DNA from: Basidiobolus meristosporus CBS 931.73
Lineage: Eukaryota; Fungi; Basidiobolomycota
Direction of reading: 5' to 3'
Assembly (NCBI GenBank): GCA_002104905.1
Contig: MCFE01000003.1
Span: forward strand, 1-64,000
Length of the DNA stretch: 64,000 bases
In this document: positions 1-64,000 of the stretch, piece after piece
Numbering within the stretch: position 1 is the first letter of the stretch
Layout: the number at the start of each line of letters is the position of its first letter
The notes under the pieces: model-generated
What the model was told of the DNA's origin: nothing
The model's input: only the letters and a program-made list of their open reading frames with translations
The model's database searches: none
Program-made: the position numbers and the translations under genes

Positions 1-639
1 AACGCAAAGCTTTCTCTTCTCATCGCCAGTATCAAGAGCAATAACCTTCAAACCCATAGCTTTGGCGTACTGGACAGCCAAATGGCCGAGACCTCCTCCA
101 GCTCCAACAATGGTGACAAATTGGCCGGAACGGACTTCGGTCTCTTTGAGGCCCTTGTAGACGGTAATGCCAGCACAAAGAATAGGAGCAGCGTCAGCAA
201 GGGGTAGGTTGTCGGGGATACAAGCCAAATGAGAAGCACGAGCAACGCAGTATTCCTGGAAAGTACCATCGACACTGTATCCAGCCAGCTCTTGCTTGGG
301 ACATACAGTTTCACGGCCTTGAATGCAATACTCGCAGGACATGCAGGCGGAGTAGAGACAGACAACTCCGACAGAGTCACCAATCTTGAGATCCTTGACG
401 TTGCTACCAAGCGCAACAACCTTACCGGTACCTTCGTGACCATTGACCAAGGGAAGCTTCGGAGGAATAGGAAAGTCACCCTCAGCAATGTGGAGGTCAC
501 TGTGGCAGACGCCGGTATATTCGATCTTGACAAGTACATCATCAGGACCCGGGGTGTGGACAGAGATGGACTTGATCTCAATGGGTTTCTCATGAGATTC
601 AACAACAGTGGCTTTTTGAGTCTTTGGAATTTGGCACAT
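1..639 (-). CDS. ADH1: Zn-dependent alcohol dehydrogenase (Adh1-like), 3' end runs off the window
   Basis: Manual minus-strand translation from ATG at 639, a frame not in the ORF track: MCQIPKTQKATVVESHEKP...TGVCHSDLH...NGHEGTG...CMSCEYCIQGRETVC...APILCAGITVYKGLK...GAGGGLGHLAVQYAKAMG. The catalytic Zn (CHSD, GHE), structural Zn Cys cluster and Rossmann motif are present. Confidence 0.95.
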   Translation of the reverse strand, partial: MCQIPKTQKATVVESHEKPIEIKSISVHTPGPDDVLVKIEYTGVCHSDLHIAEGDFPIPPKLPLVNGHEGTGKVVALGSNVKDLKIGDSVGVVCLYSACMSCEYCIQGRETVCPKQELAGYSVDGTFQEYCVARASHLACIPDNLPLADAAPILCAGITVYKGLKETEVRSGQFVTIVGAGGGLGHLAVQYAKAMGLKVIALDTGDEKRKLCV

Positions 640-734
640 CTTGAAAAGGTGAGCTTCAATGACCACGATACGAATATATATATACAGATACCATTTATGG
701 CACAACAATTCTCCGTGGCCTCAACCAACATAAT

Positions 735-1591
735 TGACAATTCTGAGGATGACTTTACCTGCTCAGGCTTCTGCTACATATCTTGGCTTTCCTTTCCTTC
801 CTACTGGACTAGACTCTGGAGCACACCTGAAGAAGAGAATTATCCTGGAAAGACAGGCACTCCACAAGCTACTGGCTGTTACTCCTCCTACAACTTCAGC
901 TCCCAGCTGCCTCCTTCTACTCAAGCAGTTTGCCTTCCCTGTCCTGGAATTTGGCTTACCACTTCTCTCTCTTACTTCTAGAGACTGCACTAAGCTTGAC
1001 AAGTTTGCAGTCTGGTGTATTACCTCCTTGGTCCCTCATCTGTCTGAATGCCCCTACAGACATGCAATTCTTGGTGCTTTTGGGCTTATGCCCTATGAGA
1101 TCAGACTTCTCTACCCTAGAACCAGATTATATCTGAGACTTCACCACTGCAACAACCCACTGATCAAGGCCTGGAAGAGAACATAACACACTGCACCTGG
1201 CTCCTGCTGGAGAGCAATACTTGGAGATCCTGAAGTCAAGAAGTTTGCTCATTATATTCTGCAGTCAGGAAAACCCAAGCTGGCCTACCTGAAGTAATTG
1301 ACAGATCTTTGGCAGCAATATATGAAGCAGCACACTCCCTTTATGGTGAATATCAATCCTTATCATATTCCCCTCATTAATGTTGTTCACAAATATTCTT
1401 ACCCCTCTTGCTACCCCCCCTTCCCACTGAACAGTGTCTTGAGCACAGAAGAACTATCATCACTTCTTATTAACTTACCTACAAATTCCCCTCAGCTACA
1501 CACTCTTGTATCAAAGCTACAACAGTAGCACTGGCTTCTTTGTTTCAACTGAAATAAAGATTTCACCTGTTGGTGACTGTCTCCCCCCCCC
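735..1591 (+). mobile_element. 5'-truncated, degenerate non-LTR (LINE-like) retrotransposon fragment, copy 1
   Basis: ORF 734-1186 contains YLGFPF and LLLKQFAFPVLEFGLPLL, resembling the end of the RT domain and thumb of non-LTR elements. In-frame stops follow. The 3' end has AATAAA (1553-1558) then a C-run. A second copy lies immediately downstream. Confidence 0.7.
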
Positions 1592-1593
1592 TA

Positions 1594-2118
1594 AATGCTA
1601 TTCTTGGCACCTTTGGCTTATGCCCTATTAATTGGATTTCTCTACCTTAGAACCAGTCTATATCTCAGACTCCACCACTGCACCAACCCACCAATAAAGG
1701 CCTGAAGGGCACTCACTAACTACACCTGGCTCCTGCTGGAGAATCACAACTGGAGATCCAGATGTCCAGAAGTTTGCTAACTATATTCTGCTGTCAGAAA
1801 AGCTCCAGTTAGCCTATATGAAGTACTTAACAGACTTTTGGCAGCACTATTTGAAGCTGCACACTCCCTTCATGAAGAGCATCAATCCATATCATGTTCC
1901 CCTATTAATATTGTTGAAAAATCATTCTTACCCATTTGCTACCCCCCCCCTTCCCACTGAGCATTGTCTTGAGCACTATAAAGTTATCATTTCTTCTTAT
2001 TGACTTACCTACCAACTCCCCTCAACTACACACGCAGGTATCAAAGCTAGGGTAGCAGCGCTGGCTTCTTTGTTTTCACTGAAATAAAGATTTCACCTGT
2101 TGATAACAATCTCCCCCC
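1594..2118 (+). mobile_element. Non-LTR retrotransposon fragment, copy 2 (shorter 5' truncation, head-to-tail with copy 1)
   Basis: 1595 onward (atgctattcttggcacctttggcttatgccctat) aligns to ~1062 onward (atgcaattcttggtgcttttgggcttatgccctat). Both copies share the 3' end ctggcttctttgttt..ctgaaataaagatttcacctgttg plus a C-run. Confidence 0.75.
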
Positions 2119-2425
2119 TAACTCTAAATATACACAATACTCATATTTTCTATGATATTCCCAACATTCAATCTTTTCCTCTATTTCATATTCTTCACTG
2201 CCATCCCTCTAACCTTATATTTGACATGACGCAAAGTGAAATACTGGTCTATAGCATTGATATTCCGGTTTGATTGCCTATTCAGATTTACTGAAGTGTA
2301 ACTGTTATTTTTATTTTAGAAATTTGATGCAAGATGATAAAATGAAGTAAGCCGTAGATATAAATAGGTATGAGTTCAATCGCTTGTCAGAATCAAGAAT
2401 ACATACTACCTACTGAGCTTGTTAC

Positions 2426-3337
2426 TTAGTCACACTCTACAAGTGCGGCCTTCATGGCGGCAACAGCATTATCCATTTTCTTCTGCTCAGCATCATTGAG
2501 CTGAATATTGATAGGTGCCTCGACCCCGTTGGCTCCGACGATAGCAGGCATCGACACATAAGAGTCGTATTTTGCGCTATAGCACGAGATAGGACGGATA
2601 TCTCGACGGTCATTGAGAACAGAGTCGCATAGGGAGGCTACACAAGCACCGATACCGTAGTAAGTAGCGCCCTTACGGTCGATAATCTCGTAAGCCTTAC
2701 GGGATACTTCATATTGAAGTTGTTCGAGGTCGATTCCTTGCATTTGAGGGTAGTCAACAAGGGGAACTCCGCCAACACGGGCTGAAGACCAGGCAACAAA
2801 CTGATTATCTCCGTGCTCACCCATCGCATAGCAATGAATGGCGGGTTCACTAACACCGATGATCTGGGAGAGTTTGAGTCGAAGTCGTCCGGAGTCAAGA
2901 AAGGTACCGGAACCAAACACCTGGTTTTTGGGGAGGCCGGAGATCTTCTGAGCAATGTGAGTGAGGACGTCAACGGGATTGGCAACAAGCATAATCTTAG
3001 CGGTAGGCTTTATGGGAGCCATACCATTGATCACACTGCTGAGGATGTTGAAATTTTTGGCAATCAATTGGAGACGGGTCTCGCCAGGGCGTTGATTGGC
3101 ACCAGCGGTAATTACAATGATATCGGCTTGGCCAGCTTCTTGGTAGCTGCTTACTCTCACCTTGGTGGATGAGAGAAACTGGGAATCTGACAAATCAAGC
3201 GCTTGTCCCTCAGCAACCTTTTGGTTGATGTCAACCATCAAAAGCTGACAGGAGACATTACGAAGAATGATCGAGGAAGCGCAAGAAGCCCCGACAGCAC
3301 CACATCCGATGATCGCAATAGTTTTGTTGGCAGGCAT
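2426..3337 (-). CDS. ldh: NAD-dependent L-lactate dehydrogenase, intronless
   Basis: GCGAVG Rossmann motif, TAGANQRPGETR (Gln at the lactate-specificity position), ANPVD, GTFLDSGR, GEHGD catalytic His, KGATYYGIG; 303 aa. Confidence 0.95.
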   Translation of the reverse strand: MPANKTIAIIGCGAVGASCASSIILRNVSCQLLMVDINQKVAEGQALDLSDSQFLSSTKVRVSSYQEAGQADIIVITAGANQRPGETRLQLIAKNFNILSSVINGMAPIKPTAKIMLVANPVDVLTHIAQKISGLPKNQVFGSGTFLDSGRLRLKLSQIIGVSEPAIHCYAMGEHGDNQFVAWSSARVGGVPLVDYPQMQGIDLEQLQYEVSRKAYEIIDRKGATYYGIGACVASLCDSVLNDRRDIRPISCYSAKYDSYVSMPAIVGANGVEAPINIQLNDAEQKKMDNAVAAMKAALVECD

Positions 3338-4189
3338 ATCTTTGTAGAGTAGTTGCTGTGATAACTAAGTGTAGTTGCTGTTTCAGGATGGTCAGGAGTG
3401 AGATATAAATACTGAAAGATTACCGGCTACCCCTGATTGATAGAAGCCAGCTGGTTTAGTAACCACTTCAAAGTGTACGCACAGCTCCATATGGAACCGT
3501 CGAATTCCATCTACCAACGCTTAAAGGATACATTGAAGTGGATTCTAGTGGCAACTTGATGATTTTGTCTTATCTTACTTGTTTTGCACCTTTTCTAAGA
3601 ATCAGTTAAGAGTAGAAAATCATTATCTCGATATGCAAAGCTCATTCCCGCAAATAACGGTCTATCTTTTGCTACCTTACAGCGAGAATAAATTTACTTT
3701 TCGCTTTGGAATTTCAAGTCCTTCTACATTGGGGAACATATTTACATTACCGCTATGTGTATGAATGATACGGAATCTACTGAAAGATAAAGACTGATGT
3801 TACTATCAGACTCAAGATAAGCACTGATATCGTTAATAAACCAATGATGTGGATTTGACTCAAGCCTTATCAGCCTCTATTAAATATGTAATTCTCTTAG
3901 AATGGACATGTATGAGCCATCTACTCGGATTCTAATATTTGCATAGATTTCACGCATTAGGTAAATATGCAGGGACTGCAAAAAGTTACACAACTAAATC
4001 CAGGAAAGTCCGGTGGCTTTGAGATGAAGCACTATTTTACGCTAATAGACTAACACACGGGCCGTCACCAATTTATATAACCAAACTCGGGAAATCCAGT
4101 GGTCTGGAAAGCGAGGAGCTCATGCCCCTATTTGAGGATTGTTAAGGGCTTGTAAAATATCACTAATCCTGACAGTCTCCCTGAATGTA

Positions 4190-4390
4190 GTAGTTGGCTT
4201 GTAAACTTGTGTTACAATCAAAATGAATCCGACAGGTCGGAAAAGATGCATCGCGATTGATACTAGTATTAATAATCAGGTTGAGGAAAAGCACCATATC
4301 ATATCGTTAAGAGAAAGCATTACAAGATGAATTCACAACCATGAACATTGGTGCATCATTTAAATCATCCAGTCAAGCTGATCGAAAAGT
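4190..4390 (-). pseudogene. Highly deleted remnant of the AEC/PILS transporter gene (paralog of 9672-11001)
   Basis: 4193-4230 gttggcttgtaaacttgtgttacaatcaaaa matches 9772-9802 gttgggttgtaaacttgagtcaaaatcagaa. 4329-4362 gaattcacaaccatgaacattggtgcatcattta matches the AEC 5' flank from 11010 (gaactcacaatcttggacattggtgcaacattta). Confidence 0.6.
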
Positions 4391-6369
4391 TCCTAAACCC
4401 GTATATATCTCAGTTAACATTAGCTATATATAGCTAATCTCATCGTAAATCTTCACTTTAAAGCTCCTATAGCTCCTGAAAATGCAAAATGTGGAGATGA
4501 AGAGAATTGCCATCATTTTCTGTTATCCCAATCTCATCCGAAAGTATATTTTCTTACTTTGAACGTAGCTTCACCAGAGGCTGTACTATCAATTAGGCAC
4601 AAGCATCCTGGCTTGATACTTATTAGATATAGATTTCTTTCGATTCGTTGTTGGCTGTTAGGTTTGGAAAGATTGATCTACAGTTTAATGAATACTTCGC
4701 GGTGTAAACTTCAAGTTATGAATGAAACATTACCAGTGAATTATTATTCGCTCATCAATTTATTCAATACACAAGAGTAACCTCCCTCGTGACCCAAATA
4801 GAACTCTGAGTAGTTGTATCTCAATATTCCAATGCCGCACAAATCACCCGAGAACCGAGCAGGTAAACAATTTGCATGGCATATGTAAAGTTCCTAAACC
4901 GTATTATGCTCCCCATGATGAACTGTTTTTTGAAAGTATATCTATTAAATCAGGTGAAGATAGACAAATCGCTGCCTTAAACCAGTGGGTATTGTTGCTT
5001 TGAAGCAAAGCTAACGTACTTTTGGCATTACTACAGCTATTGAATGTTGGATCTATCATTTGCTTTCGTACCTTAATTGGCTATTTGGAATACAAATTAT
5101 CTCAGGGCTCGGATCTACTTGTATTAGTAATTGACTGTCATATCATTCTTTCGCAGCTCTCTATCGTAAGAGTAGATATTTACTCCATATGGGCACGTTG
5201 ATCCTGATGAAGCTGACTTTGGAGCCGAGCAATGCTGTTTCTCGAAAAGGCTAAATTGGTTGAAGTAGAGGTATCAGCGGTGATACCAGCCAGATCATTT
5301 AGATTAGAAATTCTTACAGATCTTGATGCAAGTTTATAAATGATTTCCCCAATACTGAGGCAATGCAGCATGACATTGTTACTATAAAAGGCTAGTTTGT
5401 TTTCGAGTGTTGTCCATTCACATGATATCCAACAACAAAGAAACATGGGACAAGAGATATGAAATGATAAGTGACCTGGTTTCTACTAAAGCTTTTGCCG
5501 CCAATTGCAATATTTGGCTTTTGCTATACTAAGCTAAATGATACTCTGTTTGCCAACTTGTGATCAGATCCACTATCCAAAAGCCAATTTTGAATAAATT
5601 ATTGGATGACAATACAAGCACTGATATGTTGCGTGACCCAAACGTGGCTATAAATTTTTATATCCACACTTGGTGTCATTGCTATAAAAGGCTATTTTAA
5701 TCGGATTAGGATTAGAACAGATTCTATTTTATCAATAGGAACACATCTGAAGTTCAGATTTTTATTGAATATAGCATTGAATACCATAACTTGGTCGTAG
5801 AAATCGGCAGAAAGCATCGCCTGCTTTATATTTTAGTCATGTATTAATTATGATTAAAGAGCTACTAAACACCAATAGGAAGCATTGCTACTATATGTGA
5901 TAGTGCCTCTTCAACATTATATTTCAGCTCTGAGTATGTCGGGATACGTTTGGAAGTTTACAGGTTCGCGTTGTATTTTTTTGATTGTAGGTTGTTGACT
6001 TGAATTAATTTCGTCAGATTGGTTTATCAATCCTTGTGTATAACATGTGCTTGAAAGCAAATCCTTCGGTCTTGAAATTATCAACCATAACTTGGCAATG
6101 GCATGATAGTCGAATTTTTTGGTTTAGAGAGTACGACAATATAATATTTATTAACTCCAGAATCTAGGCTTAAATCGCCTTAAGATATTAGCGAGAAATA
6201 TATATGGAATATCACCGTGCTCATTCCCTAAGACAGATCATCATTTTACGGGGAATGAGTTTATGCTAAGCCAAATAGGGTGATTCATCTGGACCAATAG
6301 TTTTATTGACGTGAGTATGAAAAAGCATCCGATTAGCAGACACGTCTAAAGAAAATAAAGCAACTTATT

Positions 6370-7340
6370 GTATCCTAGTCCAAAATGAATTTCCCAGTAT
6401 TTGACGTGAGCAGTGGGGCTCATAGGAAACCGGCCCGCATTACGGTGCTTATCCTCACTGAATGTTCCATTGACTATATCGACACAATCAACAGTGACCT
6501 CACCATAGTTGATCTAGATTTTATGAGCGGTATGCAGATAACCAAATACCTCAGGTGAAACTCTAGGGACAATATCGTTCTCGCTTGTAACGCGACAGAG
6601 CTTCTGGTAGTCCCCTCCACCATTGGGATGATAGGGTAGGCTAACTTGACAATGCCTCATCTCCAACTCTGAGTGAGTCATAGCTGTGCAACCGAATTCT
6701 ATTGGCGTCTACCACTCTCAACAATGCGGGCTCAAATGACCCCTCATACCCAGGGCTAAGGTAGTTCTGCTTGATATCTTAGCACCGAGCGGCACCCAAG
6801 GAGTGACCGGTAACGAAAAACTCGTAATCAGATGACTTGCTTCCGATGATCGAAAGAGTCTTGGCCAAGCCAGCCTTAACTTGCTGTAAGACACTTGCGA
6901 AAGCCTCGTAGAACCCACGATGTACCTCGTTATGTAGGTACTTCTTAGAGTACAGAAAGGACTTATGGACAAAGTCGAAATCCAGGTTTCAGTTCCCAAG
7001 GTTAAATGAACTGATTCAAATTGCTAGATCATTCACGTCCAACGGGTATTTACATCAGGACAACTTACCCTCTGTAGCTGACAACGACCTGATTGTTCTA
7101 TTCGCTGTATCCAATATAGTCGACCATCTCGGCGGTGCTGTTCTGGAACTAGGTGATTACATTGAGGCTACCAGTACAGCGATGTCCACACGACCTAACA
7201 CAAAAGTAGCACTACTTACACTCACCGGAAGCAACTTCTTGTGCCTCATCGCAATACTTTGCTCGTAATGACAACGGTCAGCGGTACTTTCACATTCTAC
7301 CTGTAGGTTGAATCTAGAAGATAAGAGCCAATTTTGGACA
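6370..7340 (-). pseudogene. Class 3 (fungal) lipase pseudogene
   Basis: Manual minus-strand translation gives VVVSYRG, EVHRGFYEAF, FFVTGHSLGAA (GxSxG nucleophile), RVTSENDIVPRVSPEVFGYLHTAHKI*I and HVKYWEIHFG. Several in-frame stops and frameshifts; GT-AG intron remnants. Confidence 0.85.
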
Positions 7341-8121
7341 AATTGCTGGATAATTTTGAACACTAGATCCACTGTCCCTCGTGGCCAAAATGTGGCTTTG
7401 AAAAGTGTATCTCGATAGGAGGTTATTCGTAAGGGAGATGATACATCCCGCTCGATAACTAATCAGGATGATATAACGCATGGTATATATAAACTTCCTA
7501 AATTATACTATCTTTCCCATACAAGGCTTACTAAAGAGCATCTCTTTAGAATGAGATGCAGAGAGCAAATCACTGCCCTGTTCTAATGAGATATATTTGG
7601 CAGGAGGCAATCCTCTTACGAAATTTGCATTAGAACTCAGTGACACTAATATAGCATTGGTAGGGTTTTGTTGGGTACTTGTATTATTGGTGAACTTGAA
7701 TAACAATGACAGATTGAAAGCACCAGTTTACGGCACTCTAGATTATGATCATCAAGATTTAGCCATAATATGGCAAGTCAAATTAGGCCTTTGAAAGCTT
7801 GAGAATTCAAGGAACCTATGAAATAACTAGAAGAAAAGTCAGGCGGTTTCAAGCTAAAGAGATTTATAGCTGAAACCTTGAAAGCATGCCCTGAATGTTA
7901 ACTAGCAAGACTATACTGTTATAAATTTCGTAATACACCTAAATGATAGCTTAATTGATCAGAATACTGGACAACAGCACTATGTATGGGCTTTGCATCT
8001 ATTTGGCTACCTACAAACATCGGACGAATCTAGTGTTTCATAGTCAATTTAACTACAATAATCATAATTTGGATGAAATGATTTTTTAATTATTGATGAT
8101 ACGAAGAAATGAAATGTATAT

Positions 8122-8149
8122 GTGTGGGTGTGGGTGTGGGTGTGGGTGT
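8122..8149 (+). repeat. (GTGTGG)n microsatellite, about 4.7 units
   Basis: Read directly from the sequence. Confidence 0.9.
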
Positions 8150-8244
8150 ACTAATTGTACAAATCGATAATATGCTTCGTGCGGCCAACTCTAACCAGAT
8201 GTCGCGCTCAGTGGCACTCTAGAAGAATAGCCATCAGCGCATTC

Positions 8245-8495
8245 TTCGTTTTGACAGGATATTGGACGGATATCGTGGCGATCGTGGAGAACCGAACCAC
8301 TAAGATACGAGCGCTAATACCGTAGTATGTAGCGCCCTTGGATGATGTAAGGACATCAACAGTTTTGGCAAAAAGTATACTCTTAGCAGTAGGATTGGTG
8401 GCACACTACTGATCATACTGTTGAGGGTGATGAAGTTTTTGCCAGCCAACTCACAAGTGGCATTACGGAGAATAATTGAGGAAGCGCAAGGGCAT
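8245..8495 (-). pseudogene. ldh: Internally deleted L-LDH pseudogene (paralog of 2426-3337)
   Basis: 8264-8339 (ggacggatat...ataccgtagtatgtagcgccctt) matches 2592-2674. 8461-8495 (cattacggagaataattgaggaagcgcaagggcat) matches 3256-3285 fused to the start-codon region. Most of the CDS is missing. Confidence 0.85.
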
Positions 8496-8499
8496 ATTT

Positions 8500-9340
8500 G
8501 TGTTATGTTAACTAAGTATAATTTCTATTTAAGGATTGTAACTAGTGTGCTATATATATATATATTGGCAACTGACCCTGATCGATAGAAGTCTTGATCT
8601 CAACTGTTTAGGTCACTCTTCAGAATGCATGGCGATAGAAAAGCCATTTACTCATTACTTTCTTTACTTACACCACATGAATCATAGTAACAAGTAGTTG
8701 AGTTTGTCATATCTTGCTTGTTTTGGGCTTGGCTCCACCTTGATAACTAGAACCCAATCCCGTGAATAATGATCTAGCCTTTGTTATCTGATATCAAACT
8801 TACTTGGTGCTTCGTAGTATTATGCGCTTCTGCATTGGTGCAAGTTCTTGGCTAACCCCAAGTCTAGTAACCCATCGAAAGATAATGACTGATACTTTAA
8901 TTAACCAAAGATAAGTACCGATATCGTTAATAAGCCAATAATAAGGATTGATCTCGTTAATAAATCAAAGCTTTCGAATGAAGCCTTATCAACCCCTATT
9001 AGCCTATTTCTTGAAAAATATAAAAGTTACCAATTCTGATAATTTACGTATTTTTCCGCTTTTTTGGAACATACCTCACAGGTAATATTGAAAGTGGTAT
9101 ACTGCGGAATCAAGTAAAGCAAGAAATCACATGCCCAGAATAACTTTAATGGACACAGCATTTACGTTAATTTCATACGTCAGGCAAGTAAACTTTAACA
9201 AGGCACCTAACCAAATATGGGAGATCCGGTGACTTGGAGAGTACTATCGCCCTTTCACCTATTAGGTAAGTGTGAAGGGCCTAAAATATTTCATCTAACC
9301 AAATTCGGGAAGACTCATAGAAAGTCGGATCACCATTCCT
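8500..9340. repeat. Diverged duplicate of the LDH upstream region (about 3340-4110)
   Basis: For example, 8910 gataagtaccgatatcgttaataagccaataat vs 3816 gataagcactgatatcgttaataaaccaatgat. Also ctgatcgatagaag vs ctgattgatagaag, and aaccaaattcgggaa vs aaccaaactcgggaa. Confidence 0.7.
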
Positions 9341-9671
9341 GATCCTAGTTTAATTTCTAAATCCAAGGTGGACATTCACTTGGATATCGATGAGAAGCCA
9401 CGTAGTTACATACTACTACCATATTCCCTATTAGATTCTCGTAATTTTCATCAGAATGAGTTTATTCAAAGAGCGAGGAACACAAACAATGCACATTTGC
9501 TAACTGGGCAATTGAGTCGGATTGATAGGCAAATGAAGCTAAGCAAGAACTAACAAATTTTCGATAGCTTTTTCAATACTGCATCATATCATAATAGGCA
9601 TTAGAGCGGGCACTAATTTCAATGTTTTATATTTGCAGTAGTAAGGGGTCTAATAAATGTTATGCTTGTTT

Positions 9672-11001
9672 TTATAGCAGGTTGAGGATGAATATCATAG
9701 ATATAACCATGGTAAAGAATCCTACTATGTACTGAAGAGCAAGAATACCGGCGATCTCCTTGGACTTTCCAGTTGGGTTGTAAACTTGAGTCAAAATCAG
9801 AAGTGTAGTAGCTGATGGTACAGTCGAACCGAACATTAGGAGAAAGCGGAAAACGCGATCATCCGCATCGATCAATGGTGTATAATATGTCAACAGTTGA
9901 CAAAATCCGATACCAATCAATGGAAATAAAACCATTTTGAAAACGGTGATTGCAATAGCAGCAACCGGAGGAATGCGGCGAACACTAATCTTTGATAAAG
10001 CGGCACCAAGATTCATAAACGCAAGGGGCACATACCCGCCCGAAATGGTTATAATGCTTTCTAACACCCAGCCAAGACATGGCTGGTGGTCGTTTCCGGG
10101 CTTGACAACAAAAAGATCTTTCAATGGTGAGATCAATGCAATAGCAATAGCAATGAAGGTAGCAAGATTAGGTGGATACAAGAGGGATTTCAGAAACTTC
10201 TTCAAGTTGATGTTCAATTTTTGTGCAGTTGTCGGAGCACATTGAGCGCTGTTGGAAGGATCTACGAGAGTAGCATCGGAGTCATTGATATGGAGGCTAA
10301 TCACCCTATCCAGATGGTCAACTCCAGCCAGAACTTCAGCATCCTGATTAAAATTGGTTATTGGATAATCAGTCATTTTCTCTGGCAATTCTGTGGAAGG
10401 CTGTGTCGTTGACGGCAATGTAGGGCTCGAGAAGTCATCTTCGATGAGGCTTGAACCGCCGCAGACGAAGAGGGTAAAATTGAAAACTACGTAAAACATC
10501 GGCGGTGTAAGCAGATCCCTTGGCAGACTCGCCAGGCAGGAATGGTGGACTATTTCCAATAGACATCAAAACTGCTAGTGGCAGATCAGCGAAGTTACCC
10601 CACACATTCATGGCTACAAAACCACCCTTGAATCCATCGGGCAGAGGAAGAAAACGCTTCATGAGAAGGCCTCCAACCAAACCAACTAGGATGTACGTCA
10701 CGAGAACAAGAACGGATACTCCCATATTCTTCATCTCGGACAAGTCAAGGTGGGGCACTAGCTTTGCTATCAGTAGCGAAGGCAATAGAAAATTGACGAT
10801 GACCTTCGATACTGTTCTAGCACTTGCCGGAGTGATAATTCCTGCTTTAGCCAATGCAAAGCCACCGGCTGTTTCGTTAAAAGAAAAGATCAGAATCCAT
10901 TAAGCAGAACCAAGTACGAGAAACTATGCATAGTCACCAGCATTAATCAACAGCTTGAGGATAGGCTCAAGAGCCATCCATATCATATCTTGAAGAGTCA
11001 T
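9672..11001 (-). CDS. Auxin efflux carrier (AEC/PILS, Mem_trans) family transporter with one intron and an apparent 1-nt frameshift near 10500
   Basis: Exon 1 MTLQDMIWMALEPILKLLINA, then a GT-AG intron, then AGGFALAKAGII...NFLLPSL...WGNFADLPLA. The frame changes at TAC ACC GCC G ATG TTT. The C-terminal half has YVPLAFMNLGAAL, KMVLFP, D-x-VFRF and VPSATT, typical of PILS/ECM3-like proteins. Confidence 0.85.
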
Positions 11002-12189
11002 GTTGATATGAACTCACAATCTTGGACATTGGTGCAACATTTATACCGTGTTCAAGTCGACCATAGATGGTTAATCTCAGATTGCTGTAAGATTACAAAA
11101 TATGGAAATGGAGGAGCTCAAGGAAAACTGCCATCAAAATCATCCTTTCTGACTTTGGACTGAGCTTTATCGGAGGCTTGGGTTAGCCATTGTGGCTTGG
11201 CCCTATTAGTTATAGATTTTGAAAGATTTGTTTGCAATTAATTAGTACTTATCTCTCTTATCAATCATTCCATGCAATACCGATACATTACAAGAGCCAG
11301 TTGAAATCATGGTCAACTCTTTCGAATGAATAAAGACCAAGTAAAATACACATACTGGTAGACTAACCAAACTTTGACAGCCAACGAATTCCGCAGATTG
11401 AATTGAAGCAAAATCGCTTCTTAACTACAGCTTGAGCATTGGTGTATGTGATAGGAGTGAATATGCACCTAGTCCAACGCACGATATATAGAAACGGCCC
11501 AGTGCGCCACTCCAGATTAGTCATATGCCAGATCGATTAGATTAGAAATACCTCCATTTTGATCTTAACAATGCCGTAAATATTATATGAGCCTAATGCT
11601 AGGCTACACCAAGGCAAATGTTACTTCTGTCCACTATCCAGCAGTTAGGCCTGTAGCCAAAAGTCAGGTACACAACCAACGATTGACTAAATCATAGTAA
11701 CCAGTTACAGAAGGATTTAGGGTACAAATATGGTCTTGAATAGGTGCATCTAAATATTGTACTCAAGAACCAAAAAGTAGAAAATCAAAACTATGTCAAC
11801 TGATGGACAAACTCTAAACACACTCTACAGGCTTGCTTGGATTTGTGACTTTAGGGCATTCAGTTATCTTTCACTTTGCTACAACTGTCCTAAATTGCAT
11901 AGTGCTATCTTGATAGGCTTTTTACGGTCTTATCTAAATATTATTACATCTACACACTGAACTACACTTTCTTCAAAGATACCATGTCACTTTAATGTTC
12001 TTGTAAATTTTAGCATTGACTTGATCACTTGGATCCTAATATATGATTGATATTACTTCCTGAAAAAATTGTTGGTCAGGTTTTGCTCAGTTTATTTTCA
12101 CCAAAATGTGAAAATTTCCCAAGTTGGCCAAAAGACCTCAAGCTTTGCGTACATACTCTTCAAGCTTGCTTAGTGTTGAAGCTAGCTCT

Positions 12190-13750
12190 AGCATATTACC
12201 TGCGGTGAAAATCTTGGCGATATCAAAAACGAATGAGGGCGCTGGTAGGTTATTTGGCTTTTGCAAGTAAAGGCAGTGTTTATAGTATTAAACATGTGTA
12301 TTGTGCTTAGTAAAGTCCCAAAGGAATTTGTGTGAGGCTTGGTGTTGTTTGGACAGCTTTGAGAAATATCATATTCTGGGTACCTGATATTTTGGTGAAA
12401 ATGTTCCAAGTAAATCCCAAAAGAGGTCAAGTAGGTTCATTAATAAGGATCAAAGTAATCAAGACCAGCACACATTAGGATGCAAACAATGCCGACACCC
12501 CCGTTGGAAACACGTAGCAATAACATTCATCCCGCACGATCAAAGAGAATAACGGAAATTGTAGCTACCAAAACATTCACTACTTCAACACCAAGTGTAA
12601 AGTATTTGACCGTATCACTGCAGATCGTGGTGAATATGGAAGTGGAGTAATATATAACAGCATTGATACCGGACCATTGCTGAAGCATGCCAAGCCCAAG
12701 GCAAATGACGAAGTTCTTTCTGCAGTATGGATCTTTCAGTATTTCTTTGATACCAAGGCTTCTTGGGATTTCGTTTGCCACTTCACAGGCTTAGACAATC
12801 GGCTAGCACTCCGCTTCGACGTTGCGATTACTTCTCAATTTCAACGATACGAATTTGTCTTCATCTTTTAGACCTTTAGTAACAAGACAACGCGTAGCAA
12901 AATAGCATCAGGACTACTTGAATAAGGTTGAAAGCACCAGGAAGACTAACGAGGATCCGCCAGCCAATGGGAGTTGATATCCCCAAACTCATGGCCTAAA
13001 CAATACGAATGCCCATTGTCGAGCAAAATTGATTGAAAGCACCAAATGTACCGCAGGTTTTAATGGGGGAAATCTCAACAACGTATGTTGGGGCAACGAC
13101 AGTTCCAAAGCCATAAGCGATATACTCGACTAGATCTCTGGCATGTCTATTTCTACCAATAAGGTGGATGGTTGAAGGTTCGCCCCCCAATTGTTTACTA
13201 ACCTGACATGTATAAGCTACACTTTTTGATCTCTTGTATGCACTAAGAGAACCGATTTTTACTAGGAAAATTCGCTTTACAATTTATAGCACCAGAAGTT
13301 TACTCGACATGTTTCAATGATAAGAGGTGGTAGGTCAGTTTGCAGAGGTTGAGGTAATCAGAGTGGCAAGTACTGCCATATACCAGGCGTCCAGCACATC
13401 ATTCTTGCAGGAAAGGATAACTACATACCCAACGCCTGGCGAATTGTGCGGTATTGATTTGCTAATCCAGAGACAGTAGTTCGACCGGCCAAATGAGCTG
13501 TTTTGGGCAAGCATTGGACGGATTCTTGATGTAATTGTGATGCTGAGAAAAGCATTACTGATCTCTCCCTTGCGTATCTACTCGTAGCATTGCTAGTCTG
13601 GCAGTGACCACTCACAAAGAATTACTCTTGATCAAATCAAGTTCACGGAAATTAATGTAGTCAATAAAACTGCTAAGTCGGATTGTTTCATACATAGTGA
13701 AAACGCTACTAATCTGGCCTATCGCATTAGTAAAACTCAAATTTGAGTCA
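12190..13750 (-). pseudogene. MFS sugar porter (GLUT/hexose transporter-like) pseudogene
   Basis: Fragments LSSFIDYINFRELD, GTVVAPTYVVEISP...GAFNQ, LQQWSGINAVIYYSTSIF and DRAG* (a stop where DRAGRR is expected). Multiple stops and frameshifts. Confidence 0.85.
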
Positions 13751-13780
13751 CTCTGGACAATCACATTACCCCCTGGTGTT

Positions 13781-14443
13781 TCATTCGTAAGTGTATTGTA
13801 CGTTGTTTGCAAGGATATCATCTCTGACCTTCTCCACCCCAAGGTTTTTGCTTATTTTCGTTGTCTAAGGCAGCCACAAAACACTCGCTTCAGCCATCTC
13901 TTGGATATTTCTTGTTTACAGCATCCAGGGTCTCCGGATGAATGAGATGCGTAAGGTGGCCAACATTGTCCAGGATGGTGGAGATCTGGATAATCAGTCC
14001 TAAGGTGAAGATAAATCCGGATTCTCCCAAGTCCTGGTGGCGAATGATGGCTTCAGCCACAACATCGGCATAATCCCGGTTGTTGATTTGCTCCAGGACC
14101 CACTCTCTGGAGAGGATACCTCCGTAAAACTCAAACGACAGCTTGGTGTCTCTCATGTTCTTTTCAGTTGTTCCAATATCGTGGGGCAGCGCGGTCACAA
14201 ACAAGGTTTCCAAATCCAAGTCCCAACTGGGGAAATAATCCCTGATGATGGCAACGGAATATTGATAAGTCGTAGAGAATGAAAAAGAACCTTCTCCGGA
14301 AGCTCTCTAGTAACCTTCTTCAACGTGTCTTGAGCGAATTTGGAGCTTGGAAGTTCGGCCACTGACTGACTGGTAGGCTGCTTTGGCTCTGGGATTGCTT
14401 TCTGAACGTCACACGAAACCTTGACAAAACCGTAGGAGACCAT
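13781..14443 (-). pseudogene. DDI2/3-like: HD-domain cyanamide hydratase (yeast Ddi2/Ddi3-like) pseudogene, intronless
   Basis: Reconstruction: MVSYGFVKVSCDVQKAIP...HSLR/YQYSVAIIRDYFPSWDLDLETLFVTALPHDIGTTEKNMRDTKLSFEFYGGILSREW...AEAIIRHQDLGESG...LDNVG...YPRDG*SECF...KPWG. There is a 1-nt deletion near 14270, a TGG>TGA stop at 13890 and a probable deletion after KPWG. Confidence 0.88.
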
Positions 14444-15211
14444 AGTGAGATAAGATGCAATGAAGAGCAAGCAATAGTTAAATAGTGCATATATTCACCC
14501 GGGTTGCTCATTACTAATCAGCAACTAAACGGTAATAGCCAAAAGAGTTTAATTGAAGGTCGACATTGGGTAGTCAAAGGTCGTCGTGATGATTTTACAT
14601 GCTTTTCATGTCAAACATCGCTGTGGGATGTTTAAACTTTGTGCCAACCACTACTGTCTCAGATTCTAGTATATTGCATGAGTTGAGTTATCATTGTATA
14701 CACTGTTGGCGTTATGGAAGCGTAAGCAGCGTGTTACGCATAATAAAGTTGCAGTGTATGACAATACTAAAAATTTCAAGTTGTACAGATCATTACAGTC
14801 CCCGATCACATGACGGACGATTTCCAGGCTAATAGACCAAGCCGATGATTGGGCGTAACCAAGAGCTGTTTTACCTTCAACAAATGGGGGCATACTCTGA
14901 CTGAGGGGGGGGGGCTTCAATAAATAGAATTGTAAATCCAAACCAAATGAAGATACATTTGGGAGCCGTGCTATATATACAATGGACTCCGCGTAGCTGC
15001 CACACAGGCCCTAATAAATGGGCGAGAATTGTCTGGAATCAGGTCCTAGGATGGCTTACCGGAATTATGCATGTTACGGCTATTGCTTCAGGCCTCGTCA
15101 CCACATGAAGCTGATGAACAGTTATGAAACCGAGTGTTGTCACAGGGGAAAATCTTTACTTTAGAACAAATCCAGTATTATTCATCGTTGAATGTGATCG
15201 AGGCACTGGTT

Positions 15212-15298
15212 ATAGATCATCAATAGAGTTGTTATCAGTACAATGAAAATAGATCATCAATAGAGTTGTAATCAGTAACGTGGAAATAGATGGAGTTG
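15212..15298 (+). repeat. 37-bp tandem duplication (2 copies plus a partial third)
   Basis: atagatcatcaatagagttgttatcagtacaatgaaa / atagatcatcaatagagttgtaatcagtaacgtggaa / atagatggagttg. Confidence 0.85.
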
Positions 15299-15988
15299 CG
15301 CCTAGAATTTTCGGTTGAGGCTTCGTGCGCTTTGATCATTTTGTAGTCATGACTAATAGGGTAGGACTCGGGGCCACACTGATCACTAATTGTTGCAGAT
15401 CACCCTCCCCCAGCCCTACTTTAATGGAATCAATGGGGAGGATTGTTATCAAATCTCGTTTGAGCACAAGGCTCGATTTCCCGATATAGACAACACAAGC
15501 AAGGTGCTTGGAGGCGCTGTACACCGCAATATGTGGAAGATAGGCGATACTAGTATTTTCCCTCCGAGAGCTGTACAACCTTGAGATAGGCTGAGGTACA
15601 TTGCGATGGAAACGCCAATCATGGATAGCTTGAAGTTAAAAGGCTTCTTAGGATATCATTTGAGCTTATTGCTAATATGGTGGTAAAAGGATACTTGTGA
15701 GTTGAGTAACCTAGCCTGCAAGTATCGCATAATGTAACAGGTTCTGAACAAGCTACCCATTGTAACGATCCACTCTTTTTACATTATCCGAACCCTCTAT
15801 TTCTTTCGTGCAGAAATATGGACACGCATTACTACTACAAATGAACAGATACCGGAATAGACACCATGAACTTTCAAGCTGAGTTATGTGAAGCTACGAA
15901 TATAAAATCCCTGGGGTGATGGTGTTATCTACAGTATTCAACCACATTTGATAATCTGCACTACCTGAAACTACGGCAGAGACGAGAC

Positions 15989-18900
15989 ATGGCTGAAAGA
16001 ACGGCGTTACTACTCTGGCTTTCCGTAGTATTCTATGTTGCTATTGCACCGTTGGTTAAAGCAGGTACATATTGTTTGGCACAAAGAAACCATTTCGGAA
16101 CTCTCCGTTGAACAGCGTTAAATTCCTTGCAGATCTTTTTCTAATGCAATGCCAAGTAAACTCGGAGGGGTAAGCATCTAGGACATTCATCTCAGGTATA
16201 TTATTAACTGTATCGACATCAAGGTTAAAGAATCTGCTTGCCTCTGACCGTTGCGATTTGAATACTCCAAACACACCGTGGGTGTTCCAAAAAGATTCAT
16301 GGACAATGTTTAATGGCCGTAAGTGTTATTGTCGTTCACCTATTTTGCGCCAAGAGTTTGCTAAAATAGAAATTTTCTCTAAACAGTGTGCTGCGCTGCA
16401 GACGTGCTGCGACAAACCCCAGCACAACAGGAGACATATATTGAGCTAAAACAAACAATCGGTAAAGAAAAATTAGCGCCATTCATCCCCTCAATAGACA
16501 AGGATCTTATGGTGGGAATGCCTTCTAATGACTCCTGAGTTCTCCTCAGTACTAACAACTTCTATAGACGGCCAATGTTCGCTACTCTGACGACATAATC
16601 ATCCCTTTTAGCACTGTGCTTAGCACTGAGGAGCCGATTCTGTATTTGGTTTTCTATAATGATAACCAGGCCGTTATTAGCAAAGTACCAATGGTTAAGG
16701 ATAACTCATCATTCGTTGACTCCTACCAACCTATCGATGTGCCACCAAGCACCCGCTCCATTGACTTCATCATAGATTCCTCAAGTCATGGGGTGACATG
16801 TTACAATGGGTTCGTGCTCTATCTGGATGAGTCTTACTATGAGGGCAATATCAACGACTTGTTCACAAAGAGTAAGTGGCAACTCAGCCTTATAAGAGTG
16901 ACCGTACTAATTATGCACCACAGTTTCTAATATCGCCGCATATATTTCTTTTGTATCCATCATCGTTGTTCCCTTCCTGATCCTCGTTTTCGGACGCAAC
17001 AATGTCCCATTTCCCATGTAAGTTGATAGAAGGTTAATGGATTGTGGTCTACAATGAAACTAACTTACGTGGTTACTCAGCCCAATTAACTTGCTCAAAC
17101 GTCGAAGAGATAATCGCATATCCATCGTCCTTTTCGGCATCGTAGCACAACTTGTCTTTGTATCCGCAATTGAGATCACAAAAGGACAGAACCAACTCCA
17201 AAGTCTATTCAACCTGGACCCCACTGCTGCCAAGTATACCAAGGGCATTTTTTTGATCCTGCTGCTCCTCTGGAACGGATTAATTCTCTATCCAATCTTC
17301 TTGTGCTACCAACAGTCGCATTACCTTCTTGGAAGCATCTTTGGAGTCATCGTATCCGCCGCGCTATTTATGCAATACCTAAGTCTGATCGTAGAAACCT
17401 ACTTTGTGCGAAAAGGATTTACAAAAATCACCGAGATCCTCTCATTTGTTCCGGTGGTAGCGTTTACATTAATATTGATCCTCTATTTTCTGGCGTGCAT
17501 GTTTTCAGCGAAAGCCTCTAGATCCCAAGAATCGGTGCTTGCCTATTCTTCTGATTTCCAGTACGTAAAAAACATGTTGACTACCAAGAAAATGGAGTTC
17601 CAGACAGGCAGGGCCCCGCCTGGATTCTTCACCACCATCCTCCACCCCAGCAAATATTTCAGCTACCGGAAATACAAGCATGATATTGTTCGCTATATCG
17701 AGTAAGTAGCACTAGCTTAGCAACTTCACCTGTGAGATGGCTCAACCAAGATGACTCAATCATTTTCCTTTTGCAGAACGCCCGACATGATCCACTTTAC
17801 ACTTGCCACCATCACCCTCATCATTGTGCAAGTGATGATATATCTCGTTGTTGAGCTGTACTACATTGTACAAAGCTCGGCGGCCTGCATTGTCACCGAG
17901 TTTGTTGCTATTGGCAACCAGAAGGATGGCGTGCTAGCAGAAGACATGAAGACCGCGAGCAACGTTCTTATTGCCATGAAAGCGTCCACTTTCCTAGCGG
18001 TTATACTGGGCGGATTTGGTATGGAGATCAATGAAGCAGCTGATGTGAAATTGGACTAACAAACACGCTCACTAGGGGTTATTCTTTTCTCCACCGGAAT
18101 CAAATATCGCTTCCAACGTGATCTGGTCCAACTTCGCCTAGGAAACTACGCCTTGTTTCACCATCGCAAGAGCAACGGTACCAATATGAACGATTACCTG
18201 AAGTTTTACGGCGCCGCACTAGGCAATGCCTTTTTCGCCTCCCTTGTGGTGATCATCCAACTCTTTTTGGTCTTGATTCTGATCTCGGCAGTGGTCTTGA
18301 TCGTGCCGGTGCGAAACTTCGTACTTCGCTGGCTTTTGCTATCCTTTTTCCTTCCTCTCGTCATTTCGTGGGTCACCAGTAAGGTAGTCGCGTTGATCAC
18401 CACAGTCTTCTTCATCATTCCCGGGACAAAATTCTGGCTCAAACGTCGAAATGGATTCATGCACTGGTCCTTCCTGGCCACGTTTGTGCATATTCCCAGC
18501 GGTGTCACCGGCTGGGTCGGGCGTATGATCAAGGCGTTCTTCACGATTTTCCTGTTCAGTTCTAGAGTGGATCGCAACGTGTTGCATGTCAACCTCAGAT
18601 CAAGCGATAGTGGCTACACCGCCTACCTAGGCCTGGTACGTATTCCTCAGATTCATAGTTATTGCGGAGAATAACCCGAGTCCATTTCCCTAGCTTCTCT
18701 CTGAGCACTACTACTACAACCCAATCAACATGGTGTTCCTGTGCCTGATGCTAGGGAAGACCCATCATGAGGCACCTTTGAAGATGGAGGCCAGTAGCTG
18801 GCGTAAGCTGATCAGACCACCATCCATCTTCGTGGATGACAAGGCCGATATAAATGAGGAAATGAAACCCATCACCATCATGACGGTGAGCCATGAAGGT

Positions 18901-19017
18901 CGCAGACTGATTGCCCGCAACAGATGGCATTTGGCATACACCCTGATTAACAATCCCAAGTTAAGGGATTTGCGTCGTCATGGAGAGGCCCGTTCATCCA
19001 AGAGCGAATCGGATTAA
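15989..19017 (+). CDS. STRA6-like: STRA6 / RBP_receptor-family multi-pass membrane protein with signal peptide and N-terminal ectodomain (about 10 exons)
   Basis: Spliced model: MAERTALLLWLSVVFYVAIAPLVKA (signal), an ectodomain of about 190 aa, then PIPINLLKRRRDNRISIVLFGIVAQLV, SSDFQYVKNML, YRFQRDLVQLRLG, RRNGFMHWSFLATFVHIPSGVTGWVGR...RVDRNVL...SDSGYTAYLGLLLSEHYYYNPINMVFLCLML and RRLIARNRWHLAYTLINNPKLRDLRR. The motif order matches animal STRA6. GT-AG introns were found at each junction, including a TACTAAC branch point near 16550; two 5' junctions use weaker sites. Confidence 0.85.
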
Positions 19018-19750
19018 ACCTACCCCACTCCTTAATTACCAAGCTTCCACTAATGCCGATCTCCTAAATTACCAGGTTTCCACTGGTGCTGATCTTCGTT
19101 AATATGTTTGCCGAGATTCCAGAATTACTCATCAGTGCATTATTGGCCTAATTTCCGTATAATAAATTAGTCGAATATTTGCAACTATTTTGATGATTCC
19201 TGAGATGTTTTAGATGATATTTTGCCAGCCTGGCTGAATTCTCCAAAATCCATGTCCATGCTCAGCATATTCATCTATTTGCTTTTGAAAATCTCCGCCT
19301 ATTCGACCTAGATAGGCAAATAAGAATGGCACAAGCTTCCTCCGCACTCCAAGCCATCTGTCTCCCGATTTTTGCCAAGCCTTATTGCCAAGCAGGAAAG
19401 CAAATATGATCATATCTAATGAATTCAAACCATTTTTTGTTAAGTTCATTTTGATTCCAATAGACTTGAGAAATATAAGAAGTTATGCTGAGTTTTCATA
19501 GAAGTATTGATAAGCATATCTTAAGGACGGCCCTGAGACTGAGGTTAGCTGCTATTTTCCAATTTCAAAGAATTGATGGATTTTAAATCAATATCCAATA
19601 AAGCCAAGTAATGAACCTTGTTGCATGGGAAAGTTTGGTGCTGAGCATATTGATTGCGACAGTATCTAGATACAAAGCTAACAATCATGAATAGGACTAT
19701 ACTCAAAGGAAAAGTAAGCTAATTGATAAATCCAACACAACCTTGTGAAT

Positions 19751-20251
19751 TTAATTTTGAACCATAATAAGATTGGTAAGCCAGAAGTACCCTAGGTGGT
19801 TGGTACCAAACTGTAACCCAAAATCGTTCTTCGTTGTCTCATACTTGGTGGCATAAACTGCCGCATTATTGATCAGTACATCAATGTGTTCTTTATAGCC
19901 GTTGACTTCTTCAGCAGCACCACGTACCGAATCTAATGAAGCCAGGTCCAAGGTCAATGATCTTAAAATGGCGTCCACGGACTCAGGCTTGATCTTTTCT
20001 ATTGTCTTGGTAAGCGCTTCTTGTCGTCTACCCGTAAGGATTAACAGACCAGGTTTATGCTTCGCAATTGCGCGACAGCATTCAGCACCAAGCCCGCCCA
20101 AGGAGCAACCAGTGACCAGGACGATCTTCCCTTCGATTTCCTTGGGAAAGTGGGCAGCGGCTTCCTCAGCGGCAGTGTCAAATCCATAGTTTCGTGGTAT
20201 AGTGAAAGGGTTTGGTTGAATGTTTGTAAGGGTCGCTCGTTGCGCATACAT
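19751..20251 (-). pseudogene. Short-chain dehydrogenase (RDH11/12/WWOX-like SDR), 3'-truncated
   Basis: GKIVLVTGCSLGGLG, LDLASLDSVR, IDVLINNAAV and FGTNHLGYF. The ORF stops before the catalytic YxxxK, and I found no intact downstream exon. Confidence 0.7.
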
Positions 20252-20727
20252 ACTGAGTGAAGTATATGCGCGCCGTCATTCCGCAGCAATGACTGGCCTA
20301 ATAATAAATCCGTATTTCCGGGACAGTACACTTTTAAGCCAGAAGTAATAAATACATGTAACCAACTAGCTATCGAGATCCACTTGAAAGGCTTCAGTCA
20401 CTTTAGACTACATGCTCCGTACGGCCTTGGTATCAAGGCCTATTATTCCTTAGGTAGCGTTGTCGAGCGTTCTCTATGCTGTCTTTGGCATACCTTCGAC
20501 ACCCCTATATACTCTTATTTTGTATTTGGACCTCAGTGCAATAAGCTTAAAATGCTTAGGCGTATAAATGTAACCGCCGCCTTTCCAGGAATCCGTATTA
20601 CAAACTATCCCGCCTTTCAACCAGTGCTTTGACTAAGCCATTCCCTTCTACCAGTGGAAGTGGGTGCCTCACACAGGGCGAATTTTATTACAGGAGCAAA
20701 AATACAACTGTTCACAGCATATCTGCC

Positions 20728-20988
20728 TTAGTATTTGTTGCTAGAGCTACCTCCTTGGGAAGAACCACAGTTTGAAGAGTCAGAGTTATTACCAGAAGGA
20801 GAGTAGTGAGCTTCACCAGTGTTGGGGTTTCCGTAATAGGTTGACCCGTTTGAGTTTTGGTAGTAATATGAGCCGTCTGTGTTGGAGTAATGATAGTTAC
20901 CCCCAGGAGCGGTCGATTCGCCACGATGGCAGTAGTGGTTTCCTTGGCTGTTTGTGCCAGAGTAATATTGATTGTTACGTCCAGACAT
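20728..20988 (-). CDS. Small Tyr/Gly/Asn/Ser-rich conserved fungal hypothetical protein (86 aa)
   Basis: SGTNSQGNHYC...YHYSNTDGSYYYQNSNGSTYY matches, from memory, a widespread uncharacterised small fungal protein family. Confidence 0.75.
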   Translation of the reverse strand: MSGRNNQYYSGTNSQGNHYCHRGESTAPGGNYHYSNTDGSYYYQNSNGSTYYGNPNTGEAHYSPSGNNSDSSNCGSSQGGSSSNKY

Positions 20989-21331
20989 GACTTGCAGAGC
21001 TTAGAGAAATTACTTCAACCTTAAATATGGCTCAGCTTTGTTGTCTACCAATCGTAGATGTCTGTTTTTTTGCGTCATTCAGATGAAACGCGGGCTCACA
21101 GATAATGATAGTGAAGATATTGTAGGGAATAGTATTCAGTGATGCTCACGATTAGCCAGCTCATAAGATTTGTTTATAGACAACCACGCACGCTTGAATC
21201 CATAGATCAACAGTCCATTTGCTACGAGAATACATACCGGATCAAACCATGGTCAGTCAATTTACCTTTATACTTGGTTTATTTTTGTATGCTTTAAATT
21301 TATTACACTCTATCAATGAAGTACTGCATGA

Positions 21332-22172
21332 TTAGGAACATGTAGGGAGGGCGCTACTTTCACTCGCTTCCAAATCATCATTGTAGGCCTGCTCCTCCTC
21401 ACGCTAAAGGTAAACAGTCAGCATCGCATCCCATATTCAGCAGAAGTGGATGGCCCCCTTACCAATAGCTTATATTGCTCCACAAACCATTCTGGAAGTT
21501 CGGCTGGTAACGTAACCAAATCCATGTCGAACAACTCGATAAATTGCTCGTTGATGTAGCGAGCCTTATTGCCCGAGTAGCTGCGGTACTACAAGGGAAG
21601 TATGAGTGATCTGTGCTCCCTACAATGCGTTGTGCCGGGTTGGCATGGTTACCTCTACGATGATGGAGTTGAAATTCCAAGTTTGAAGTTTGCGAAGGCA
21701 ACCGAGGAAAGTGCCGGTTTCATGGATACCTGAACTGGGGTCAAATAACAGTGGTCAATTGAAGCTGTTGCGAATTCCTCCACTCCTATGCTCTACGTAC
21801 GTGCACATGATAATTATTGGATAGTTGTGATTGTTCAGCACCAACTCCAAACCTTCCTTGACCAATTCTTCACTCAGTGGTTTCCAACCCAAATCTGGCT
21901 TCCAGGCTCGTAGACCTAAGTGGATCTACGTTGGGAAGATGGATTAGTCCCGTGCATGAAAAGCAAGCTCTGTTGTTAAACCATCGAACCAGGTTGATAT
22001 TATTCTCGTCAAAAAAGTTTAGGACTGCTCTGGAAGGCACCTCAGGTGACAAAACTATGGCCGTCTTCAAGTTCAGTGTTTTTATAAAAGGGAAATGGCT
22101 AGGCTGTAATAGGTCCGAGCGATAAAGCCCTTTTTCGACTATTCCAAAGGCTTCTGGTGGTGTGAACAACAT
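21332..22172 (-). CDS. Siw14/OCA (Y_phosphatase2) family protein, probable pseudophosphatase, 5 exons
   Basis: MLFTPPEAFGIVEKGLYRS...LNLKTAIVLSPE; spliced NYPIIIMCTSGIHETGTFLGCLRKLQTWNFNSIIVEYRSYSGNKARYINEQFIELFD; stop at 21332-21334. Confidence 0.9.
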
Positions 22173-22914
22173 GGTAGTGATGTGATGGATGCTTTTGTTG
22201 AGAAACGTGGAAGCAAGCTATTGCCCCAAATTTACTGCTAGACTACACTTTACTCTCGTCAAGTTGGGAGAATACCGATGTTTATTGATAAAAATTGAAA
22301 TTCGTTTAAATGATAGAATAAATGGTACCTACTCTGTCCAATCAGATCACCACGCTCTAGGCTACATCAACGAAGCATTGAGTCTACTTCCTCAACCTAG
22401 AAAGCTCCACGTATTCCAATCTATCAACTGTCCAACATATTCCGCTTGCTCTGCGACTACCCACATCATACAACCATCCACGCTCGAGTAATTCATGCAA
22501 TCTACGCTCTACGGTCCCCTTTGCTCGTCAACCAAGATCTATAGAAGCAGCCATGTACCAGATCAGCCGCGTGCGTCCACTGCTCTTTTCCTCAGTCATA
22601 CATCAACGTAAACACAAACGATTGTAATATTATTATAAAGTACACATGTGACTTGCGTATGCTCGAGATATTATTTCGCCATCTTTCTACATCACAATAA
22701 GTTTCCACGCTGAATGCAACTTTCTCCTCCACTGGCTCCGCTTTCTACAAGACATCCTCTTGCCTCTCCAGCTGTGCGTTCGGCAACGTGGGAAATGAAA
22801 TGATGAAGTGATTCGCGAAAACAAACAAGCTCTAGAAGTAACCAAAAGTGTAATAATCAAAACAATCGTTATGTCCGATACTGCAAATCCGTGCCGGTCA
22901 CGTAGTCTTCATAA

Positions 22915-24088
22915 TTAGTTGCGATACGGTGGTGGACTCTGGGATCTTCTTGGGGGAGGAACGGGCTCACGATAGTTTGGACTGAAGTCGCGAGGTGGTG
23001 GGCTGCGATCTGGTTGAGATGGGCATCATGGTGTTAGTCACAGCATACCAGCCGAGTGAACAAAAAGGAGAACTAACATCCGTAGGATTCTTCGCCGTAT
23101 CCTGGTGGGCCTCCGCCACGTCTAGGGGGAGGAGGTCTGCGAGCATCTTTCTTATTGCGTCCAATATCCCTGTCGATACGATTTAAGCTGAGCTGATGCG
23201 AGTGGATGTGTTACTAAACGCTTCCTACCAATCCATTTTTAGCCGGCGGCCCTCCACTACGAAGTTGTGGTACTTGTCGAACGCATCTTCGGCATCACGA
23301 CGATCTTCAAACTCGACAAACGCAAAGCTACCCATTCGAGCAAATAGGTAAATCATATGGCATGTGGTTCTCTTGAGAAGATTGCAAAGAAACACTTACC
23401 CTTTGTTTCTGTTGGTGTATCGATCAATAGTAACTGTTACATTTCTAAGTCGTCCGAATCTTTCGAATAGATCAGCAACATCTCTCTCCCTAAAACTGTA
23501 TGGCAGGTTGCCAACATACAGAGTAGTAGAGGCAAGACGTTCCGACTCGGACCCTCTAGATAAGCAAGATAAGATCAGAATCTGATGGACCTTTGTTGTG
23601 GAGAGAAAGTGAACTACTCACCTGTCTACAGGCCCTCTAGGCCTTTTTGGTGGCCCTCCTCTTCTACTGCTGCTGTAATCTCTGTAACGTGGGGATGGGC
23701 TTCGACGGCCGCGAGGGGAATAATCACGTCTAGGAGAATACCCTCCGCGACCACGTCTGGGAGAATAATCTCTGCTACGGGGGGAGTAACCACGACGTCT
23801 AGGGGAATAATCTCTTCTTGGGGAATAGCCGCGTCCAGGAGAGTAAGAAGGACGTCTGTAAGGCGGTGGTGAAAAGCGATCTCTACCCCGAGAAGGAGAA
23901 CGACCTCTTGGAGGATAGCCACGATCCGGTGGCGAACCGGCCGTATAACCGCCGAGAGGCTCTGCGCTACCTACAGGTGGCATTCCAGAAGGATCCATAG
24001 GTGGGCCATTTGGCTCAGGCCTGGCCATATTCGGATGGCTCATAGTCGGAGGTGAATTTGGGTTGTTGTTGGGAAGAGTGCTATCCAT
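22915..24088 (-). CDS. SR-type RNA-binding protein: RS/YSPR-repeat N-terminus plus RRM (TRA2/SRSF-like), 5 exons
   Basis: YSPRR repeats; spliced RRM TLYVGNLPYSFRERDVADLFERFG...NKG/FAFVEFEDRRDAEDAF...EGRRLKMDWD. Confidence 0.9.
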
Positions 24089-24386
24089 TTCTGTAATATA
24101 AAAGTTTCCCAGTCTCTATTCTTCAACAGGCTTGCAAACTTTGGCTTGGCTCTTTATCAATGGGAGAAAAAAAGAAATCGGAAACACACTGGAAGAGCCA
24201 CCCAAGTTCAGATTAATGAAGATTCTTTTTATTCCCATTTGATTCGTGGAAATCGGCAAATGTTAAGATTCGAATACTGGACCAATGGCTAGGTTCAAAC
24301 GAAATCAAGCCCAAATGATTATCGAAAAGAGTGGGATCCACATGATGGGCAAAAACACTAGCCTACAACACTGATTTGAAAGCCCA

Positions 24387-25523
24387 ATGCAACTGTTAGG
24401 TATCGGTTCTAATGGATATGGCCAACTATCTCTTGGCCACTGCGACGATGCGCACACCGCTACTCGATGCCTGTTGTCCGAAGGGAAAGACAAGTTTGAG
24501 CCGCTAGACATAACATATGTCACTGGAGGTGGGAATCACACCGCCATAGTCACAAAGTCTGGAGATCTTTACCTGTGTGGACAAAACTCAGACGGACAGC
24601 TGGGATTACCTGTAGAGACTACCGAGGTGTCTGTATATAGGAAGTATCCTTCCAGTCATAAATGGAAAAGCGTTGCCTGCGGCTGGAACCATACATTGGG
24701 CCTCACAGCCGACGGGAGTGTATTTAGTTTCGGTAACAACGCCTTCTTACAGCTGGGTGTCCACAAAGATAAGTCAACTTCCCAGGTTGAGAAAGTTTTG
24801 GAGTTGCCCAAAATTAAACAAATCTCCTGTGGGTTACGCCATTCGTTGGCGTTGACAGAGGACGGGCAGGTATACGGTTGGGGAGCCAATAGGTATGGTC
24901 AAACTGGCCAGCCAAGCGAGAAAACTTCCGCTATCAAAAAAATAGAGGGACTGCGTGGGGTAACCAAGGTGGACTGTGGTCAGTATCACTCGGTCGTGCT
25001 GACAGAATCCTCACAGGTGTATGTTTTTGGATTGAATAAGCACGGCTTACTTGGTGTGGCTCCTCAGGAGCTCGGCACTTCGTTTGTACCAATAGAAGTA
25101 AAGTTTCCCACACTCCAAGATGCCGGGATTCCTATAGTCGACCTCTCGTCAGGTTGGAACCATATAACTGTACTGGATCAGCAAGGGAATCTTCATACCT
25201 GGGGCCGAAACGACCATTTCCAGCTGGGCATAGAAAATACGGATGAAAGCCAAGGTTGGCTACGCGCACCAGTAATTTTGACGTACCAACCAAAGCTCAT
25301 CCCGCTAGGGAAACGCGTTAGAGAGTTTCGCTGTGGTAGTGAACATTCCATTGCACTTTGCGAAGATGATGAATGTTTTACTTGGGGATGGAATGAGCAT
25401 GGCAACTGTGGCACTGGAGATTTGGCCAACGTATCAGTCCCAACCCGGTTGCTCCATGTGCGGCACATTAGACAGGTGGCTTGTGGATATGGCCAAACCT
25501 TCGTGATAGCAGAGCATGTTTAG
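24387..25523 (+). CDS. ATS1: RCC1-repeat beta-propeller, ATS1/KTI13/SERGEF-like
   Basis: N-terminal LLGIGSNGYGQLSLGHCDD and seven RCC1 repeats (CGWNH, CGLRH, CGQYH, SGWNH, CGSEH, WGWNEHGNCG, CGYGQT). Confidence 0.8.
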   Translation: MQLLGIGSNGYGQLSLGHCDDAHTATRCLLSEGKDKFEPLDITYVTGGGNHTAIVTKSGDLYLCGQNSDGQLGLPVETTEVSVYRKYPSSHKWKSVACGWNHTLGLTADGSVFSFGNNAFLQLGVHKDKSTSQVEKVLELPKIKQISCGLRHSLALTEDGQVYGWGANRYGQTGQPSEKTSAIKKIEGLRGVTKVDCGQYHSVVLTESSQVYVFGLNKHGLLGVAPQELGTSFVPIEVKFPTLQDAGIPIVDLSSGWNHITVLDQQGNLHTWGRNDHFQLGIENTDESQGWLRAPVILTYQPKLIPLGKRVREFRCGSEHSIALCEDDECFTWGWNEHGNCGTGDLANVSVPTRLLHVRHIRQVACGYGQTFVIAEHV

Positions 25524-25684
25524 CGGCACACAGAAAATTCATCCCGAGATTACGATCGAAAGCGGTTTATTTGATATTATGTGGTCATTTTACATGCAGT
25601 TACAAAGTAGGTCCGTAAATAAATGGGGTGATTGATGGTCAAGTTCGGGAGATTCATCTATGAAATGGCCGATGTATCAGGAGA

Positions 25685-26889
25685 TTAGAAAGTGTAGCTG
25701 TTTTCCTTCAAAGCGCCTTCAACTGCCTTCAATGTGGTATCCAAATGACCACGTTCAGGCTCGAGTACTGAAATGCTCATATGTCCCAAACGGAAATATT
25801 TGGGCGCAATCTCAACATGAAGACCGCCAGCAGCGACAACACCGTGAGCGGAGATCTTTGGCAAGAGATCGGTAGCAGCGATCCCTTCAGGATAGTAGAC
25901 GGCGGTCATGGTGTTGGCAGCAACATCACGACTGGTAGGAACCAACTTAAGACCCCAAGACTCCAAAGTGTCCTTGAATTTCTTGGAAGCCTCACGGTGA
26001 GCCTCAAAGACATTGTCCATACCACGGGCAGTGAGTTGCTTCAAAGCGACGTGGAGGGCCTTAACAAGCTGGACAGCGGGAGTGGCAAAGTATGCGGGCT
26101 TACGGGATTCGTAGGCGTTCATGATGGGCAACCAACGAGTCCAGCTGGCGTAGTAGTTGGGAACAGGGGTATTACGACCTTTGAATACTTCAATAGCCTG
26201 CTTGGAGGCAGCAAGGACAGCCAAGCCAGGTGGAACACCCAAAGCCTTTTGAGAGGCAGTAAGGGCAACATCAACACCCCACTCATCCATACGGAACTCC
26301 TCGGCACCAAGTGAGCAGACACCATCAACTGCAACCAAAGTGTTGGGAGACTTCTCTTTGACGAGTTTGGTGATCTCCTTCACTCTGTTCAACACACCTG
26401 TGGAGGTATCAACTTGAGTGATGGAAACAAGCTTGAAAGTCTTGGTTTCCAAAGCCTTGGCAACATCCTCCACAGCAGTAGCATTACCAATGGGGCATCT
26501 GACGTGGGTAACCTTGGCACCATAGGTTTCGAAGCTGTAAAAGTAATAACAAAGTTAGAAATCCAGTAAAGCAACCCGACAAGCACTATAGTTTAGCCGT
26601 ACCATTCACCAAAACGATCGCCGAAGTAACCAGTGTTGCAGACCAAAACCTCTTCACCAGCCTCGACCAAGTTGGCAGCGGTCATGTCCCAACCCAAAGT
26701 ACCGGAGCCACAGATAATGAAGGGCTGTCCAGAGGTAAGGAAAGCTTTACGCACCAACTCGATACACTCACCAAAGATGGGGACGAAGGTAGGATCAACG
26801 TGAGAGCAAGCGGGAGTAGCCATAGCTTCCAAGACATCCTCATGGAACTCAATTGGACCAGGGATCATACAAAGTTTGTGGCCAGACAT
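25685..26889 (-). CDS. AGX1: Alanine-glyoxylate aminotransferase (PLP class V), 1 intron
   Basis: MIPGPIEF, GSGTLGWD, TQVDTSTGV, VDGVCSLG, TASQKALGVPPG (PLP Lys), YFATP, FRLGHM. Confidence 0.95.
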
Positions 26890-27616
26890 CTTACAGTAGA
26901 AAAAAACGAGTAGGCAGTAAGTAGCGCTGAGAATCCTTGAGCGCCCCCGGGCGATATTTATTCATTTCCGAAGGCTGGTGCATGAACCGACTGGAATGTA
27001 GGGATTCGAAGCAAAACCCACGGCATTGCGCAAACTATGCGATCATCTTGATTCACCCGATTCCTCAGTGGCTCAATGCCAAATTAGTCCGAAAAGCCCT
27101 CGAATTCAAGTGAGATTATCACGCGCATCCAGATTATCCATCGTGGATCCATAGTGCGAACAGGGAGTTTATTGAGGGCACAGGGGCAAAAAAGGAGGTC
27201 TGGGGACCTCACAGCCCAACCATATTCTGTAACACGAGGTCAGAATCAATACTTCGCCTCCTTCTAGGCCAGTGAAATTGTTCCTCCTGATCCCTAATGT
27301 AGATTAACCTAGTTTAGTTATGAAATAATCCTTCCCGCCACATTTCTCTCCTATAAATCCCGAACTTACAACCTTTGCCAATTGAAGAAAATGAATATCA
27401 TCAGGCATTTTCTTGGACACTATATTGGGTTGATGATTCGGATGCTAATTCGGGCAGCGGGTAGAAGTTCAACACAACCGCCCTTTCCATGCTGAGGGTC
27501 ATTAGTTTAGGGTGATTAGTTTAAATTCATGGATAAAATCTTGCATGTTTATTGGAAATTCTATCTTACAAAAAGAAATGAAGTTATGAATACAGGCTGG
27601 GTAAATGATATAGGTA

Positions 27617-30600
27617 TTAGCATGTTTCTGGCACAGCCTCCGAATCATCCAATGCTACTTTCTGTTTCTTGGGGGACTTGTCGGCAGAGCTGGACACCCT
27701 TCTGCGCACTCTGCTTCGGGAGATTTTCGAATCTACCATGGACAGCAGCAAGTCCGAGTATTTCTGTAACAATAGATGAGTGAATTCAACTTTGGTTGGT
27801 TCCGTGCCTTCTGCCATTGAAATGACGGGGCTATCCTGCAGGGATTCGCTAGGAGTGGGAAGTCCTGGAGAAGAGACGTTGCTTGCCTCGTCCACTTCCG
27901 CCTCCGATTCCGACCCAACCTCCTCGTGTACAAGGTCGCTTAAGCGGGTCTGCAGCGACGTGAATCCTTTTTCAATGGCAACAACCAATCCATCTCTGTC
28001 CGGCTTGTCTAACTCGGATCGAAGTAGGCGCTCATGGGTTTCTATCTCTTTTTCCAAAGAATGTTGGAGTGCCAAAATATTGCGCAGTGTCCGCTCCTTG
28101 GAAGACATCGGAATTTGGGATGAAAGAGACTCGTCGGGAACAGCCATCTCTTTAATCAGTGATCGACGAATGATTGATGGACTGTCAGCAAACCTGACCG
28201 CTGGTGAATCCAGATCCATTCTGTCAACACTTTCAATTCCTAGACGAGAACGGAATGGCGAGAAAGCCTCGGACTCACTGGGGTTGCCCATTCTCCTGGC
28301 GGACAAAACTCCCATAACTCCCAAAGGTCGCCTGGCGGAGGTGGCGACTCGTGGGGTGTTTCTACGTCTATTGTTGACGCTGGTTGGCAGAGACTTCGGA
28401 CTAAATGGTGAATCCACGGAATTCGCTCTCTTGCGTCTAAATACAGCAGGTGATTGGTTTGGTGTTTCGTGGCCTGAAGGCTTCTTGTCAGTATCTAAGG
28501 AGACTGCGGTGAACTTGTGGACCAATTCTTTCTTCCCTGGGGTGTCTACGTCGTCACTGCCATCAGGCAAAGTTGACGCAGACAGGAATTTGGCACTGAT
28601 ACTTTTTCTCAGATCCTCTCGGGGCCCATCAGACGGGCTTCCTTCGGGGCTCTCATCGATATCGAAGTAATTGTACAGGTGAGCGGCGGGGGTTTTAAAT
28701 ATCTCGTCTTCCTCTGAGCCCGAAGCATGTTCTTCGGGTACAGCTTCCTCTTCGGAGTTCGATTGGGATTTCACCAGCTCCTTCGGATCTTGAACCTTGA
28801 CCTTAAAGGTTGCAGCAGGAGTAGTAGGGTCAATGGATTTACGATCCACATAAATGACACTATCCAGCGGTTCGTCGTCTGATGATTCATCCTGATCCTT
28901 CAAGGTTTGCGTCTTGACAACGCTTGGAGAACTACCGTTGAGCATGCTTCGGATTTGTGCGCCATCCTCATCATCATAATCCATGTAGGACTCCGGCTCG
29001 GGGGTGTAGCGTACATCGGGGATACCCATGCGAGCGAAAGGTCTGTTGGGAGAATCCTCCGAAAATAGCACTATCCCGCCGCCGGCAGCGCGCTGAGCCC
29101 ATTGACCTTTAAGGACAGCTGGGTTGATCAACTCGGAGCGTTTGACGGTGGGTAGCGATGAGCCCCCGACTGCCCAGAGAGGAAGATCGTTTTCAGTAGA
29201 GCTAAACCCTGGCTCAGGTGGTAATTCACCGGTCGGGTGGAAAGCAATATGTTCTTCGATATCCTGATCATCCTGAGGTGCTGAAGATGTCCAAGAAATC
29301 GTCTTGGGTGCATAGATCAATTTATGCTTGTTCAATACCATCTGACGGGTCCACGATGGGGCCAGTTTCCAGACGAAGATACACCCATCTCCCGATGTGG
29401 TGATCAGCTTGGAACAGTCGTGGGAGAACTTCAACGAGGTGATCTGCTCCGAGTGGCCTGAAAGCTTGGTGATCATCTCGGCGGATCTGATGTCATACAC
29501 ACGAATGCACTTATCTGAGCAACTGATTGCAACGTATGAGCCCGAGGGATCCATGGCAACTCGAATGAAGTTCGTGTCAGAGCCGTTCTCATCTAGGGAT
29601 TTGGGCCTGTGGGAGATTTCCTGCTTTCCGCTCTCTACCTCGAATACATGGAACCGCTTGTCCTGAGTGATCGGTGTAATGTAATTCTCGGTAGGATCAA
29701 TATCCATGTCATAGATAGATGCCTTCGCGCAGTGTTTCTTGTAGCTGACGAAGTAAGGAGTATCGAAGTGCTCCGAGGCTTTTCTGAAAATAATGCTTTG
29801 ATCGGTGGCTGAGCTGATGAGTACTTGACCGCCCATAGCGAATTTGGTGGAGGTGATGGCTGCCGAATGATCGTCCAATGTTTGGATCAGCTTCAATGAC
29901 TCGTTGATGTCGAACACATGGATCAATCGGTCTCGACCAGCGGTGGCCACCAAGAAGCTGTCCTGGTCGTAGGGTTTGGAAAAATCGATGGATAAAATAT
30001 CTCCGTTGTGAGCCTCTTGGAATCCGATCTGCTCCATGGTAGACAAGTCATGCAGACGAAGATTGCCCTCTCTGTCGCCCGAAGCGATGTATTTCCCATC
30101 TGGGCTAATCGACAGCGTCCTTATGCCACCTGGCTTACGGTTCTGGGCTTGGGCAGCAGATCCGTCGTTGGCACTGGAGCCATTCTTTTTCAGCAGCCCT
30201 TTATCGGTGGAAGTGTATATGATCTCTAGTAACTCCCTACTGTACGGATTTCTTTTGGCGGGGCCCTTAGCAGAGTTGGGAGAGCTGGCTCTATTCGGAG
30301 TGCTCGTTGCTTGAGAGGATTGGCCATCCAAGTTCCAGAACCGAATGGTTCCATCAGCTGAATAAGTGACGAAAGAGTTTAGAGGGATATCAATTGAAGA
30401 CTCTTCCATCACAGCAGAGTCGCCTAAGCTGGGGAACAACTCTACTCCCCACACACAGCCACTGTGGTACAAAGAGCTGCGATACTTTCCAATCTTGTCG
30501 AGACTCTTGATATCCCAGATATATATACTCCTGTCACTGTACACGACGGCCACCTTATCACCATCATGTGTAATACGAACGGCCACAGCATCGGGGAATA

Positions 30601-31740
30601 CGTCGGTCGAATTGGGCTCCTGAATGAATTCTTGGGTATTGATGTTCACACCCAACGGGTGTGGCTTAGGCAATGTACCGGCATAGTTCAGACTTTCGGG
30701 CTCGAACAATCTCACCACCCCATTCTCGCAGCCACAAACAATGTATTTGTCGTTGATATTAATGGAATAGGCCTTGCCAACCTGAAGGTCTATCCATTTC
30801 TCAACCACTCTTTTTTCACCAAATTGGCACAACAGGCCGGAGGTGGTAACAAAGTAGGTGTAGTTGACCCCATCGGCGGATTTCCGAGTGACTGCATCCA
30901 CGAAGGTATTGTTACTCAAGTCCCCAAGAATGCCAGGTCTACCGGTCATTATTTTGAGTTGGGAGTTCTTGCCACTATTCGGCTTGTCTTCGAAATACCA
31001 GTATTTGATGTGTCGTAATCCAGCTGTAACACAGTAACTACTATCGCTAGCGAAGCTAAGGGCGTGCACCTTGGAGCTGACTTTGTTTGAGGCGATTTTG
31101 GCTCCAGATTTCCAGTTCCATGCGTTTAGGAATCCGTCATGTTGGAATCCTACTGAAACGAGGATCTTCCCGTTTGGAGAGAAGGCAAGATTCAAAATGC
31201 CATACTTGTGACCCTTGAGTTCTGAGATGAGGGTGTCGTTACGCCAATCCCAGACCAACACTCTTGGTTGAAAGCCAGTCTCTCCAACAGCTAGGTGGCT
31301 TCCATCAGGGGAGAAGGTCAAGCACGAAATGGCCTTTGGGGAATTCATCAAGGCCATTTTGGACTGAGCTTGACCACCGGTGCTCTCCGAGGTTGAACTT
31401 TCTTGGGCGATGCTGACTGCGTCAGGGTCCACCTGAAGGAAGTGTAGTTGCTTGTTTTTTCTATAGTTGTACAATACGACGGCGCAGCCGGCTGCATAAG
31501 CAACAATATCTTGGGATGGATGCACTGCAAAGTTGCTGTTCTTAGTGGTAGTTAAACCCAAGACATGCTCGAGAACGGCCTGGATAGCGTTTGGGTTAGA
31601 GTAAGGTTCAGAATAACTAGGATTACAATGCGACTTACGCTGGGTGGTTTGGCGTCCTTTCTAGTGCGTTTGGTGGAGGTAGGTAAAGGGGGGCGGGAAG
31701 GAGTGCGCTTCTTTGGGAGGGGCTCGAAGAAATTGAACAT
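27617..31740 (-). CDS. WD40-repeat protein, MAPKBP1/WDR62-like, 1 intron near the 5' end
   Basis: Exon 1 starts at 31740, spliced to AVLEHVLGLTT. Then AYAAGCAVVLY, LAVGETGFQPRVLVWD, GLRHIKYW, HSGCVWGVE, HSEQITSLKFSHDCSKLITTSGDGCIFVWKL, a long disordered region and a C-terminal coiled coil. Confidence 0.85.
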
Positions 31741-32140
31741 TGTCGGATATTAGAGTACTTGGAAAGAGCGGAGGAATTGAAAGAGTGAATAGATATTAAC
31801 AACAAAGTGAACCGCCACTGTGAGAAGAATGTAACCGCTTCACGAAAGGGAACGTCCAAGCCAAATATAAAAACGTATTGATGTTAGTAAGCACAAGTAC
31901 ACTCATGACGGCGGTTGCGGCGTTCTCTTATATACCACCAGAAAATAAACAACCTTGAAGATTGGCCAATCAATATCCTCATCCTTAAAGACAAACAAAA
32001 CAACTATTTTTCATCGAGAAAAACAAACAGTTGTTGTTGTTTACGAAATAGCATTGAAGCTGACCATCCACAGGTAGCCAATGACGATTGATGATTTGAT
32101 GAAATGGCAAACCACTCGATATTCATGCTTTATTTATGAA

Positions 32141-33032
32141 TCACAGTAAATCACTTAGAATCTTTACCCAAACCCCAGACTTCTCACTCTTTGTCTGTTC
32201 TGATTGACTGCTAGAGGATTTATGACGAGTGGACGATCGTGAAAACGCTTGATGTATGGGTAAAGCCTTTGCTTTTTCGTGCGCATGCTCCCTTTCCCAC
32301 TTCAAATCCACTTCATAAGCATGTAGAGCGTCTTCAATCGAGTAGTCATTGGAGGCCATATAGTATTTGGCTTCGTTGGGATCAACACACTTGCTCACTA
32401 GCTGAAATCGCTTGACAGAGGCCTTTAGCTCTATAGAAGGGTTAGTTTGAACGTAAGGAGAAATGCTTTGCAGACTGTACCATCTTCCAGAGTTGGTTTT
32501 GATTCTGTTGGTCCGCAATATCCTGGGATCACAAGATAGCGACGGGCTATTACGTTGTTGTCATACAGTCGATTGGCTTTCTTCAAGTCCGAGACCTAGA
32601 TAAAAAACCAGCTAGTCAGGCCAGGTGGACATGAATACAATATACTGCCCTCTATACCTCAACCCCATATTTTAGGGCGATGCTATAAATATTTTCGTCT
32701 GGCCTTACGTAGTGTATACCATTGTCGACCAATTTCGACTTTTCTGTTGCCTCACCAAAATTCTCAAACCCAGTATACTGTGGGGGTATATCTTCATATG
32801 GTGGGGGATCGGGCAACGCTTTCTCTGGAGAGGGGATAAGATCTTGCTTGGGTGACTGTTCGCGCTCTTTACCACACACATTGCAATACTTTGAAAGCCC
32901 GTTGTTATTTTCTATACATTCTGAACATAATGTACACCGGCAATAGGAAGCGTGGTCCAGCTCCAATCCGACTCGAGAAGCTAAATCATCTTCGAATTCT
33001 TTGTTACAGAGAAGGCACTGTGACTCAATCAT
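32141..33032 (-). CDS. Intracellular LysM-domain protein with N-terminal Cys-rich (RING-like) region and C-terminal UBA-like helical bundle, 2 introns
   Basis: CLLC...HASYCRCTLCSEC...YCNVC; PPPY/PPQY; HYVRPDENIYSIALKYGVEVSDLKKANRLYDNNVIARRYLVIP (LysM); YYMASNDYSIEDALHAYEVDLKWERE. No signal peptide. Confidence 0.85.
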
Positions 33033-33630
33033 GAGGATATAAATATACTTTGTTACTGCGAAAAGTTCAGAGGTTTTATAAGGTTCTCAAGTGGCAAATT
33101 ATTTGAAGTCACAGGGTGCATAGCACTGCTCTCGATTCAAAGAATATGCTACGCTTCCATCCTTTCCAAATCGGGATACAGCATCAGTCACACAGCCAAG
33201 GAATGTTTGTGCCGATTTGCATCAGATGATACCAGAACTGGGACTGGATTACATGCAGGAACATTTGATTCGGGAATATCGAGTTGAAATGGGTGGATTA
33301 TCCACCAATGGAATTGCTCCCAAGTTTTCGCAAAAACCAACCACATTACGGCAGGTGATTGGTGAATCCTAGGACATCGACAATGCTAACAAACGTAACA
33401 ATAATGGCCCAGTTGAGGACCAAGTATAAACAATCTCCAGGTGAATCTCGGTGGAATCCAATATTCAAAAAGAATATCATGGAAACGATCCAGAGTCCTG
33501 CCAGTTTACGAAATTTCGGTGGTGATACTGTAACCCGAGTTCTTTATCTATCAGTAATTCTTCGGGGTTCCCTTTTTCTTTACGTTAACTTGTTCCCCTC
33601 TGGATTTTAACCAAGTTACTTACTTTGATG

Positions 33631-35155
33631 ATGGCCTCTACCCAGTCTCAAAAGAGAGTTAGCAAGCCCGATCAAGAAACCTATAGAAAGAGTCTCGATG
33701 ACATCGATGCTAGCATCGAAAAGTCAAGGCCAAATTGGTAAGTTGGGTTTTCTCTTCATCCACGTCGAAGATGAACCTTTCTAAACTTTTATTTGCCTAA
33801 TGTAGACTCTCATCAGAGAGAAGATTGGTGGCACCGATAACAAGGGTCCAGGTGGCGACAGACGTTCCCAATTGCTTGACAAACTGCAAGATATCCGTAC
33901 CAAGCAGGCTGAAATCAAAAAGTCCAAGCAATCTATTCGCGACCAGATGAATGCTCTTAACTCTGAGATCAAGAGAAAGGTAAGCTGCCATACAATCCAT
34001 TGGGAATGCACCCGTATTAAACCTCGTCTGCTCTAGGTTGGCGAGATGAGAGACTCCAAGGACAAATCTCCTTTCAAAACCTTGAAGGAAATCGAAACTC
34101 AAATTGAGTAAGTTGATTTTTAGCCACTACCCTCCGTTGACTCTAGTATATGTTAACGCTTTTTGTGCAGAACTTTGGAACACCAACTCGAAAGCGGTTC
34201 TCTCAAACTCATCGAAGAGAAGCGTGTGGTTAACGAGATCTCCAACTTGAAGAAGTCCAGAAAGAATGCCGAGTCATTCGAGGCTCAACAACAATCCATT
34301 GATGAGGACAAGAAGAAGATCGAGGATTTGAAGGTTCTTCTTGACGACCCCAAGAACAAGGCATTGAATGATGAGTACAACGCCATCCAAGCCGAGCTCG
34401 ACGAACTCAGCAAAGGACGTGAGTCTGAGCGCAACAAGAGAAACGAGCTTTTCAATGAGCGCAACAGACTCCAAAAGGAGCTTGACACCATTTACAACAG
34501 AAAGCGCGCCGTCCAGGATGCCTACAGACATGCCAACAATGAATACTACAAGTGGCAACAAGAGGACCGTACTCGTCGCCAAGAGCAATTCCGTGTCAAG
34601 AAACAACAAGAGATCGAGGAGCAAAAGGCCGCTGCTGCTGCTCAAGAAAGAGAGCTGGCTGAGATCCCTGCATTCCTCGAGGAGATCAACAACTGTGACA
34701 CTCTTCTCAACTTCCTTCAACAATACAGCTCCGACCAGTCTGCTCCTGAGAAGACCGATAATGTCGCCGCACTTGCCAACTTGAACATCCGTGAACCTGA
34801 TACTAGCAACAATGTCCCCGAAGGATTTGTGCTCAAGAAGAAATCCGATGATGACTACTTCGCCGGGGGTAAGGCATCCAAGAAAAATAAGAACAAGAAC
34901 AAGAACGAGGCCAAGGCTTCCACTTTCAAACTTCCCCTCAGTATTATGGAGCAACTCTGGGCATTGAAGTTGGATGTCCCCGTCTCTGCTGCCGATTGCG
35001 ACAAGACTATTGCTGCCATCAAGGAGAAGAAGAAGTGGTTCGAGGACAACCAAGAACGTGTCACTGCCCAAAACAAGGCCAAGGCCGAAGCCAAGATCGC
35101 TGCTTTAAATAAGAGTGAAGAGGCTGAGACCGAGGTTGCTGAGGCCGCCAACTAA
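33631..35155 (+). CDS. BFR1: Nuclear segregation protein Bfr1-like coiled-coil protein, 3 introns
   Basis: MASTQSQKRVSKPDQETYRKSLDDID; LESGSLKLIEEKRVVNEISNLKK; EIPAFLEEINNCDTLLNFL; DDYFAGGK; FKLPLSIMEQLWALKLDVP. Confidence 0.85.
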
Positions 35156-35423
35156 ACTCGTTTCAACACCTTGCAAGTGCTTCTCCCAAAAGCCACACTA
35201 ACCACCATCCAAAAACCCATCCCATTCCACTTCGAGCCAGTGTTAAACTAATAATAAAGCAAAGCTTAGACTGCATTTGGTTGGACTCGAATCGATTTTA
35301 CTCGTAAACGTGCTGACACGATCTATTACATCTTCGTAACCAGTATGATATCCACAAAGTATCTAAGTTGGGAAGCTAGACTGGGTGGTAAAAAGGGCAG
35401 TCAACTGAAATGCGTTCCAGTCT

Positions 35424-36383
35424 TCAAGCACTCTTGCACTGTGGCCCAGGGAGGTTAGTGTTCTCAGTTCCGCTAATATGTACACCATAGTTGGGGAGGA
35501 AGAGAGGGCGCCGCAAATCTAGATCCCCCGCGGCCAAGACAGCTTGCAAATCGGCAACCCTATCGGCAGCGGCCGGCCAAGTGTCGTCGGGGTAACAACA
35601 AAGAAGCTGACGCCTCGTTTTCAGGAATCTTGCGAGATATTCTTTTTCAGACAAATACTCGTTGCCGCCGGCCACGTTGATTATCTTGACCAGGTTAATA
35701 TCCGCCTCATTTTTCTGCCACCCGTGTTGGATGATGGTGTCGTAGAGGATCGCTTTCCCAAGGTTACTCTGAATGCCCAGCCTCTTGGCAAACTTCATGG
35801 CTGGTGTAAAGTACATCTCGTCGTTAATAAGATCCTGGACGCTGTTAAATTTGGAATCCTGGCAAGACGTATTTGTCCATACATGGTCGAAGTCCACTAT
35901 CTCACTGGTGGAGTCTCTTTTGGAGTCACAGTGAGCCAGCGAGTCTATCTTTTGCAGGGCTGGGATGTATTTCAATAGGGTTGAGTTTGGGCTCACCTCT
36001 TCGTACTTTTGGAGGACAGTCAGTGCATCACCTGTCCCAGTGGTAAAGCCTATTCTGCCACAGGTGAATCCTCGTCCGTCGTTTAGTTTTTCGCAAGCGG
36101 CATAACCAAAGATCGCGTTTCCATTCTCAAATACATTGGTGATAATCTCGGCGAATTTCTTTGCTCTGGGAGAGATTCTAGCTGGAGGCCACCCCTTAAG
36201 GTCATAAAACTCTCTGGTTGATTTCACTTCCGGGTTACAATCAGCCTTCTTGACTGTGAACTGAAATCTTGCACAGTTCTGGGCGGTTTTCTCGTACTCG
36301 TTAGTACAGAACGGTGCGTCCTTGGCGAGGTGCATACTCGGCCAAGCGACCAGTATCATGGTTAGTGATCTAAGCATTTGCAT
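35424..36383 (-). CDS. GH46 chitosanase, secreted, intronless (copy 1)
   Basis: TNVFENG (catalytic Glu), CEKLNDGRGFTCGRIGFTTGTGDAL (catalytic Asp and Thr), DEMYFTPAMKFAKRLG, YDTIIQHG, EYLARFLKTRR. First ATG is at 36383 (the track's 36437 is GTG); TATA at ~36443. Confidence 0.92.
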   Translation of the reverse strand: MQMLRSLTMILVAWPSMHLAKDAPFCTNEYEKTAQNCARFQFTVKKADCNPEVKSTREFYDLKGWPPARISPRAKKFAEIITNVFENGNAIFGYAACEKLNDGRGFTCGRIGFTTGTGDALTVLQKYEEVSPNSTLLKYIPALQKIDSLAHCDSKRDSTSEIVDFDHVWTNTSCQDSKFNSVQDLINDEMYFTPAMKFAKRLGIQSNLGKAILYDTIIQHGWQKNEADINLVKIINVAGGNEYLSEKEYLARFLKTRRQLLCCYPDDTWPAAADRVADLQAVLAAGDLDLRRPLFLPNYGVHISGTENTNLPGPQCKSA

Positions 36384-36697
36384 GGCTTTAGCCAGATGTA
36401 GAATGGTTAGAGTGGCATCCGAACAAAGAACAGCCACGACACTATATAAAGAAATATCAAGATTCCGTTGTTTGGTTGGAGAAATGAACTGATCTTAACG
36501 CATTAATGAAATTAAAGTCCCGAGGCTATGTCTATCTGGTGGTCAGAATGTACAGTGGTCAGGGGAGCTCCTACATTGTGCTTCGGTGGTGATCCATTCG
36601 TGGACCTCCCTAGGAGAATTCCTACGGAAGTATTCATCGGTGATTTAACACGACCCACCACGATGTATGATGATGTTTATTTGGTATATTTTCGAAC

Positions 36698-37657
36698 CTA
36701 TACTTTACACAGCTTGCTTTTCTTGTTCACATATTCCTTGCCAGTTATTACGGCTCCGTAGTTTGGTAGCTTTATGGGCATCGCCAGGTTCAGATCATTG
36801 GACTCCACCTTGTCTTTGAGGACCGACTGCAGGTCAGAGATCCTATCTGCAGATTGTGGCCATGTGTGGTCAGGATAGCAGCAAAGCATCTGACGCCTAA
36901 CCGACAGGAACTTCTCTAGATACTCAACCTCGGTCATATTCCCTCTTGGACCAGTTAATTTCATGATTTGAACGATGTTGATTTGATCCTCGTTCACTTG
37001 CCACCCGTGCTGAACAATGGTGTCATAAAAGACTGCTTTTCCGATGTTGGTCTCTAGGAGCACCTTTCCTGCAAACTTCATTGCTGGCGTAAAGTACATT
37101 TCGTCATTGACAGCATCCTGCGCGTGCCTGAACCTCGGATCTCTACATGCGGCTTGGATCCATACTTTATCAAACCCTTCAAGCCCTGTCGTATCGTTCC
37201 TCCGATTATCGCACAGGCTCAGTTGGTCCAGCTCCTGTAATCGCTTCGTGTATTTGGCGAAAGGTGAGTATGCTTCTTGACCACCAGTATACCTGTCTAT
37301 CACCGCCAACGCATCCCCAGTGCCGGTTGTGAATCCGACTCTTCCGCATGTGTACCCTCGCTTATCACCCAAGATTTCGCAGTTGGGATAACCAAATACG
37401 GGAGAACCATTTTCAAACACGTTCGTCAAGATCTGCGCCTTGAGCTTCCCTTCCTCCGAGATTTCTGCCGGCACCCAGCCTGCGAGATCGTAGAATCGCT
37501 CATTTGACTGGGTATCCTTACATTGGGTGGAGGTGAACGAGAATTTACTGCAGTTTTCTTTTGTGTTTGCATACTCCTTCTGACAGAACTTCTCGCCTCC
37601 TCTGACTGCTGGCATCAGTGCCACGACTAGTATTCCAAAGGGTATATTAAGGATCAT
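36698..37657 (-). CDS. GH46 chitosanase, secreted, intronless (copy 2)
   Basis: Signal MILNIPFGILVVALMPAVRG; TNVFENG...CEILGDKRGYTCGRVGFTTGTGDAL; DEMYFTPAMKF; YDTIVQHG. Tandem paralog of copy 1. Confidence 0.92.
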   Translation of the reverse strand: MILNIPFGILVVALMPAVRGGEKFCQKEYANTKENCSKFSFTSTQCKDTQSNERFYDLAGWVPAEISEEGKLKAQILTNVFENGSPVFGYPNCEILGDKRGYTCGRVGFTTGTGDALAVIDRYTGGQEAYSPFAKYTKRLQELDQLSLCDNRRNDTTGLEGFDKVWIQAACRDPRFRHAQDAVNDEMYFTPAMKFAGKVLLETNIGKAVFYDTIVQHGWQVNEDQINIVQIMKLTGPRGNMTEVEYLEKFLSVRRQMLCCYPDHTWPQSADRISDLQSVLKDKVESNDLNLAMPIKLPNYGAVITGKEYVNKKSKLCKV

Positions 37658-38012
37658 GGTTGGCTGGATGGTTTGGCACATCCACACCTCCCGTTTTATA
37701 TACCCGAGGCCTCAACTGCACTCCATGAAATGATCAACACATCACTACCCATTTTAGCCTACCGCCCCTCAAATTAGGGAAGATTTTAATTGGGCTTACT
37801 TCACATGAATTAAATGAAGTCATAAATTGGTTCGATCCGAAGGTGGAACCATCCCCAACTGGGGTGCCCACATGGACAAGAGAGCAGAGGGTAATTAAAC
37901 CCATCCATTGAGGCAAATAAGTTTAATGTGTAAAATAACAAACAATCTACAACAATCAGCGAGTAAAGAATAGGGATTCCCTTTGGTTGACAATCGTGGC
38001 ACAAACACCGAT

Positions 38013-38564
38013 TTACTTCAACAGGGCCATCTCCACAGCTGCAGTTCCCCAGTCCTCCCCGTGGTTATGCCCTTTGTCACCTCCCTTGCCCATACCTGCT
38101 CTTTGCAAGGCCTGCTCGTCGTTAAGACAGGTGAGGACTCCAAAGATAACCGGAACCCCGGTGTCGAGGCCAACTCGCATAAGTCCTTGGCTAACGGCCT
38201 CACAGATATACTCGAAGTGCATAGTGCTGCCCTTGATCAAGACTCCGATGCAAATAACAGCATCGAAAGGACGATCAGTATCCTCGGAGGGGCTGTCGTT
38301 GCCCAGAAGATCGTTGTTGGTGACGGACTGCACTTGGGAGTTACTGATGAGACGCTTGGCGGCAAATGGAAGTTCGTAGGAGCCGGACACTTCCTTGGTG
38401 ACAATGTTCTCTGGCTTGACGTTGTGTTTGGAAATCATGGTGGTGCGGGCGCCCTCGACCAGACCATCCACGATCTCCTTGTTCCAGCGGGCGTGAACAA
38501 TAAGCACACGAAGGTGGGAGCCGTCGTGACTCTGGGTTGAGGAAGCAACGCCTTTTTCGAACAT
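38013..38564 (-). CDS. RIB4: 6,7-dimethyl-8-ribityllumazine synthase
   Basis: [54 protein letters not shown]. Confidence 0.97.
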
Positions 38565-38855
38565 GATTGACAGAATAGATGGAGTAAAGGATACAAACGG
38601 GTGAGATCGATAGAATTTCTTGTCTATGGCGAAAAGTGCGTCATCACAGGCCCGGCTCGTTTCTGTTGATTGGTTGCGTCGATGCAGATGGCACTGGGGG
38701 ATTCAGAAAAATCGTTTGGCTGGATGGACAATTCGATAAATAATAATAATAATACAAATGATTTATTGGAACTGCAGTATGAACAATTAGAGGGGCATAA
38801 GAGAGTGTTCTAAGTGCTGTCGGTGGTGTATCAATGTGATGCTAACAGTGAGAAG

Positions 38856-41800
38856 TCACGGCTCGATCTCAGAGTTGTCTAGGTCTTCCAGCACGCGGCG
38901 ACGACGAGATCGCTTCGGAGTTTCGTTTCTGGGGGATGATCGGAGCACTCTGGTGCGTAATTTCTTCCCTTTGACTGAGCCTGTATCTTGTAGCACAACA
39001 CTCGGATTAATAAAAGCTCCCGGGCCTGTTCCAGAAATGCAACTAACCTGTATTGTTCGTCTCCTCCGATCCCGCCCTGTCGCTGTTCCTACGTGTTGAC
39101 GTCTCGGAGACCACACTCGCACTTTCCTCATGGAGGTCACTGGAAATCTGGGAGAGCTCCTCGAACTTGGTATCAAACGCCTCCTGCATTTTGTCGGCAT
39201 CTATATACACCCACGAGCCTTCCTCGTTAAAGGTCCGAGCGTTGCTGAACATCAAGTGGAAATCATCGCGGAATTGGTTGAGATCCCGATAATGATTAGC
39301 CTTCATACGTTTGCGTATGATGTCCATGGCAATCGGCTGCTTGATCATGGTGTAGTACTGAGGATACATCTTCTTGCTGGGTAGCTCCAAAAACAGGAGG
39401 CAGCGTTGGCGATTGCTTCAAGAGAAGGGTTAGTGTGTGCTGGCGGTAGGCGGGACTATGTTGCACCTACTCTTCTTCAGGATCAACACAGTTCTCCACA
39501 ACGGCATACAATTCTTGCAGCAGACTGCCCAACGTAGGTTTGACTTGGGACGAGGCGTCAGACTCAACCTCCTCTTTCTCTTTAACGGTTTTACGCCTCT
39601 TCCGGGCGGGCGCCTACAAAAGCACTCAGCAGTTGCGCTTTGAAAACAGAAATTGAGGGCATTTACCGAAGTCGGGGTCTCCGCCATTTTCTTTTTCGAC
39701 CTGCCTCGCCTAGGTGTCTCGTTGCTACTGGTCTCATCGACGTCTTCCTTCTGTGCTCCGCGCTTGGAAGACCTTGGCTCCGAAGCCTCACGCTCCTTTA
39801 ATTTCTTCCGTTCCTCGTGGCGCTTTCGTCTTTCCTTTTTCTTCGCGATCACATCGTCGATATCTACATCATCATTCTCAATAGCCTGGCAACTGTCAGT
39901 TAGTGATGGGAGAATTCAAACTACACCTATGATTCACATACATCAAGCCATTGCTCCTCCGTAAGGCCATCGTCGTAGTGGATTTCTCCTTTCGTGCGTT
40001 GGCCACGGCCCCGATTCTCTCCGTCCTCCTGTTGCTTGCGAAGATCCTCCTCATGATCTCGCATGTAAATGTCCGGCAACTCGTGGTCTTGAATGAGCCG
40101 TTCCGGCTTCTTTCCACGCCCACCGGAAAGTTTCCAGGCCTTCTCAGCCTCCAGCTCTCGCTCTTGGTCAATCCGCTTGAAAATGCTAAACTCCTCGCTG
40201 TTCCGAGCAATGATCTCATTCAAATCGTCGTCGTTCAGCTCCTCGTCCATATCACTTTCATTAGAGTTGTCTACCTCAAGCAGGCTTCGCAGGAATGCCT
40301 CACGCTCCTCGGCGGTACTCTTGTTGTCAAATTTACCTGCCTGGATGACTTTCCCGTCCATGTCCAGCTTGTATTGAGCTCTGGCGAGGATGGTCTCCTC
40401 AATGGAGTTCTCGGATATCAGCCGAAGAATTCTGACCTCCTTGGTTTGACCAATACGATGGGCACGATCCTGCGCTTGCAGATCTTGGTGTGGGTTCCAG
40501 TCAGAATCGAAAATGATCACCGTGTCGGCAGTTTGAAGATTCAGACCGAGTCCACCAGCTCTAGTACTCAAGAGGAAAACCTGATACGGGGAATCAGGTG
40601 CATTGAATTGCTTCAGCAACTGTGAACGATCATCCGACTTTACGGTACCATCCAATCGAAGGTAGCTGACACCTCGGAAGGCAAGGAAATCCTCCATGAT
40701 GCTCATGATTGTGGTCATTTGGAAGAACATGAGTATTCTATGCCCGGTTGCGATAAACTTCGGAATCACCCTATCCAGCAGCTCAAATTTGCCTGACACA
40801 CGGTACAAAAATTCGTCGTTCGTGCGAGATGGGTTGATCGCACGTTCCACCTCTTCAAAGACAAACGGATGATTGCAAATCTTCCTGAGCTGCATGATTG
40901 TATTGTTGAGTCCGCGGATTCCGGTGGTGCTGTTGGAGCCTCTATTAGTATCCCATTGAACATCTCAAACCACCTGGGCCACTTACCCTTTCTCATCATC
41001 GCTCGTGAACAGCATTCCGTGCTTGCGCATTTGATTGTAAAGTTTGATCTGCAGGGCCGAGAGTTTGCATTTTATCACCTTCTCCACCTTATCGGGGAGC
41101 TCGGACTCGACATCCTTCTTCAGACGTCTCAGCAAGAACGGCCGTAATACCTGCATGAGCATTAGATTAGCGCTGGAGATGCTGCAGGTTCAAGACTGGA
41201 GTCGTCCTAGTACCTTATGCAAACGTCTGATAATCAAGAGAGCCTCTTCTTCGTTCAGCTCGATCTTGTCTTGACCTCCGGCATTAGCAAAGGGTGTATT
41301 GAACCATTCATCAAAACTCTTGACCGAATTGAAGATCTTCGGTAGCACAAAGTTCAACAAAGCCCACAGCTCTGGAAGGTTATTCTAGAAAGCACGATCA
41401 ATGCCGGAACAATCATGGTTGTGGAGCTTTAGCACAAACTCACCTGAAGCGGTGTGCCGGTAAGGATCAATCGATATCTTGTGGAATAGAATTGGGTCAA
41501 TGTGAATGTCAATTTGGATTTGACGTTCTTCATACGATGGCCCTCATCGATTATCGTATGCACCCATTTGATTTTGCCAAGGATGTGCTTGTCTTTGATG
41601 ATATACTCAAAGGTTGTCAACAACACTTGGAAGTTCCCATGCCGGATTTGCATCTGCTGGATCTCACGGCGCTCATTCGGTGGTCCTTTGTAGACAACCT
41701 TGACGACTGATGGTGCCCATTTCTCGAATTCAAGAGTCCAGTTGGTCAAGGTGCTGATTTGGGGGCAACCAGAATTAGCCGAGGAAGACTTGGGACGAAC

Positions 41801-43837
41801 TCGAAGGTACTTACGAGAGGGGCACAATCACCAAAAATGGCCCGTTTTGGTGTTTCTTCTCGATCAAATAGGTAATCAGAGAAATCGTTTGGATGGTCTT
41901 ACCGAGACCCATTTCATCGGCAAGAATCCCATTCAAACGGTTGTTGTACAGAGACACCATCCACTGAAGTCCCTTGATCTATAAAGCCCTCTAATAAGTT
42001 TACAATCACAGGGCAGAATATGGAGCTGTGCATCAAGTTACCTGGTACTCCTTCAGCTTACCACCAACAAGAATGGAGGGCTGCTCCACCTCTTCGTGAA
42101 TTTTGTGAGCAATGGCGAAGTAGTCGATTTTCGATACCTTTGAGCGATGAGGTTAGAAATGCGCCTGTGCTTGAATTGGAGCAAACCATCTTACATCCGT
42201 TTCTTCGTCGCTGATTTGATCCATCAACTCCTCGCCTCCACGTGTCAACGGGTCGTAATGTAACGTATCTGATTGTTGAACCTGGACGGCCATAGCCAAA
42301 TCTTTCAAATACGAATCGGTCTGCTTCAACAAGTGTGTGATACGAGTATCCTTAGTCTGGTCAATGAGCTTCAAGTACGCCTCCTCGTCATCAGCCTATC
42401 AACAAGATAGCGTTAATAAATCGCACATCGTCTGCGCAAACGGGTATCAGACTTTACCTTCAAAGCCTTCAAACGCTCTTTGGAAACCCTCTCAACTCGC
42501 TTCTGCTCCTCACGCTCAACATACGAGTGATATTGCAAAACTGCTTTTCCCAAACGGCTCTGCTTCGCTTGCTGGGTGCGATGCCATTGTAGCAACTCGC
42601 GACCATGAGAAACGATATTCTGCAGGCGACTGTAGTGCTTTTGTTTCTCCCGCCGCTCACGGTCAGCCCTCTGTTGAAATTCCAATTTCTCCATGACTTT
42701 GGCTTCACGAAACACTTGTCTCTTGTTACGCTTGAACAAGGACCTATCAGCGGATGTGGCTAGCGTGGTGGATTTGTTCATTCCATTAAATATATCCATT
42801 CGTAGCTACACGGCGAATCTACTTGAGTACAGTTGCATGCGGGAACAAAGCCAAATGGGTGATAGATACCTTCTTTTGCCTCTCCAGTAAACGCAATGCC
42901 TTCAGCTCGATCAAGGCCTTTATTTTCGAATTCGTGTTGGTCCCATGTAGGCTGGAACTTTCCAGCAGGTCGCTTCGCAATCGCCCTAGAGACTCGTTCG
43001 AAAGATCACTCGGTAGGTTTTCAAGCTCATTAATTCTATATTGTATGCGCGCTCTAATTTTCTCCTGGCGATTTCGCATGGTAGAGAATGGTTCTATGGA
43101 ATTTAAAACTTTTTCTTGATTTTCGGGGGGCTGGTTTTCGGCCTCGGTCGCTTCCTCCTGCCCTTTACTTTCCCCGGACTTCACATTGCCAGCGCCGACG
43201 GACAAGGCTTTCCGTAGATTCTCTGGGAGCGGCAGGTTTTTCGACAGCAACTTGTAAGCGTAGATTTGGTACTTCAAGGCTGTCAACTGATCTTCCGAAA
43301 ATACGGGAGGTGTCTTGGGAAGATTTGTGGGGACAACTGGCTGTGCCGCAGGTGGCTGCGTATTCGTGGCTATCTGTTGTGCGCTCATCGCGTTTCCACC
43401 GGTTGGCTCCACTGAAACTAGGCCATTCGCTGCTGAAATAAAGAAACACGTTTCTGTTAGCGAAAGTTATGAATTGAAGCTGAATTCCAAGAGACAGACT
43501 TTGAGAGGTCGGTGGTTGAGCAAGAGAGCCCTGTTGTGCCCCCATCGCAGCAGATGTCTGTCCAACCATTGCTTTCCCACTATTCTGCTGAATCTGGGCA
43601 GAGTGCATCCTTAGTATTTGCATCAAACGAGCATATTCAGGGCTTGTTTTTTCGTTCTCCCCTTTCTCCTTCAAAATCTTGATCCTCTACAACGGATGGT
43701 TGGGAACAGTCAGAGAGACCATCTGGCCGAGATTGCAAATAACTATTTACCGTGATTATAGCCCGCAGCTTTTCTGAAGCTTGCGCAGATCGCTCCGGCA
43801 ATTTCTGTGGTACATTTGGTTGACTTGTCGGATTCAT
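38856..43837 (-). CDS. STH1/SNF2: SWI/SNF-RSC chromatin-remodelling ATPase (Sth1/Snf2/Snf21), multi-exon
   Basis: QLQ ([15 protein letters not shown]), [71 protein letters not shown], SnAC, and a bromodomain ([11 protein letters not shown]...[15 protein letters not shown]). Confidence 0.95.
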
Positions 43838-44230
43838 TGAGCTTGAAAATGTAAATTCAAAAGAAAGCCAATAAATCCAACATCCAAGGTAGTCCACAAT
43901 GTTAGTAAAAATAAAAATTCCGGTCTTCTCGCGAGTAATTTACGCGAATTCCCAGTCGCGATCCTTAGGAAATTGAATAAATTGTTGATTGTATTCCAGA
44001 TGATTGTAAACAAATCCTTGGAGAATTTAGGCTGATTGCACTTATTTGGATCGCTTCACCAGCAGTAGATCGCCAATTGCCATGAAATATAATAACCCTG
44101 ATCATTCACTGAAGATTTACATAATTAACCAAGTGACAATTTATTTCCAAAGATTACGGTTTTTGGTTAAAATAAGGCACACATTTCCAATCTTTGGACT
44201 GGCGGAAATCCCAGTAAATATTTGCTCGTT

Positions 44231-45436
44231 TTAGTATTGACGACCAAAACGACGGTTAAGAGGATATTCTTCATCCTCATCGTATCTGACATCAGATCTG
44301 CGATTGCGTGGATATTCTTGATTATCTTCATATTGGCGACCGAATCCACGACCGTAGCGGCGGTTTCTGGGATACTCGTCATCCTCATATTGGCGACCGA
44401 ATCCGCGACCGTAGCGATGACTACGCGAGTATTCTTCATTGTCTTCATATTGACGGCCTAATCCACGACCGTAGCGGCGGTTTCTGGGATACTCGTCGTC
44501 CTCATATTGGCGACCGAATCCGCGACCGTAGCGACGGTTGCGTGGGAATTCCTCATCATTTTCGTATTGACGGTCATATCCACGACCGTAGCGGCGGCCA
44601 TGTGGATATTCCTCGTCATAATCGAACTGGCCAGAGCCACGGCCATAGCGGCGATTTCTGGGGAAATCCTCGTCATCTTCATATTGACGGCCGGATCCAC
44701 GGTTTCTGGGATACTCATAATCATCCTCATATTGGCGACCAGATCCACGACCATACCGGCGATTGCGTGGGTATTCTTCATCATCCTCATACTGGCGACC
44801 AGATCCACGACCATAACGGCGGTTTCTTGGATATTCTTCGTTATCCTCATACTGGCGTCCGGATCCACGTCCATAGCGGTTACGTGGGTACTCCTCATCA
44901 TCTTCATACTGGCGACCAGATCCACGGCCATAACGGCGGTTTCTTGGATACTCCTTATCATCCTCATACTGGCGTCCGGTTCCACGACCATAGCGACGGT
45001 TTCTTGGATATTCTTCGTCATCCTCATACTGGCGTCCGGATCCACGGCCATAGCGACGGTTTCTTGGATACTCCTTATCATCCTCATACTGGCGTCCGGA
45101 TCCACGACCATAGCGACGGTTTCTTGGATATTCTTCGTCGTCCTCATATTGGTATCCAGAACCGCGGCCGTAGCGGCGGTTACGAGGGTACTCCTCATCG
45201 TCTTCATAACGGTGACCCGCTCCACGGCCATAACGGCGGTTTCTAGGATACTCTTCATCATCCTCATATTGGTGACCAGATCCACGACCATAGCGGCGAT
45301 TATGCGGATACTCAAAGTCATCGTCGAATTGACCGCGGTGAGAGCGACGGCTCGACTTGTGGCCTTTGTTTAATTCTTGCTCATGCTTTTTTCCATAATG
45401 GTGATGGCCAGGGTGGGAATGCTTGGAGAGGGTCAT
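44231..45436 (-). CDS. Intrinsically disordered tandem-repeat protein (401 aa), His-rich leader plus about 19 x 20-aa repeats
   Basis: Uninterrupted ORF from ATG 45436, about 65 nt after a TATATAA box. Consensus repeat YEDDEEYPRNRRYGRGSGRQ. All indels between repeats are multiples of 3. Confidence 0.8.
   Translation of the reverse strand: MTLSKHSHPGHHHYGKKHEQELNKGHKSSRRSHRGQFDDDFEYPHNRRYGRGSGHQYEDDEEYPRNRRYGRGAGHRYEDDEEYPRNRRYGRGSGYQYEDDEEYPRNRRYGRGSGRQYEDDKEYPRNRRYGRGSGRQYEDDEEYPRNRRYGRGTGRQYEDDKEYPRNRRYGRGSGRQYEDDEEYPRNRYGRGSGRQYEDNEEYPRNRRYGRGSGRQYEDDEEYPRNRRYGRGSGRQYEDDYEYPRNRGSGRQYEDDEDFPRNRRYGRGSGQFDYDEEYPHGRRYGRGYDRQYENDEEFPRNRRYGRGFGRQYEDDEYPRNRRYGRGLGRQYEDNEEYSRSHRYGRGFGRQYEDDEYPRNRRYGRGFGRQYEDNQEYPRNRRSDVRYDEDEEYPLNRRFGRQY
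44234..45328 (-). repeat. 60-bp coding tandem repeat, about 19 units
   Basis: Plus-strand unit is approximately ctggcgtccggatccacgaccatagcgacggtttcttggatattcttcgtcatcctcata. Central units are most homogeneous. Confidence 0.95.
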
Positions 45437-46131
45437 GGCTGATGAAAAGAATTGGCAAGAAGCACAATGCTGTACGGTATACAAATCGGAAGGTGGTGAT
45501 TATATACCAAAGCACCTGCATCCTCAGAAGTCGCCATGTCTAAGCCACCATCAAGGCGAGTATAATATTTCGTAATCCAATGGCAAAATTTCAAATATGA
45601 ATTAGTGGGCTTTGCTACTGTACTAAGCCACTGACTGCAAATTTATGATAATTTCTACCCCTTAATTTCTGTGATATTGTGGATTTTTTATGCGCGACGC
45701 AATACCAACGTTACTTGAAGATATTGCGAGGTAGAGCAATTGAAGTGTTGGGTGGATTTTCTGACAATGCAGACAACCTTATAAAATATCTGTCGACTCG
45801 GTCGAGTGAAAGAATTATCGACAAAGCACATGAATGCTGACCATATGATATGGAACAATCGCTGCACATATTGTTCTCCCAACAGTGAGTCTAGTCGTCA
45901 AGTTTTGCAAGTGTTTCAACTGAAATATTTTTGCGTTGCTCAATGGCTACTAATAGGTAGAAGTGGAATAAAGGCGAAACTAGCTTGCTATTGTCTTGAA
46001 TCTCCCAAGAGAAAGGCTCATACTTCCAATTCCTGCAAAAATCGATCTGCTACGTGAATCCACACAAATTTAGACATCATTTAAACGCAAGTATGTTTTT
46101 GTCACAACCAAACCAACAGGACTAATCAAAC

Positions 46132-46164
46132 GTGATGAGATGACGATTAAAATAAAATTTTTCG
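46132..46164 (+). promoter_or_regulatory. PAC-like (GTGATGAGATGA) plus RRPE-like (AAAATTTTTCG) motif pair upstream of RPS15
   Basis: Each is about one mismatch from the yeast PAC (GCGATGAGATGA) and RRPE (AAAATTTTTCA) consensus. They lie 10 bp apart, about 150-185 bp before the RPS15 ATG. Confidence 0.4.
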
Positions 46165-46316
46165 ATTTCTTAGGATCAGTTACCCCTGTGTATTTGATTG
46201 GTAGGCTTTGGAATGCCTGGCAACCTCAAAACCGATGGAGCTGCAAGCTGTTTCGTTCTCTTTCCGTGTGGAGAATTCCCTCGTCCTTTGGATTTCATCT
46301 GCAGAAATAACACAAT

Positions 46317-46927
46317 ATGGTAAGTGGAGTTGCCGCAAATCCATTGTTCGATATATTATAATTACACGTTGCGCGAGTGTTCACCCAAAGTCAGCACTGT
46401 TGTTTCATTCCAATTTTTTGCGTGATCCATCCATCCAAGTTCCCCATTACAACGAACTGAATCTCACAGTATGCTAATCTATGGAATTTCAGGCCGACGT
46501 TGAAATCAAGAAGAAGAGAACCTTCCGTAAGTACTCTTACCGTGGAGTTGACCTTGATCAACTTTTGGACTTGTCCAGTGAACAATTCATGGAATTGGTC
46601 CACTGTCGTGCCCGCAGAAAGTTCAACCGCGGTCTCAAGCGCAAGCCCATGGGTCTCATCAAGAAGTTGAGAAAGGCCAAGAAGGAGGCTGCCCCCAACG
46701 AGAAGCCCGAAACTGTCAAGACTCACCTTCGTAACATGATCATCGTCCCCGAAATGATCGGTTCCGTCGTTGGTGTCTACAACGGTAAGACCTTCAACCA
46801 AGTTGAAATCAAGCCTGAAATGATCGGTCACTACCTCGGTGAATTCTCCATCACCTACAAGCCCGTCAAGCACGGTCGTCCCGGTATTGGTGCTACCAAC
46901 TCCTCCCGTTTCGTCCCTCTCAAATAA
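46317..46927 (+). CDS. RPS15: 40S ribosomal protein S15 (uS19); exon 1 is the ATG only, intron 46320-46492
   Basis: ATG|GTAAGT...TTTCAG|GCC GAC; [20 protein letters not shown]...[16 protein letters not shown]...[18 protein letters not shown]. Confidence 0.97.
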
Positions 46928-47211
46928 GCTTTCTGTTTCCGTGTTGTTCAGATTGTATACGAGGTCTCGATGCATCTAAGCCAATAAATACTCTCGTTGG
47001 ATGCGCACATAGCAAGTCTTATATGTCCTTTTATTCGAACTGATGTAGAATCAGGAGGGATCCTGAACATTAAAGTGATGAAAAATATACCGGCCAGGAA
47101 TTAGTCAAAGCATTCATTGACGACTTCTAAAATTATTCCAACTCCTTAAATATATATACGTATGCCGTAAACCAAAGGATATATAATGAATGGGTGTAGC
47201 ATGAATGCTGC

Positions 47212-49000
47212 TTATTTGTTGGCGGCCCCCAGGAGAACGGAATGCTGTCCACCAGCACCAATGGCGAGTATACGAACATCGGCGATCTTCTGGCCTTCGA
47301 CCTTAATAGGAGTCTCTACATCCTCCTCGACACCATTGCCAAGCGCCAAACTCTCTCCGAAACCCCAACTGTAAACGTTGCCATCGGTGGTCAATGCGAG
47401 GTTGTGATTAGAGCCACAAGCAATGAACTTGATCGCTGGTAGATCAGGGATCTTGGTGGGAGTTCCAACTGCCTTTTTATGGCTAGCCTCGTTCCCATCT
47501 TCATCTTGCGCGGCAAGGTTGGCTGGAAGGCCTAGCTGGCTAGAGTCGGAGCGGCCAAAGCCATACACTTCACCGGCTTCTGTAAGGGCGAGGGAGTGGT
47601 GCTCACCACCAATGATTTGTTTGATTTTAATATCTTCGAAGGCTTCGATAAGTGTAGGCGCGGGAACGATCTCTTCATTGCCGCCGTCCTCGGGCTCCAA
47701 ACCACATTGGTGGAAGTTGTTCAATCCCCAGGCATATACACGTCCGTCTTGATCGATAGCAAAGCTGTGATAGGATCCGGTGCCAATTTTGACGATGTTC
47801 TTTAATCCAAGCTTTTCGGGTCTTAGTCCGTTGATCTTTCTTCTTTCAATGATACGGCGACCAAGTTGGTTTTGTTGTCCGTTGCCCCAGCCGTAGACAT
47901 CACCAGTGGAGGTCAAAGCCAGTACATGGTCAACACCAGCAGACACATCTACAACCTTGACCTTGGCCTTGACCAATGGCTCAAGGAGAGTAAGGGTAGC
48001 CTGAACCTCCTGTCCCTTGGCGAAGCCAAGAATTCCTTCAGCAGACTATGTATTACAACAATAAGTACCGCGGAGATATACAAATGTATCTAAACAATTG
48101 CTTACGCGATAAGTTCCGCATGTATACACATGCCCTTCATCAGACAAAGCAACAGTGACTGAATCACCGCAGGCAACCTTCACTATTTTAACATCTTCCA
48201 AGCCCTCCACTGGGGCAGGCTCGTATTCGTCGCCAGCACGACCAAGTGCCTTTTGGTCATTACATCCCCAGGAGTAAAGCTATCGAGAAGGAATGAGTAA
48301 CTGGGTGGAGGAAAACAGCAAGAAACTTGAGTACCTTCCCGTCTTTGGATAAAGCAAGGTTGTGGAGACCACCAACAAAAATATCTACAATGTTCTCATC
48401 GACCAAGTCTTGGATTGGCATAGGTTTTTTACGCTCCACCATATCTTCGCCAAGACCGAGTTGAGCACAATCACCAGTACCGAAAACAAACACGGTTCCG
48501 ACTTCATCGGATCTAGCAGGGATGTCGTTAATGTCGGCTATCTTTCTACGCTTGGTGGTGGTAGTGGTGGGTTTGGAAACCTTAGCGGTTGTAGTTTTAG
48601 CGACGGGGGATTTCTCACGCTTGGTGGGTGTAGTTGATTTTGTGGTGGTATTTCCGCGTTTTGCGGAGGTTTCCTTAGCAGGGGCGCTGACGGCAGGCTT
48701 GCCCTTGGGTTTGGCTGTACTCTTGGCTTTTTCTACAACAGCCTCAGCCTTAGCCTCAACCTTAGGAGAGGCCTCCGCTTTTGCCACATTTTTGGCGGCG
48801 GCAGTTGCAGTTTTGGTATTTTTACCACCCTTCTTGGCAACACCACCTCCATTGGTGGCAGGTGCAGCTTTCTTTGCCTCGGCGGCTTTGGTTTGTGCAG
48901 CTTTAGATGTTTCTACAAATCAATACGAAAAATATATATCAATGCCTAGCTCAAAAGAGACAGGCTGTTACCAAAAGGACTTACTTCTTGAACGAGCCAT
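47212..49000 (-). CDS. RCC1: RCC1 / Ran GEF (Prp20/Srm1/Pim1) with long Lys/Ala/Thr-rich N-terminal tail, multi-exon
   Basis: MARSR exon 1; KRRK NLS; VFVFGTGDCAQLGLG, VGGLHNLAL, CGDSVTVAL, AGVDHVLAL, WGLNNFHQCG, GRSDSSQLG, GAGGQHS. Confidence 0.93.
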
Positions 49001-49666
49001 CGCAAACGAAGGTACAAAAGAGTAGTATCGAGCAGAACTGCAAGTAATATTGATTTCCACGAAAACTCGAAGTTGTATACGCCGCGTGATTATCCAGGTC
49101 GTGTGGATTCGATTCCATGGAAAAAAAGAAAAAAAGCGCCAATTAACGAGAATTCCTAATTAAATTTCAACGAAATGAGCGGCTTCTCCATTACGAGAGG
49201 GAATGTGAACCCCCAATGTCCAGGATAATTACCAGAATGCTTACCGGTGAACGTGATCAGAGGTCAACATTTCACTTGGAATTTAAACCAAATTAAATAT
49301 GCGATATTGCTTTTATTGTGTGGGTATCCACGCTCATTTCGAAAATGGATACTCGCGTCTCATCACTGAGAGTACTATGTTTGGACATTTCTTGTTGATC
49401 GCGTACTATCAACTTGTGCAATAGGAATGATGTGTGGATGCCAATATCAAAACTGGAGTCACCATAGGAAAAAAGAGTTGAAGTTTATGATTTATGATCC
49501 CAGCAGTATAGATTACATACGAGTCTGTTACCAGAAAGCGGTCTATATGTTCACATCGATCAGTGAGATGATACGTATAGATATGGGGTCAATGACCATT
49601 TAAATAGAGAATTGGGACACAGCCCAAGCATTAGTTGATTATTATTCTATACCGGACACCAGGCGT

Positions 49667-49996
49667 TTACTTTTTCATAGGTTTGAATGTTTTCTTGCCG
49701 TACAGGATATCGACATAATCCCTCTTGGGGGCAGTCGCCTTCTTTGCGGGCTGTGAGGTCGATTTGTTCAGCTCGTTGATCTGGCTCATCTCGATATCGT
49801 CGTCAAAAGGCTTCTGTTGTTTGATGGTTTTGGCGATCTTGCCGGCTGTGGCGTTCTTTTGCACCTTCTTGCTCACGCCGCCACTCTTCTGGGGTGTGTC
49901 GGACTTACTACGGCGAGGTTCGGAATCTTTGGTGATCTTAAGCACCTCCTTCTCCTTGCGGTTGGGACGTTTAAAGAATTTCGCGGATTTGCCCAT
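49667..49996 (-). CDS. Small highly basic hypothetical protein (109 aa), divergent from RPL26
   Basis: MGKSAKFFKRPNRKEKE...KRDYVDILYGKKTFKPMKK; Lys-rich with conserved-looking termini; codon usage similar to neighbouring genes. Confidence 0.7.
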   Translation of the reverse strand: MGKSAKFFKRPNRKEKEVLKITKDSEPRRSKSDTPQKSGGVSKKVQKNATAGKIAKTIKQQKPFDDDIEMSQINELNKSTSQPAKKATAPKRDYVDILYGKKTFKPMKK

Positions 49997-50255
49997 GTTG
50001 TAAACTGGCTGGACTTCGAAAAGTGGTCTCGCAACTCGGGGAGGTTTTGTTGTCCATTTAGAGAGCAAAAAAAATCCATGTATCGCCCGCTACTAGCGGC
50101 AATTTTGCTTTTTTTTCGAAATGTGCGATGATGGGTGGATTTCCGCTAAATCGCTGAATCGGGGGGGGGACCACGTGATTCTCGAGGTCAACATATATCC
50201 ATAACTGTTGAATAGTAACGTCTTCTCTCTCACGTATACTACATTTGGGGTCAAA

Positions 50256-50819
50256 ATGAAGTTTAGCCAAGGTACAACATACATATCTATATCAACATCA
50301 GTATTCATCCATCCAGCCACGAGCTATGCTCTTCGACCAGCACAAAGATAGCTTCTTCGCTACGTTAGCTTAGCCCAACCTTTTCCAAATACGTTTGTAC
50401 AGGCCAATATTAAACTATTCTTCTGAATGTTCTTAGACGTCAGTTCATCCCGTCGCAAGAGTCGTAAGGCTCACTTCGCCGCCCCTTCCAGCCTTCGCAG
50501 AAAGATCATGAGCGCCGCTCTTTCAAAGGAATTGAGAGAAAAGTACCATGCTCGTTCCATCCCTGTCCGCAAGGATGACGAAGTTCAAGTTGTTCGTGGT
50601 ACTTACAAGGGCCGTGAAGGCAAGATCGTACAAGTCTACCGTAAGAAGTGGGTCATCCAAATCGAGCGTTTGACTCGCGAGAAGGTCAACGGCGCCACCA
50701 CTGCCATTGGTGTTCACCCTTCCAAGGTTGTTGTCACCAGCTTGAAGCTTGACAAAGATCGCAAGGCTCTCCTCGAACGTAAGGACCGTTCCAAGGCCTC
50801 CGATGCCATGGAGCAATAA
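50256..50819 (+). CDS. RPL26: 60S ribosomal protein L26 (uL24), intron 50272-50436
   Basis: [39 protein letters not shown]...[13 protein letters not shown]...[16 protein letters not shown]. Confidence 0.97.
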
Positions 50820-50997
50820 TCAACATCAGTTTTCGAGATTTGGCAAAAATAAAATTCGCAAGTAATCCCAAAAAAATAAATACTGTGTAATGGAGCTACC
50901 GTGTTCTGGTTCAGTGGGGATGACAAGGTGTTTATTGACAATTGTGATATGATGGACTAGTATGGTAGTGAGTGATGTGTGCGTCCATAGTGGGCGG

Positions 50998-52562
50998 TTA
51001 ATTTGCTTTCTTGGTGAAATGCATAGGTTTGGTTGAAGCGGGATGTGGCGCAACCTTGACGCGAACAAACGAGAAGTATGTCATCATGACTAACACTGCT
51101 GCATGTACAATATAGTAATTGGCCGACCAGATGATATGGCTTTCTTTGAAGCTCAAAATGAGAAACGACATGGTCATATAGTTGACACCTGTTTGAGTAG
51201 CAAACCAGCCAAGGGCATCATAGAAAATCTTTCCTCGAGTGGGTGTTTTCAAGTCAGACTCCAGAAAACGTGGGCGGAAAACCTTTCGCGCAGAGTTCGC
51301 CACGTTTGTCAAGAAAGCGGCGCTGAGGAACATCAAATAGTACCCTGGGTAAAATCCGTGCCAGAAGGCAGACACTCCGAATGTGAGAAAGGTGGTGACA
51401 AAGGTTGGCTTGGTGTTCGGTGGAGTGACGCGAAGGTACACATAGTTTTTCAGCCACTTGTTTACACCCGTGTTCCACGATTCAACAAGCATTTTAGGAC
51501 TTTGAGCAGTTTCGTAACCGACAATGTTGACGTTAGACACCCGGTTCCATTGTGCCTCACCATTCGCATATCCGTTAAATCCTAAACCAGAAATATCGCA
51601 TGCACCCTCAGCCATCAGCCATACTGAGTAATACTTGAACCGGTTCATCAACGCAACAACATTGATGTAGAAAAAGCGATAAAAGATTGATCTGTTTCGA
51701 TAAGCTGGACGAAAGGCAGAATTCAATGGGATAGTTGGGGCTGACGAATACTGTGCAGAGTAAGCAGGTTATGCCAGAGACGAGACATCTTAATCCAGAG
51801 GGAAGCCCATTGGGAATAACCAGCTTCCCAGTTTTTTCATCTTTGAACACCTCAAGGCTAGTAAATTGTTGGTAGTCGGCGAATTCAATTGGAGGTCCCA
51901 CCATAAAGCTACCGAAGAAAAAGATGTATCCCAAGTACTCTAAAAGGGAGGGGAATTGCCGGATCACTTTGGATTTTTGATACGTGGAGAGTTGCTGGGG
52001 TGTGAAAAGACGATTAGCTATGCGCACGAACCAAGCGATGTCTACTACATACCTTCTCCGATCTGGAGCCATCGTAGACACACCATGCAAAGGAGGTTAT
52101 TTTAATGGTCATAATCATTTGTGGGCCAGAGTGATCCATGGTAAAGCCTCCATAGTCGTAGATTTGGCGGTAAATGTGCCTGTCAAAGAAAGAAACTCAG
52201 GGACTGAAGCTTTGGGTAATTCGATTTCTCCTCACTTACGTATACGACATATGCGCCATGGCAAACACAAACACCAACTTTGGCGCCAAAGAGCCCTTGA
52301 CAAACAGGGTGATGAAGTACGGAACCAGAGAGCCAAGTAATATATGCAATACTCCATAATGTTGGTTGCTAATCACCACAAATAGAAACAAAGTGGACAA
52401 TATAGAGTAGATGTGCTTAATGGTTGGGTTATTCGGAAGCTTTCGAAACATCAAGGCAAGTGGGTACGTGAACAACACGGAGAATACGCATTGTAACTGG
52501 TCGGTAGGAACACCGCCAAGCACCTGAGAAAGCTGCTCGAAAGCCAAGTCGAAAAAAAACAT
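50998..52562 (-). CDS. ALE1: MBOAT lysophospholipid acyltransferase, multi-exon
   Basis: HSGPQMIMTIKITSFAW, PSLLEYLGYIFFFGSFMVGP, RFKYYSVWLMAEGAC, WNTGVNKWLKNYVYLR, SAFWHGFYPGYY (catalytic His). Confidence 0.95.
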
Positions 52563-53015
52563 CTACAGGAAAAGTTCACCAAGAGACACCCTTGGCCTTC
52601 GTTCTCTATTTATTTGGCTCCATCATCGAAAAAGCCACTATCTACATGAAAAGCCATGATCTTTGTGATACGGAGGCCACAATATCCCAATTGATTACCA
52701 CTCACCTGCCACAATCCCCTCCAGTGATTGGCGGGTGGGCTCATGCGACCGACATAGTGTATTCTGATTTGCTGATCTAAGAGTAGATGAGCGAATGAAT
52801 ATGGAGAAGAGTCTCCGAGGTTAGGTCATCGAGATTGGTATGGGGATGCCGTTCCGGACATTGTTCCGCATTCTTCTCCGATGAGCTATGTGAGACAGGA
52901 ATGAATATAATTGTGAGCATACTTAGGAAGCATACTGGTTGTTAGTATATGAAGCGGTGATAGCCTGTTTGTACAACGTGGTCAATGTGGATATTAATGA
53001 TTGGATATTGCTTGC

Positions 53016-53061
53016 TAGCCTTTCCTCTTTTCCTTAGAATAGCCTTTCCTCTTTTCCTTAG
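53016..53061 (+). repeat. 22-bp direct repeat x2 (tagcctttcctcttttccttag)
   Basis: Perfect copies at 53016-53037 and 53040-53061. Confidence 0.9.
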
Positions 53062-53166
53062 CTTTCTTTATTTGGTAAGTAACCCCCATCAGGAGAATCA
53101 TTTCTTCCTGTTTGCAAACGGATGCGAATATGCACATGCAGCATAGTAGATCAGCAAGTGCTATCG

Positions 53167-53910
53167 CTATCGATCCCTTGCATCTAGAGATGCGTCCATT
53201 AACAGTGCGTTCGCTCTTTCGCGCATCTCGACGGTGTCATTCATATGAGGAAAAGGTTCGTTTGGGATGGGTTTACCTAGAAACGAGCATATTGGGGCCC
53301 AGCCCTCAGTAACTTGAAATATCAGCAATCTCTCTGCAGGGATGATTCGCTTGACTTCCTCGATGTGGTGCTTGTAGAGCGAAATCACCCAATCCTTATC
53401 TTCAAACTTGTCTTGGAAGCAACCAGTTGGTCCCCATATGATGGCAGATGACACGTCTGCAATCAATCGATTGGGATCACCAGCCTCCTTTACGCTAGCT
53501 AGGGCAGCGTAGGCTTTGTACAACGGATAAACCGTGGAGTAAGAGCTCTGGTACCATTTTTCCGGATCGCGAATATTCAGAATAACCTTCGCATCCGGGT
53601 ATTTCTGAGCGAGCTCTTTATACCACCAGAAGGATGGGAAATCAACTGAGGCGCTGTAGCCTTCAAATAACTCGTCCCAGTTGGGGTTCCCTGGTGCAAT
53701 GCTGAGTCATTGACGTTCCCCATGCTATGAAATATGCCACCTACCCGCAGCCACATCAAGCCAGAGGGGGCCTTGAGTTTCAATGTTGTCTATCACCTCG
53801 AACATATGGTGCGTGTTGTAGCCCAACTTGTCTAGGGCCGTTTTGGTAGACATGGTGCCTGTACGGCAGAAGCCCGCACCAATAACCTGGAGTCTACTTG
53901 ACTTCGACAT
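53167..53910 (-). CDS. Sulfotransferase-like P-loop protein (Sulfotransfer_4 type), 1 intron
   Basis: LQVIGAGFCRTGTMSTKTALDKLGYNTHHM, ASVDFP, YPDAKVILNIRDPEKWYQS, YKHHIEEVKRIIPAERLL, EGWAPICSFLGKPIPNEPFPHMN. Confidence 0.9.
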
Positions 53911-54379
53911 GGAATATGATTCAGAGAAAGAAGATAATATCTCAAATCTGGTCAAATTTTATAAATGTTTATCGAGGGATGTTTCAGCATACCCGCCAAG
54001 TTTTGACACGATCTGTTCCATGCAAGTAGTTTGAAACGGATGCTGCTCCCATAACCTTGATAAGATCTTCTTGAGGTATCATTATGCATTGGCTGGTTTG
54101 GAGTTGGGTGTTTGATACCCAGAATGTTGATCTAGACACCTTAAACTGCTTTTATTCAAGAACAATGGGAATCTGTGTAGCGTTACGCTTCCGAATTATT
54201 TACCTACCTCCTTCCATATCAGTCAAAATGCCGGTGTGATGTAAAGAAACGACACCCAGCGAAACCGTTCCAAAGATATATTAAGTGAATGTTTTTGACA
54301 AGTCTGTGCAAGAATTTTGGATACAACGGGAGTCTTGGTGCTCAAGGTGAATGGGTGTGTGGAATGGACTGGCTCATGC

Positions 54380-55342
54380 TTAGGCAAGGCGGTTTTTGCG
54401 CTCAACATACCACCCGTATAAATCCCAGAATATTGAGACGATCGTTACCGCAAACACCAAAAACGCAAAAAATATACTAGTGTTGAAGAAGTCACACCAG
54501 CCTCCCAGGGTGCCAATCGGGCAATGGTTCTTGATCAGGAGGAAAACCACATCAAATCCCCAGCAGATGGCAAGGGCCAGATCGATACACACAAGCCATT
54601 TGCGCGGGATTTTGGCTCCGCTTCTTACTCTCCGGTTCAGCGTGTTCAGAAGGAAAAAGAGATAAGCGACGATGGAGACTGCAGACCAGATGTACAGGAA
54701 GATGATTGGCGATTTGTCGGAAAATGGATTGGGACGGCCCGAATACTAATAAAAATAGGTTAACAAAAGAAGGAAGCAGCAGTCCTCATAAAGCTACTCA
54801 CCGGTCCAGCGCCCACGCTAAAACCGAAAGCACCAATACTGCCGAGTAATCCAACAAAACGTAACAACGTTCTCCACTTGTTTGGGCCCACGTTAGCATG
54901 AAGGGGGCCTAAAGGAACTGGATTATTGGAAGTAGGGGAAGTTATAGTAGGTCCACCAGATGTCAGAGTAGAGGTATTGGTAGGGCCGGCGGAAGTGGAT
55001 TTGGATGGTGAGTGCTTGAGGTTACTTGTCTCTTTGTAGTCGTACGCGTTCGTTCCACCATAAGGATTCTGTGATGTAAGATTGATAATCTTGAGTAGGT
55101 GTGGGGGCATGATAAGGGTCGAAAGTAGGGCTTTGGGCATATGGATTGGGAACGTTGGTGCTGTATGGGTTGGAATACGTATTTGTGCTCGAGTACGCAT
55201 TCACCGCTCCAGTATGCTCTTGGTTTGATGACCAAGGATTCACAGCATTTTCATAATTCTGTGGCGGGTAAGCAGAATCGGCGACTGGACTCTGGGGGTA
55301 TGCTGAGGGGTAGGGATCTTTGTCGAACGGATTTCCTGACAT
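54380..55342 (-). CDS. MARVEL-like 4-TM membrane protein with long P/Y/N/S-rich N-terminus; apparent 1-nt frameshift near 55075
   Basis: NPY-rich N-terminus; KWRTLLRFVGLLGSIGAF; spliced VISSLSLFLSF...CIDLALAICWGFDVVFLL...CPIGTLGGWCDFFNTSIFFAFL. The frame shifts at TCT TAC A TCA CAG with no intron available. Confidence 0.75.
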
Positions 55343-55772
55343 GAATTAGAGCTTTGTTAAAGCGAGCGATTTTTTACTACTGTTACTTGGTATAGTATTA
55401 AGAAGGGTATGAATGATTTGACAAGTCGAGGTGATTTCAATCGAAAAAAAAGGTACCGAGTAACACATGAACAGAGGTAAAAGCTCCGCGATTTCCTTAT
55501 TAAATACCTGTGGAGATTATGTTACTGCATCATCAACAACATGCAAAGTGTTAGTTCCACTTCCGAGCGTGTCATGTGACACGACGGCCATCATGAGTAC
55601 TAGAAGTAGAGTGAATGTAGGCAACTGCATTCCATGAATTGACTGGATTTCAGTAGGAAATTTATTTGCCAGCAATCCAACAAATGTTTGGAAAATTTTT
55701 AACTTCCGGCATATATTTCTTGGACGGCTTCCGCTGGTGGAATATTGCCTTTTCTGCGCATTGCTACATAAA

Positions 55773-57408
55773 ATGTCGGGACAAAAAAGCGAAATACCCT
55801 TCGACTATATGATAGTCATGGATTTGGAGGCCACTTGTGACGAGAATCCTGAGGAGCCTTCGAAAATAGAGTTCACAAAGGTAACGTCTTACGCCCTCTG
55901 TTGTTCCCGCAAGCGTGCTAGACAATAACCACACCCACAGGACAAGTCAGAAATCATCGAGTTTTCCTGGGTTGCATACGACGCGAAAACCATGGAGGTG
56001 TTGAAGAAGCAGCAAAGCTACTGCAAGCCTGAAAATACTCCGATAACTCCATACTGTATCGAACTGACCAAAATCACACCGGAAATGGTCGAGAATGCGG
56101 GCACTCTTCAGGATGCAGTGGATACTCTGGATGAGTACATACAGAAGAATATCCTCGACCATGGAAAATCTTTTTGCTTTGTGACCCATGGGCCCTGGGA
56201 CCTCAAGATTCAGTTCCCTAGAGAGGCCAAAAACAAACAGCTCAGAATCCCCTCCTACCTGCGCAATTGCACCCTGTTCGATCTGAAGGTGGAGTTTTTC
56301 AAGTGGTTGGCACATCATCCGGAGTACAGACCACCCAACTCCATGCTTATCACAATGTGTAATACCTTGAAGAGTCAGCTAGTTGAGCCACAGCACTCAG
56401 GAATTAATGACTGCCTGACAATCGGCAACATTATCCAGTCGATGATTAAACACGAGCATTCGGACGTCTTTCGACATGCCACCGATTTGGCAAAGATTCG
56501 TGCGGAGTTCATGAGTACTCAGTCGAACTACGTGTTTTTTGGCGGGCTTCCGATAAAGACAACCCACCCAGAGATCAGCGCTTGGCTAAAGGAGAACGAT
56601 ATCGACTTCCACGATCTCTGGATGTGCCGAAGCTTGTATCGTAGACCCAATGGCACTGGTTTTGCCATCCTCAAGAGTCACCAAAGTGCGCAGAAATTCC
56701 TCGACTTGAATGGAAGCGTATTTCGCAATCGAGCAGTCGAGGTTATCCCGAGTACCAAGCATATCTTCAAAGATCACGAAAGGAGCCTCTCTTCCTGGCC
56801 AGGCCCCTACGGCATTTTGATGAATGACTTTGCTGACGAGAAGTCTCGCGTCGTGCATCTCGGCGAAGTTCCATACAAAGTTACAAAGTCCGACTTGCAC
56901 CTTTGGTTTGCTTCCAACAATGTCCACCCCAGAGAAACCTGGTTGGTTGTTGATGGAAGCAATCGGTCAAGCGGGTTTGCCTTTGCTGTTTTCAATACCC
57001 ACGAGGAGGCTCTAGGATGTTTAGGAATGTTGAACAAATCGCTGAATGGTCGTACGGTGAAACTATACCCAAGTAATCAACGCATGCTTAAACTGACCAC
57101 GCCTTTCAGAAAGCCCTTCCCAGTAAGTTCATCTTGCGTTGTTCTGTTTGTCAATTCACCAATCTAACCGAAGTTCCACTTAGACTACATCCAGTCCTCA
57201 ACGTGCTCGACCTACTCCACGTGCTACCACTTCTTTCGCCAGTCAGGCTTCTTCCCGTCGCTTCCACACCTTCAATTCTCATGTCCCTTGTAATACTATC
57301 AGCTTAAGACCAATATTTGCCCCACGTTTGGTGGCTTCCAAGCATATCCCAATTGCATTTAGACCCGCGCCCATCATGCATGCGCTCCGATGCTTGTTTA
57401 GAAAGTAA
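55773..57408 (+). CDS. ERI1-like DEDDh 3'-5' exonuclease fused to two RRMs (Nrp1/ESRP-like architecture); C-terminal exon uncertain
   Basis: IVMDLEATCD...SEIIEF, VTHGPWDL, QHSGINDC; RRM1 VFFGGLP...GFAIL; RRM2 VHLGEVPY...GFAFAVFNTHEEAL...LYPSNQRML...PFP. Confidence 0.85.
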
Positions 57409-57581
57409 GCCGGAGCCACACTGTCCACGATATCTAGACATAATAAACCAGCTGGTATTTATACCAGTCTATGACGAAAGAAACAATTTACTGATATGTA
57501 AGCTCTGTACAAAAGATACATTAAAGGTCGAGGGAAGGAATTGCTTGGTGGGGGTGGAGAATTCCTTCGCTTGTTTGTAGG

Positions 57582-57848
57582 TCACACCTCACGGTGGTTC
57601 GTGTAGGCACCAGGAGCCGAATCAAAGTTCGTGGGGTATGCCATTCTGGGCTCCATCTCCACGTCGTCGAGGCTTACTGGTTGCCATTGGTCATCCTGCG
57701 AGGTCGGGATACATCTTTGAAAGCCGAATTCGCGAAGCACCTGTCTACCTATACAAGTACCACAACAAACACACCAGACGAACCCGGCTAGAAAGATGAA
57801 ACAAAGCAAACTTAAGAGGATGAGGACTCCTTTGGTATCTTCCTCCAT
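57582..57848 (-). CDS. Small single-pass membrane protein with Cys cluster after the TM helix (88 aa)
   Basis: MEEDTKGVLILLSLLCFIFLAGFVWCVCCGTCIGRQVLREFG; no family recognised. Confidence 0.6.
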   Translation of the reverse strand: MEEDTKGVLILLSLLCFIFLAGFVWCVCCGTCIGRQVLREFGFQRCIPTSQDDQWQPVSLDDVEMEPRMAYPTNFDSAPGAYTNHREV

Positions 57849-58082
57849 TTCTATCTGGCGAACCAAGTGACCAACCGACTGTGCTTTATACCATGAAATT
57901 TAAGAGGGGCTTTTGGCTGGCTGATCCTTATATTACCCAAATATATACATGTATCAACATAATTCCATTGGCCACTGGGCCGGCCGCACCAAGAAAAAAA
58001 TTCCCGCCAATTTCAATAGAGTCGTGGGCTTCACATAAACACGAGGTCGAGGTGCAGCAGTTTGTGTGTGGGCTGACTGGCA

Positions 58083-59470
58083 ATGGAACGTGTGTTATCT
58101 GACGAAGAAACGAGAGAACTGGTAACGGGTGAGGCATTTTTCGTGTAAAATGGCTGGCGAGTGGAGAACTAATGGCTGGCACTTTTTTGACAAGTGGACG
58201 TTTATGTCTCCACGGTAGAACCTCAACAGACTGGTGTTGTGTTAAAGTAAGTACCACCACATTTCGGCGGAAGTAGCAAGGGTAGTGAAAGATTTGGATC
58301 AGGGGCCTGGACAGTACATGGTTTTCCCTTCCGTACGTTTAGTATCTGTGAAACCAAGGAGTGTATATCCAGACGACCCCGTTTGAGCTACTTTCTCACC
58401 TGAGTTGAACTTTTCAAGGTTTGTCCAAAAATATTTGCCCCAATTGGAGAAATTGGAGCATGTTAAGCGGATTCGGAAAGATGCTGTTGCAGATGGTATT
58501 GCAGATGGTTGTTGGACAAAGAAGCTTCAGACAGTGTATTGACTCGATTTCCTTGTATCATAACAGGGTTTACATTGACTGTATTACTATGCGCGACTGA
58601 ATCGATTCAAGAAGAGGAATTGAATCAAATTCTAAAGGAGCAAGGCATGACCGAGCTTATCCAACCGAAAATCCAGCAAGTGTCCAAATACCCTCCACTC
58701 ACACGCAAGCAATTCGATAGTTGGAAGTCGGTGTGGCCTCTAAATTACCGAGAGGACGCCAACAGGCAAGTTCGACCTTCCCCCACCATTACTATCAGAT
58801 GCGACCAATCAATAACATGGCCACCCAGAAATCCGAAGATCTCTGCTGACGAGCTTCCCAATATCGAGTCCAACATGAGGTTGGCAATTGAAATGCTGCA
58901 AAAAGGAAAGGCCAAAGATGAGGTAAGCCGTAAAAGTGCTTGCACTCGGAGGTTCATTACTTAGGTCAGATTTACAGCTGCCCGTGGGCGCGGTGATGGT
59001 GAATCCGCGGACTGGGAAGGTTTTGGCTCAATGCTACGACACTCGAGTGAGCAGTGGAAATCCTCTGAATCACGCCACTATGAATGCTATACACAGCGTT
59101 GCTGAGATACTGCGTCAAGCCAAATGTACAGAACCGGAGGTTCCTACGAAACGTAAAGCTGAGGACGACGACCCGGTGCCCTACCTCTGTAGTGAGTATG
59201 ATTTATACGTTACAAGAGAGCCGTGTGTGATGTACGTATCGTTTTTAAGTAGCATCCTGATGGTTCGTTGATCGTAACTCTTTTGAAAGGTGTTCGATGG
59301 CGCTGGTGCATTCGAGAATTGGGCGGGTATTCTACGCCCATGAGAACCCAACTGGTGGTGGTTTAGGGAGTCTGTACAAAATCCATACTCACCATTCATT
59401 GAATCATCATTACACTGTGTATCGTGGATTATTAAAAGATGAGCTAGAACAATCCGCTGAGCAACAGTGA
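58083..59470 (+). CDS. TAD3: tRNA-specific adenosine deaminase subunit Tad3/ADAT3, multi-exon
   Basis: VLSDEETREL/VDVYVSTVEP, PLEKLEHVKRIRK, YPPLTRKQFDSWKSVWP, PLNHATMNAI (pseudo-catalytic site lacking Glu), YLCSEYDLYVTREPCVMC, LNHHYTVY. Confidence 0.93.
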
Positions 59471-59966
59471 TCTTGTAGAGATGTTCCTAGCAATCCCCAC
59501 TTTGTGGCAATCTAATGATTGGTGTGCTTGATAGAAGTACTTTTCGATCCAATAAATGTTTGTATCACTATAGATCAGAACGTATACAGATTCAACTAGG
59601 ATTTAACTATTGCTATCTAGATTAATGCAACAAGCATGCGTTCAACTCACTCTAAAAATCGCCTTTTACCCGTCTATTGAGTACAAAAGCCACACTGGCG
59701 TTTAACCACAGTCAACCTTCGACCTATCATATCCTTTTCATAGAATACTCAATAGAGTCGCGGTGGATGTAACACTAGTTACCCTCGGTGGTATGGTTAC
59801 AACTTGACCTAATTGTCAATAACTGGCTAGAGTATCTTGATCAATTCCTGTTCTGGAAGCTATATAAAGCAATCAAGTTCTATGCAAATACCGATACTAG
59901 TACTCCAATATCGAATCGTATGTAGATTTGTTAGATCCAATACAGCAACTATCCCTGCCCCAAGAT

Positions 59967-61622
59967 ATGTTCCTTTTTCTCTTGAATCACGCACACCTCT
60001 GGAAAGTACTGTATGTGATATTACTCTTGGTATGGCAAGTTCAAGCGCAAGATAAATACATTGTCGTTCTTAAGAAAGCTTCACCTTTGGGAAATTCTAC
60101 TACCACTGGACAATATAAAGCCCACAATATCACCGAACTACTAGGTGAGCAGCAGAGTATTGGAGACTTCAGATGGCTCCAAGGTGAATTCACCGAAGAC
60201 GCACTGTCGCAATTGAGAGACAATCCGGAGATCGAGTACATTCTGCCGGACATATTGGTCCACACGTGCGACATACAAACAAACCCTCCAAGCTGGGTAG
60301 CGGATTATTTTCCCCTGTTTCGTTAGTTCTTCTAATTTATCTTTTGGCGCTTTTAGGGCATTGATCGCATCGACCAGGTTGAGGGGACCGATAAGAAGTA
60401 CCACTATCCCAAGTCGGCAGGCGAAGGTGTTACCATCTATCTAATTGATACGTAAGTGTTCTCGCCCAGTTGGTGAACCAGCCTAGGTTTTAAACCATAT
60501 TCCTTGGCAGCGGTGTCAATATAAATCACACCGAATTCGACGGCCGTGCAGCCTGGGGACCTACGCTAAATGGTGATATTGATGGCTCTGACACAAATGG
60601 ACATGGGACTTTTGTAGCAGGTGTGGCTATAGGTATGTGTTTGGTACCTTTTATCCACTTACATAAAGTTAAATTGGCGTTCTAGGTCGTAATTTTGGAG
60701 TTGCCAAACATGCCAACTTAGTATCCATCAAAGCGATAGGCTCCAATGGCTCTGGGAGGTTGAGCGATGTTCTTAGGGGAGTTCATTGGGTAGTGGGAGA
60801 GCATCAAAGGAAGGTTGGTCAAAAAAGTATCATCAAGTACGCACCAATTGCATTTTGATGTCTGGAGAAATTTGCTAATATGTCCTGATAGTCTGTCATT
60901 AAGTGCAAAGTTTAATCAAGCCGCAAACGACGTGATCGAAGCCGCCATTAGTTTGGGAATCCACTTTGTCGTTGCAGGTAAGTATTGAACGTTTGATATA
61001 GTAGTCATAATCCGTTGTCCTAACCTTCCTAACCAGCGGGGAATGCTGGTGAAGATGCATGTGCCTATTCACCTGCGTCGGTGAAAGGTGCTATCGTTGT
61101 TGGAGCACTTGATAAGAAAGACCAGATTCCGAGTTTTTCCAACATTGGGTCATGTATTAAAATGTATGTGTTAGCATTCACTAGTATTTGGATAAACCCA
61201 AACTAACTCGCTAAGTAAGATATGCTCCAGGTGTAGATATTCGTTCAGCATGGAACACAAGTAATACTTCTACTTATCAACTCTCGGGAACCTCTATGGC
61301 CACCCCACATGTAAGTCAATTCACTCACAGGGCTTCAATAGTATGACTGACGTCCTTCTAGGTGTCGGGTGCAATGGCGCTTATCCTAAGTGAACAAAAC
61401 ATTGATCCACCAACGATGATTTCACTCTTAAGTAATCAAAGCCTGCGAACCGTGACATCAACGCAGGTAGATGCTGCCCAAGTCACAAAAAATTCTCTGG
61501 ATAGGCCTATACTTTACCTTGGCTCACACATAACTCACGAATCAAACACTCCACGAATGTCACCTATGCATTGGTGGTCATTGATTGTGGTCGTCATGTT
61601 CACCGTTGCTAAAAAAGCATAA
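59967..61622 (+). CDS. Subtilisin-like serine protease (S8A, proteinase K type) with I9 prodomain and hydrophobic C-terminus, multi-exon
   Basis: Signal peptide; YIVVLK prodomain; PSWGIDRIDQ; YLIDTG (Asp); NGHGTFVAG (His); AAGN; SGTSMATPHVSG (Ser); C-terminal WWSLIVVVMFTVAKKA. Confidence 0.93.
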
Positions 61623-62059
61623 GTACTTGTGGAGCTACCAAAATCGCATAAAAGATAAGCATAAATATTACCAAGTCTAAAAGTGGTATAATTGAAACCA
61701 AAAATGTATAGACTTGCAATCACCCCACACCAACTTAGTGTGCCTAGTCTGTGTTTGGCATGTCGATTTGCCACTAGATTTGCTGCTAGATTTGCATCTG
61801 GATTCCCAACTAGATGAGGACGATAATCAGCCATGTAACCTTCGGCGCCAATTTTTCCAGGACCGAGGGAGAATATAAACCTGTGTACATTTCACATTAA
61901 ATGTGGGACTTCCAGTATAGTGAGCCGCGTCTCTACAATTAAATGTACAATAAGAATGTTATTTACAAAACATATGAATTTGGTGTTCACAACTACAAGA
62001 AGGTAGGGGTATAAATGTCCGCTAATAGAGATCCATTATAAAATACAAACGAAATCCTT

Positions 62060-64000
62060 TCAAGACCGCTTTCGTTGGTTTTGGTAAGCAGAGGAATCTG
62101 GTGATCGAGTAATTACTTCAGTGATTACTTCATCGATGCTTGTTTCTGATGACAGAGGCCTAGAGCTGGGCTGGGAATCACCGTCCTGCGGCATAGAAAT
62201 TGGTGTCAAGTCTTTCAGTGGATTGCCTCCACCCATTCGGGTAAATTCAGTGTGTGCAACCTTTCTTTTGAGTAGCCTTAAGGTCTCCAAAAGTAAGTTA
62301 CAATAGTTACCACAGTTTTTCCAAAGCAGGCTCAAATGTCTCAACACCCTTACTAAGAATTTGAAGCATGTTAGTGATCTTTGAGACTGCTCAGAATTTT
62401 TAGATCTAGCGCCATGCAGATAGAAAACTGCGGCACTATACACCGAACAACCAAAGAAAGGATGTATTCGAATTGGAGGCACCTCCTTGATACCGTTAAC
62501 GACCGCAAGAATATACTTTGCCGCCACAAAGGATTCCCTTAAGGCTGGGCCGAAATACTGGGACTTGACGTTGTAAGCCATCTCTTGGCCGGGAACACGC
62601 ATCTTTGTGGAGAGCAGCTTAATTGTGACTGCGTGCTTCAGTGAAATTATAAACGAACTGAATAAATATGCATCGCTCTTCTGGGTATGCTTCTCAGGTG
62701 TAAGACGTAAATCTTGCGGTAGAAATGTCTCCCAATTCTCTACAGCAGTACTGAGTACTGAAAATTCTCTCAGTTGCATCTCCTCTGACAAAAGGTCCAC
62801 TTCGTCGTAATATTTGTTCACTCTCGCAAAAATTATTGAAAGCGTGATCAGAGAAGAAAATTGGTTCAATTGGAACTCGTCTTCCACGCTAAATACCGGC
62901 AAACCATTGATTAGCTTCAAACGTGGATTTTGTGCTGGCATTCCGTTCTCCCAATTCGAGCATTCTACCGGCAATGATAAAGCAACATCGGCTATGTTGA
63001 CAGTTACGGGATATTTCCCCTCCGCTGAGAGAATGTGATCTAAAGTGCAGCAGTACCACCAAGCTCTTCTTTTTGTCTCAACATCAACCCACGTTTGCTG
63101 AGTCCATGTTTTCCGAGTAGTTCGAGTACTCATCCATTCTATGAATCTTCATAAGCTGGCTCAGCCTATAAAAGAGTTAGATCTCAAGCCACAGTACGCA
63201 AGACTCAACCAGAGAAGGGGAATATTTTGACTGACCTAATGGCTATACCTATTTTGTAAATGGTTATTATTGTAGTTACTTGTGGGAGAAAATTACCCAA
63301 CATACCAATGTAGATATAAGATCGATTCTGACGTCCACATGAGATCTCATACAGACTCATTATCAAAAGCGACTGTAAAACCTCAATGGATGCGTCATCG
63401 CAGGAAGACAGTATATTGTCCTCAAAGTATTGAGAGTGAGTGGAATCCGGGTTCTCCTCGACATATCTTGAGGCAAGAGCGCAGACACTACTCAGCAGAA
63501 GTCTATGTACACTTCCCTGATGGTAATTCATCAGGAAGTTCGTTTTGTGTATTATTGGAATATGAATATAGATGTGATCGAAGAAGGCCGATATCAGCAT
63601 GCTTTCGGAGTCAGCATTCGTGAGAGCGCCGTCGGAATATGAAAATTCGCTAGGAGAGTAGGGGGAAGGAGTCAGCTGAGTAGTGGAACTAGAGTCTGGA
63701 CTTGACAATAAGCTGATAGGGTTCTGCATGTCAGTATCGTGTTCAGTTTCAGAAAGAAGCGAGGGATTATCCGGGATGGGAAAGCCATTTGATGGATTGC
63801 AAGTACGGATGAATTGATCGTCAGTTAATCCGCCATTCTCCTCCATACCCTCGCTAGCTTGGGAGGAAGTTACCTCAAATATTTTGCCTCCATCCATTTT
63901 CAATACTGTCTGTTGAAAGTTCCCCGACACGCCCGAAAGAAACCCAAAAGCGTCTGTCATACTCTGCCGTGGTCCTCTGCGCTTAGTCCCCGTTAAGAAC
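62060..64000 (-). CDS. Fungal-specific transcription factor (Zn2Cys6 family middle homology region), 5' end beyond the window
   Basis: FFDHIYIHIPIIHKTNF, LLSSVCALASRY, IEVLQSLLIMSLYE, ETKRRAWWYCCTLD (Fungal_trans domain). The Zn cluster itself is not in the window. Confidence 0.85.

Follow-up and report, generated by a model that had tools for sequence, protein, structure and literature searches.

Gene structure at the locus

The window analysed, which comprises 64,000 nucleotides (positions 1 to 64,000 of contig MCFE01000003.1 of Basidiobolus meristosporus CBS 931.73), carries a gene for a membrane protein of 825 amino acids that is related to animal STRA6. The exon model was built with the guidance of the orthologue from B. 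ranarum (858 aa, P0002) and contains nine GT..AG introns of 52-75 nt each. The gene had previously been described as intact and intron-rich, and this was borne out: all ten exons are open, the complete model begins with the ATG at 15989 and ends with the TAA at 19015-19017, and the product is colinear with P0002 (59% identity over 819 aa). All features are collated in Table 1.

Table 1. Exons and protein features of the STRA6-family gene of B. meristosporus CBS 931.73 (contig MCFE01000003.1)
Feature	Positions	Strand	Residues	Content
Whole gene	15989-19017	+		10 exons, 9 introns; 825 codons + stop
Exon 1	15989-16064	+		start codon; signal peptide (MAERTALLLWLSVVFYVAIAPLVKA), hydrophobic segment at residues 5-23; donor GTACAT
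Exon 2	16133-16169	+	26-38	start of ectodomain, DLFLMQCQ (cf. ADLFLMQCQ in B. ranarum P0002)
Exon 3	16224-16318	+	39-69	N-terminal part of ectodomain with Cys/Trp
Exon 4	16387-16511	+	70-111	ectodomain; weak donor GTGGGA at 16512
Exon 5	16568-16871	+	112-212	core of predicted jelly-roll beta-sandwich (fold from the orthologous residues of P0002)
Exon 6	16924-17017	+	213-243	transmembrane helix 1 (hydropathy)
Exon 7	17081-17701	+	244-450	transmembrane helices 2-5; cytosolic loop with conserved YVK motif
Exon 8	17777-18018	+	451-531	transmembrane helices 6-7 (hydropathy)
Exon 9	18076-18635	+	532-718	transmembrane helices 8-9, intramembrane-helix region; query of the exhaustive search for relatives
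Exon 10	18694-19017	+	719-825 + stop	YYYNPINMVFLCLML, variable linker, C-terminal tail
Putative calmodulin-binding BP2-like helix	18913-18981	+	792-814	ARNRWHLAYTLINNPKLRDLRRH; aligns with residues 600-626 of the zebrafish protein and with the 5k8q_B peptide

In the deposited annotation the locus is divided into a 119-aa model, which overruns the donor of exon 4 into the intron (to 16538), and a partial "hypothetical protein" of 485 aa (P0001), which is contained exactly in the ten-exon model. The present model would correct this split; its splicing is supported by comparison between species, and its weakest point is the GTGGGA donor at 16512. The intron following exon 4 recurs at the corresponding protein position in the B. 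ranarum gene, other intron positions are likewise common to the two genes, and exon 5 is preceded by a TACTAAC branch site. A second copy in the assembly (99.4% DNA identity) has all exons open under the same model and differs by four non-synonymous and three synonymous changes. Two paralogs (P0029 and P0031) are present in the same genome.

Both motifs quoted in the preliminary description were located in frame on the plus strand within exon 10 (YYYNPINMVFLCLML within 18694-18753, RRLIARNRWHLAYTLINNPKLRDLRR at 18901-18978), the BP2-like core of the tail (ARNRW..RRH) corresponding to 18913-18981. The idea that the gene is functionally linked to a short-chain dehydrogenase lying downstream (19751-20251, minus strand) was rejected: the latter covers no more than the N-terminal 120 of 195 profile positions, it ends in a stop beyond which nothing resembles an SDR, and genes of this kind abound.

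Family membership and predicted fold

Comparison with the Pfam family RBP_receptor (PF14752) gave a score of 77.4 bits for P0001 (gathering cutoff 25, E 1.4e-21, profile positions 158-605) and of 106.8 bits for full-length P0002 (E 1.7e-30, profile positions 43-605), and full-length matches across the family had E-values from 1e-21 to 1e-46. Zebrafish STRA6 (5sy1_A) was matched by P0001 with E 2e-5, by P0002 with E 8.3e-9 and by the family profile with E 4.2e-40, the overall identity being 15-17%. By hydropathy, the 825-aa protein has a signal peptide and some nine membrane-spanning segments; the loop between TM1 and TM2 is basic, consistent with an N-terminus on the outside.

An AlphaFold model was prepared for the B. 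ranarum orthologue P0002 as a single chain (pLDDT 71.9, pTM 0.67). When this model was submitted to Foldseek, 5sy1_A was the sole match below 1e-3 (E 2.4e-10, target-normalised TM-score 0.63), and VIA-align superimposed 526 of 582 residues with Z 22.7, 5SY1 possibly having been among the structures on which AlphaFold was trained. The superposition places model residues 231-836 on chain residues 26-630 and includes BP2, and the next membrane protein after 5sy1_A scores far lower. In the ESM Atlas, only chordate STRA6-like clusters were similar (feature score 0.95, TM 0.67/0.71; next best 0.24). The P0002 model has the nine transmembrane helices and the intramembrane helix of the STRA6 fold, with the N-terminus outside and the C-terminus inside; the linker before BP2 is unconserved and of low model confidence. 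The STRA6 homology claimed in the preliminary description is thus shown by sequence and by predicted fold.

Calmodulin-type tail

The BP2 peptides of zebrafish and sheep STRA6 are experimentally defined calmodulin binders, and the zebrafish peptide binds Ca-calmodulin with a KD below 1 nM (PMC12714816). The fungal tail (ARNRWHLAYTLINNPKLRDLRRH) can be aligned with both peptides residue for residue, in agreement with the earlier proposal that it fits the calmodulin-binding helix of STRA6: 12 of 27 positions are identical to the zebrafish peptide and 13 of 32 to the sheep peptide, which equals the number of identities between the two vertebrate peptides themselves. The fungal tail is therefore a putative calmodulin-binding site. 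BP2 is also the most conserved 23-residue window of the family alignment (0.70 vs 0.45 for the transmembrane domain). No part of the family is better conserved than the tail, so what is ancestral at the core of the STRA6-like system is probably the coupling to the partner of this tail.

Ectodomain

A signal peptide and an ectodomain of roughly 190 aa, modelled as a jelly-roll in P0002, precede TM1 in the fungal protein. The preliminary description does not mention this large N-terminal ectodomain. It is common to the fungal relatives named below and absent from the Capsaspora and mollusc proteins. Residues 60-232 of the P0002 model were found by VIA-align to resemble galactose-binding-like jelly-roll domains, namely the sugar-binding domains of Fbs1/FBG3, CBM16, CBM22, CBM61 and the ligand-binding domains of Eph receptors (Z about 10-13), and the ESM Atlas gave TM values of 0.63-0.74 to beta-sandwich domains. 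A Pfam search with six fungal ectodomains returned no family even at E up to 5. When folded alone from an eight-sequence alignment, the ectodomain was predicted with a pLDDT of 59.9, a lower quality than this region has within the full-length model. As Eph ligand-binding and phage tailspike domains match the ectodomain model equally well, only its fold class is established, and the predicted domain can be called lectin- or CBM-like at the level of fold class only.

Distribution and phylogeny

Relatives were found in Mucorales, Calcarisporiella, Paraphysoderma, Capsaspora and other eukaryotes. None of the 20 representative matches was from Dikarya, in a search whose reach stops short of homologues as remote as those of animals; the loss in Dikarya suggested earlier may have taken place. 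A tree was calculated from the fungal sequences, Capsaspora and one mollusc as the sole animal sequence. In this tree the fungal sequences cluster, follow fungal taxonomy and stand apart from Capsaspora and the mollusc, with the B. meristosporus protein grouping with those of Mucoromycota and Blastocladiomycota; the pre-animal origin put forward in the preliminary description fits this arrangement. The B. meristosporus gene codes for a true STRA6/RBP_receptor family protein, vertically inherited within fungi, and the STRA6 fold predates animals.

In the literature, STRA6 is presented either as restricted to animals or as an innovation of vertebrates that is linked to RBP4 (PMC5977736, PMC3184775, PMC12714816), and a literature search returned no paper on the fungal or Capsaspora homologues. 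Automatic tags are already attached to these homologues: PF14752 assignments are precomputed, the Paraphysoderma protein is named "retinol binding protein receptor-domain-containing protein" by NCBI, and the Capsaspora protein is named "Receptor for retinol uptake STRA6" in UniRef.

Proposed function and alternative explanations

The observations as a whole are best explained, with fair though by no means full assurance, by a STRA6-family protein with ectodomain and BP2 that would act as a calmodulin-coupled ligand conduit. The predicted layout is a signal peptide followed by the jelly-roll, the nine-helix STRA6-type bundle with its intramembrane helix, and a cytosolic tail with the BP2-type helix. 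By analogy with zebrafish STRA6, the protein would form a dimer with a lipophilic outer cleft, through which a small hydrophobic ligand may be passed between the outside and the membrane without the use of energy; transport of a lipid by the fungal protein would follow the same analogy. Calmodulin on the BP2 helix would make the direction of transfer, or its rate, respond to cytosolic Ca2+, and the fused ectodomain may replace soluble RBP4 as the extracellular partner by binding either a glycan or a ligand brought by a carrier. The ligand of the fungal protein need not be a retinoid.

A more specific form of the conduit, in early-diverging fungi, would have beta-ionone-type apocarotenoids (trisporoid mating signals or retinal) as ligands, calmodulin as the gate and the ectodomain as a docking element in the manner of RBP4; it is considered distinctly improbable. 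Mating in Mucorales is driven by carotene-derived trisporic acid, and the family occurs in Mucorales and in a blastoclad. Reports of phytoene-synthase-type terpene cyclases are confined to Mucoromycotina (PMC7466969); the proteins of Basidiobolus would thus have to act on a different ligand or be supplied from outside. If this version were true, retinoid-like transport by the STRA6 fold would be older than animals.

The protein might instead be a cell-surface sensor that moves no ligand, the ectodomain reading a cell-wall or environmental glycan and the membrane domain relaying the signal to calmodulin and Ca2+ signalling. This has a real but minor chance of being correct. It would agree with the resemblance of the ectodomain model to sugar-binding and Eph receptor ligand-binding domains and with accounts of animal STRA6 in which it also signals as a receptor, by way of this tail (PMC8595884). 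The position of the tail as the most conserved part of the family points in the same direction. Against a sensor, conservation extends over the entire transmembrane domain, the helices that form the cleft included (526 residues aligned with 5SY1), and fungi are not known to have the JAK/STAT partners of animal STRA6 signalling. A decaying or non-functional gene copy, which the fragmentary deposited models (119 aa and partial 485 aa), the weak donor at 16512 and the presence of the paralogs P0029 and P0031 might suggest, is less probable still: none of the ten exons is interrupted, the product matches that of B. ranarum colinearly with 59% identity, the second copy is fully open as well, and intron positions are conserved between the two Basidiobolus species.

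The remaining explanations concern the origin and reality of the STRA6 likeness. Basidiobolus lives in amphibian guts and has reported horizontal gene gains (PMC7466969), and the family is best known from animals; host contamination or horizontal transfer from an animal is nevertheless very hard to reconcile with a gene that is surrounded by ordinary fungal genes on a fungal contig of 288 kb, has introns of 52-75 nt and a TACTAAC branch site, groups with Mucoromycota and Blastocladiomycota and not with Capsaspora or the mollusc, and shares with its fungal relatives the ectodomain that both of the latter lack. That the likeness is a chance effect of hydrophobic composition might be thought from the weak Pfam matches of single exons (E 1e-4 and 8e-7) and the identity to zebrafish STRA6 of just 15-17%, but this is refuted by the full-length Pfam E-values (1e-21 to 1e-46), by the match of the family profile to 5sy1_A (4e-40) and by a fold match (Z 22.7) that no other membrane protein approaches.

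Significance

Under the preferred reading as a calmodulin-coupled conduit, the fungal branch would represent a different answer to the need for an extracellular partner, namely a fused lectin-like domain. Several early-diverging fungal lineages as well as Capsaspora possess the STRA6 fold and the calmodulin-type tail, the latter being the best-conserved part; the retinol/RBP4 function is therefore likely to be a late specialisation. The ancestral ligand of the family becomes a question that can be addressed in the genetically tractable Mucorales, and the fungal members would allow calmodulin gating to be studied structurally in proteins from outside the vertebrates.

Comparison with known systems

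The zebrafish STRA6-calmodulin complex (5SY1) and vertebrate STRA6 in general belong to the same Pfam family as the fungal protein and are colinear with it in their helices, from TM1 through BP2 at the C-terminus. The fungal protein also conserves the NP motif that follows the intramembrane helix, as well as BP2 including the equivalents of human Y643, T644 and R655 (a correspondence derived from the numbering of the sheep peptide). Animal STRA6 lacks the signal peptide and the roughly 190-aa jelly-roll before TM1, whereas the fungal protein has both. Fungi are not known to have RBP4; extracellular partner and ligand must therefore be others than in vertebrate STRA6, and the vertebrate-specific binding of holo-RBP4 and transfer of retinol are unlikely to apply to the fungal protein.

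Animal STRA6-like/RBPR2 (STRA6L) is of the same Pfam family as well, the chordate "stra6-like" clusters being nearest in the ESM Atlas; the fungal protein differs from it by the ectodomain. Invertebrates such as amphioxus have the STRA6L type only (PMC3184775). CAOG_08692 of Capsaspora owczarzaki is a non-animal family member with the same BP2 motif (KARLRWQVAYTLLNNP); it has no ectodomain, and the tree places it with the animal sequence and not with the fungi, both being on long branches. For the ectodomain, Fbs1/FBG3 (FBA) and CBM16/CBM61, although only 9-14% identical and without detectable sequence similarity, have the same jelly-roll beta-sandwich as the predicted fungal domain (Z 10.5-12.1 over about 130-150 residues, rmsd 2.8-3.7 A).

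Gene model and deposited annotation

The gene was modelled with the full-length Basidiobolus ranarum protein P0002 as guide. The model joins 10 open segments across 9 short GT..AG introns (52-75 nt, predicted splicing) and gives 825 codons in one unbroken reading frame. The limits proposed in the preliminary description (15989 and 19017) coincide to the base with the start and stop codons of this model, and both motifs quoted there are located in exon 10. The encoded protein aligns with P0002 over 819 residues at 59% identity and with zero frame breaks, and the intron positions readable in the P0002 gene (tblastn of P0002 against its own contig) are those of the window gene.

The exon 9 translation retrieved a 100% identical 485-aa protein, P0001 (ORX63428.1/ORY08096.1, "hypothetical protein K493DRAFT_309909, partial", Basidiobolus meristosporus CBS 931.73). 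Contig MCFE01000003.1 begins with the window, and its public record splits one STRA6-like gene in two, with ~220 codons left out; exons 5 and 6 and most of exon 7 are missing from the deposited models. At 16512 the 119-aa model reads through a weak donor (GTGGGA) and enters intron 4, and the weakness of this donor is the likely reason for the split. The gene is present once within the window, and an 8.2-kb segment that takes in the gene and both neighbours is repeated in the same assembly on MCFE01001316.1 (99.4% identity); the repeat may reflect either a haplotig or a duplication of very recent date. The gene copy on MCFE01001316.1 is fully open under the 10-exon model and differs by four amino acids, all in the N-terminal half, and by three silent changes.

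A short-chain dehydrogenase fragment faces the STRA6-like gene tail to tail. It reaches a stop after no more than the N-terminal 120 of the 195 adh_short profile positions, so that either the gene is truncated or its model incomplete, probably. With this coverage, no functional link between the two is claimed.

Coordinates of the features discussed (window positions unless another contig is named; exons according to the P0002-guided model)
Feature	Position	Strand	Remark
STRA6-like gene	15989-19017	+	
Exon 1	15989-16064	+	
Exon 2	16133-16169	+	
Exon 3	16224-16318	+	
Exon 4	16387-16511	+	
Exon 5	16568-16871	+	
Exon 6	16924-17017	+	
Exon 7	17081-17701	+	
Exon 8	17777-18018	+	
Exon 9	18076-18635	+	
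Exon 10	18694-19017	+	
YVKxxL..KK motif	~17540-17600		aa 397-417
Deposited model	15989-16538		119 aa
Deposited model	17368-19017		485 aa, partial
Repeated segment	13398-21641		= MCFE01001316.1 1551-9785
Dehydrogenase fragment	19751-20251	-	
P0009 gene	L004 6001-8397		intron-less, 798 aa
P0010 gene	L005 6001-7911		intron-less, 636 aa

Family membership and predicted fold

Membership of the product in the STRA6/RBP_receptor family is established. Single exons gave weak Pfam matches only; PF14752 (RBP_receptor) matched the window-encoded P0001 with E 1.4e-21, P0002 with E 1.7e-30 (profile positions 43-605) and other family members with E 1e-15 to 1e-46, which bears out the homology to STRA6 that had been proposed from the sequence. 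Among solved structures, the sole real match was the zebrafish STRA6 chain 5sy1_A (E 8.3e-9 with P0002, 2e-5 with P0001, and 4.2e-40 with a profile of 11 family members).

The evidence for the STRA6 fold comes from a predicted model of a relative 59% identical to the window protein, namely the AlphaFold2 model of P0002 (21-sequence alignment, pLDDT 71.9, pTM 0.67). With Foldseek, 5sy1_A alone fell below E 1e-3, at E 2.4e-10 and a target-normalised TM-score of 0.63. VIA-align superimposed 526 of 582 residues (Z 22.7) and placed model residues 231-836 on 5sy1_A residues 26-630, that is, transmembrane helix (TM) 1 through the C-terminal helix; the predicted structure is STRA6-like. The nearest large ESM Atlas clusters were all chordate STRA6 or STRA6-like (feature score 0.95, TM 0.67/0.71), and the next best reached 0.24. 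Hydropathy of the window protein indicated a signal peptide, about nine membrane segments and a basic loop after TM1, which fits an N-terminus on the outside and a tail in the cytosol.

C-terminal tail

The tail of the window protein, EGRRLIARNRWHLAYTLINNPKLRDLRRH, shares 12/27 identities with the zebrafish BP2 peptide (residues 600-626, KD <1 nM for Ca-calmodulin; PMC12714816) and 13/32 with the calmodulin-binding BP2 peptide of sheep STRA6 (residues 625-656; PMC12714816), so that the helix pattern given in the preliminary description was essentially right; the zebrafish and sheep peptides are identical to one another at 12/27 positions. In the STRA6-calmodulin complex, the principal contacts are made by BP2 (PMC12714816), and 5k8q_B, a 29-residue peptide crystallised with calmodulin, was matched by the family profile (E 0.0016). 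No other 23-residue window in the alignment of 11 members is as conserved as the BP2-like segment, whose mean majority fraction is 0.70 (membrane domain 0.45, linker before the segment 0.37). Judged by its sequence, the fungal protein would bind calmodulin. Its tail Y, T and R, counted via the sheep numbering, would correspond to human Y643, T644 and R655; in Matthew-Wood syndrome, mutations occur at human T644 and R655 (PMC8595884).

In the cytosolic TM5-TM6 loop, a YVKxxL..KK motif is near-invariant across family members and lines up with zebrafish 224-YVKKILKKKK. The motif may correspond to another of the calmodulin-contacting helices of STRA6.

N-terminal jelly-roll ectodomain

The fungal proteins are extended ahead of TM1 by a signal peptide and ~190 further residues, a feature absent from the preliminary description and without a match in Pfam. 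In the full-length P0002 model, most of residues 60-230 have pLDDT 75-92 and form a beta-sandwich; the isolated ectodomain folded alone gave a poor model. The sandwich matched the sugar-binding domains of Fbs1/FBG3, CBM16 and CBM61, Eph receptor ligand-binding domains and phage tailspike receptor-binding domains (VIA-align Z 10-12.8, Foldseek probability 1.00), and the Atlas search gave the same lead. On this predicted model the fold class alone is established, and sugar binding is not part of the assignment. The ectodomain is common to Basidiobolus, Calcarisporiella, Mucorales, Paraphysoderma and one environmental clade; the Capsaspora and mollusc proteins are without it.

Distribution and origin

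An exhaustive HMMER pass with exon 9 over 1.84 billion representatives (E up to 1e-3) returned 20 proteins only, from Basidiobolus, Calcarisporiella, Phycomyces, Hesseltinella, Apophysomyces, Rhizopus, Paraphysoderma (Blastocladiomycota) and Capsaspora, the remainder being environmental eukaryotes. Dikarya were not among these 20 matches; the query also missed animal STRA6, so a very divergent homolog in Dikarya is possible. The environmental RBP_receptor proteins P0009, with the fungal-type ectodomain, and P0010, without it, are encoded on metagenome contigs with eukaryotic neighbours (Rap_GAP and BRO1; ankyrin and sulfatase) and widen the family beyond named fungi and holozoans.

In a maximum-likelihood tree of 14 sequences, with minimal animal sampling (mollusc), the named fungal proteins form one group (87/93), which fits the pre-animal origin suggested earlier. 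Inside it lie a Mucorales plus Calcarisporiella clade (98/98) and a Basidiobolus clade (100/100); Capsaspora pairs with the mollusc (99/98), both on long branches. The B. meristosporus genome holds further paralogs, P0029 and P0031, and within Basidiobolus the family comprises at least two old paralog lineages (P0029, P0031; B. ranarum P0021/P0003). The window gene and P0029 are sisters (100/99), a species-specific duplication.

Short fungal-type introns, a TACTAAC branch site, ordinary fungal neighbours on the 288-kb contig and the fungus-only ectodomain argue for vertical inheritance from an early opisthokont, and disfavour animal contamination or transfer from an animal host. A decaying pseudogene is likewise disfavoured, since the frame is unbroken throughout and the second copy is also fully open, and a chance resemblance to STRA6 is hard to reconcile with the PF14752 match of P0001, the profile match to 5sy1_A and the fold Z of 22.7.

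Prior record and proposed mechanism

Homologs have already been catalogued by automatic tags: PF14752 was precomputed on these proteins by automated pipelines, the Paraphysoderma protein is named "retinol binding protein receptor-domain-containing protein" at NCBI, and the Capsaspora protein "Receptor for retinol uptake STRA6" in UniRef. In the searchable literature, no paper was found that ties STRA6 to fungi or Capsaspora. STRA6 has been called "animal-specific" (PMC5977736) and present "in vertebrates as far back as zebrafish" (PMC12714816), with Stra6l as the sole representative in amphioxus (PMC3184775).

As to function, the main rival to ligand passage is a pure sensor or signalling role. 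The domain order, the STRA6 fold on the predicted model and the conserved BP2 sequence are shown. An apocarotenoid, e.g. a trisporoid, would be an attractive if speculative ligand for the Mucorales members; carotenoid-type terpene cyclases are reported from Mucoromycotina only (PMC7466969). By analogy with zebrafish STRA6, the protein would be a dimer whose lipophilic outer cleft lets a small hydrophobic molecule move, at no energy cost, between the exterior and the bilayer, and calmodulin on the BP2 helix would set direction or rate according to Ca2+. The architecture suggests that the fused jelly-roll would sit on the extracellular face, the place where RBP4 docks in vertebrates, and would there supply the ligand or tether the protein to a glycan.
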